Shown: piece after piece, positions 1 to 33,603 of the stretch
Position numbering within the stretch: the stretch's first letter is position 1
Layout of the letters: each line of letters starts with the position of its first letter
NCBI GenBank assembly: GCA_005239745.1
Contig: SBBL01000018.1
Coordinates: 1 to 33,603, forward strand
Direction of reading: 5' to 3'
Origin: Candidatus Troglogloeales bacterium
GTDB lineage: Bacteria; Nitrospirota; Nitrospiria; SBBL01
Length of the DNA: 33,603 nt
Translations under genes and position numbers: made by a program
The notes under the pieces: model-generated
What the model was told of the DNA's origin: nothing
Databases searched by the model: none
What the model saw: the letters and a program-made list of their open reading frames with translations, nothing else

Positions 1-107
1 CGTCGCTTACATACAGAAGGGTATGCGCGCTCCTCGCGCCTTGCAAACAGGGCGACTCGTTTGCCCTTTGTGTATACGTTATTCCTTGACAAGCCCTAAA
101 GTCGCAA

Positions 108-1649
108 ATGACCCCGTCTAAGATTCTTATCCTTGATTTCGGGTCCCAGTACACGCAGCTTATCGCCCGTCGTATTCGAGAAGCAAAGGTTTTTGCCGAA
201 ATCGTCCCATTTCACATCTCTCTTGATGACGTTCGATCGTATGCCCCATCGGGCATTATTCTGTCAGGTGGACCTTCCAGTGTCTACGATCCTCAGGCTC
301 CCCAAGTCCACCCGGATATGTTTAATCTTTCAATCCCCGTCCTGGGCATTTGTTACGGCATGCAAATCATGGCACACGTTCTGGGAGGCGTGGTTGCCGG
401 TTCAGTCTCCCGGGAGTATGGTGCCGCCACTTTGACGATTGTGCACCCTTCCCGCCTCTTGGATCGCATGGGCGCGTCAACGCGGATTTGGATGAGCCAT
501 GGGGATCGAATTGAAAAGATGCCGACGAGGTTTCAGGTGATTGCAAAAACGGCATCCTCCCCCGTTGCCGCCATGGCAGACGTGAAGCGAAACCTCTATG
601 CCCTACAATTTCATCCGGAAGTGGTGGACACCCCAAAAGGCCCCGTTTTGCTTAAAAACTTCCTTTTTCAGATTTGTGGATGTACGCCCACATGGAAAAT
701 GACCTCATTTCTTACCGAGGCGTCGAAGCGGGTGGCGCAACAAATTGGTGATGGGCACGCGATCTGTGCCGTCAGTGGCGGGGTGGATTCTGCGGTGGCG
801 GCGGCACTCGTCGGCCGTGTCATTGGTGACCGCCTTACCTGTATTTTTGTTGATAACGGACTTTTGCGAAAAGGCGAAGCCCGACAAGTCGCCAAAACAT
901 TTGCGCAGATGGGTTTCCGATACAAACAGATCCCTGCGGCACGCCGATTTATCGGCCCACTTGCCGGCGTGACAAATCCGGAAAAAAAACGAAAGATTAT
1001 TGGACGGACCTTCATTCACATTTTTGAAGAAGAGGCTAAACGGGCGTCCGGTCGGGGGGTTCATTTTTTGGTGCAGGGAACGCTCTACCCTGATGTGATT
1101 GAAAGTGTATCGGTGCTTGGGCCATCGGTCACCATTAAAAGCCATCATAACGTAGGGGGACTGCCTAAGCGGATGACGCTGCAATTGGTAGAGCCGATTA
1201 AGCGACTCTTTAAGGATGAAGTTAGGGAGCTAGGGAAGGTGCTGGGGTTACCGGAGACATTACTGGATCGCCACCCGTTTCCGGGGCCCGGGCTTGCCGT
1301 GCGTATCGTCGGCGAAGTTACCAAAAGACGACTAGACCTCCTTCGTGAAGCCGACGCCATCTTCCAAGAAGAGATTGACAAGCGGGGACTGCACGCGGCC
1401 CTCTGGCAGGCCTTTGCCGTCTACCTCCCTATTCGCAGCGTTGGCGTAATGGGAGACCAACGAACCTACCAAGACGTCATCGCCCTACGTGCCGTGGTCA
1501 GCACCGATGGCATGACGGCGGATTGGGCGATGCTCCCGGAAGATCTTTTGCGGACGGTCTCCGGACGCATCACGAATGAAGTCTGCGGTATCAATCGTGT
1601 CGTATTGGATGTCTCATCCAAACCTCCCAGCACGATTGAATGGGAGTAG
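108..1649 (+). CDS. guaA: GMP synthase (glutamine-hydrolysing)
   Basis: 513-aa ORF. N-terminal class-I glutamine amidotransferase domain (GICYGMQ catalytic-Cys region), central ATP-pyrophosphatase P-loop SGGVDS, and the canonical C-terminal tail ...SSKPPSTIEWE. Confidence 0.95.
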   Translation: MTPSKILILDFGSQYTQLIARRIREAKVFAEIVPFHISLDDVRSYAPSGIILSGGPSSVYDPQAPQVHPDMFNLSIPVLGICYGMQIMAHVLGGVVAGSVSREYGAATLTIVHPSRLLDRMGASTRIWMSHGDRIEKMPTRFQVIAKTASSPVAAMADVKRNLYALQFHPEVVDTPKGPVLLKNFLFQICGCTPTWKMTSFLTEASKRVAQQIGDGHAICAVSGGVDSAVAAALVGRVIGDRLTCIFVDNGLLRKGEARQVAKTFAQMGFRYKQIPAARRFIGPLAGVTNPEKKRKIIGRTFIHIFEEEAKRASGRGVHFLVQGTLYPDVIESVSVLGPSVTIKSHHNVGGLPKRMTLQLVEPIKRLFKDEVRELGKVLGLPETLLDRHPFPGPGLAVRIVGEVTKRRLDLLREADAIFQEEIDKRGLHAALWQAFAVYLPIRSVGVMGDQRTYQDVIALRAVVSTDGMTADWAMLPEDLLRTVSGRITNEVCGINRVVLDVSSKPPSTIEWE

Positions 1650-2573
1650 TGCTTGGGTGACGATCTTTGCACGCTCCCACTGAGATAGCCGGATTGGCCG
1701 GTCCAGTACATCAAAGGGCGAGGCTTCAATCCGGTCAATCAGCGCGACATAAGTTTGGAGCATTAACGAAATTGCCAAACGGGCATCCGGATCAATCAGA
1801 GGAATAAGATGCCGTGCTTCCTGGAAGAGGTTTTGGATACGGGCGCACTGTTCGTGTATTAAACGCAAAAAACTACCGCTTTTTATCCTTTTGATCAGGT
1901 CATATTCGGAAAGGCCGGCGGCGTGAATTTCATCGAGTGGCAGATAAATACGGCCACGATTCAGGTCCTCGCCGATATCTCGAACAATGTTCGTCAGTTG
2001 CAAGGCGGTAGAGAGGGCGAGACCGTATCGCAACGCCATGGGACTTGAATATCCAAAAATAGGCAAAGAGAGATCGCGGATGGACGTTGCCACCCGGTCG
2101 CAATAGACCAATAAAGCGGCAAATGTGTTGTAACGGTTAATCGTCAAGTCCATCCGACAGCCTTCGATAAGGGCCAAAAACCCCGACTTGGGCACCGGAT
2201 ATTGTGTTAGGGTATGCGCAAGCGCGATCGTAATAGGATGCGTGGGCTTTTGGTTGTAACAGCGATCAATCTCTTCTTCCCATGCCACAAGTGCGGCTTC
2301 CCGGCCGGTAGAAGCATCCGATAGCCGTTCATCTACGATGTCGTCTGTGTAGCGACAAAGGGCATACACGGCATAAATGGCATCACGTTTTCTAGGGGGA
2401 AGAAACCGAAACCCCAAAGAAAAGTGCGGCCCGTGCCGATGGGCAACCCGTTTGCAGTAGAGATAGCTTTCTTTGACGGTTATCTTTCCCGTGTTCGACA
2501 CCAATGTATCTGAGGTCCGTGCATACATTTTTGACTGGCCCTCCATCGCCATTTTATCCATGGAAGCATCCAA
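1614..2573 (-). CDS. squalene/phytoene synthase family head-to-head prenyl synthase (HpnD/CrtB-like)
   Basis: 319 aa. N-terminal SYLYCKRVA... segment, Asp-rich motif YALCRYTDDIVDE and a second acidic motif (RDIGEDL) typical of trans-isoprenyl diphosphate synthases of the head-to-head class. The 5' end overlaps the upstream ORF by 94 nt and the 3' end overlaps convergent guaA by 36 nt, so the start is uncertain. Confidence 0.8.
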   Translation of the reverse strand: MDASMDKMAMEGQSKMYARTSDTLVSNTGKITVKESYLYCKRVAHRHGPHFSLGFRFLPPRKRDAIYAVYALCRYTDDIVDERLSDASTGREAALVAWEEEIDRCYNQKPTHPITIALAHTLTQYPVPKSGFLALIEGCRMDLTINRYNTFAALLVYCDRVATSIRDLSLPIFGYSSPMALRYGLALSTALQLTNIVRDIGEDLNRGRIYLPLDEIHAAGLSEYDLIKRIKSGSFLRLIHEQCARIQNLFQEARHLIPLIDPDARLAISLMLQTYVALIDRIEASPFDVLDRPIRLSQWERAKIVTQALLPFNRAGRFG

Positions 2574-3598
2574 CGCTTCCAGTGCACCGATTTATGCCAC
2601 CCTGCCAAATACGCCTGTAAGTCGCCGCGTCCCGCTTGCCGTATCATGGTCGCAAGCCCCAGATTGCCTCCCCATTCATATAAATAGCGGTTCACCAGAC
2701 TGATTTCTTGTGTCACGCCCAGCAGTGCATCGCGGCCGATAAGTTTCGTATAAGGCTCATTGTGAATCATGCTCTGTGCGGAAAGATACCCCGTTGTTGT
2801 GGCATAACGAAGCCCCAGACCAAACAGATAATCCTGAAAGCCACCCGCCTCTCCGACGTAACGGTGTGATTCCCGTTCAGGCGTGGCGTTCAAACTAAAG
2901 TTCATAAAAGAATAGCCCGTTTGTTTATCGCGGATAGAAAACGGGGTGATTTTTTGAAACTGTTCAACCGCGCGATTAAAGTAGTGGTCTATCTTTGTAA
3001 ACTCACGTGTGACGGCGCACCCTAGTGTTGCCTGACCGCTTAAAACGAAGAGATAGGCATAACCCCCCGGTGAAACGGTGGTATCGAAGAGAACAAGAAC
3101 CGCGTCCGATAAGGTTGTTGAGAATACCATCTCTTTAGACAGGCCATCGGCAACGGCGGGGCCGGTGGCGACAATATCGGCCTGCGTCGGTTTGAGTCGC
3201 GTCAGGTAGCGGACCTCAACCCCTGCTTCCAGCGCTTGTCTAAGCAGGCTGCTATCCAGTGTATCAGGTGACTGCCGGCCCCCTCTCCCACGTCTAATGA
3301 GGTATCCCACCGGGCGGTTTCCTTTTACCGGTTGTGGGTTTAGCCGCCAGTCAAAGAAAACAGCTTTATGGATAGGCTTAATCACAAAATCATCCGGTGA
3401 TAGGCCAAACCGTGTGAGCGTCTGGAGGGCATCTTCCGCCCCGCTCGTGTTTTCAATAATCTGGAATCCACCGGTAAATCTGGCGCCGACGGATTTTCGT
3501 GCTTCGGAGATTTCCACGGCGATACCGGCGCGTGCGAGAGTAATGGCTGCGGTAAGCCCCGCGGGCCCTGCCCCTGCAATACGAACGGTGGTCCTCAT
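2480..3598 (-). CDS. FAD-dependent oxidoreductase, geranylgeranyl-reductase family
   Basis: 372 aa. N-terminal Rossmann dinucleotide motif IAGAGPAGLTAA, with size and overall pattern matching the geranylgeranyl reductase / FAD-binding family. The C-terminal ~40 aa are Trp/Arg-rich and atypical. Confidence 0.7.
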   Translation of the reverse strand: MRTTVRIAGAGPAGLTAAITLARAGIAVEISEARKSVGARFTGGFQIIENTSGAEDALQTLTRFGLSPDDFVIKPIHKAVFFDWRLNPQPVKGNRPVGYLIRRGRGGRQSPDTLDSSLLRQALEAGVEVRYLTRLKPTQADIVATGPAVADGLSKEMVFSTTLSDAVLVLFDTTVSPGGYAYLFVLSGQATLGCAVTREFTKIDHYFNRAVEQFQKITPFSIRDKQTGYSFMNFSLNATPERESHRYVGEAGGFQDYLFGLGLRYATTTGYLSAQSMIHNEPYTKLIGRDALLGVTQEISLVNRYLYEWGGNLGLATMIRQAGRGDLQAYLAGWHKSVHWKRWMLPWIKWRWRASQKCMHGPQIHWCRTRER

Positions 3599-3604
3599 TG
3601 CGCG

Positions 3605-4294
3605 TCAGGCCTCAATCACCCATTCAAACAGCCAAAGGGAAGAAATGGACATAATGATGTCAAAAATAAAAAGCAGTTCTATCCAATGGCGATAGAGTGC
3701 AAAGGGCATCCCTGTAAGGGCAGATCGCGTGGCCTCAACAGCGCCGATAAAAAGGGGGACCGTGAGTGGCAATAACAGAATGGGGAACATAGCGTCACGC
3801 GCCCGTACCTGTACGGTCATGGCCGAAAAAAGCGTCCCCAGCGCACAGAACCCCAGGGTGGCGCCAAGAAGGATAACGGAAAGCTCGGTAATTTTGTTAA
3901 ATAGATTAATGTTGAAAAACAAACCAAAAGCCGGCAATAAAACCAATGCGGCGGAGAGCATCAACAGAAAATTTCCGATGAATTTGCCCAGATAAATGGC
4001 CCCCTTATGAACGGGTGCCAGTTGAAGCGCTTCCATACAGTCGTTCCGGGTTTCCGACAAAAATATCCGTCCCAATCCGGTGACCCCGGTAAATCCGATG
4101 GCAATCCAAATGATTCCAGACATGAGGGCCATTTCCGTATCTTTCTGTGCCCAACGGTCTACGGGCAAACTGAAGCCAAAGATCAGGATGACGATGAGCG
4201 CGAAGAAAAACATGGACGAAAGGGATTCCCGGCTGCGTATTTCACAGAGGAGATCTTTCCAGAGAATCCATCGGATGACACTCAGAAAACGCAT
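3605..4294 (-). CDS. ccmB: heme exporter permease CcmB-like (cytochrome c maturation ABC transporter permease)
   Basis: 229 aa with six hydrophobic segments. CcmB-like conserved stretches (GIIWIAIGF..., ...FPILLLPLTVPLFIGAVEAT...). Confidence 0.7.
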   Translation of the reverse strand: MRFLSVIRWILWKDLLCEIRSRESLSSMFFFALIVILIFGFSLPVDRWAQKDTEMALMSGIIWIAIGFTGVTGLGRIFLSETRNDCMEALQLAPVHKGAIYLGKFIGNFLLMLSAALVLLPAFGLFFNINLFNKITELSVILLGATLGFCALGTLFSAMTVQVRARDAMFPILLLPLTVPLFIGAVEATRSALTGMPFALYRHWIELLFIFDIIMSISSLWLFEWVIEA

Positions 4295-4469
4295 GGGCCG
4301 TTCGGTATGAAGGATACGGGCACCGTATCATGGTGGTATTGCATGAGGCAAGCGTCCCTTACGAGGCGTCTACGATCAGGCGATTGCGTCCCCGTCCACA
4401 TAGTTGCTATGATGTGCCAACGCAGTCGGCGACGTGCCCGGTATCGGCATAACGGATAACAAGGAAAAC

Positions 4470-5123
4470 ATGCCACAAGCCACATCCACCTCCGTATCCG
4501 TAGAAATCATGGGGAGACCCTATCGCGTGCCCCAGGGGATTACGCTGGTTCAGGCCATGTGGCATACGGGCCATGAGATGATCCGGGGCATTGGGTGCCT
4601 GGGGGGTGTCTGTGGGGCCTGCGCGACCCTTTACCGCACCGAAGGCGATCACACCTTAAAATCCGGCCTTGCCTGCCAGCTCATTGTGGAAGAGGGCCTG
4701 TCATTCGCGCTCTCGGCGCCTCTGCCCGTCAGAAAGCCGATCTATCCTATGTCGTTGTTGGAGACGGGACCTTCTGACCCGAAGCAGGATTTGTTCACTT
4801 ACTTTCCGGAAGCGGCCTCTTGCCGAAATTGCAATGCCTGTACGGAGGCCTGTCCACAAGGGATTGACGTCCGGACCGGTATCTGGAAGGCAGTCTTCGG
4901 TGATTTCAAAGATGCCGCCGACCTCTTTCTCCCGTGCGTGATGTGTCATCTTTGCGTGCCCGTTTGTATTGCCAATATTTCGTCCGACCAAGTGGGGCTC
5001 TACGTACGGCGCGCTCAAGGGGTCTTCTTCACCCCCATCCCGGACCAACTCAATACCCGTATCAGTGAAATAGAAAGCGGCCGGTTTGATGCACAGTGGG
5101 CGGAGATGGAAGCGTCCCTATGA
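4470..5123 (+). CDS. iron-sulfur protein with SdhB/FrdB-like cluster architecture (2Fe-2S plus two 4Fe-4S-type motifs)
   Basis: Plant-type 2Fe-2S motif C-x4-C-x2-C...C (GCLGGVCGAC...LAC), then CRNCNACTEACP (CxxCxxCxxxCP) and CVMCHLCVPVC. Start placed at the ATG preceded by an AAGGA RBS; the ORF track starts 36 nt earlier. Confidence 0.65.
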   Translation: MPQATSTSVSVEIMGRPYRVPQGITLVQAMWHTGHEMIRGIGCLGGVCGACATLYRTEGDHTLKSGLACQLIVEEGLSFALSAPLPVRKPIYPMSLLETGPSDPKQDLFTYFPEAASCRNCNACTEACPQGIDVRTGIWKAVFGDFKDAADLFLPCVMCHLCVPVCIANISSDQVGLYVRRAQGVFFTPIPDQLNTRISEIESGRFDAQWAEMEASL

Positions 5124-6160
5124 GAACCTTCATTCGGCAGATGGAAGAGAAGGCCGTTAGAGGTGGACGGTTGACTTATGAGGAAGGATGCCGTCTCATT
5201 GGAGCCACAGGCCCAGACATTCTTGATCTAATCGCATCTGCGAACAGAATTCGGGTCCACTACTGGGGCGACCGGATCAATCTCTGTTCCATTGTTAATG
5301 CCAAGTCGGGAAATTGTGCGGAGGATTGTAAGTTTTGTACGCAGTCTGCCTATCACGATACGGGGATACCCACCTATCCGCTGATGGACTCAGAGCGTCT
5401 GCTTGCGGAAGCGGAGATGGCAGCCCGAAACGGCGCCGGCGCCTTTGGTATTGTCGCCGCGTGGCGTGGCATGCGGCCCGGACGTGATCTTGAGGCGACG
5501 CTTTCCAGAATTCGTGAGTTGGTGGCCGCCGGGCACACGCGCACCGATGCCTCACTGGGTATCATTAGCGATCCTGTGATTGCCCTTCAGTTGAAGGAGG
5601 CCGGACTTGCCTACTATAACCATAATTTAGAAACGGCACGCTCATTTTTCCCCAATATTTGTACAACACACACCTATGATGATCGGGTGCGCACCATTGA
5701 ATATTGCAAGGCCGCCGGCATCCGTATCTGCTCAGGCGGTATTGTTGGCATGGGGGAATCGCCGATGCAGCGGGTTGAGCTGGCCGTCGCCCTACAGGAG
5801 TTGGATGTGGACGTGGTGCCATTGAACTTTCTGCATGCGATGCCGGGGACGTCGTTTGAAAAACTCCCGCCGCTTAGGCCCATGGAGCTCCTTAAAATCA
5901 TCGCGCTCTTTCGGTTCATGTTGCCCTCTAAGGACATTATGACTGCCGGTGGCCGTGAGGTGCACCTGCGCGATTTACAGTCGTGGATGTTTGCCGCAGG
6001 TGCCAGCCATACCTTGATCGGTAATTATCTGACAACGGAGGGGCGTCGGCCGGAAGACGATCTGAAGATGATTGACGATCTTGATTTGACCTGTGCTTCC
6101 GAATGCGGAACGCCCACCCCGTTGCCATCTATCCGTGCCGATGCGTTGGCTGTATTATGA
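5120..6160 (+). CDS. bioB: biotin synthase
   Basis: Radical-SAM motif CAEDCKFC in a BioB-like context (SIVNAKSGNCAEDCKFCTQS), plus the strongly BioB-like block GLAYYNHNLETARSFFPNICTTHTYDDRVRTIEYCKAAGIRICSGGIVGMGE. The start ATG overlaps the upstream stop (ATGA). Confidence 0.85.
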   Translation: MRTFIRQMEEKAVRGGRLTYEEGCRLIGATGPDILDLIASANRIRVHYWGDRINLCSIVNAKSGNCAEDCKFCTQSAYHDTGIPTYPLMDSERLLAEAEMAARNGAGAFGIVAAWRGMRPGRDLEATLSRIRELVAAGHTRTDASLGIISDPVIALQLKEAGLAYYNHNLETARSFFPNICTTHTYDDRVRTIEYCKAAGIRICSGGIVGMGESPMQRVELAVALQELDVDVVPLNFLHAMPGTSFEKLPPLRPMELLKIIALFRFMLPSKDIMTAGGREVHLRDLQSWMFAAGASHTLIGNYLTTEGRRPEDDLKMIDDLDLTCASECGTPTPLPSIRADALAVL

Positions 6161-6674
6161 CCAGGTGCCATCCCCCTTGGGCGATCTTTGGATGGTTGCC
6201 TGCGAAGAGGGCCTTTGCCTGTTACGGTGGGGGTGTGATCGGCGGACGCTTGTCGGGGATGAGGGTGGCCCCTTGCCACCGGTGGGACGTTTTGGTTTTA
6301 AGACGGAATGGCGTTTCAAAAGGGTTGTGATGCACCGGTGGCGTGAGTTGCTATTTGCCTACTTCTCCGGTCGTAGGGTACGGTTCGATGCGCCGATTGC
6401 CCTCCCCTGGGGGACGCCTTTCCAAAAGGCGGTTTGGCAAGGTATGATGCGCATCCCGTATGCCCACGTGCAGAGCTATCAGGCGCTTGCCATACAGGTG
6501 GGAAAGGGTGCCGCCGCGCGTGCGGTCGGTAGTGCCTGTGGGAAAAACCCGTTGCCTATCGTGATTCCATGCCACCGGGTGATCCGCCATGACGGGACAA
6601 TGGGTGGATACACAGGTGGGGTATCTATCAAGCGACAATTACTACAACTAGAAGGAGTAACGTTCCATGAGTAA
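6141..6674 (+). CDS. ogt: methylated-DNA--protein-cysteine methyltransferase
   Basis: Active-site motif IPCHRVI and an N-terminal YYDQVPSPLGDLWMVA pattern typical of Ogt/Ada-C. Start chosen at the internal Met matching family N-termini; it overlaps the bioB 3' end by 20 nt. Confidence 0.8.
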   Translation: MRWLYYDQVPSPLGDLWMVACEEGLCLLRWGCDRRTLVGDEGGPLPPVGRFGFKTEWRFKRVVMHRWRELLFAYFSGRRVRFDAPIALPWGTPFQKAVWQGMMRIPYAHVQSYQALAIQVGKGAAARAVGSACGKNPLPIVIPCHRVIRHDGTMGGYTGGVSIKRQLLQLEGVTFHE

Positions 6675-7488
6675 TACGTATGATCCAAGGATGCCGTCTA
6701 TGGGGCAATTGTCACCCAAGCTCATTGCGATAGGGGTCGTTACACTGCTGGTTGTCGCTCTTGCCGCATCGTCTATAGCGATCGTCGGCCCTGGGGAGAG
6801 AGGTGTTGTTTTCAGTCAAATCAGTGGCATCCGGGATATCCTTCTGTCGGAAGGCCTTCACTTCAGGGTTCCATTTGTTGAGACGGTCATCCTCATTGAT
6901 GTAAAAGTTCAAAAGGTGCAGACGGAGGCGTCGGCATCGTCAAAAGACCTACAAGTGGTTGAGACGGCCGTTGCCGTCAACTTTCATGTAGACCCTGCAT
7001 CTGCGCAAAAGCTGTATCAAGAGGTGGGGCTCTCGTTCAAAGATCGGATCGTGGACCCTGCCATTCAAGAATCCGTGAAGGCCATTGCGGCGGGGTTTAC
7101 GGCGGAAGAGCTGATTACCCGCCGGGCCGAGGTAAAGAATAAAATAAAGGCCGATTTGGCAAAGCGGTTGATCGTCTTTAATTTGATTGTGGACGAGTTC
7201 TCGATCGTTAATTTTTCGTTTTCTCAGCAGTTTAATGCAGCAATTGAGGCCAAACAGGCGGCGGAGCAAGCCGCGTTAACGGCCAAGCGAGACCTGGAAC
7301 GAATCAAGATCGAAGCCGAACAGCGCATTACGCAGGCTGAGGCAGAGTCAAAGGCGCAGCAGCTCCAAAAAGAGACCCTCACCCCTATTCTGTTGCAGTT
7401 ACGGGCCATTGAAAAATGGGATGGGAAGCTGCCGCAGGTCTCCGGCGGAGCGACGCCTTTCATTAACGTGGATGCCATGAGCAAGTAA
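6667..7488 (+). CDS. SPFH/band-7 (prohibitin-like) membrane protein
   Basis: 273 aa. N-terminal TM helix, PHB/SPFH domain pattern, and a C-terminal Ala/Glu/Gln-rich coiled-coil region. Confidence 0.8.
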   Translation: MSNTYDPRMPSMGQLSPKLIAIGVVTLLVVALAASSIAIVGPGERGVVFSQISGIRDILLSEGLHFRVPFVETVILIDVKVQKVQTEASASSKDLQVVETAVAVNFHVDPASAQKLYQEVGLSFKDRIVDPAIQESVKAIAAGFTAEELITRRAEVKNKIKADLAKRLIVFNLIVDEFSIVNFSFSQQFNAAIEAKQAAEQAALTAKRDLERIKIEAEQRITQAEAESKAQQLQKETLTPILLQLRAIEKWDGKLPQVSGGATPFINVDAMSK

Positions 7489-7513
7489 CGTAAGGGCATG
7501 GCGAACAATTGGG

Positions 7514-7543
7514 TTGACAAGGGGAGAAGCAGCACGATACGAT
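7514..7543 (+). promoter_or_regulatory. candidate sigma70-type promoter upstream of the OFOR gene cluster (TTGACA-18 nt-TACGAT)
   Basis: Perfect -35 hexamer TTGACA at 7514-7519 and a TAcgAT -10-like hexamer at 7538-7543, inside a 146-bp intergenic region. Confidence 0.3.
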
Positions 7544-7634
7544 GATCGTGGTGGTGTGGTTGGTCCCATGAGCCACGATGGGATTTGGGTGTTGAGTATA
7601 GGTGGTTTGATCTAATTGGGGTTTTAGCGGTGAT

Positions 7635-8393
7635 ATGGTGATGATGAATAGAGGTGCTGTGTACGAGGTTTTGCCGGGGCCGGAGGGGATTCTTCCACCG
7701 GCTGCGACGGTGATGGGCGTTTGTTTACCGGAGGAAGGTGAAGGACTGTTGCATGGCAGGATCGTCTCAGAAGAAGAGGCGATGCGATCTGCGGCAATTG
7801 CCATGCTCACGCGCCGGAATCCAACACTCTTTCCAGGCCCTTTAATGCTTTGGGGGTGGACGGAACATACACGGGATAAGTCTGCCCCGTTCTTTGAAGT
7901 TGCCCGAGAGATACCGGGGGTGCGCATTATTCCCATGCCGGACTATCGTCCCATTTACCCAAAGATTGACCCGGAAGCGGTGATTAATCCGTGTCATCCC
8001 AACCTGACGATCTGGCACAATAAAATTGAAGCCTGCGTTCTCATCGGAGTGCATTGTCATTTTGCGAATGTTACCCTTAAAATTATTCGTGGGGGGACGA
8101 ATTGTTTTACGATTGCCCTATGTGCCGAAGCAGGCCACGAAGACGCCATGAGTTCGGTCCCGAATGTGGGGGCGGAAAAAATTGCTCGTTTTGCGGAAAT
8201 TTTGAGATTGGTTAAAAAAGAAGGCGTTAAGCCGCTTTATGCCGGGCAAGGAATTATCCCCTCCGGGTGGGCCCAAGTGGCAAGCTTGGGTGGATCTGCA
8301 GGAGGGCAAAACGGTGCTTTTGTGGACAATGGGCTCTCTCACCATGGGCTTTCCCATGATTTGGAACATGGTCTAGACGAGAACGAAGAGTAG
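7635..8393 (+). CDS. putative fifth (epsilon-like) subunit of a five-subunit 2-oxoacid:ferredoxin oxidoreductase; otherwise hypothetical
   Basis: 252-aa ORF directly upstream of, and co-oriented with, the alpha/beta/gamma/delta genes. The size (~27 kDa) matches the extra subunit of Hydrogenobacter-type For/Por enzymes. No recognisable motif; assigned by position only. Confidence 0.45.
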   Translation: MVMMNRGAVYEVLPGPEGILPPAATVMGVCLPEEGEGLLHGRIVSEEEAMRSAAIAMLTRRNPTLFPGPLMLWGWTEHTRDKSAPFFEVAREIPGVRIIPMPDYRPIYPKIDPEAVINPCHPNLTIWHNKIEACVLIGVHCHFANVTLKIIRGGTNCFTIALCAEAGHEDAMSSVPNVGAEKIARFAEILRLVKKEGVKPLYAGQGIIPSGWAQVASLGGSAGGQNGAFVDNGLSHHGLSHDLEHGLDENEE

Positions 8394-8438
8394 TGTGGGG
8401 GGGGAAAGGTCTAGGTAATTAAGAATAGTGAGGACACG

Positions 8439-9674
8439 ATGAGCGAGAGTGCGGTTATTGAGGAGGTAAAGACAAACCCACAGGGCGATGTCATCACGTC
8501 CGCTCCTCCTCCAAAGGCGGATGCTAAGAAGGGTGCCGCAAGTCAGCGTGTTGTTAGCCCGGATTATCTAATGTTGCAGGCCCCGCGTGAGGCTGTTTTT
8601 ATGACGGGGAGTGAGGCGGCCAAGGAAGCGATTCGTCGCGCCAATGTGGATATCGCCATTTCGTATCCGATTACCCCGCAGAGTGAGACGATGCAGCAGG
8701 TGGGGTACCTCTATGCGGAAGGGTATTTGAAGGACTATTACCGCGGGGAAGAAGAATATGGCGTGATGTCGGCGATTGCCGGGGCGTCTCGTGCGGGAGT
8801 ACGTTGTCTGACGGCGACGGCCGGCCCTGGGCTAATCCGCGGTATGGAAGTGATCGCGTCTTGGCCGGGGGGCAGGCTCCCGTCCATGCTGCTCATTATG
8901 TGCCGTGTGATCAACGCGCCTCTTGCCATTCAACCCGATAATGTTGAGCTTTCGTACATGCTCAATACGGGTGGCATCCTATTTCACGCAGAAAATCAGC
9001 AGGATTTCTACGATTATATATTGGCCGGTTTCATGATTGGTGAGAAGCCGGAGGTGACCTTGCCGGTGGCCGTGGCAGTAGACGGGTTCTTCGTCACGCA
9101 TGCGCGCGGATGGGTTTCGCTACCGTCGGCTGATATCAAGCTGCCACCCAGAGACTGTTACCATGAGGCGGTTCCCATGATGGATAATGAAAATCCGCCC
9201 ATTCGTATCTCCCGTGATGCGCCCATCCAGAAGTCCAATTTCATTTCCTATCACATGCACGCCTCGTGGCAACAGGAAGTTTGGGCTGCACAGGCCCGTG
9301 CGAACAAATGGGTTAAGCGCTGGATGGGCAGCCCAATCGAGGTGGTCAACCCAACGGCAAAGACAATAATTGTTGCATCTGGTGCGATGGTATCTCAGTC
9401 TCGAGAAGCGGTCAGGCAGGCAAGTGAGCAGGGGATAGAGGTCGGCCTGGTCAAAATTAAGTCTCTACGCCCATTTCCATCGCAGGAGCTTGTTGAAGCG
9501 GTTGATGGTGCCGATCGGATCATCGTTCCGGAGTTTAATTATGTCGGGTGGCTTGCTAAAGAGGTAAGGTCCGCCATTCCGCGTACGGAGCGGGTAATCT
9601 CTGGGCCTCGGGTTTTTGGCGGCATGACGATGCCGACGGAGCTGATTATGAGCTACGTCAAGGGCCGGCGGTAG
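8439..9674 (+). CDS. 2-oxoacid:ferredoxin oxidoreductase alpha subunit (pyruvate/2-oxoglutarate family)
   Basis: 411 aa. POR/KOR alpha domain pattern (AISYPITPQSE..., GASRAGVRCLTATAGPGL). GAGGA RBS 8 nt upstream. Confidence 0.85.
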   Translation: MSESAVIEEVKTNPQGDVITSAPPPKADAKKGAASQRVVSPDYLMLQAPREAVFMTGSEAAKEAIRRANVDIAISYPITPQSETMQQVGYLYAEGYLKDYYRGEEEYGVMSAIAGASRAGVRCLTATAGPGLIRGMEVIASWPGGRLPSMLLIMCRVINAPLAIQPDNVELSYMLNTGGILFHAENQQDFYDYILAGFMIGEKPEVTLPVAVAVDGFFVTHARGWVSLPSADIKLPPRDCYHEAVPMMDNENPPIRISRDAPIQKSNFISYHMHASWQQEVWAAQARANKWVKRWMGSPIEVVNPTAKTIIVASGAMVSQSREAVRQASEQGIEVGLVKIKSLRPFPSQELVEAVDGADRIIVPEFNYVGWLAKEVRSAIPRTERVISGPRVFGGMTMPTELIMSYVKGRR

Positions 9675-9721
9675 GTCGGCGCTTAAGTTTTTGAATCTGT
9701 TCCTCACAAGGAGGGGATGCA

Positions 9722-10609
9722 ATGTCACTAGAAACAATTCGTGTAGCTCCGGGGTTTAAAGAGTATTTGCCTCGAGAATATCAGGATTTAGTAGACGATG
9801 GTCCGTTTGGCAGAGAACGAAAGGTCTCTGAGGTTGGGTCATTTAAGGAGGCCGTAGAAGAACATCCCATGTGTGCCGGGTGTGCCATGACCCTCTTTAT
9901 TCGTACCGCCATCGTGGCGCTTCCGAGCTTAGAAAACACGGTGATCATCGGCACGGCAGGGTGTGGGCGATTGGTACTGTCTCAAACGGCCGTTCCGTTT
10001 ATCTACGGCAACTACGGGGATACCAATGCCGTTGCAAGCGGTCTGAAGCGGGGCCTAGCGATCCGCTTTAAGGACAAACCCAAAGATGTCGTTGTTATGG
10101 CAGGCGATGGGGGGCTTGCTGATATCGGTTTTTCGGCGGTCATGCACTCCTGGTTTAGGAAGGAAAGATTTACCACGGTCATGCTCGACAATGAAGTTTA
10201 TGGAAACACCGGTGGGCAAGAAAGTGGCATGACGCAGAGGGGGGCTATCTTAAAGATGGCACCGCTCGGTAAGAAGTTTGAAAAGATGGATATGATGGGG
10301 CTTGCCAAAACGGCAGGGGTCGCCTACATTGCCCGCGTAGTGCCGACAAACGCCACCCGTGTGGCAAACACCATACGGAAGGCCGTCCTGATCGCGAGAG
10401 AGGTGGGCCCCACGTATGTTCAGGCCTATACGTCTTGTAATATTGAATATGCGATTCCAACCCCTAAGGTGATGGATGATGCGCGTATGATTGAGCAGCA
10501 GAGGTATGGGTTTTCAGAATACTTTACCGATGAGGCCAAGTCCTATTGGGAGCACTACGAAAGAGAGCGTCGTCAAGTTAAGGGCCCAGACGGCGAATCA
10601 GAAGATTAG
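9722..10609 (+). CDS. 2-oxoacid:ferredoxin oxidoreductase beta subunit (thiamine-diphosphate binding)
   Basis: 295 aa. TPP-binding GDG motif (VVMAGDGGLADIGF), Cys-rich N-terminal region CAGCAM...GCG. Strong AGGAGGGG RBS. Confidence 0.9.
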   Translation: MSLETIRVAPGFKEYLPREYQDLVDDGPFGRERKVSEVGSFKEAVEEHPMCAGCAMTLFIRTAIVALPSLENTVIIGTAGCGRLVLSQTAVPFIYGNYGDTNAVASGLKRGLAIRFKDKPKDVVVMAGDGGLADIGFSAVMHSWFRKERFTTVMLDNEVYGNTGGQESGMTQRGAILKMAPLGKKFEKMDMMGLAKTAGVAYIARVVPTNATRVANTIRKAVLIAREVGPTYVQAYTSCNIEYAIPTPKVMDDARMIEQQRYGFSEYFTDEAKSYWEHYERERRQVKGPDGESED

Positions 10610-10752
10610 GGGCACCTCTAAAAACCGTCACGAGCGGCCAAAATGCAAGGCGCACGGAGCAGAGGAACCGGAATATATCTTTGAATATATGAGGATTCCG
10701 AGCACCGCGCAACGTAGCAGTTTGGACGCACAGTAGGTTTTTAGAGGTGCCC
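10610..10752. repeat. MITE/REP-like palindromic element, copy 1 (143 bp)
   Basis: Perfect 17-bp terminal inverted repeats GGGCACCTCTAAAAACC ... GGTTTTTAGAGGTGCCC. The internal core is shared with copy 2. Flanked by the direct 4-mer TTAG on both sides; the left TTAG contains the beta-subunit stop codon. Confidence 0.85.
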
Positions 10753-10889
10753 TTAGGCGTATCAAGCGTCTCATTGTTGACGAAGCACCGCGGGATCATT
10801 CGGGCAACCTTTAAGCTGGAATCCGGTAGCTTTTAAGTGTTTTTGTCGTGGGCGCGGCTGTGGCTGCGCTCTAGCAATAGGAGGGTAAA

Positions 10890-11609
10890 GTGGCTGGAAT
10901 AGTGTCGAGATACAATGTTCGGATGGCGGGAATCGGTGGGCAGGGCGTTGTGACCGCGTCGCACGTTCTGAGCAATGGCGTTATCATTGGAAAAGGACAA
11001 AGCACGCTGGTGCCGTTTTTCGGCTCTGAAAAGCGGATGGCGCCCGTGGAAAGTTATGTGCGTGTGGCAAACGTTCAGATCTATGAAATTGGCGAGATCA
11101 TCTACCCGAATGTCATTATGATCTTCCATCCGCAGGTGATTACGCACGGTAAGTCGTATACGATGCCGTTTTATTCGGGATTAAAAGAGGCTGGTGTCGT
11201 TCTCATCAATAGTGAGGAACCCGTGGCAATGGGTGAAGACCAAGAGCGAGAGCTGAGGTTAATGAAAGCGAAGGTTTGCTACCTTCCAGCCACTAAAATT
11301 GCGAACGAGGTCGGTGGGACGGACCTTGCGACCAATATGGCGATGGTCGGAGGGATAGCGGGGATTATTGGCATGCCGTCGCTTCCAGCCTTGAAGCAGT
11401 CGGTTCACGAGCGCTTTTTAGGGAAGGGGTTCGTTGTCTCCGGTGGAACGGCCTCTCTAGATAATGTCATTGAGAGAAAATTCGCTAAAAAAGCGGAGCT
11501 GGTAGAGAAAAACTTTGCCGTTGTGAAGGCGGCTTACGAGTATGTCATTGAACGGGGATGGGCTATTTCTGGAAAAGAGGCGGAAGTGCGTGAAGCGGTT
11601 GCTGCTTAG
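10890..11609 (+). CDS. 2-oxoacid:ferredoxin oxidoreductase gamma subunit
   Basis: 239 aa. POR-gamma signature YNVRMAGIGGQGVVTA near the N-terminus (cf. IRFxGRGGQG). GTG start with a GGAGGG RBS. Confidence 0.85.
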   Translation: MAGIVSRYNVRMAGIGGQGVVTASHVLSNGVIIGKGQSTLVPFFGSEKRMAPVESYVRVANVQIYEIGEIIYPNVIMIFHPQVITHGKSYTMPFYSGLKEAGVVLINSEEPVAMGEDQERELRLMKAKVCYLPATKIANEVGGTDLATNMAMVGGIAGIIGMPSLPALKQSVHERFLGKGFVVSGGTASLDNVIERKFAKKAELVEKNFAVVKAAYEYVIERGWAISGKEAEVREAVAA

Positions 11610-11632
11610 AATCTAAAAATTCGTGAGGGTCT

Positions 11633-11911
11633 ATGTACGCTGTTGCCGATATTGACGTTGATGTGTGCGGTTCCACAAAGTGTAGGCTCTGTACGCAGTT
11701 TTGCCCGGAGTCCAATACCATTCAGTTCGATAACGCACGGAACTCGGCCTACGTATCGGTGGACCGGTGCAAGGGATGCGAGATTTGCGTTGGAGTTTGC
11801 GACGATCTTGCCAAGCACCACGCGATTAAGATGGTTCCGATTAACGAAGTCCAAAGCGGCTTTGAGCTTCGGCTTGTCGGTTTCAAACAGTCTATTGCCG
11901 GTCTCCATTAA
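11633..11911 (+). CDS. 2-oxoacid:ferredoxin oxidoreductase delta subunit (ferredoxin-like, two Cys clusters)
   Basis: 92 aa with two 4Fe-4S-type cysteine motifs (CGSTKCRLCTQFCP and CKGCEICVGVC). Located directly after the gamma gene. Confidence 0.8.
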   Translation: MYAVADIDVDVCGSTKCRLCTQFCPESNTIQFDNARNSAYVSVDRCKGCEICVGVCDDLAKHHAIKMVPINEVQSGFELRLVGFKQSIAGLH

Positions 11912-11916
11912 CGATA

Positions 11917-12102
11917 GTGAAGTGTCCTGCCTGTGGGCACGAAAATGACCCCTTCCTCCCTTGGTGTGTTAAGTGCCTGAGGGAGTTCCCCTCGTCCCTT
12001 CCTCGTGTCCGTGTCTGCCCGGAGTGTCACGCCCAGAATGATGCGGATGCCTATCACTGCGAGGTCTGCCATGAGCCGCTTCGCCCGGGCCAGTCGGAGT
12101 GA
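11917..12102 (+). CDS. small double zinc-ribbon protein (hypothetical)
   Basis: 61 aa with four Cys pairs (CPACGH, CVKC, CPEC, CEVC). Starts 5 nt after the delta-subunit stop. Confidence 0.45.
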   Translation: MKCPACGHENDPFLPWCVKCLREFPSSLPRVRVCPECHAQNDADAYHCEVCHEPLRPGQSE

Positions 12103-12170
12103 CGGGGGGAATTGTCATTACGTACTGCACAACATCCACGTACCAACTTGTGGGGAATGGTAAGGGGTTA

Positions 12171-12192
12171 GAAGGGTTCCCCCTTTGTTTTA
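12171..12192 (+). terminator. weak intrinsic-terminator-like hairpin after the OFOR cluster/zinc-ribbon ORF
   Basis: GAAGGG-TTCC-CCCTTt stem-loop followed by TGTTTTA. Short stem, so low confidence. Confidence 0.25.
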
Positions 12193-13524
12193 CCCGCGAA
12201 TAGGGGAAGGCGTGGTCCCCGCGAAATAGGCCTTCGCCTCTCCAATGGTATATAACGATCCCGTAATAGTCAGCGTATCGTTAGGTTGCATGTTGTGCAC
12301 CGCGTAGGCAATAGCCTCAGGGACGGTTTTGTGGGGCGTCTGGCGCACCGGTGTGCCCACCCTGGATGCAGTCACAGATTTAAGAGATGCCAGTATGTCA
12401 GCAGGAGAGGCAGCGCGTGGGATGTTTGGAGCAGTCACAATGATCTCATGCGCCCATGTCAGTAGGTAAGACAACATATCGGCGATCCGCTTATCCTTCA
12501 TTATGCCGACAATCGCCAAGCGTTTGTGGCGAGGGTCAGGCGTTATCTGATGTAGGGCGTTGACCAGTGCCTGCACGCCTGCAGGGTTGTGTGCACCATC
12601 CAGAATAATCCGCGGCCTCTCGTGCACCGTTTCAAAGCGTCCGGCGCACGTTGCACCCGCAATCCCTTTAAGAATGACTTCGTGAGAAAGTTTCACCCCC
12701 AACTGCTGTAGACACTCGATGATACCCAGGGCAACGCCGGCGTTTTGCACCTGGTGCGGACCCGCCAGTGAGCAGTGAATGGCGTGCACGTTCCCCTGCA
12801 GACCGATATAAACAAAGTGCTCCGGGTTGTCTCCCATGACACGGATCTCATGCCCCAGGCGGATTAAGGGCGCACCTTTTTCGTGCGCGATCCCTTCAAA
12901 GATTGCCAAGACTTCCTCCTGTCCCACTGCCGTGACAACGGGGACCCCTTTTTTAATGATCCCTGCCTTTTCTTTAGCGATCGCCTCAATCGTCTCTCCA
13001 AGATACTGCTCGTGATCAAGGGCGATTGTAGTAATGGCTGCCACTAAAGGAAGAACCAGATTCGTGGCATCGAACCGTCCCCCCATTCCTACTTCCAAGA
13101 CGGCATAATCTAAACGCTGTTCGGAAAAGTAGAGAAAGGCAAGGGCGGTTGTAAATTCAAAAAATGTAATGGGTGGAGTAAACGGGAGCGCCTTGACGCA
13201 ATCACGTATGATAGAGGTCAATCGGATCATTTCAGGCGCCGGGATTGGCGTCCCGTTGATACGTATGCGTTCCGAGAAATCAATCAGGTGGGGTGATGTG
13301 TAAAGGCCGGTCCGGTACCCACCCCGTGTCAGAACGGATGCCACCATGGCAGCAGTTGAGCCTTTCCCATTGGTACCTGCGATATGGATGGAGGGGAACG
13401 TCCGCTCGGGATGGCAAAGCCTGTCCATAAGTGCCTCCATCCGAGCCAGGGTAGGCACAATCCCATGCCCCTGCAAACGGAACAGGTAATCCAGTGCCTC
13501 CGTTACCTGCGGCGTAGTTCCCAA
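12190..13524 (-). CDS. folC: bifunctional folylpolyglutamate synthase / dihydrofolate synthase
   Basis: 444 aa Mur-ligase family protein. P-loop AGTNGKGST and FolC-like central and C-terminal domains. Confidence 0.85.
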   Translation of the reverse strand: MGTTPQVTEALDYLFRLQGHGIVPTLARMEALMDRLCHPERTFPSIHIAGTNGKGSTAAMVASVLTRGGYRTGLYTSPHLIDFSERIRINGTPIPAPEMIRLTSIIRDCVKALPFTPPITFFEFTTALAFLYFSEQRLDYAVLEVGMGGRFDATNLVLPLVAAITTIALDHEQYLGETIEAIAKEKAGIIKKGVPVVTAVGQEEVLAIFEGIAHEKGAPLIRLGHEIRVMGDNPEHFVYIGLQGNVHAIHCSLAGPHQVQNAGVALGIIECLQQLGVKLSHEVILKGIAGATCAGRFETVHERPRIILDGAHNPAGVQALVNALHQITPDPRHKRLAIVGIMKDKRIADMLSYLLTWAHEIIVTAPNIPRAASPADILASLKSVTASRVGTPVRQTPHKTVPEAIAYAVHNMQPNDTLTITGSLYTIGEAKAYFAGTTPSPIRG

Positions 13525-13677
13525 TCTTGTCCTTTAACAAATGTGTCCACTGATGGCAGCGTATCATAACAAGGGCGGCAAGCAAGAGGGTAGTGGATTT
13601 ACCAGTTGTCTTCCGATACCGTATTATGCAAAAATGCGCGGCTTAGAGAAGGTCTCACTCAAGTTTTGAGAAGGCAG

Positions 13678-15243
13678 ATGGCACAGACCGTGCTGGGGTT
13701 AGATATCGGTCAGGACACCGTTCGTGGCGTGCGTATCGGGCAGGGCCTGCGGGGTCTGCGCGTGCTGGATATATTCGAGCAGGAGGTGCCCAAGGAAGAG
13801 GTTGCCTCCGGTCTGCTCTGCCATGGGCAGATGGAGGCACTTAAACAATTAATTTCAGACGGAAAAATTAGGCCAAATGAGCGGATTACCGTTGCCCTAC
13901 CCGGTCAGTTTGTCTCTTTCCGGACATTGGTACTTCCCTTTACGGACACCCGGAAGATCGAACAGGTTGTGCCATCGGAGCTGGAAGCGCATCTACCGTT
14001 TGATTTGGAAGAAGTGATTGTTGACTCTTTTCTCACGCAATCGAATAAAGACGTGCAAACGTCTCACGTCTTAGCCGTTGCCGTCCAGAAAACCGTTCTA
14101 AAGCAATATTTAGACGCCCTACAAGAACTTGGGCTCAACCCTTCCGTGGTTGGGTTAGATACCCTTGCGCTTTATTTGGCCTATACGTCCGGCCATGCCG
14201 AGCAACACATCGCGCACGGCGCCGCTCTTCTAATTGATATAGGGGCGTCTAAAACGGTTCTAGCCGTTATCGCCCAGGGTCACCTACGATCCGTTCGAAC
14301 CCTCTTGATGGGTGGTGATGACATAACCGCCACCCTCCAGCATGTCCGCCGGTTGTCGTGGGAAGAGGCAGAAATAGTAAAGATGCGAAGCACGCTTGAT
14401 CCTATGGAGGCAGATGACGATGGCGTGGAGGTTGCCACGTGCATAAAAGAGGCACTCACCCCGTGGCTACGTGAGATAGAAAAAAGCTGTATGGATGTTT
14501 CTGCCTTCTACCTGTGCGGGGGGGGAAGCCTCTTAAAAGGATTGAGTGATTATATTGCACAGGCACTGCAACTGTCTCCTATATCCTGGCAGTCCGAGAT
14601 TCAGGGCATCAACCGACAGGCCGTACCCACTTACATGCAGGGGCTTGGGCTTGCCCTATCTGTCACACAACCGGAGAGGGAGTTAAACTTACGACAAGGC
14701 ACCTTTCTTCTTCATCAGTCCTCTAGTCAGAAGCAGAGACAGCTCCTCGCAATGGGATTTGGCGTTTTGGTGGTTGTGAGCCTGTTGGTGGCCGGGGTTT
14801 ATCTTCGTCATCAACAGGTGCAGCAACGTTATAAATCATTGAAAGAGACGCTTCATGCAGGCTTTGTCCGTCTGTTACCGAATGCACCCCGGGCGTCTAC
14901 GTCAGAGATTGAACAAGTGGAAGCGATCATTCGGACCACGGAACAAACTCATGAATGGCTGGAGATTAACCGGGAGAGTCCGCTGGCTACGCTCCGCGCA
15001 TTGACGATGGCCATACCGCCCGAAGTTCCCATTGATGTTCACGAATTTTCTGTAGATGGGAACAAGGTGCGTGTTGCGGCTACAACCCGTTCCTATGACA
15101 TGGTAGACCAAATACGCGGCGGTCTGTTGGGGGTTCCTCACTTCCAGGATGTGAATGTTAGTGGCGCAAAGACCTCTCCCGGTTCCTCAAGTGTGGAATT
15201 TGATATTCAGTTTTCGGTTGGGCCGTTACAGGATTTACGGTAA
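13678..15243 (+). CDS. type II secretion/pseudopilus assembly protein, GspL-like (PilM-like actin-fold cytoplasmic domain + TM + PilN-like periplasmic domain)
   Basis: N-terminus MAQTVLGLDIGQDTVRGV (actin-like ATPase fold start), a single TM segment (LLAMGFGVLVVVSLLVAGVYL) about 370 aa in, and a periplasmic C-terminal domain. Start placed at the internal Met; the ORF track starts 72 nt earlier. Confidence 0.65.
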   Translation: MAQTVLGLDIGQDTVRGVRIGQGLRGLRVLDIFEQEVPKEEVASGLLCHGQMEALKQLISDGKIRPNERITVALPGQFVSFRTLVLPFTDTRKIEQVVPSELEAHLPFDLEEVIVDSFLTQSNKDVQTSHVLAVAVQKTVLKQYLDALQELGLNPSVVGLDTLALYLAYTSGHAEQHIAHGAALLIDIGASKTVLAVIAQGHLRSVRTLLMGGDDITATLQHVRRLSWEEAEIVKMRSTLDPMEADDDGVEVATCIKEALTPWLREIEKSCMDVSAFYLCGGGSLLKGLSDYIAQALQLSPISWQSEIQGINRQAVPTYMQGLGLALSVTQPERELNLRQGTFLLHQSSSQKQRQLLAMGFGVLVVVSLLVAGVYLRHQQVQQRYKSLKETLHAGFVRLLPNAPRASTSEIEQVEAIIRTTEQTHEWLEINRESPLATLRALTMAIPPEVPIDVHEFSVDGNKVRVAATTRSYDMVDQIRGGLLGVPHFQDVNVSGAKTSPGSSSVEFDIQFSVGPLQDLR

Positions 15244-15386
15244 GGGCACCTCTAAAAACCGTCGCGAGTGGCCCAAATGCAAGGGCTACTGCGCACAGGA
15301 ACCGGAGTATATCTTTGAATATATGAGGATTCCGAGCACAGCAGCTCGCAGCAGTCGGGTCACGCAGCAGGTTTTTAGAGGTGCCC
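15244..15386. repeat. MITE/REP-like palindromic element, copy 2 (143 bp)
   Basis: Same 17-bp TIRs and shared core (…CCGGAGTATATCTTTGAATATATGAGGATTCCGAGCAC…) as copy 1. Flanked by the direct 4-mer GTAA on both sides; the left GTAA contains the stop codon of the GspL-like gene. Confidence 0.85.
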
Positions 15387-15404
15387 GTAACTAGGTTTAA
15401 CGCA

Positions 15405-15947
15405 ATGAGTGGAATTAACCGTATGGCTTTTCTTTCTTCCCGTGAGAGAGGAGTTCTGGCTGCGGGAGTCTTGTTACTTTTTGTGATTGTTGGCTATGTC
15501 TTTTGGCTTGGCCCCATACGTGAAGATACCACGCGACTGACGCGCCTAATCCCCAAGAAGGAGAAAGATATCCGGGCCTTTGCTGTGTTGCGGGACCGCT
15601 ATCTGGTGTTGCGGGGTGATGTGGATGCGGTAGAGCGGCAATTCCCGCCCAAGGAGTTCTCTTTGCTGTCGTTCCTAGAAGAAAATGCTAATAGGAACAA
15701 CATAGGAGGGAATGTGACTTACATCCGTCCACTGACCCCCGAGACGCATGAGCCGTACCGCAACAACAAAGTTGAGGTGAAGATAGCCAATGTCCATCTG
15801 GTGGATATGGTCTCCTTTCTCGGCACCATTGAACGCATGCCTTATTCGCTGCGGATTGGGAGCCTTTCAATCAGGACGCATCGCTCCGATCCATCTCTGA
15901 TGGATGCCACCTTCGTTATATCATCGTACCAAAGAGATCTCTTCTGA
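15405..15947 (+). CDS. type II secretion system protein M-like (GspM/PilO-like)
   Basis: About 180 aa with one N-terminal TM helix (VLAAGVLLLFVIVGYVFWLG), positioned between the GspL-like and GspK genes. The ORF-track GTG start at 15381 lies inside the repeat element, so the first ATG after the element is used. Confidence 0.55.
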   Translation: MSGINRMAFLSSRERGVLAAGVLLLFVIVGYVFWLGPIREDTTRLTRLIPKKEKDIRAFAVLRDRYLVLRGDVDAVERQFPPKEFSLLSFLEENANRNNIGGNVTYIRPLTPETHEPYRNNKVEVKIANVHLVDMVSFLGTIERMPYSLRIGSLSIRTHRSDPSLMDATFVISSYQRDLF

Positions 15948-16859
15948 GTGTTTCTGCCCCGTGTCAGCCGCCATGGATTTGCCCTCCTTCTTAGTTTAGC
16001 CGTTACGGCCTTGCTCACCGTTGTCCTGTTAGAGGCCGACTTTCAGGCGCGCACGCACTTGCGCGCTGCCGGGAATTTCCGGGATGACACAAAGGCGTTT
16101 TACTTGGCGCAATCCGCTATCTTGAAAGGTCAAGCGCAATTAACGGATGATAAAAAAGAGGACGGTAAAAAGCCATCCGACGCTTACGATGGCCTGGATG
16201 AGCCGTGGGCGCAAACAACAACAAACACCCTGGGCGGTGGGACGTTTGAGGTCGAAATTACGGACGAAGCGGGAAAATTTAATCTAAATGCCTTGACGCA
16301 ACCCGGGTACGTCCTTCAGTTAAAACGACTTTTTAAGCAGTTGGGTATTGAGGAATCTCTCGTTGATGATGTTGCGGACTGGATTGATCCCAACGATACC
16401 CGTGGCGCGTTTGGGTCTGAAGCCGGTTACTACCAACAATTAGACCTTTCCTATGTGCCGTCCAATCAGCCTTTTCAAACCATGAAAGAGCTACGGTTGG
16501 TTGCCGGCATTACCCCGGAGATTTACCGGAAATTATTACTCCATGTTACCGTTTATCGTACACAACCAAACGATGGAAAGATAAACATTAATACGGCATC
16601 TCGGGCTGTCATTCAAAGTTTTGGCGCTTACGTGGATGACCAGTTGCTCAATCAACTGATTGCCGGGCGCCCGTACAAAAACCTAGGCTCCGCCGGGGCC
16701 GCCCTACAGAATACGATAGCCAACCTTGGGGTGATTGCAACGGTGAGGAGTGATATCTTTTCACTTGTCGGACGGGCAGAATTAAACAAGGTACAAAAGA
16801 CCATTCGGGCGGTCTACGATCGCAGTGGGAAAAAGACGCTTTATCTAAGTGTGGAGTAA
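15948..16859 (+). CDS. gspK: type II secretion system minor pseudopilin GspK
   Basis: Hydrophobic N-terminal segment GFALLLSLAVTALLTVVLL and GspK-characteristic blocks (LDEPWAQ, GKFNLNAL, KININTAS). Confidence 0.8.
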   Translation: MFLPRVSRHGFALLLSLAVTALLTVVLLEADFQARTHLRAAGNFRDDTKAFYLAQSAILKGQAQLTDDKKEDGKKPSDAYDGLDEPWAQTTTNTLGGGTFEVEITDEAGKFNLNALTQPGYVLQLKRLFKQLGIEESLVDDVADWIDPNDTRGAFGSEAGYYQQLDLSYVPSNQPFQTMKELRLVAGITPEIYRKLLLHVTVYRTQPNDGKININTASRAVIQSFGAYVDDQLLNQLIAGRPYKNLGSAGAALQNTIANLGVIATVRSDIFSLVGRAELNKVQKTIRAVYDRSGKKTLYLSVE

Positions 16860-16873
16860 GGCGTCTTCGTTTA

Positions 16874-17059
16874 GGGCACCTCTAAAAACCTACTGCGCAG
16901 CCCAATTGCTGCCCACCCCAAAACATTCAAACATTGTTTGGGGGGGGGGCGGTGCGTTGCGTGGTGCTTAAGAATCCGCATGTATACTGCATACATTGCG
17001 GTTCCTGCGCGCAGTAGCCCTTGCACTTGGGCCGCTCGCTACGGTTTTTAGAGGCGCCC
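16874..17059. repeat. MITE/REP-like palindromic element, copy 3 (186 bp, inverted orientation, expanded core)
   Basis: Terminal repeats GGGCACCTCTAAAAACC ... GGTTTTTAGAGGCGCCC (one mismatch). The reverse complement aligns with copy 2 through ...GGGCTACTGCGCxCAGGAACCG.... The core is replaced by a different palindrome (CGCATGTATACTGCATACATTGCG) and contains a G10 homopolymer at 16940-16949. Confidence 0.8.
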
Positions 17060-17269
17060 TTGACATAGATTGCCTCCGTCTCTGTCTTAAGAAAACTACC
17101 GTCGGTGTACACAGCAGGCCAGGGCCTTTGCCTTCCCGCAAGCGGGTATGCTACGCTACCCCGCTTCTAAGGTTGTCATTCCGGCATGCTTTTTGCCGAT
17201 ATGGCGCCTGTGTGGTGGGCGTCAATACTGAATCGTACGTATTAACCTATCTTAGAAGAAGGAGATGTT

Positions 17270-17500
17270 ATGTCGGAGCACCTTGATACCTTAGAGATGC
17301 GTGTGCAGGCGATGATTAGCCTTGTTGGGCGCCTGAGGCAGGAGAAGGCCGAGCTTTTTGAAATTGTTCGTCGGATGGAGGTGGAGTTGCTTCAGTATCA
17401 AAAGGAGCGTGATGCGATCCGGACGCGCCTCGGGAAAATTGTTGACACGCTTGAGACAATAGGTGACTGCACCGAACAGGAGCCGATACTTGCAAAGTAG
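17270..17500 (+). CDS. ZapB-like coiled-coil cell-division protein (hypothetical)
   Basis: 76 aa, predicted all coiled-coil (LDTLEMRVQAMISLVGRLRQEKAELFEIVRRMEVELLQYQKERDAIRTRL). GGAGA RBS. Sits immediately upstream of zapA. Confidence 0.5.
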   Translation: MSEHLDTLEMRVQAMISLVGRLRQEKAELFEIVRRMEVELLQYQKERDAIRTRLGKIVDTLETIGDCTEQEPILAK

Positions 17501-17807
17501 CCACCGAGTTGAAATCTGCGGGCAGCAATATACCCTGCGTGGAGAGGCCGACTCTGCCTATATACAGGGACTTGCGGCCTTCGTTGAACAGAAGGTCAAG
17601 GAGGTCTCTTCTCTTCCCGGTGAACATTCATTCAAAACTGCTATCCTGGCCGCGATCAATATTACAGACGAGCTCTTCCAGTTGAGACGGCAGCAGAAGC
17701 AATCGAAAGATAGTATTGATCGCCGTACCCGGGATATCATCGAGCAAATTGAAGAGCAGTTTGAGACGGAGGCGGGAATGAGTTTGGGCGGCGTAGCTCA
17801 GGGGTAG
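17490..17807 (+). CDS. zapA: cell division protein ZapA
   Basis: ZapA-like N-terminus (VEICGQQYTLRGEADSAYIQGLAAFVEQKVKEV) and a coiled-coil C-terminus. Start chosen at TTG 17490 with an AGGAG RBS 7 nt upstream; the ORF track uses GTG 17463. The frame has no stop until 17805-17807, which lies inside the tRNA. Confidence 0.6.
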   Translation: MQSSHRVEICGQQYTLRGEADSAYIQGLAAFVEQKVKEVSSLPGEHSFKTAILAAINITDELFQLRRQQKQSKDSIDRRTRDIIEQIEEQFETEAGMSLGGVAQG

Positions 17808-17858
17808 AGCAGGTGAATCATAATCACTCGGCCGGGGGTTCAAATCCCTCCGCCGCTA
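17787..17858 (+). tRNA. tRNA with CAU anticodon (tRNA-Met elongator or tRNA-Ile2/lysidine type; not initiator)
   Basis: Cloverleaf fits: acceptor GGCGGCG/CGCCGCU (G1-U72), D-arm GCTC-AGGGGTA-GAGC, anticodon arm GGTGA-AUCAUAA-TCACT (anticodon CAT), variable loop CGGCC, T-arm GGGGG-TTCAAAT-CCCTC, discriminator A. It lacks the three G-C pairs at the base of the anticodon stem that initiator tRNAs carry. Confidence 0.8.
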
Positions 17859-17912
17859 CACATCATAGAAGATGGTCAGGCTCCCTATCGTCCAAGTGAG
17901 CCGCCATCGCAA

Positions 17913-17944
17913 GTCAGGGACGCCCCTGACATTTTGTTTGTGTT
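17913..17944 (+). terminator. intrinsic terminator downstream of the tRNA
   Basis: Perfect 7-bp GC-rich stem GTCAGGG-ACGC-CCCTGAC followed by ATTTTGTTTGTGTT. Confidence 0.55.
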
Positions 17945-17952
17945 ATAACAAC

Positions 17953-17976
17953 GTGCGTGCGTGCGTGCGTGCGTGC
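17953..17976. repeat. tetranucleotide microsatellite (GTGC)6
   Basis: Six perfect tandem GTGC units, 9 bp beyond the stop of the convergent FKBP gene. Confidence 0.9.
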
Positions 17977-17984
17977 TAACCCCC

Positions 17985-18488
17985 TTACTTAATGGAGAGC
18001 AGTTCAACATCAAAAAGCAGTGTAGCATTAGGCGGAATAATGGTACCGGCGCCTCTTGATCCGTATCCAAGGGTAGGTGGAATCGTGAGTTTGCGCTTGC
18101 CGCCCACTTTCATGCCGGACACCCCTTCATCCCAACCCGGGATGACTTGCCCAACGCCGATGGTAAATGTGAACGGCTCATTTCGATCTCGGGAGCTATC
18201 GAATTTCTTGCCATCGGTCAGCCAACCGGTGTAGTGCACCGTAACGCTTTTCCCCTTTTGGGGGCTTTCCCCCGTTCCGATAACCTCATCTACATATTGC
18301 AAACCGGATGCAGTGGTCTCCATCTTCTTATCTCCCGTTTTATCTCCCGCCTTTTCCATAGCTTTTGCCTTCTCTTTGTCTTTAGGTACTGCCTCTTTAG
18401 ACCCTGCATCCATTCCCATGACACCGCTACCGGCAACTAAGACCGCTGTAACCGCCAAAACCACTACACGTGCGCTCAATAACCGCAT
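17985..18488 (-). CDS. FKBP-type peptidyl-prolyl cis-trans isomerase (secreted)
   Basis: Signal-peptide-like N-terminus ([22 protein letters not shown]), a Lys/Glu-rich linker, and an FKBP domain ([18 protein letters not shown]...[11 protein letters not shown]). Confidence 0.85.
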
Positions 18489-18563
18489 TGTCTCCTCCTT
18501 AGTTTAACCATGGATAAAAAGACCCTACCGGGCGGGTCCATACCCCAACTACTCCGCATCGCC

Positions 18564-21002
18564 TTAATTGGACGCCATCTGAAGGGGGACGGTCACGGAA
18601 AGACAGGTTCCCCGAAGAGGGGTAGAATCTAACCAAAACGTCCCTCCAACGCCTTCAACGGCTTCCCGAATCCAAAGCAGTCCCGTCCCCGCATGAATAT
18701 CTATAGGCCATATGGAAGACTGATGCATGGCAAATCCCTTTCCATCATCGGTAATAGAAAGGTTTACTCGACCTGGACCCGCTTGCTTCTGAAGAGTGAT
18801 AACAATTGACCGCGCTGTGGCATGCTGCGCAACATTGCGTAGGGCTTCATGTGCGATCTGATAGAGAAGGGCATCCAGCCCTCCCGGCAGTCGCTTGGGT
18901 ATGTTTTTCGGCGTAAATTGAACCTGTAGTCGTGCCTGCTTGCGATAAGCGTCCAGATAGCTTTGAAGCCTGCTAACAAGCTCCGCCGTCGGAGGCAATG
19001 CCGTCTGAAGTTCGGTCATGTGCGTCTCCATTTTCTTACGGATACGCGCCAGGTGCCCTTCTATAGACTCGATTTTGGTAGACTCTATCTTAGGCTGTAA
19101 GTCAACCAAAGCGGGCTTGTCTTGTGGTGCTTCCCCGGAAGAATTCCCCATAGACGGATTGGATGGGTCTGGTGGCGACGGTGGTACCGACTCTAAATGG
19201 GCCGGCTCTGTCGGTGGGGGGGCAGGTAGATTGGATAAGTCGCGCGAGATATCGTTATAGACGGTTTTTGTACGGCCGCGTAGCGTTTGTTCACGCCGGT
19301 TCAAGCCGGTTGCAAGAAGGCGCAACCGTTGGGTACGCTCCAATGTCAGTTTATTGCACAAGGCACGGTCAATGGCCACGACGGCTGTTTCAGCAAGCGT
19401 CACGATGCCTTCGATGTCTTCCTGTAAAAATTGTTTGAAGCAGCGGGTTTCATCTAAAACGAGTACTCCGACAACCCGATGGGGCATTACAAGCGGTACG
19501 GCAAGCAAAGATTGCGACTTGAATGCTTCTTTCCATGTTTTTCCAACACGGGGATCTTCCGGGGCGTTTTCAGAAACGATTGCCTGTCGCCGGGCCGCGG
19601 CGAGAGGCACCAGTGTCTGTTCCCACGGACGGAACTCCATCTTTCGAATAGCGTCAATTTGTGTATTAAGTGCCGCCGCACCGTAGAGAACCTTTCGATA
19701 GGGGTCTAAAAGAAAAATAGAACAGTGACTGACGTCAGCCACTTTCACAAAAGTCTGGACCAGCATACAAAGCAATGGCTCAAGGGAAGGTAAGGAGGCC
19801 ATCTCGTTGTTAATCCGCTGTCTTTGGTTAAGTGCAGCGATTTGGGTAGCCGCCAGTTGATGGTTTGCGGCTATCTCGATGGCCGTACCAATCCATACGG
19901 CGCTCTCAGTCAGCATGACCGCCGCCTCAGTCATCATGGTTGCGCTAAAGAGGGCAATGATCCAACGTTCTTTTGCAACGGGTAGCGTTGTCCCAACATA
20001 TGTGCGCCATCCCTCTCCGCCAACGAACAACGGATCAAGCGGGCTGTTGCCATCACCTATCAGCGTCAGCGGCTCACCTTTCTGAATTTTACCCAAAACA
20101 CTACCATCGGGACGTATCCCTTGCCTCTCAAAGCGCTCCAGAGAGGGCGTTGAGAGACCTTGATGAGCAACGGCAAAAAAGCGTTGCCGTTGCTCATCAA
20201 ACTTTGCGATATAGCCACCGTCGGCCCCTATGATGGAAACAACCTGATCAATCGCCTTTTTACAGAGCATCTGCTCTGAGGCCATCGCGTGAAGGTTTGA
20301 TAACAGAGTGTCCGCCAGTCCCTGCGAAATGCCTATCATTTTTGGATCGGCAGATATGGCGTCGGTAACACCCTTTGGCGGTTTCACGCGCGTACGGTCG
20401 GACAAACGAGAGAGGAGGAGACCGAGTATCTTAGAAATAGCAATGAACGTCGCCTGATCCTCTACTGTGAGGGCATCCGGCGCTTTGAAGGCCAGCGAGA
20501 GAGTTCCAACGGTCTTGCGGTCTATTTCCAGGACGGTCCCCGCGTAGGTTTCAATCTGAAGGCGACGAATCAGTTGTTCAGAAAAACGGGGATCTTTGGA
20601 GAGGTTGCTGGAAAAAATGCAGGACCCATGTATTTTCACAATACCCGCAAGCGACTGGAAGCGCTGCAAAACGGGCGTGCCCCGCCTGAAGCCTCCAGGT
20701 ATTCCAAATTGGGCAATCAGGGACCATTCTAACTGGGACTCCTCCCATCCAAAGAGTAGTCCAAAATCGGCTCCCATGATCTGTACGGCGGATTTAAAGA
20801 GACGGCGCAACGATTCCGTTGTATTGCCTGCCGCCTCTACTGCAAACGCCATATCCAAAAAGGTTGCAACCTTACCCCCGTTGGGAGCAGCGTTTACTGA
20901 AGGCGTTGGTGACTCGGCGAACGCCTCCGCGTTTGACGGTGACTCACCCCCCGATCCTTTATTAAACAAAAACCCTCTATTAAACAAAAACCCTCCCATC
21001 AT
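18564..21002 (-). CDS. multi-GAF-domain sensor histidine kinase (HisKA_3/NarX-DegS type)
   Basis: About 810 aa with three GAF-like segments. The C-terminal HATPase_c carries an N-box EALRNVAQHA, a D/G-box ITDDGKGF and a G-box GTGLLWIREAVEGVGG; an H-box sits in the preceding helical region. A low-complexity N-terminal 40 aa make the start uncertain; the ORF track GTG at 21005 is followed by two ATGs. Confidence 0.8.
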   Translation of the reverse strand: MMGGFLFNRGFLFNKGSGGESPSNAEAFAESPTPSVNAAPNGGKVATFLDMAFAVEAAGNTTESLRRLFKSAVQIMGADFGLLFGWEESQLEWSLIAQFGIPGGFRRGTPVLQRFQSLAGIVKIHGSCIFSSNLSKDPRFSEQLIRRLQIETYAGTVLEIDRKTVGTLSLAFKAPDALTVEDQATFIAISKILGLLLSRLSDRTRVKPPKGVTDAISADPKMIGISQGLADTLLSNLHAMASEQMLCKKAIDQVVSIIGADGGYIAKFDEQRQRFFAVAHQGLSTPSLERFERQGIRPDGSVLGKIQKGEPLTLIGDGNSPLDPLFVGGEGWRTYVGTTLPVAKERWIIALFSATMMTEAAVMLTESAVWIGTAIEIAANHQLAATQIAALNQRQRINNEMASLPSLEPLLCMLVQTFVKVADVSHCSIFLLDPYRKVLYGAAALNTQIDAIRKMEFRPWEQTLVPLAAARRQAIVSENAPEDPRVGKTWKEAFKSQSLLAVPLVMPHRVVGVLVLDETRCFKQFLQEDIEGIVTLAETAVVAIDRALCNKLTLERTQRLRLLATGLNRREQTLRGRTKTVYNDISRDLSNLPAPPPTEPAHLESVPPSPPDPSNPSMGNSSGEAPQDKPALVDLQPKIESTKIESIEGHLARIRKKMETHMTELQTALPPTAELVSRLQSYLDAYRKQARLQVQFTPKNIPKRLPGGLDALLYQIAHEALRNVAQHATARSIVITLQKQAGPGRVNLSITDDGKGFAMHQSSIWPIDIHAGTGLLWIREAVEGVGGTFWLDSTPLRGTCLSVTVPLQMASN

Positions 21003-21021
21003 CACAACCTAGCCTATCACA

Positions 21022-21306
21022 CTACCATATTACAACGGTGTCTGCCATTCGAATAGCATCAAGCATTTTGGGATATCCAATCAACCCCTCAATGTCTTCC
21101 CCTATCCCTCTATCTTCTTTAAGGATAAAAACCGTCAGTCCTTGCCCTTTTAGGCGGTTGATAGTGCTGGAAGAAACCCTTGCGGCCTCTTGGATTAGCA
21201 GGAGTGTTACTTGTGTGGTTGGAGTCTTGGTTTGTTGAAACAAAATCTCTTCCGTATTGGCTAGATCGTTGCATTGCCTAATGATATACAAAATATGCCG
21301 GTTCAT
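21022..21306 (-). CDS. DsrH/TusB-like small sulfur-relay family protein
   Basis: 94 aa. The C-terminal pattern ...LIGYPKMLDAIRMADTVVIW resembles TusB/DsrH tails (...IDYTDFVRLTVKHPSQMAW). Called from remembered family patterns only. Confidence 0.5.
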   Translation of the reverse strand: MNRHILYIIRQCNDLANTEEILFQQTKTPTTQVTLLLIQEAARVSSSTINRLKGQGLTVFILKEDRGIGEDIEGLIGYPKMLDAIRMADTVVIW

Positions 21307-21312
21307 GGATTG

Positions 21313-21651
21313 TCACATAACAATGGTTGCGTCAGCCGTGGCGAGAAGCGTGGCTATCTCGTGTGTCAAAAGGGGGCTGATGGGATACCGGCTTTCCTTG
21401 CAGTGGGTCAGGGCAGTGGACTCCAGATAAAAACAGGGAACGAAGGCCGTGAGCCCGTCTAAAAACCCCGTCGCCATTTCTCCATCCATGCAGGCTTCGG
21501 CGTCAGACGTTAAAAGCCTGGCAGATGACCCTACGAAAAGGAGAGAGACTTGTTGTTCGCAAGCGGCAATGCCGAGCGCAATCCGAACGGCTTCGCAGGC
21601 ACGTGCAGATATTCTCGGATCGCTGCGAATAATAACAACCGTGTGTTTCAT
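21313..21651 (-). CDS. DsrE/DsrF (TusD/TusC)-like family protein
   Basis: 112 aa. N-terminal MKHTVVIIRSDP...ALRIALGIAA pattern typical of the DsrE/DsrF fold. Separated from the DsrH-like gene by 6 nt. Confidence 0.5.
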   Translation of the reverse strand: MKHTVVIIRSDPRISARACEAVRIALGIAACEQQVSLLFVGSSARLLTSDAEACMDGEMATGFLDGLTAFVPCFYLESTALTHCKESRYPISPLLTHEIATLLATADATIVM

Positions 21652-21903
21652 GTGGGCTTAAACTAGCAGATTTACCGTGCTTAGCACCACTTTAGGATAT
21701 GCCATCGCTCATCCGCAAGCCCGTCCGGCTCTCTGACGTGGAGAAAAGGGACATTATCACTTTGGCGTGACACGGACAGGGCGTTGCGTGTCCCTTAAGG
21801 AAAGGCGTACACTGTGCGTCCATCGAAATGGTCCCACGATCTATCATGAAGGATGGACCTTGCGAAGCGGTAAGGGAGGATGCAATGAGCCCCGTGAGGA
21901 CAC

Positions 21904-22935
21904 ATGGTGATTAAAGAAGCCATTGCCAAAGTAGTGGAGCGGACTGACCTTTCAGAGCATGAGGCGGTGTCCGTTATGCGGGAGATCATGGAGGGAGCGG
22001 CAACGCCTGCCCAGATTGCTTCCTATATGACTGCCTTGAGAATGAAGGGCGAGACGATCGATGAAATTACCGGCTCAGCACGCGTGATGCGTGAGAAGGC
22101 GACGCGAATTCAGGTGGACGATCCTAACGTGGTAGATACCTGTGGTACGGGGGGGGACGGTGCGTGCACCTTCAACATTTCAACCACGGTTGCTTTTGTG
22201 GTAGCAGGGGCCGGGGTGACGGTCGCAAAGCATGGGAATCGTTCCGTCTCTAGCGCTTGCGGCAGTGCGGATGTCTTACAGGCGTTAGGGGTGGAAGTCA
22301 ATCTTGCACCACCCTTGGTGCAGGATTGTATTAATCGCATTGGCATCGGCTTTCTCTTTGCGCCACATTTTCATGCGGCCATGAAGTACGCGGCATCGCC
22401 CAGGCAGGAGGTGGGTATTCGCGGCATCTTCAACATGCTAGGGCCATTAACCAATCCCGCCGGGGCCAAGATACAACTTTTGGGTGTATTTTCTTCCCGC
22501 TTGCCAAAGGTGTTTGCCCATGTCCTACTAAATCTCGGATCGCAACGCTGTCTTGTCGTACACGGCGCAGATGGACTAGACGAGCTCACCATTACGGGTA
22601 AAAGCTCTGTGGCGGAAGGAAGGAAATGGGGAGAAGAAAAGGAGATCACCCCTTATACCCTACAGCCACAGGACTTTGGATGTCCCGTCGCACTCCTATC
22701 GGCGTTGCAAGGCGGTGATGCTACCAAGAACGCAGATATCCTAATCTCTATCTTGAACGGGGAACGCGGCCCGCGACGCGATGTCGTGCTGGTAAACGCC
22801 GCCGCGGCACTGTTTGTGGCAGGTCGCGCCCAGACCCTACAAGAAGGCGTTGCGCTTTCCGCAGAGTCCATTGATTCCGGCCGAGCTAAAGAAAAACTCG
22901 ACCGCCTGAGAGAGACATCCTGCGCGATAGCGTAA
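21904..22935 (+). CDS. trpD: anthranilate phosphoribosyltransferase
   Basis: 343 aa. Glycine-rich PRPP-binding motif [18 protein letters not shown] and overall TrpD pattern. Confidence 0.9.
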
Positions 22936-23027
22936 CAATAACACCATGGGGTTAATATGCTATGGCTTAACCTTACATTTTATCGTAAGCGTTGCGAAAC
23001 GCGGAAACGACCTGTTAGACTTCCGCG

Positions 23028-24434
23028 ATGTCCTCCCCTAAACACATTCATTTAATTGCCGTTTGTGGCACAGGCATGTCGGCGCTGGCCGGCCTGCTAA
23101 AGCAACAAGGTCACGCTCTCACGGGCTCCGACGCACGCATCTTTCCCCCCATTAGTACGTTGCTTAAACGTATTGGGATTGCTTGCCAGAACGGCTACGA
23201 CGCCTCGCATATTCCGCCCGATACCGACATTGTCATTGTGGGCAATGCCGTGAGATCTGATAACCCGGAGGTAGTGGCAGCCCGTGAACGCAATCTCCCG
23301 TATTTTTCCATGCCGCAGGCGCTTGCCACCTTTTTTCTGAAGGGAAAGCGCTCACTGGTAGTGGCCGGAACCCACGGGAAGACGACCACCTCTTCACTGC
23401 TGGCATCGGTACTCACCTCCGCGGGTCGTGATCCCGGGATGATGGTCGGGGGATGGGTAAAGGATTTTGACGGGAACCATCGCCTGGGGAGGGGAGAAGC
23501 GTTTGTCGTTGAAGGAGACGAATACGATACGGCTTTTTTCGATAAAGGGCCGAAATTCCTTCATTACCGGCCGGATTGTGCCATTGTCACCAGTATTGAA
23601 CATGACCATGCCGATATCTATCCGACATTTTTCTCTCTGAAAGAAGCCTTTCGGGCCTTCATTCAAAAAATCCCCCAAAATGGCTTGCTTGTCGCCGCAG
23701 CAGGTGACTTAAGCCTCACCGAAGCCACGCAAGAGGCTTGCTGTCGCGTGGAGTCGTATAGCCTCACCCACCCGGCCGACTGGCAGGCAACGGATATACG
23801 CGATACGGAGGGGGTTACTTCTTTTAGCGTGCAGTATCGTGGCCGGGCGTTTGGCCGGATGCAAACCTGCCTAATGGGTCTACACAATGTGAAAAATGCC
23901 CTTGCCGTGACCGCCCTATCGGCAGCGCAGGGACTGTCGTATATGGAAATTCAAACCGGTCTCGCCAAGTTTCAAGGGGTCAAACGGCGACAGGAAGTTA
24001 TCTCTAGCAAGAAAGATATCCTGGTCATAGACGACTTTGCCCATCATCCGACCGCTATTTTGGCAACATTGAATGCACTGCGATATCGGTACTCGAAGCG
24101 TCGGCTCTTTGCCGTCTTTGAACCGCGGTCTGCCTCTAGCCGGAGAAACATTTTTCAGGATGCCTTTACGGAGGCGTTCGGCGCTGCCGATGTGGCCGTT
24201 CTTGCCGAGGTCTTTTCTCCGGAGTCGGTACCCGTGGAGAATCGCCTCAATCCCCAAAGGATCGTGGCAAACCTTACGGCGCTTGGGAAAAGGGCCTTTT
24301 ATGGCCAGTCCGCCGAGAAGATTGTGGAAATACTCATGGAGCATCTACAACCGGGAGATATGGTCTGTATCATGTCAAGCGGAGATTTTGGCGGTATCTA
24401 TGAAAAATTGACTACGGCCATCAACGATGGATAG
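23028..24434 (+). CDS. mpl: UDP-N-acetylmuramate:L-alanyl-gamma-D-glutamyl-meso-diaminopimelate ligase (murein peptide ligase)
   Basis: 468 aa Mur-ligase protein. N-terminal IHLIAVCGTGMSALAGLL and P-loop GTHGKTTTSS; Mpl/MurC-like domain order. Confidence 0.8.
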   Translation: MSSPKHIHLIAVCGTGMSALAGLLKQQGHALTGSDARIFPPISTLLKRIGIACQNGYDASHIPPDTDIVIVGNAVRSDNPEVVAARERNLPYFSMPQALATFFLKGKRSLVVAGTHGKTTTSSLLASVLTSAGRDPGMMVGGWVKDFDGNHRLGRGEAFVVEGDEYDTAFFDKGPKFLHYRPDCAIVTSIEHDHADIYPTFFSLKEAFRAFIQKIPQNGLLVAAAGDLSLTEATQEACCRVESYSLTHPADWQATDIRDTEGVTSFSVQYRGRAFGRMQTCLMGLHNVKNALAVTALSAAQGLSYMEIQTGLAKFQGVKRRQEVISSKKDILVIDDFAHHPTAILATLNALRYRYSKRRLFAVFEPRSASSRRNIFQDAFTEAFGAADVAVLAEVFSPESVPVENRLNPQRIVANLTALGKRAFYGQSAEKIVEILMEHLQPGDMVCIMSSGDFGGIYEKLTTAINDG

Positions 24435-25323
24435 ATATCGTAAGCCGCCCGCCCTTCATATCGGCAATACCGTTGGCGTGATTGCCACGGCAGGACGGGT
24501 GGACCAGGTGGCGTTGGGTCGTGGGGTGGCCCATTTAGAGAAACTTGGGCTAAAAGTACAGCTGGGGCGGCATCTGGAGGGAAGCCACAGATACTTTGCA
24601 GGGACGGATGCAAATCGCGCGGAAGATTTACAGGCGATGTTGGCATGTCCAGACGTTGCAGCGGTTGTCTGCGCCCGAGGAGGAAGCGGGACAGGGAGAT
24701 TACTCCCCTATTTAACGCTTCCAGCAACCCCGAAAATTGTTATAGGCGCCAGCGACGCTACCTCGCTTCTGCTTTATTTAAACGCCCATCAGTGGGTGTC
24801 GTTTCATGGCCCGATGGTTGCGACACAATTTTCAGAAGCACCCATGAGAGAGAGAGATGACCTCTTTCTCCAGACACTGTCCGGCGAGATGGTTCATATG
24901 GCTTTTCCCAAGGCTGTCCCATTGCGGTCAGGGGTCGCAGAAGGGGTGTTGACGGGGGGGTGCCTAAGCCTTATCTGTACTACCATTGGAACGGCTTATG
25001 AGATTGCTACGGCGGAGGCTATCTTGTTTATTGAAGATACCAATGAAGCCCCATACCGCGTGGACCGGATGTTAAGCTATTTGAAGGCGGTGAAGAAGTT
25101 TGATGCGGTACGTGGTGTAATTTTTGGCCAAATGCCGGGCTGTGAACCGGACGTCTTACCTGATATTATACTTGATACCTTGGGTGATGCCCCGTTTCCA
25201 ATCTTATTTGGGTTCCCGTCGGGTCACGGAGACGCGGTGGCCACCCTTCCGTTTGGCATTCCCGTTCGGATGGACGCAGACGCCCGTACCCTCTCCCTAT
25301 TAACCCCGTCGGTGGCGACATGA
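24427..25323 (+). CDS. ldcA: LD-carboxypeptidase (muramoyltetrapeptide carboxypeptidase)
   Basis: 298 aa. LdcA-like blocks (VIATAGRV, YFAGTDANRAEDLQAML, ARGGSGTGRLL, catalytic-Ser region GASDATSLL). Overlaps the mpl stop by 8 nt. Confidence 0.8.
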   Translation: MDRYRKPPALHIGNTVGVIATAGRVDQVALGRGVAHLEKLGLKVQLGRHLEGSHRYFAGTDANRAEDLQAMLACPDVAAVVCARGGSGTGRLLPYLTLPATPKIVIGASDATSLLLYLNAHQWVSFHGPMVATQFSEAPMRERDDLFLQTLSGEMVHMAFPKAVPLRSGVAEGVLTGGCLSLICTTIGTAYEIATAEAILFIEDTNEAPYRVDRMLSYLKAVKKFDAVRGVIFGQMPGCEPDVLPDIILDTLGDAPFPILFGFPSGHGDAVATLPFGIPVRMDADARTLSLLTPSVAT

Positions 25324-25907
25324 TCCATCCCTTTTTGAACATTTCGCCAAAGTATCCGCCAAGCGTTTTTATTGCACCGTCGGCACGGGTGATTGGAGAC
25401 GTGGTGATTGGCGCGGAAAGTTCCATCTGGTTTGGGGCAGTGGTACGGGGTGATGTCCACTACATTCGGATTGGGGATCGCACCAATATTCAGGATTTGT
25501 CTATTTTACACGTGACGCGTATCACACATCCGCTGGTGATCGGGTCCGACGTGACTGTCGGTCATCACGTGACGTTACATGGTTGTACCATCGCCGATCG
25601 TGTACTGGTGGGAATGGGCGCCGTCGTCCTCGATGGGGCGGTTGTCGGGGAGGGTTCAATGATTGGGGCAATGGCGCTTGTAACGGAGAGAATGCAGGTG
25701 CCCCCCGGCGTGTTGGTTCTTGGGGTCCCGGCGCGGGTCAAGCGTTTACTGACGCCGGAAGAAACGGCGTTCCTTTTGCAATCGGCGCAAAACTACGTAC
25801 AGTTGAAATCGCATTACATGAGCGAAAGCAGCATGCCCCCAAGCCCTATGTCGGATACGTCTCCAAATGCCCCCGTAGCTCAGGCGGATAGAGCAACGGT
25901 TTCCTAA
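25320..25907 (+). CDS. gamma-class carbonic anhydrase family / hexapeptide-repeat protein (YrdA/PaaY-like)
   Basis: Left-handed beta-helix hexapeptide repeats with conserved His residues (ILHVTRITHPL, GHHVTLHGCTI). ATGA overlap with ldcA. Confidence 0.8.
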   Translation: MIHPFLNISPKYPPSVFIAPSARVIGDVVIGAESSIWFGAVVRGDVHYIRIGDRTNIQDLSILHVTRITHPLVIGSDVTVGHHVTLHGCTIADRVLVGMGAVVLDGAVVGEGSMIGAMALVTERMQVPPGVLVLGVPARVKRLLTPEETAFLLQSAQNYVQLKSHYMSESSMPPSPMSDTSPNAPVAQADRATVS

Positions 25908-26129
25908 ACCGTGTGCCGGGTGTTCGAGTCACCCCGGGGGCACCCCTAATAAATGATGGAGACTTTATTTATCCTAGACGGGTAGCCTCTTCTATTAGCA
26001 TGACGGGGATACCGCTTCGGATCGGGTAGGCCAGTTTACATGTCGCACAACTCAAGGCTTCCGGCCCGTATGCTTGAACGGTCCCCTTGCATTTTGGGCA
26101 GGCCAATAGGTTAAGGAGTGTCTGGTCAA

Positions 26130-27737
26130 TCATCTGATTTCCTCCAGGGTTTTGTCTGTTTTAGCCAACACCGTCTCACGATCCCGTAGGATCCATGTAA
26201 CGGCCGCGGACAGATCGTCCGCCACATAATGTGGGTTCTGGCTTGATGCCACGATTTCTTGGAGCGCGTTGTTCCCGTATCCTGTTCGCACCAATATCCC
26301 TTTTGCCCCCTGCCGTGCCAGGGTGGTATCCGTTAATCGGTCTCCCACGACATATGACCGTGCGTAGTCAATGGGATAGTCCCTCACGGCCTGTTCAATC
26401 ATGCCTGTTGCCGGTTTACGGCAACGACACTGTTGATTAGGGTGGTGCGGACAATAATAGACGCCATCAATATGTGCCCCTTCCATTGCAAGCAAGTGTG
26501 CCAAACGATGATGCACTTGCGAGACAAAGCCTTCTGTAAAAAATCCACGGGCAACGCCCGATTGATTGGTAACGATGATAACGAGTATCCCCTCCTGATT
26601 CAAACGCCTGATGGCCTCTGCCGCGTTTGGCGTGAGCGTCAGGCAGGTTACGGTATCTAGATAGCCGACTTCTTCATTCAACGTGCCATCCCGATCAAAA
26701 AAAACCGCCGTCTTCAGGTCCGTTTGCAACTCTCGGTTAGCCACTTCAAGCACCCGTGCTACGGATACGGATGTCATGCACCGATGATCAATCGGACAGT
26801 CGCGATAGGTGCATGGGGCACATTCAACGGGATGAGAAACGACCCGACCTTGCCGCTTACCGGGGGAGGTCACCATGGGACTCGTCGGCCCAAAAATGGC
26901 CGCTAAAGGCACCCCTAACGCAGACGCAATATGCATCGGGCCCGAATCGTTCGATAAAAAAAAGCGACATTGGGAGATGAGTGCAACCATCTGCCGCAGC
27001 GTTGTTTTACCGGCAAGTTGAATCGCCGGGTGCCGCATGTGGCGCCTAACTTCTTCGGCAACACCGCACTCATTCGCACTCCCTAGGAGTAAGACATGAG
27101 CCGGTTGCTCCGCAACAAGGGCGTCCACCGTCTCTGCAAAGCGCCTTGCGTCCCATCGCTTCGCAGAGCCGTAAGCCGCACCTGCCTGAACGCCAATGCA
27201 GGAATCCGACGGCAAAACGCCAAACGGAGCCAACCATTTGCGCGCTGCTTGTCGCTCGTCTGCCGTAGCGATGAGGTACGGCTGGCTGGGTGGGGCCGGT
27301 TGTCGCAAGAGTCGAAGCAGTCCTAAGTAGACATCCTGTTGGTGGCCGTTTGGTTTGATCGCGTGGTCGGTTAGAAGCCAACGTCTACCGTCGGTTGCAT
27401 ACCCAACCCGTTTAGGGATACGGGCAAGCGCGACAATGAGTGCTGATTCAAAGGAATTGGGCAGGAGAATGGCCAGGTCAAACGATTCTTTCCTAAGTCG
27501 CCTAGAGAGCCTAAGAATCCCGATAGGGCCGCTATGGTCGCCGGGGGATTCATAGGCAAGTAAGGTATCAATGGTCGGGTGGTGTTCAAAAAGAGATAAA
27601 ACGGCCGCTTTGGCAAGCAGGGTAATCGTTGCCTCTTTGAAGCCGGTTCGAATGGCCGACAATGTCGGAATGGCCATTACCGCATCGCCAATCCAATTCG
27701 GTGCCCGAATCAGTATCTTTTTAACTGGGGTGACCAT
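26130..27737 (-). CDS. fusion protein: GT9 ADP-heptose:LPS heptosyltransferase domain + D,D-heptose 1,7-bisphosphate phosphatase (GmhB, HAD) domain
   Basis: N-terminal KKILIRAPNWIGDAVMAIPTL (the WaaF/WaaC hallmark) through about 340 aa. C-terminal HAD motif I VFFDRDGTLNEE and later GDRLTDT (motif III region), as in GmhB. Start placed at the internal Met (MVTPVKKILIR); the ORF track extends 36 nt further. Confidence 0.75.
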   Translation of the reverse strand: MVTPVKKILIRAPNWIGDAVMAIPTLSAIRTGFKEATITLLAKAAVLSLFEHHPTIDTLLAYESPGDHSGPIGILRLSRRLRKESFDLAILLPNSFESALIVALARIPKRVGYATDGRRWLLTDHAIKPNGHQQDVYLGLLRLLRQPAPPSQPYLIATADERQAARKWLAPFGVLPSDSCIGVQAGAAYGSAKRWDARRFAETVDALVAEQPAHVLLLGSANECGVAEEVRRHMRHPAIQLAGKTTLRQMVALISQCRFFLSNDSGPMHIASALGVPLAAIFGPTSPMVTSPGKRQGRVVSHPVECAPCTYRDCPIDHRCMTSVSVARVLEVANRELQTDLKTAVFFDRDGTLNEEVGYLDTVTCLTLTPNAAEAIRRLNQEGILVIIVTNQSGVARGFFTEGFVSQVHHRLAHLLAMEGAHIDGVYYCPHHPNQQCRCRKPATGMIEQAVRDYPIDYARSYVVGDRLTDTTLARQGAKGILVRTGYGNNALQEIVASSQNPHYVADDLSAAVTWILRDRETVLAKTDKTLEEIR

Positions 27738-27812
27738 TTGACTTCCTGTGTTAGATTGTACAGGATAGACCACCGGGTTTTACTTAAGCAATACCAATAT
27801 CAGGAAAGGCAC

Positions 27813-28340
27813 GTGTCACAGCTTCAGGAACGTATTATCCGCGCCGCAAAGCTGGATGTCCACCTTTATGAAGAGGTGGAGGCTGATCCGGACGCGATAG
27901 GTCAGGCGATGACCGTTGTCCTCTTGTCTGCGCTTGCGGCCGGGATTGGCAGCTTTGCCTATGGCGGTTTTGGTCAATTGGTCATCGGTGCCATCGGGGC
28001 CCTCGCGGGATGGTACATTTGGGCATTGCTTGTCTATTACATTGGAACACGATGGCTTCCCGAACCGCAGACCCGTGCGGATCAGGGAGAGCTGTTACGG
28101 GCCATCGGGTTTGCAAGCGCGCCAGGCTTAATCCGTGTCGTAGGGATTATCCCGGGTTTGACGGGCACTGTCTTTTCTCTCGCCGGCATCTGGATGCTGG
28201 TAGCAATGGTGGTTGCCGTCCGCCAGGCCCTGGATTATCACAGCACATGGCGCGCGGTAGGCGTTTGCATCATTGGTTGGGTGGTACAGGCTGTGATTCT
28301 TGTGGTTGCCATTTCGCTCTTTGCATCTACACCCCTCTAG
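27813..28340 (+). CDS. Yip1-domain family integral membrane protein (hypothetical)
   Basis: Multi-TM protein with a Yip1/DUF1282-like pattern (…IGFASAPGLIRVVGIIPGL…). Start uncertain: GTG 27813 is chosen to avoid overlapping the divergent upstream gene; the ORF track starts at 27738. Confidence 0.5.
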   Translation: MSQLQERIIRAAKLDVHLYEEVEADPDAIGQAMTVVLLSALAAGIGSFAYGGFGQLVIGAIGALAGWYIWALLVYYIGTRWLPEPQTRADQGELLRAIGFASAPGLIRVVGIIPGLTGTVFSLAGIWMLVAMVVAVRQALDYHSTWRAVGVCIIGWVVQAVILVVAISLFASTPL

Positions 28341-28526
28341 GGACAATTTTTTTGGCTTTTTGGCTCATCGCGTCACCCCCCAAGGTATTTCAATCCTTTT
28401 CAGGGAATTCATCTCCGAACACCTGCCGCTTATGACCTCGGCCCTGAAGCATTACAGCTACTGTCCGCAACAATACGCACTTATTTGTAATGAAACGTTA
28501 GAGGGTGTTGACGTTCTGCAACAACT

Positions 28527-28541
28527 GTAATACCGTATTAC
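28527..28541. promoter_or_regulatory. 7-1-7 perfect palindrome GTAATAC-C-GTATTAC in the nuoF leader (candidate operator)
   Basis: Perfect inverted repeat 53-67 nt upstream of the nuoF start, 14 nt downstream of a TTGACG -35-like hexamer (28508-28513). Confidence 0.3.
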
Positions 28542-28593
28542 CGTCGGGTGCTTCGGCTTACCTGTTTTAAGTCCAACCCCTACAGGAGTTTTG

Positions 28594-29892
28594 ATGGTGT
28601 CGTACGAAAAGATATTAACAAAAAATATGGATACCCCGGGGTATATGGGCACACTGCCTGAATATCGGGCGACCGGCGGCTATACGGCGTTTGAAAAGGC
28701 ATTGAAGATGCCTCCCGCCGAGATTATTGACATCGTCAAGAAATCCGGGTTGCGGGGTCGAGGGGGGGCTGGGTTTCCAACCGGCGTTAAGTGGAGTTTC
28801 ATCCCAAAGACGCACGTGGGGCAGCGCTATCTCTGCTGCAATGCGGACGAGAGCGAGCCCGGAACCTTCAAGGACCGCCAACTGATCGAGCGTGACCCCC
28901 ACCAAATGCTGGAAGGCATTGGCATTGCCTCCTACGCCATTGGGGCCAGTGTGGCCTATATCTATATCCGTGGAGAGTTTGACCTGGGGGCTAAAATTAT
29001 TGAATCGGCCATACAAGAAGCTTACCAGGCGAAGTTTTTTGGAAAAAACCTATTGGGTAGTGGCTTCAATCTGGAGGTTATCCTTCACCGAGGCGCCGGT
29101 GCCTATATCTGCGGTGAGGAGACGGCCTTGCTTGAGTCCATTGAAGGCAAACGAGGTAAACCACGAACCAAACCGCCTTTCCCGGCCGTCCATGGCCTCT
29201 ATCAGGCCCCTACCGTTGTTAATAATGTTGAGACCTTGGCTAATGTACCGTACATCATTAACCGGGGGGCCGAATGGTACGCGTCAATCGGTACACCAAA
29301 AAGCCCGGGAACCCGTATTTTTTCAGTCAGCGGCCATGTCAAGCGGCCGGGCAATTATGAAGTGCCGTTAGGGATCACCCTGCGGGAGATGATCTACACG
29401 TGCGCGGGTGGCATTCGCAACGATAAGGCACTAAAGGCCATTATTCCGGGAGGTGCGTCTGCTGCATTTCTGACCCCCGCCCATCTCGATACCCCAATGG
29501 ACTTTGAGGCGATTGCGCAGATCGGTTCAATGCTTGGATCAGGGGGAGTGACCGTGATGGACGAAGAGACCTGCATGGTACAGGCGGCCACCAACCTCCT
29601 TGAGTTTTTTTACCACGAATCGTGTGGAAAGTGTACACCGTGTCGCGAGGGAAGCTCTTGGATTTTGCAGGTATTGCACCGGATTGAGCGGGGCACAGGC
29701 CGTGCGTCTGATCTTGACCTGCTTGAGACCCTCTGCCGTCGAATTGAAGGGGTAACGGTCTGTGCCTTTGGGGATGCCGAGGTGGCGCCCGTGCTTTCTA
29801 CCCTTAAGCATTTCAAAGAAGAATACGTGGCTCATATTGAGGGGAGGGGCTGCCCCTTTCAACCGAACGTTGAGCTTGTCATGGCGCACTGA
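28594..29892 (+). CDS. nuoF: NADH-quinone oxidoreductase subunit F (51-kDa, FMN/NADH-binding)
   Basis: NADH/FMN-binding glycine-rich motifs (GRGGAGFPTG, GAGAYICGEETAL) and the 4Fe-4S N3 motif ESCGKCTPCREG. ATG with an AGGAG RBS 5 nt upstream. Confidence 0.95.
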   Translation: MVSYEKILTKNMDTPGYMGTLPEYRATGGYTAFEKALKMPPAEIIDIVKKSGLRGRGGAGFPTGVKWSFIPKTHVGQRYLCCNADESEPGTFKDRQLIERDPHQMLEGIGIASYAIGASVAYIYIRGEFDLGAKIIESAIQEAYQAKFFGKNLLGSGFNLEVILHRGAGAYICGEETALLESIEGKRGKPRTKPPFPAVHGLYQAPTVVNNVETLANVPYIINRGAEWYASIGTPKSPGTRIFSVSGHVKRPGNYEVPLGITLREMIYTCAGGIRNDKALKAIIPGGASAAFLTPAHLDTPMDFEAIAQIGSMLGSGGVTVMDEETCMVQAATNLLEFFYHESCGKCTPCREGSSWILQVLHRIERGTGRASDLDLLETLCRRIEGVTVCAFGDAEVAPVLSTLKHFKEEYVAHIEGRGCPFQPNVELVMAH

Positions 29893-29919
29893 GAGGGCGC
29901 TTTTTTTTAAGGAGTGATT

Positions 29920-32523
29920 GTGGCTGGCTTCGTTCATTTAACAATTGACGGTCAAGGTATTGAGGTCGAAAGCGGGACACCGCTGATTGAAGCGGCTAAA
30001 CAAGCGGGCGCCGAGATCGCGCATTTTTGTTATCACCCCAAACTGAAACCGGACGCCAATTGCCGCATGTGTCTGGTTGAGATTGAGAAGATGCCGAAAT
30101 TGCAGACTTCGTGTAGTACACCGGCCGCTGAAGGGATGGTCGTGCACACGGCCTCTAATCGGGTAAAGCAGGCGCAAGAAGGGGTCATGTCCTTTTTACT
30201 GGGCAATCACCCGCTAGACTGCCCGGAGTGCGATCAGGGCGGGGAATGCCAATTACAGGACTTTGCCCATCAACACTCTCCCACCCTCAGCCCATTTTCC
30301 GAGGAAAAGCGCGTCTTCGACAAAGAATATTTTGGACCTCTCATCGAAAAGGAAATGAACCGTTGTGTCTCGTGCCTGCGTTGCGTCCGCTATTGCGACG
30401 AGGTGCTAGACGTAAACGCCCTAGGCTCCATTGATCGCGGCACCATGACGCAGATTGGCGGGTTTGCACACCATGAACTTGACTGCGAATTCTGCGGGGG
30501 CTGCATCCAAATCTGTCCGGTAGGGGCACTGACCAGTCGGCTTTCAATGTACGATTATCGGCCCTGGCAGGTCAAAAAGACCGAAACGATTTGTAACTAT
30601 TGCGGTGACGGTTGTGAGCTGACGCTTGAGAGCATCAACAACACGGTGGTCAGGACCAGCTCGAAGCTTGGTACCGGACGCAACACGGGAGACCTCTGCG
30701 TCCGCGGCTTCTTTGGCTATGGTGCCATCGGACACAAAGACCGCCTCACACGGCCCATGATCCGCCGGGGCAACCATCGTCTTCAAATTACGTGGAAAGG
30801 TGCTGTGGAATCCGCGGTCGCGGCCCTGAAAAAGATTGTGGAAACGCACGGCCCTGGAAGCGTGGGTGGCGTTATCTCGGCCCACTGCACCAATGAAGAG
30901 ATTTATCTTTTTCAAAAACTGTTGCGGCAAGGGATAGGAACGCCCCATGTGGATAGCTCAACACGCTATGGGTATGTCAACGCCATTACCGGATTACACA
31001 AAGTTTTTGGAACGACACGGCTTGCCCGATACGAAGATGTGGTGGGTGCCGACGTACTCTTAGTCTTTGCAGGAGAGATGACCGAGACCAATCCCATTGC
31101 CGCGTTAAAAGTCAAAGAAGCCGTTAGGAAGCACAACGCGACACTCATTGCGGTTGATGCCTATACTAAACAGAGCGACCCGTTCCGTAGCCATCTTCCT
31201 CGTTTAGCCAAATACCATCTTCAGATTTTGCAAGGGGCCGAGTCCCTTGCCATCGTTGGCCTAACAAAAGCATTACTAGAGAATCCTGTCCTCTCTGAAG
31301 GGGATTTTTCTCCCCTGTTTCTTGAGCAGGTCACGAAGTCGGTGGCTTTGTTTTCCTTTGAGGAAATCCATGCTGCGACGGGTATCTCCCAAGAGGCCTT
31401 TTCGCAGGCAGCAGCAGCGTATGCAGGCGCAACGCGCGGGGTACTAATCTTTGGCAGGGCAATTACCGGCAGTGAGGAAGGCTACATAAATGTCGTCCGA
31501 CTTGCCCATCTTGCGATCCTTGCCAAGCAAGTGGGACGCCCAGGGACAGGCATCTTAGCGCTTGCTTCCGAGAACAATGCCTACGGTGCCATTGCAATGG
31601 GGGGCCTGCCGGAATATCTTCCCGGCTTTTCTCCGGCCAACGGAGCGGGTTATACATTGCCGGGGATGCTGGATGCCTGCGAGCGTGGGGAGATAAAGGC
31701 ACTTTACCTGGTCGGAGAGAACCCCCTACGGTCATTGCCCCAAAAGAACGTTCAAGCAGCACTTTCCAAATTAGACCTTCTCATCTGCCAAGACCTGTTT
31801 TTATCAGAGACGGCTGCCATAGCGCACGTGGTTTTCCCGGCAGTCAGTTTTGCAGAAAAAGAAGGGCGGTTTACCAATCAAGAAGGTGAGGTGCAGCGGG
31901 TGCGTAAGGCCGTTGAGCCGGTGGGCAACGCGAAGACCGATTTAGAAATTTTCTCGATGATGGGGGCTGCGATCGCCTCATCGTCCGCAGCCGGCGTTCC
32001 GGCCGTTTCGTTCGACTACGCCAATAGCGAAGCCGTTTGGCGGGAGATTATGGCGACCGTTCCTGACGGGTTTCATACAGACTCCGCGGAAGCCGTATCC
32101 CAACATGTGGCCGTCTATGCCCAACAGGCCATTGAACTTGCGCCACCCGTGGTAATCTCAAAGAGGCGTAATCCGGATGAGTTTGACCTTCAAGTTGGAC
32201 AAGCCCTATTCCACTCGGGACGGATGAGTACGTACGCGAGTGGCTTAACCACACTCCTATCAAGTGCCATTGTGTTGATGCATCCATCCGATTCCGATAG
32301 AATGGGGGTTGAAGAAGGAGAGCAAGTTACCCTGCGAGCCGGGTCAGGTACCGTCTGTCTGCCGGTGAAGACAAGTCTCAAGGTTCAACCGGGCACGCTC
32401 TTTGTCCCAGAGCATTTCAGTTTAGACGTCAAGCGGCTCTTGCCGTTGGCCTTTGACCCGACAACCGGTGTACCCTATAGTACCCGCGGCCGGGTCACGG
32501 TCTCAAAACAAAAAATTTCTTAA
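29920..32523 (+). CDS. nuoG: NADH-quinone oxidoreductase subunit G (75-kDa, Fe-S, molybdopterin-oxidoreductase fold)
   Basis: N-terminal 2Fe-2S ferredoxin domain (CYHPKL...CRMCLVEI), then HPLDCPECDQGGECQLQ and CVSCLRCVRYC...C..C 4Fe-4S motifs, and a long C-terminal molybdopterin-oxidoreductase-like domain. GTG start with an AAGGAG RBS. Confidence 0.9.
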   Translation: MAGFVHLTIDGQGIEVESGTPLIEAAKQAGAEIAHFCYHPKLKPDANCRMCLVEIEKMPKLQTSCSTPAAEGMVVHTASNRVKQAQEGVMSFLLGNHPLDCPECDQGGECQLQDFAHQHSPTLSPFSEEKRVFDKEYFGPLIEKEMNRCVSCLRCVRYCDEVLDVNALGSIDRGTMTQIGGFAHHELDCEFCGGCIQICPVGALTSRLSMYDYRPWQVKKTETICNYCGDGCELTLESINNTVVRTSSKLGTGRNTGDLCVRGFFGYGAIGHKDRLTRPMIRRGNHRLQITWKGAVESAVAALKKIVETHGPGSVGGVISAHCTNEEIYLFQKLLRQGIGTPHVDSSTRYGYVNAITGLHKVFGTTRLARYEDVVGADVLLVFAGEMTETNPIAALKVKEAVRKHNATLIAVDAYTKQSDPFRSHLPRLAKYHLQILQGAESLAIVGLTKALLENPVLSEGDFSPLFLEQVTKSVALFSFEEIHAATGISQEAFSQAAAAYAGATRGVLIFGRAITGSEEGYINVVRLAHLAILAKQVGRPGTGILALASENNAYGAIAMGGLPEYLPGFSPANGAGYTLPGMLDACERGEIKALYLVGENPLRSLPQKNVQAALSKLDLLICQDLFLSETAAIAHVVFPAVSFAEKEGRFTNQEGEVQRVRKAVEPVGNAKTDLEIFSMMGAAIASSSAAGVPAVSFDYANSEAVWREIMATVPDGFHTDSAEAVSQHVAVYAQQAIELAPPVVISKRRNPDEFDLQVGQALFHSGRMSTYASGLTTLLSSAIVLMHPSDSDRMGVEEGEQVTLRAGSGTVCLPVKTSLKVQPGTLFVPEHFSLDVKRLLPLAFDPTTGVPYSTRGRVTVSKQKIS

Positions 32524-32562
32524 TTCCCCTCCTAAACCAAGGAGGGGCTAGGGGTGGTTTGA

Positions 32563-33582
32563 ATGGATACGGTCTTTCAGATTGTTTTTATTCTCGTGCA
32601 CATTGCCATTATTATGGGCGGGGTACTGTTGCACGTTGCCTACCTAACGCTTGCAGAGCGAAAGATCCTCGGCGATATGCAGGATCGTCTGGGGCCCATG
32701 GAAGTGGGGTGGCACGGCATTTTGCAGCCCATCGCCGATGGCATTAAACTCTTCTTCAAAGAAGATATCATCCCCTCCGGCACCAACAAGATTATCTTCA
32801 GCGCGGCGCCGATTCTATCACTGGTTCCGGCGCTCATTGGTTTTGCCGTGGTGCCGTTTGGGCGAGACAGCCTGCACATTGGGAACGTCACGTTTGCGCC
32901 GGTTCTCACGGATATTAACATTGGCATTCTCTACATCCTTGCCTTCGCGTCGTTGGGGGCGTATGGGGTGTTATTAGGGGGTTGGGCGTCAAATAGCAAG
33001 TATTCGTTGTTGGGCGGGCTTCGATCGGCAGCGCAGGTCATCAGTTATGAATTGCCACTGGGGCTGGCACTCGTTGGGCCAATTTTGTTGTCACAATCCC
33101 TTTCGATGGTTTCCATGACCGATGCTCAGGGAGGCGGATTTTGGAACTGGTTCGTTATCGTACAACCCATTGGGTTTGTCATCTATGTCATTTGTGCCCT
33201 TGCAGAGACCAATCGGTTGCCGTTTGATCTACCGGAGGCGGAGAGCGAGCTCGTGGCGGGTTTTTTTACCGAGTATTCCGGAATGCGGTTTGCCTTCTAT
33301 TTTCTGGCGGAATACGCCAATATGATCCTGGTTTCGTCTATTGCCACTGTCGCATTTCTAGGCGGCTGGCACGCCCCGTTCCCCTTTCTGGAGTTTATCC
33401 CCCCCATCTTTTGGTTTATGGGTAAGGTTTACGCGTTGCTCTTCTTTTTTATCTGGCTGCGGGCAACGGTTCCGCGCCTACGTTTCGATCAGCTTATGGG
33501 GTTTAGTTGGAAGATTATGCTGCCGCTTGCGTTGGCCAACATCCTCGTGACGTCCATCGTGGCCTATTTTGTGCGACAGTGA
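32563..33582 (+). CDS. nuoH: NADH-quinone oxidoreductase subunit H (membrane subunit, ND1 homologue)
   Basis: 339 aa polytopic membrane protein. Canonical NuoH N-terminal block AYLTLAERKILGDMQDRLGP and the conserved EYSGMRFAFYFLAEY region. Confidence 0.95.
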   Translation: MDTVFQIVFILVHIAIIMGGVLLHVAYLTLAERKILGDMQDRLGPMEVGWHGILQPIADGIKLFFKEDIIPSGTNKIIFSAAPILSLVPALIGFAVVPFGRDSLHIGNVTFAPVLTDINIGILYILAFASLGAYGVLLGGWASNSKYSLLGGLRSAAQVISYELPLGLALVGPILLSQSLSMVSMTDAQGGGFWNWFVIVQPIGFVIYVICALAETNRLPFDLPEAESELVAGFFTEYSGMRFAFYFLAEYANMILVSSIATVAFLGGWHAPFPFLEFIPPIFWFMGKVYALLFFFIWLRATVPRLRFDQLMGFSWKIMLPLALANILVTSIVAYFVRQ

Positions 33583-33603
33583 GAAGTGAAACATCCATAG
33601 GGC

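Follow-up and report, generated by a model that had tools for sequence, protein, structure and literature searches.

Three palindromic repeats with IS5-type ends and a conserved hairpin core in a Candidatus Troglogloeales genome

The window analyzed here, a stretch of 33,603 nucleotides from a Candidatus Troglogloeales bacterium (contig SBBL01000018.1), contains three related palindromic repeats. Copy 1 (positions 10610–10752, + strand, 143 bp) lies between the beta (9722–10609) and gamma (10890–11609) subunit genes of a five-gene pyruvate/2-oxoacid:ferredoxin oxidoreductase operon, and copy 2 (15244–15386, + strand, 143 bp) between a type II secretion system (T2SS) L-like gene (13606–15243) and the T2SS M gene. 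Copy 3 (16874–17059, − strand, 186 bp) starts 14 nt past the stop codon of the T2SS K ORF (15948–16859). The three score 142.5, 135 and 77 bits, respectively, with model R1, the last on the − strand. Pfam identifies ORF 9722–10609 as the TPP-binding (beta) subunit of a 2-oxoacid:ferredoxin oxidoreductase, 13606–15243 as PilM/T2SS-L-like, 15381–15947 as T2SS-M and 15948–16859 as T2SS-K, in agreement with the porB-, gspL- and gspK-like names assigned in an earlier sequence-only reading of this DNA. That reading was also right in placing copies 1 and 2 directly after stop codons and copy 3 at its 14-nt distance: the beta subunit ORF ends in TAG at 10607–10609 and the L-like ORF in TAA at 15241–15243, and in each case the repeat begins at the next base. 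An ATG near 15407 is the probable start of the T2SS M gene.

Each repeat is bounded by 17-bp terminal inverted repeats. Specifically, sequence matching placed GGGCACCTCTAAAAACC on the + strand at 10610 (10610–10626 in copy 1), 15244 and 16874, and on the − strand at 10736–10752, 15370–15386 and 17043–17059. All six termini of the three proposed elements were located in this way, with the coordinates upheld; the description of the ends as perfect holds for copies 1 and 2, and the right terminus of copy 3 carries one mismatch (GGGCGCC...). At up to three mismatches the window holds seven matches to this 17-mer, against 0.13 expected, and none of 100 shuffles reached seven; the seventh match, at 21451, has three mismatches and no partner and is probably due to chance. 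The flanks, read directly off the sequence, are those reported previously, namely TTAG on both sides of copy 1 (10606–10609, which contains the porB stop TAG, and 10753–10756), GTAA on both sides of copy 2 (15240–15243, which contains the stop TAA, and 15387–15390) and TTTA/TTGA around copy 3, an imperfect duplication matching at three of four positions. Copies 1 and 2 are 84% identical over the 149-nt repeat that includes 3-nt flanks. The earlier picture of copy 3 needs amending in that this copy runs opposite to copies 1 and 2 and owes its extra length to a 43-bp side hairpin (16913–16955, − strand; C and G runs around AAACAATGTTTGAATGTTT), seen as a gap in the alignment, rather than to a different core. 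A homologous side hairpin is also found in a copy from another metagenome (L129), which is flanked by the duplication GAAA/GAAA. The side hairpin distinguishes a 186-bp subfamily.

With respect to the ends, at least 115 loci were obtained when 185,579 species genomes were scanned for the 17-mer; among the matches listed, the flanks were mostly TA-rich and many lay at contig ends. Also among the matches listed were seven full-length elements of IS5 type, 1.19–1.33 kb in size, with the same ends and one ORF each of 335–358 aa (loci L014, L016, L051, L077, L082, L083 and L093). The left 17-mer of copy 1 is the end of the IS5-family elements in L014, L051, L077, L082 and L093. On NCBIfam NF033581 'IS5 family transposase', which has a cut-off of 140 bits, the two ORFs tested, from L014 and L082, scored 259 and 275 bits; both also matched Pfam DUF772 plus DDE_Tnp_1. 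The L082 element, from a Nitrospira MAG, is the nearest full-length element found. In a sample of 58 short elements with these ends, drawn mostly from other genomes, perfect 4-bp duplications were present in 32 and another 10 matched at three of four positions, versus 0 of 58 for perfect duplications in the offset control. The duplication consensus in this sample is TTAA, with TTAA and TTAT the commonest, and the IS5 group is characterized by a 4-bp duplication at a YTAR/TTAA-like target. Since the same ends bound elements that encode one IS5 transposase, these observations support the assignment of the three repeats as non-autonomous mobile elements (MITEs) of the IS5 family, with a putative partner transposase of the kind carried in other genomes. 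A MITE with a 4-bp target duplication had been the first proposal of the sequence-only reading, which had also seen no transposase in the window; a tblastn search of the window for an IS5 transposase likewise found none (best E-value 1.8).

That reading had left room for REP/BIME-type extragenic palindromes, which would be spread by a RAYT (Y1 HUH) rather than by a DDE transposase, and the repeats are indeed palindromic and lie between genes, at gene ends and close together. REP elements, however, are RAYT-associated palindromes of 20–40 nt that to our knowledge possess neither long terminal inverted repeats nor target duplications. The same ends as those seen here bound IS5-family DDE elements. 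The 17-bp inverted repeats, the 4-bp duplications and the size of 143–186 bp contradict this label, and we consider it extremely improbable. Similarly slim is the chance of three local duplications or a small protein-coding gene family, to which the confinement of all three copies to 6.5 kb and the ORFs of 81, 79 and 61 aa that run through them might point. Every copy has its own flanking duplication, which speaks against local duplication, as do copies on unrelated contigs and in other genomes: a search for further copies found them, or shortened remnants, in related genomes (L010, L022, L038, L066 and L119, and likewise L120), in addition to L129 and, as the ORF P0122, a different NCBI contig. 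In terms of coding potential, the three look-alike ORFs exist as described previously, but they begin outside the element in differing flanks and read it from both strands, and the internal ATG frame of the Nitrospirales subfamily ends after 3 codons. The concern that they might be mis-annotated as a protein family is marginal, as the exact ORFs are missing from a 15-billion-protein collection, although two look-alikes, and only two, do occur in a 5.8-billion-sequence non-redundant search set. Both versions of this alternative are contradicted by the separate duplications, the dispersed copies and the ORF evidence; the elements, at 143–186 bp, have no coding role, and the ORFs across them are spurious. 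Relatives also provide the empty site that had been sought, in that the porB–porG spacers of genomes with 83–84% identical PorB measure 25–68 nt and lack the element (L123–L126), at a divergence too great for base-by-base alignment.

The explanation that we regard as highly probable is that of a non-coding IS5-type MITE mobilized in trans, with its in-operon copies present as hairpins in mRNA. The 17-bp terminal inverted repeats would be the sites bound and cut by an IS5-family DDE transposase that is encoded elsewhere in the genome or was formerly present, and integration would proceed via a 4-bp staggered cut at a TTAA-like tetranucleotide (NTAN) that gives rise to the 4-bp direct repeat. 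Selection would remove insertions inside genes; because the target contains TA(A/G), survivors would then often sit exactly at stop codons, and the TA within the target would likewise account for the way copies 1 and 2 abut theirs. Copies 1 and 2 are in sense orientation within their operons and, for this reason, are almost certainly co-transcribed with them, as predicted hairpins of ~140 nt in polycistronic mRNA. There their most likely role would be to determine mRNA processing or stability, or to terminate transcription in part; a simple terminator scan did not flag the elements. Across genomes, orientation relative to flanking genes showed no significant bias (10:6 and 12:8), which speaks against a strong host role that depends on orientation.

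Among characterized elements, the nearest relative is MITEPsy1, from Pseudomonas syringae pv. phaseolicola 1448A, a non-coding element with 17–18 nt terminal inverted repeats, a 4-nt duplication at the target CTAG or YTAA and a presumed IS5-family partner, ISPsy2; MITEPsy1 itself is the analogue with demonstrated mobility, having been trapped transposing in vivo (PMC3189936). Its ends are related to those of the window elements (CCTCTGAAAAAGCC versus CCTCTAAAAACC in the window), and our search yielded a copy flanked by CTAG duplications on plasmid NC_007274 (L136, 11482–11581). MITEPsy1 differs in its length of 100 nt, versus 143–186 for the window elements, and in having been found in another phylum; in addition, the core model described below found no match to its interior.

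The window elements fold strongly, with energies of −65 to −76 kcal/mol (z = −8.5 to −10); copy 1 forms a single hairpin of −65.2 kcal/mol (z = −8.5). Alignment A2 has 96.2% of its cells paired and compensatory change at 15 of 45 pairs, values that none of 500 shuffles reached; slid controls are 34–47% paired. The core apex of copy 1 (10666–10697, + strand) reads AACC-GGA-ATATAT-CTTTGA-ATATAT-GA-GG-A-TT and is made up of two C-G pairs, a bulged G, tandem G.A/A.G, a 6-bp stem and a bulged A. The block GCAAGG (10645–10650, + strand) sits in an internal loop, on its 5′ side, with CAACG (10710–10714) as its partner block. GCAAGG is invariant in alignment A2; in alignment A4 this holds for AGG and for C and G in the partner block, and nearly so for the remainder. 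The interior of 105 nt is a covarying hairpin with the conserved blocks CAAGG, CGGAG-stem-TGAG and AACGC, and it is also found enclosed by at least five further types of ends, in Nitrospirota, Bacteroidota, Spirochaetota, Desantisbacteria and Pseudomonadota. The window elements are of an ordinary kind, and their folded interior, with its covariation and conserved unpaired blocks, is not junk and is common to MITEs with several end types in several phyla.

It is conceivable, if doubtful, that this hairpin core of about 105 nt is itself the functional unit, a structured RNA or folded DNA under selection for which the IS5-type ends are merely the current vehicle. In its favor, a profile built from Nitrospirota copies stripped of their terminal inverted repeats matches cores between other ends, at L057 (2336–2422, E = 3e-11; duplication of 8 bp versus 4 bp for the window family), L131 (E = 2e-6), L112 (E = 5e-4) and a Desantisbacteria copy (E = 1e-6). 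Across 15 diverse cores, compensatory change is found at 23 of 31 pairs, the blocks CAAGG, CG(G/C)AG...TGAG and AACG are nearly constant, and the apical stem retains a G.U pair at its base in 13 sequences. A core-only covariance model (R2) gave 38–76 bits on full-core copies on which it was not trained (L133, L134, L078, L135, L130 and L023) versus at most 13.4 bits on generic hairpin MITE controls save L085, at 22.1 bits (10 of the 12 control loci scored no more than 13.4 bits or had no match at the MITE). The core is also absent from full-length IS5 elements and from MITEPsy1. On the other hand, no Rfam family matched the core, the orientation relative to genes is unbiased, and the G.T and A.C mismatches in the arms are balanced while the antisense strand has a conserved wobble candidate of its own, such that no RNA strand is singled out. 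Template-switch repair, moreover, can produce compensatory change in long DNA palindromes without selection, and selection on the element for transposition, in place of a cellular function, could account for the conservation. Control L085 carries core blocks A and C.

We are just as tentative about the broader proposition that the interior is an ancient, selectively maintained structured module with a covarying stem, conserved internal loops (CAAGG/AACGC and CGGAG/UGAG) and a conserved G.U pair, spanning at least five phyla, whose terminal repeats, transposase partners and duplication length have been exchanged. If true, the module would have a function, as RNA or as folded DNA, through which these MITEs are unusually successful or well tolerated. 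One possible role lies in mRNA processing or stability; another is architectural, in helping a transposon shorter than the persistence length to pair its ends. The ERIC sequences of enterobacteria may, on such an account, be a distant member. ERIC/IRU elements (Enterobacteriaceae, Vibrionaceae) resemble the window elements in being palindromic, intergenic and often within operons, ERIC being imperfect and ~127 bp long, and the ERIC center has the architecture of the core: GGAG-CTTAC-ATAA-GTAAG-TGA is flanked by a stem, with GGAAGGCG on the upstream side and TGAGCGAACGCAG on the downstream side. The R2 alignment spans the entire E. coli ERIC and scores 19.6 bits (E about 0.002 for a search of 91 kb), where all but one of the hairpin controls stay at or below 13.4 bits. 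The ends of ERIC differ from those of the window elements (TATACTC...GAGTATA), a sequence-only profile (HMM) of the core did not detect ERIC, and BLAST of the proteobacterial form of the core against 5,426 E. coli genomes gave no match. There is no proof of homology, and convergence may account for the resemblance. We know of no transposase partner for ERIC, and none surfaced in our search. If functional, conservation of the core would offer a handle on the persistence of some palindromic MITEs, ERIC included, as well as on the origin of ERIC-like elements.

The sole Rfam match was that of the antisense half of copy 1 (10611–10690) to RF02228, sX9, at 20.4 bits (E = 0.099). With a gathering score of 44 bits for this family, membership was rejected by the Rfam criterion, and no match at the gathering threshold was obtained in the window or in 18 related loci. 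Copy 1 and sX9 have ACTCCGGTTCC and GCTCG(C/T)(T/G)ACG in common; the core HMM and covariance model found no match in sX9 loci on Xanthomonas plasmids, and only one of 10 pairwise comparisons beat the shuffles. sX9 is a 75-nt Xanthomonas sRNA confirmed by Northern blot (PMC3300014), and its family is among the most prevalent Rfam sRNA matches in bacteria (PMC9029176). Such high prevalence fits a repeat element.

In terms of what an IS5-type MITE might do within a transcript, Chunjie of Geobacter uraniireducens and Correia of Neisseria are likewise MITEs inside operons or transcripts. Chunjie lies in a phosphate-uptake operon, Correia hairpins in mRNA are cut by RNase III, and ERIC within transcripts changes mRNA decay in Yersinia (reviewed in PMC10969869); the title of the original Chunjie paper describes an undisturbed operon structure. 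The sequences, ends and target duplications of Chunjie and Correia appear unrelated to those of the window elements. Copies 1 and 2 occupy operons central to the lifestyle of the organism (ferredoxin oxidoreductase and type II secretion) and may uncouple expression of the downstream subunits. For annotation, the coordinates of the three copies are best marked as mobile-element repeats, and not as genes or sRNAs. The element also accounts for places where contigs break off in the assemblies from this Manganitrophaceae-like lineage, and a Logan contig from the source population ends 28 nt into copy 1.

The window contains six occurrences of the 17-bp sequence GGGCACCTCTAAAAACC, arranged in three pairs that face inward (10610/10752, 15244/15386 and 16874/17059), and this bears out the three inverted-repeat-bounded elements proposed in the sequence-only reading. 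A seventh match has three mismatches and is unpaired (GAGCCCGTCTAAAAACC, 21451–21467; also in Logan contigs L117 and L118), and is probably a chance occurrence. By chance 0.13 matches are expected versus the seven found, and none of 100 shuffles reached seven. Copies 1 and 2 are each 143 bp long, with 84% identity across a 149-nt repeat, 3-nt flanks included, and copy 3 is 186 bp, with a single mismatch in its right-hand terminus. The extra length of copy 3 is accounted for by a 43-bp side hairpin (16913–16955), and both the inverted-repeat pairs and the alignment place this copy in the orientation opposite to that of copies 1 and 2, a point the earlier reading had missed. The side hairpin, seen also in locus L129 (approximately 2626–2668), marks a 186-bp MITE subfamily; its stem in copy 3 is a C10/G10 homopolymer pair, and such slippage-prone runs are likely to hamper assembly.

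With respect to flanking sequence, the 4-bp direct repeats previously described are perfect for copy 1 (TTAG/TTAG) and copy 2 (GTAA/GTAA), and the flanks of copy 3 read TTTA/TTGA as had been given, an imperfect repeat. Copies 1 and 2 do start directly after stop codons, those of the ORFs at 9722–10609 and 13606–15243. Just to the right of copy 3, a T-run follows a terminator-like hairpin (17096–17117, minus strand), and because of this neighbor copy 3 may sit between convergent transcription units. A 103-aa ORF at 17316–17627 has no Pfam match.

On either strand, the full length of each element forms a single hairpin (−65 to −76 kcal/mol, z = −8.5 to −10). When 11 Nitrospirota copies were aligned, 96.2% of cells were paired and 15 of 45 pairs showed change on both sides; none of 500 shuffles matched these pairing values, and slid controls were paired at 34–47%.

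A scan for the 17-mer across 185,579 species, one genome each, returned at least 115 loci, with about 70 chance matches expected. Most of the matches listed are real, as judged from their TA-rich flanks, contig ends and inverted partners: among them, nearly all have a TA-rich tetranucleotide directly before the 17-mer, many 17-mers lie at contig ends, and about 50 have an inverted partner at 50–440 bp. Perfect 4-bp duplications flank 32 of 58 short elements, three of four positions match in 10 more, and no duplications were seen in an offset control; T-T-A-A is the position-wise consensus. Longer elements with the same ends were found at no fewer than seven loci. In five of these (L014, L016, L051, L077 and L082) the inverted partner lies at 1.2–1.3 kb, the L093 element continues past the contig edge, and L083 is without a partner terminus. 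Each of the seven contains one ORF of 335–358 aa, and the two ORFs tested exceeded the cut-off of 140 bits for NCBIfam NF033581 ‘IS5 family transposase’, at 259 and 275 bits, and both matched Pfam DUF772 and DDE_Tnp_1. The L082 element resides in a Nitrospira MAG, and thus in the phylum of the window source. The window itself encodes no related transposase, in agreement with the sequence-only reading. Taken together, the ends shared with IS5 elements, the 4-bp TTAA-like duplications and the transposase-free window therefore identify the elements as MITEs whose ends are of the IS5 group and whose 4-bp, TA-centered target is typical of that group. The main interpretation offered earlier, a non-autonomous MITE with 4-bp target duplication, was right, and the elements are new members of the IS5-type MITEs; the accompanying REP/BIME-like label does not hold, given the inverted termini and duplications.

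Several variant arrangements were observed among the loci carrying these ends. In Campylobacterota, 265–290-bp MITEs (L009, L011, L034, L050, L085 and L113) have the same 17-bp ends and a double-hairpin interior. A Spirochaeta MAG (L058, 1925–3271) has inverted termini 1331 bp apart around a 347-aa non-transposase ORF, and may represent a passenger-carrying or composite arrangement. At L056 (3483–3693), copies are nested or in tandem, with two same-strand termini 60 bp apart and one lying within the other element.

Further copies of the window subfamily were found in related genomes and metagenomes. These comprise one complete (L010) and two truncated copies (L022 and L066) in a Troglogloeales MAG, a copy in a Nitrospirota bin from a study shared with the source (L038), copies on metagenome contigs (L119, L120 and L121) and one in JGI sample 3300045502 (L129), where GAAA/GAAA flanks an element that also has the copy-3 side hairpin. 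When metagenomes were scanned for the family-specific end, only three loci came back, and a plasmid search with copy 1 yielded nothing useful. The concern that translated elements might pass for a small protein family was justified to a small degree only: P0122, a 51-aa ‘protein’ from another NCBI contig, is a translated near-identical MITE copy. The window PorB was matched only on its NCBI contig and in the Logan assemblies of SRR6261451 and SRR6943129, and its nearest named relatives belong to Candidatus Manganitrophaceae (Nitrospirota). Relatives with PorB 83–84% identical have element-free porB–porG spacers of 25–68 nt, which have diverged too far to be used as base-exact empty sites. One short-read contig of the source population breaks off 28 nt inside copy 1, which is what a multi-copy repeat would be expected to cause. 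One PorB homologue, P0001 (ENA, 442 aa), scored 725 bits against a query self-score of 666, yet with 76% identity and 76% coverage, and may have arisen by duplication or fusion.

The gene names proposed for the insertion sites (porB-like, gspL-like and gspK) were upheld by Pfam. The region 7635–11911 is a five-gene 2-oxoacid:ferredoxin oxidoreductase cluster in the order CO_dh-like (epsilon), POR_N (alpha), TPP_enzyme_C (beta), copy 1, POR gamma and 4Fe-4S ferredoxin (delta); this five-gene epsilon/alpha/beta/gamma/delta arrangement is the one used by rTCA-cycle Nitrospirota. Type II secretion genes of the L-like, M and K types occupy 13606–16859. The 545-aa product of the ‘gspL-like’ gene (13606–15243) has PilM_2 (actin-like ATPase fold) as its top Pfam match, with T2SSL and PilN weaker, and looks like a PilM/GspL/PilN-type fusion. 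With TA and then A or G in its target tetranucleotide, the element would naturally be drawn to stop codons, and at both copy 1 and copy 2 the duplication has kept the stop codon. Where a genome is compact and has about 50% G+C, few sites between cistrons would be permissible for insertion, the stop codon among them. A long ORF likewise ends no more than 4 nt away from about 7 of the 25 oriented copies in other genomes. Since copies 1 and 2 lie within operons in the same direction as the genes, their co-transcription with those genes is predicted as the default expectation.

The interior of the elements proved to be independent of their ends. The covariance model with which copies 1–3 score (R1) also detects elements of the same interior bounded by other termini. 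One, on a Nitrospirales chromosome (OY820905.2; L057, 2314–2452), has GTAACTACTCAGGT as its terminus, together with the 8-bp direct repeat ATGGGTGG, and these differences imply a partner transposase of another family. Other ends were found at L112 (GGGGCTGTGTCAGGAC), L031 (GAATCCTTTGCAAAAC) and L119 10170–10304 (GGGGTGCTGAAGTG), and the IMG/VR loci L130, L131 and L132 contribute one further end type each. With the interiors of eight Nitrospirota copies, stripped of their TIRs, as its sole input, a sequence profile recovered, in a 0.94-Mb search, L057b (E = 3e-11), L131 (2e-6) and L112 (5e-4), as well as a Desantisbacteria copy (1e-6) and L133 (8e-5). Compensatory change affects 23 of the 31 pairs predicted across 15 diverse cores, with three to six pair types at several positions, and the blocks CAAGG, AAAA(G/C)CG(G/C)AG, TGAG(G/C)ATTT and AACG are near-constant. 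The apex is fixed, with two C-G pairs (one covarying CG/GC), a bulged G, tandem G.A/A.G, a 6-bp stem and a 3′-side bulged A, and its G.U pair is retained in 13 of the 15. The core-only covariance model (R2) gave 38–76 bits on full-core copies on which it was not trained (L133, L134, L078, L135, L130 and L023), L135 being a Pseudomonas cerasi plasmid. Generic hairpin MITEs that share the ends but not the interior reached at most 13.4 bits, except L085 (22.1 bits), in which the CAAGGCG and CAACGCCG blocks are present and the apex is missing. By BLAST, the proteobacterial core form matched Pseudomonas and Halomonas plasmids and was absent from every E. coli genome searched. The core is likewise absent from full-length IS5 elements and has no Rfam family, and a literature search with end and core sequences returned nothing relevant. 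The core is thus conserved, covarying and common to different end types and phyla, with no counterpart described in Rfam or the searched literature, and is the part deserving specialist attention.

This conservation raises the possibility, which we regard as real but rather doubtful, that the interior is itself the functional unit. Strand energies favor the GGA..GAG strand in 22 of 25 elements taken singly, and in the alignment fold (−24.8 versus −14.5 kcal/mol), and we attribute the bias among single elements mainly to purine-rich loops and to the orienting of elements. However, arm mismatches (G.T versus A.C) are balanced and the antisense strand has a conserved wobble candidate of its own, so that the case for strand-specific (RNA) selection is not decisive; orientation relative to neighboring genes is also unbiased (10:6 and 12:8, not significant), and templated repair can equally yield compensatory change in long DNA palindromes. 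It is because the strand tests are balanced and templated repair is possible that we hold a functional core at this tentative level.

Several other proposals for the interior were rejected. The apex is not a remnant of the transposase ribosome-binding site and start codon, as the motif is missing from full-length IS5 copies, and a conserved micro-ORF (MRI.../MSI...) is contradicted by a frame that ends after three codons in the Nitrospirales subfamily. No convincing central IHF site (WATCAANNNNTTR) was seen by eye, and a simple scan for intrinsic terminators left the elements unflagged.

Among known systems, the closest characterized element is MITEPsy1, which is 100 nt long with 18-nt ends and a 4-nt duplication at CTAG/YTAA targets, and which has been trapped transposing in vivo, with the IS5-family element ISPsy2 as its presumed partner (PMC3189936). 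Its ends are related to those in the window, but its interior lacks the core; a MITEPsy1 copy was recovered at L136 (11482–11581) with the duplication CTAG. ERIC resembles the window elements in size, palindromic build and apex architecture, and loosely in the three blocks. The R2 alignment spans the whole of ERIC (19.6 bits, E about 0.002), which is unseen by the sequence-only core profile, and a relationship between ERIC and the core is suggestive only. The antisense half of copy 1 matched Rfam sX9 at 20.4 bits (threshold 44); HMM, CM and most pairwise tests gave no support to this one weak match, and we rejected homology. Separately, an RNase P RNA match at L076 (1–404, Stenotrophomonas) contains an unaligned insert of about 190 nt near its 5′ part.

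Follow-up and report, generated by a model that had tools for sequence, protein, structure and literature searches.

What fills the unusually wide beta-gamma gap of the 2-oxoacid:ferredoxin oxidoreductase (OFOR) cluster in this stretch of DNA, and does it regulate the enzyme? The window, by which we mean the whole 33.6-kb stretch that was analysed, carries a five-gene OFOR cluster on the forward strand (7635..11911), in the order epsilon-alpha-beta-gamma-delta. From the list of open reading frames and Pfam searches, we place the epsilon gene (CO_dh-like) at 7635-8393, alpha at 8439-9674, beta (TPP-binding; TPP_enzyme_C, 8.6e-18) at 9722-10609, gamma (POR, 3e-30) at 10890-11609 and delta at 11633-11911. 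The genes are thus separated, in cluster order, by 45, 47, 280 and 23 nt. The widest gap (10610-10889), lying between the beta stop codon TAG (10607-10609) and the gamma start codon GTG 10890, is as wide as an earlier note on this DNA had stated; its figure of 5-47 nt for the remaining gaps does not agree with the values given here. The GTG start of gamma is in line with the relatives, in that the N-terminus of the predicted protein aligns with those of their gamma subunits, and it is preceded at a distance of five nt by the Shine-Dalgarno sequence GGAGG (10880-10884). Based on the identity of the beta protein to Manganitrophaceae/Nitrospirota beta subunits (82-84%) and of a GspL-like protein, also encoded in the window, to proteins of Ca. 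Manganitrophus (~41%), the host is a divergent member of the Manganitrophaceae-like Nitrospirota.

We propose, with a probability of roughly 0.8, that the gap houses a passenger MITE with incidental effects on the RNA, and not a built-in regulator of the operon. The element (copy 1; 10610-10752, forward strand) is a palindrome of 143 nt with perfect 17-nt terminal inverted repeats, which a 17-mer search places at 10610..10626 (left, GGGCACCTCTAAAAACC) and 10736..10752 (right, GGTTTTTAGAGGTGCCC). The core between them (10627..10735) is a non-coding fold-back, whose arms are paired over their full length around a central AT-rich hairpin in both the individual fold and the consensus structure. 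Immediately outside the repeats the sequence reads TTAG on either side (10606..10609 and 10753..10756), and the left TTAG includes the beta stop codon; the element-free junction would read GAAGATTAG|GCGTATCAAG. The 143 nt are crossed by spurious open reading frames only and lie within the size range of MITEs (~50-1000 bp). A 442-aa beta-like protein (P0001) that scored above the self-hit was considered as a possible read-through into the element, but this was rejected as it proved to be a beta subunit that contains an internal duplication.

The window holds six instances of the same 17-mer at one mismatch or less, against a chance expectation of 0.13 matches even when up to three mismatches are allowed, and these occurrences define three copies of the element. 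Copy 2 (15240..15390 with its duplication; element 15244-15386, forward strand) is 84% identical to copy 1 and is bounded by GTAA at 15240-15243 and 15387-15390, the left of which contains the stop codon TAA of the gspL-like gene. Copy 3 (16870..17063 with its flanks; element 16874-17059) is in the opposite orientation and begins 14 nt past the stop codon of a gspK-like gene. It contains a nested G-rich hairpin insert of ~45 nt, and its imperfect flanks (TTTA/TTGA) agree at three of four positions. The terminal repeats match at all 17 positions in copies 1 and 2 and at 16 of 17 in copy 3, where one repeat has a single mismatch.

Comparison with orthologous clusters, which the earlier note had suggested as a check, finds the insert missing from four related OFOR clusters; the beta subunits of these element-free clusters share only 82-84% identity with that of the window, paralogues may be among the clusters, and the GspL relatives likewise stand at ~41%. 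Three of the clusters retain the gene order of the window, with beta and gamma 27 nt (L117), 15 nt (L119) and 68 nt (L123) apart, while the fourth (L122) has a DUF29 gene between beta and gamma. An empty site in the same species was not found; both other samples that we recovered carry the insertion: the Logan contig from SRR6261451 (L001) comprises beta and the first 28 nt of the element, and thereby the left junction, whereas that from SRR6943129 (L131) begins 27 nt before the right end and continues through the spacer, gamma and delta at 100% identity. The Logan contigs break 27-28 nt inside the element because it is a dispersed repeat in a short-read assembly; the element thus accounts for the short-read assembly breaks at these sites in this organism. 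Another contig (L118) that ends right after beta was examined as a potential element junction and rejected as an ordinary contig end. Together, the perfect inverted termini, the TTAG duplication, the absence from the four related clusters and the IS5 termini described below uphold the view that a palindromic element was inserted between beta and gamma.

The element does not explain the whole of the gap, as had been supposed. It contributes 147 nt, namely the 143-nt element and one 4-bp duplication, leaving a residual spacer of 133 nt (10757..10889) outside the MITE, which is itself two to nine times as long as the beta-gamma gap of the relatives. This spacer is identical in the contig from SRR6943129, and harbors the gamma Shine-Dalgarno sequence and a small hairpin (~10853-10870). 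Its Smith-Waterman score against all MITE copies (22) is that of shuffled sequence (20 ± 2.6), indicating no relation; its matches to all the fetched loci are chance words of 12-14 nt, and it has no match in Rfam. A scan of positions 7400-12300 for sigma-70-like promoters and for terminators with loops of 3-8 nt gave no match inside 10610-10889. Thus, a separate promoter for gamma and delta, which the earlier note had named as the observation that would speak against its proposal, is not seen in the gap as a sigma-70-like match. A sigma-54-like GG-N10-GC pattern noticed by eye at 10862-10875 was rejected, as a transcript starting ~3 nt before the GTG would drop the strong Shine-Dalgarno sequence. 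The five OFOR genes probably form one transcript, given that they share a strand, that relatives have gaps of 15-27 nt and that the scan gave no sigma-70-like promoter or terminator in the gap.

To trace the provenance of the element, one genome per species was scanned with the 17-mer, which returned at least 115 loci; by our own estimate, ~70 chance matches to a 17-mer would be expected in DNA of this amount. Among the matches listed, the loci are non-random: they show AT-rich tetranucleotide flanks, many lie at contig ends, and most are paired with an inverted copy at a distance of 50-290 nt. They are distributed across the Campylobacterota, Bacteroidota, Clostridia, Spirochaetota, Nitrospirota, Nitrospinota, Proteobacteria and others, and the exact 17-nt terminus is common to elements in at least eight phyla. 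At L014, L051, L077 and L082 (Nitrospira sp. RBC003), the repeats are 1.25-1.33 kb apart and enclose a protein of ~350 aa. The two of these proteins that were scanned, from L082 and L014, both contain the Pfam domains DDE_Tnp_1 and DUF772 (8e-24 and 2e-23), and the L082 protein is further recovered by the NCBIfam model NF033581 “IS5 family transposase” with 275 bits against a cut-off of 140. A tblastn search against plasmids retrieved thousands of annotated IS5-family transposases, and in the best-matching annotated IS, an IS5-family element on a Pseudosulfitobacter plasmid, GGGCACCTCGAAAAATT is situated 60 nt upstream of the transposase gene.

Members of the IS5 group generate a 4-bp duplication at an AT-rich, YTAR-like target, and we take this duplication, combined with a single-ORF element of ~1.2-1.3 kb, to be diagnostic of the IS5 group within the IS5 family. 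Across all fetched loci, identical 4-bp flanks were found in 31 of 61 repeat-bounded elements, as against 4.2% of mismatched pairs and 0-2 elements when the offset was shifted. TTAA is the commonest of the targets, which are AT-rich. The full-length, transposase-encoding copies among the 61 (L014, L051 and L082) all have no matching 4-bp flank. The TTAG of copy 1 conforms to YTAR, whereas the GTAA of copy 2 and many other targets do not. No transposase gene or domain is present anywhere in the 33.6-kb window, which is the portion of the source genome surveyed; the transposase-encoding IS with these termini come from other genomes. Given this absence from the window, the termini shared with IS5 elements and the 4-bp duplications, we class the element as non-autonomous, and it is almost certainly an IS5-family MITE. 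At gathering thresholds, Rfam recognizes just two tRNAs in the whole window and leaves the element unmatched; the best permissive local match, sX9 (20.4 bits against a threshold of 44, E = 0.15), was treated as chance.

Related copies are found at Troglogloeales, Nitrospirales, Nitrospinota and Paraherbaspirillum loci. The element documents an IS5-linked MITE lineage in the Troglogloeales/Manganitrophaceae-like Nitrospirota. A metagenome scan with a sub-family-specific pattern added 3 loci only, too few for statistics on copy number or orientation. IS5-derived MITEs, MITEs within operons and MITEs that are palindromic over their full length are all already known. IS5-family MITEs are on record from Porphyromonas gingivalis (with ISPg1/3/4/9-like ends) and from Neisseria (ATR, with ISNme1 ends) (PMC4596501). 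The present element shares with these IS5-derived MITEs the IS5-type termini, the 4-bp AT-rich duplication, the small size, the lack of coding capacity, the multiple copies and the intergenic location. However, its termini are GGGCACCTCTAAAAACC as opposed to GAGACCTTTGCA in the P. gingivalis and Neisseria MITEs, it folds back over its full length whereas the latter have short terminal repeats only, and its host is a Troglogloeales/Manganitrophaceae-like member of the Nitrospirota. The Geobacter uraniireducens MITE Chunjie (178-235 bp; Chen et al. 2008, as outlined in PMC10969869) is, by that outline, comparable in having terminal and direct repeats and a stable structure, and in sitting between operon genes with no gene broken. 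It is set apart by a presumably unrelated sequence and by its documented recent mobility. Literature searches for the terminus string and for the accessions of the runs and studies gave no match, and no described MITE was found for the Troglogloeales/Manganitrophaceae-like lineage; transposons are not mentioned in PMC9040806.

When copy 1 and a few flanking bases are folded as RNA, they form one long imperfect hairpin at -70 kcal/mol (z = -7.85; 0 of 200 shuffles). The full-length fold-back is predicted at about -65 to -70 kcal/mol as an imperfect hairpin of ~65 bp, with a perfect basal duplex of 20 bp that starts in the beta stop codon. As the 17-mer count exceeds its expectation and the fold lies far outside the shuffles, the core observation is real and not a matter of chance. 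The long hairpin in the mRNA that the earlier note envisaged therefore stands as a strong predicted fold; its occurrence in the mRNA is conditional on the co-transcription argued for above.

An alignment of the window copies with elements of 141-142 nt from Troglogloeales (L010), a metagenome contig (L124) and the Nitrospirales/Nitrospinota (L025, L049, L053, L057, L091, L097 and L098) revealed that 97.6% of the sequence-by-pair cells of the consensus hairpin are standard pairs, compared to 34-49% in slid controls. Two-sided changes are observed in 15 of the 46 pairs (slid controls: 6 at most), and copies 1 and 2 by themselves differ by three compensatory pair changes (columns 43/101, 44/100 and 47/97). 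For four of five measures, 0-1 of 500 shuffles matched the observed covariation, and for the number of further pair types 10 of 500 did so; these values are not a formal probability as the sequences are related and one change may be inherited by many copies, but the pattern is clear nonetheless. We considered inheritance of the fold-back from long inverted ends of a parent IS and rejected it, because the ends of the full-length IS are complementary over only ~17 nt. Hence, the whole-length pairing is a property of the MITE lineage, and its covarying arms imply some constraint on the hairpin beyond a purely “junk” view. A G-U versus A-C test of strand folding on the window copies gave -65.2/-70.8 and -75.1/-75.9 kcal/mol without asymmetry, and this equal folding on both strands does not argue for selection acting on the sense transcript. 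From the sequences, the fold-back may reflect a requirement for mobilization, a fold-back origin or selection on the RNA.

As a passenger, the element would have arrived through an IS5-group transposase supplied in trans, which would recognize the 17-nt termini and excise or copy the element. Insertion would then take place at a short AT-rich 4-bp target that is duplicated in the process, the target of copy 1 being the TTAG on the beta stop codon. Such an insertion could be tolerated because the duplication kept the stop codon and no reading frame was damaged. Equivalent events would have placed copy 2 at the gspL-like stop codon and copy 3 just past the gspK-like gene. In the OFOR transcript, the element would remove any close translational coupling of beta to gamma, leaving gamma to rely on its own strong Shine-Dalgarno sequence 130 nt downstream, and the long double-stranded RNA might invite RNase III-type cutting or shield the upstream segment at its 3' end. 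By analogy with the Correia and ERIC elements, the attenuator, processing-site or stabilizer role put forward for the hairpin would be plausible, and an uncoupling of gamma/delta from alpha/beta would draw on the same analogy. At the level of annotation, transposon insertions account for odd gaps in a carbon-fixation OFOR operon (147 of the 280 nt) and in a type II secretion cluster. With a conserved fold-back in the operon of a key reverse-TCA enzyme, the site is a reasonable test case, though no surprise to a specialist. The physiological question is whether a hairpin of -65 kcal/mol on a stop codon shifts the balance of a five-subunit enzyme; if it is without effect, the locus would show how much structured insertion an essential operon tolerates.

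Several known repeat families suggest how such an element might act on a transcript. Correia elements (CREE/NEMIS) of Neisseria have 26-bp repeats, a TA duplication, an IHF site and promoter-forming ends. In contrast, the present element has other termini, a 4-bp duplication, no promoter-like site and, by eye, no conserved IHF-like motif in the alignment. Correia elements are co-transcribed, and the duplex of their terminal repeats can be cut or bound by RNase III with a change in transcript levels (PMC2649163, PMC10969869). By this likeness, they would offer the best functional analogy for a possible action of the element described here. The ERIC/IRU elements of enterobacteria are imperfect palindromes of ~127 nt in transcribed intergenic regions, and the unmasking of an RNase E site by them in Yersinia can alter mRNA decay (PMC10969869). 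They resemble our element in pairing over the whole length but have no sequence relation to it; moreover, ERIC is without an established transposase partner, whereas the link to IS5 is clear in the present case.

These precedents (PMC10969869, PMC2649163) also favor a stronger version of the regulatory idea, under which the element has been domesticated as an operon-internal attenuator, RNase site or stabilizer controlling the epsilon/alpha/beta-to-gamma/delta ratio. Such a role would make use of the very stable predicted hairpin, whose 20-bp perfect basal duplex is long enough for RNase III; it would also fit the maintenance of the fold-back by compensatory changes instead of inheritance from IS ends, and the positioning of two of the three copies within operons, exactly on stop codons. 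Nevertheless, we consider it unlikely. The element is missing in related OFOR clusters, so the enzyme works without it, and the same element occurs at unrelated loci. The covariation is between sub-families of different phyla, and is accordingly a property of the element and not of the operon, and the window copies fold equally on both strands. Furthermore, all five subunits are needed together, so a strong uncoupling of their expression would be harmful.

A broader form of this idea places the selection on the MITE lineage, the fold-back having been favored because the transcribed hairpin serves the host. We deem this improbable. Were it true, the hairpin could, for example, fix the epsilon-alpha-beta to gamma-delta ratio as an RNase III or insulator module within the operon. 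Alternatively, by bringing a stop codon close to the start codon that follows, it could let translational coupling survive the insertion, as at copy 2. MITEs with Shine-Dalgarno/anti-Shine-Dalgarno-like termini would then constitute a widespread, portable post-transcriptional device across phyla.

Very improbable in our estimate is a terminator-like function, in which the inner hairpin and the U5 of the right repeat would end transcription after beta, with gamma and delta being served by a promoter in the spacer. SPRITE elements set a precedent for terminator-like MITEs (PMC10969869), and the A5-CC-[hairpin]-GG-U5 layout is similar to that of a bidirectional intrinsic terminator. With U5 included, the inner hairpin folds at -34.5 kcal/mol in copy 1 and -44.4 kcal/mol in copy 2; moreover, copy 3 is located where the gsp gene run ends, and the spacer is unusually long. 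However, the inner stem is weak at its base, where the pairing is interrupted (2 bp, 3-nt loop, 2 bp and so on), and the full hairpin is followed 3' by CCCUUAGG, which is no U-tract. Neither a terminator in 10610-10889 (loops of 3-8 nt) nor a sigma-70-like promoter in the spacer came out of the scan described above, and copy 2 would on this account sever gspM from gspL without a visible promoter.

REP/BIME sequences are intergenic palindromes inside operons that stabilize the upstream mRNA or attenuate transcription. We give hardly any credence to the element being a palindrome of this type, moved by a RAYT (IS200/IS605-like) transposase, or alternatively a structured RNA native to the OFOR cluster. 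It is indeed intergenic, palindromic and multi-copy, but REPs are RAYT-linked units of 20-40 nt without terminal repeats and, to our knowledge, make no target duplications, as opposed to 143 nt bounded by terminal repeats and a 4-bp duplication here. Both options are already contradicted by the identity of those repeats to the termini of IS5-family elements together with the 4-bp duplications; the absence of the element from orthologous clusters and of any Rfam match also speaks against them. Finally, a mis-joining of contigs at the repeat can be practically dismissed: the window contig does cross three repeat copies, where short-read assemblies break, but the genes on either side of copies 1 and 2 follow one another in the expected order (beta|gamma and gspL|gspM), exact 4-bp duplications surround both, and both junctions of copy 1 recur independently in assemblies of two other runs, which speaks against such an artefact.

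The insertion of a passenger MITE also bears on the start of gspM. The gspL and gspM genes share 23 nt in two Manganitrophus genomes, with no element present, whereas the pair in the window is split by copy 2. The GTG at 15381 does fall within the right repeat of copy 2, as had been stated, but it is not the sole candidate start, there being in-frame ATGs at 15405 and 15423 outside the element. The alignments with Manganitrophus GspM begin to match the window protein at approximately the residues just after ATG 15405. Without copy 2, the distance from the gspL stop codon to this ATG would be 14 nt, a normal coupled arrangement, and the likely gspM start is thereby corrected relative to GTG 15381.

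Judging from exact sequence identity, the 17-nt terminus of the MITEs in the window is a transposon end of unusually wide conservation. Among the matches listed in the genome contig scan (loci L002-L116), this exact terminus is common to IS5 elements and to MITEs of 50-290 nt with unrelated interiors, and its bacterial hosts span eight phyla or more. Of these loci, again among the matches listed, many are positioned at contig ends. Tandem or truncated termini are also clustered together within the 4.7-Mb contig WLWD01000007.1 (L125 4190-4420); this cluster includes MITE arms of two types, the window type and the Nitrospirales type, which suggests nested insertions or recombination between MITE sub-families.

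When read as RNA, the right repeat (10736-10752 in copy 1, and likewise in all other copies) is UAGAGGUG, a near-perfect Shine-Dalgarno sequence, and the left repeat (10610-10626, and likewise in all other copies) contains CACCUCU, which resembles the anti-Shine-Dalgarno of 16S rRNA. Further, the inner hairpin of the MITE is flanked by A5 and U5 runs, giving a terminator-like layout. These resemblances probably arise by coincidence from the sequence that the transposase binds. The minus strand of copy 1 (10611-10690) additionally gave a match to the Xanthomonas sRNA sX9 (20.4 bits, E = 0.15), which lies below the Rfam gathering threshold of 44 bits for this family and is probably due to chance; alternatively, sX9 could overlap an IS5-type repeat in Xanthomonas.

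At the beta-gamma junction of the OFOR cluster, the residual spacer beyond copy 1 (10757-10889) measures 133 nt, as against 15-68 nt in related clusters, in which no counterpart of it was found. This spacer has no repeat, promoter match, terminator match or Rfam hit; it does include a hairpin with a 7-bp stem (GCGCGGC-UGUG-GCUGCGC), located some 10 nt ahead of the ribosome-binding site of gamma. In one related cluster (JGI 3300045502, L122 4914-5348) a DUF29 gene lies between beta and gamma, and the junction has therefore taken insertions more than once. A further OFOR beta subunit of 442 aa (P0001, encoded at 2174-3502 of the ENA contig L130) has about 150 residues duplicated internally, probably an assembly artefact.

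The gspL and gspM genes of Ca. Manganitrophus overlap by 23 nt (L127 5185-5207; L128 5167-5189); those of the window are kept apart by MITE copy 2 (region 15240-15423), and a good ribosome-binding site is lacking at all three candidate starts of gspM (15381, 15405 and 15423). Nested within copy 3 (16874-17059) is a hairpin of about 45 nt, CCCACCCCAAAACATTCAAACATTGTTTGGGGGGGGGGCGG (16911-16952), which includes a run of ten Gs and is not present in copies 1 and 2 or in the Troglogloeales MITE L010; either a second, tiny palindrome may have inserted here, or the hairpin may be an expansion. Two tRNA genes were recovered with Rfam RF00005, one at 17787-17858 (65 bits), about 730 nt downstream of copy 3, and the other at 25869-25942 (63 bits).
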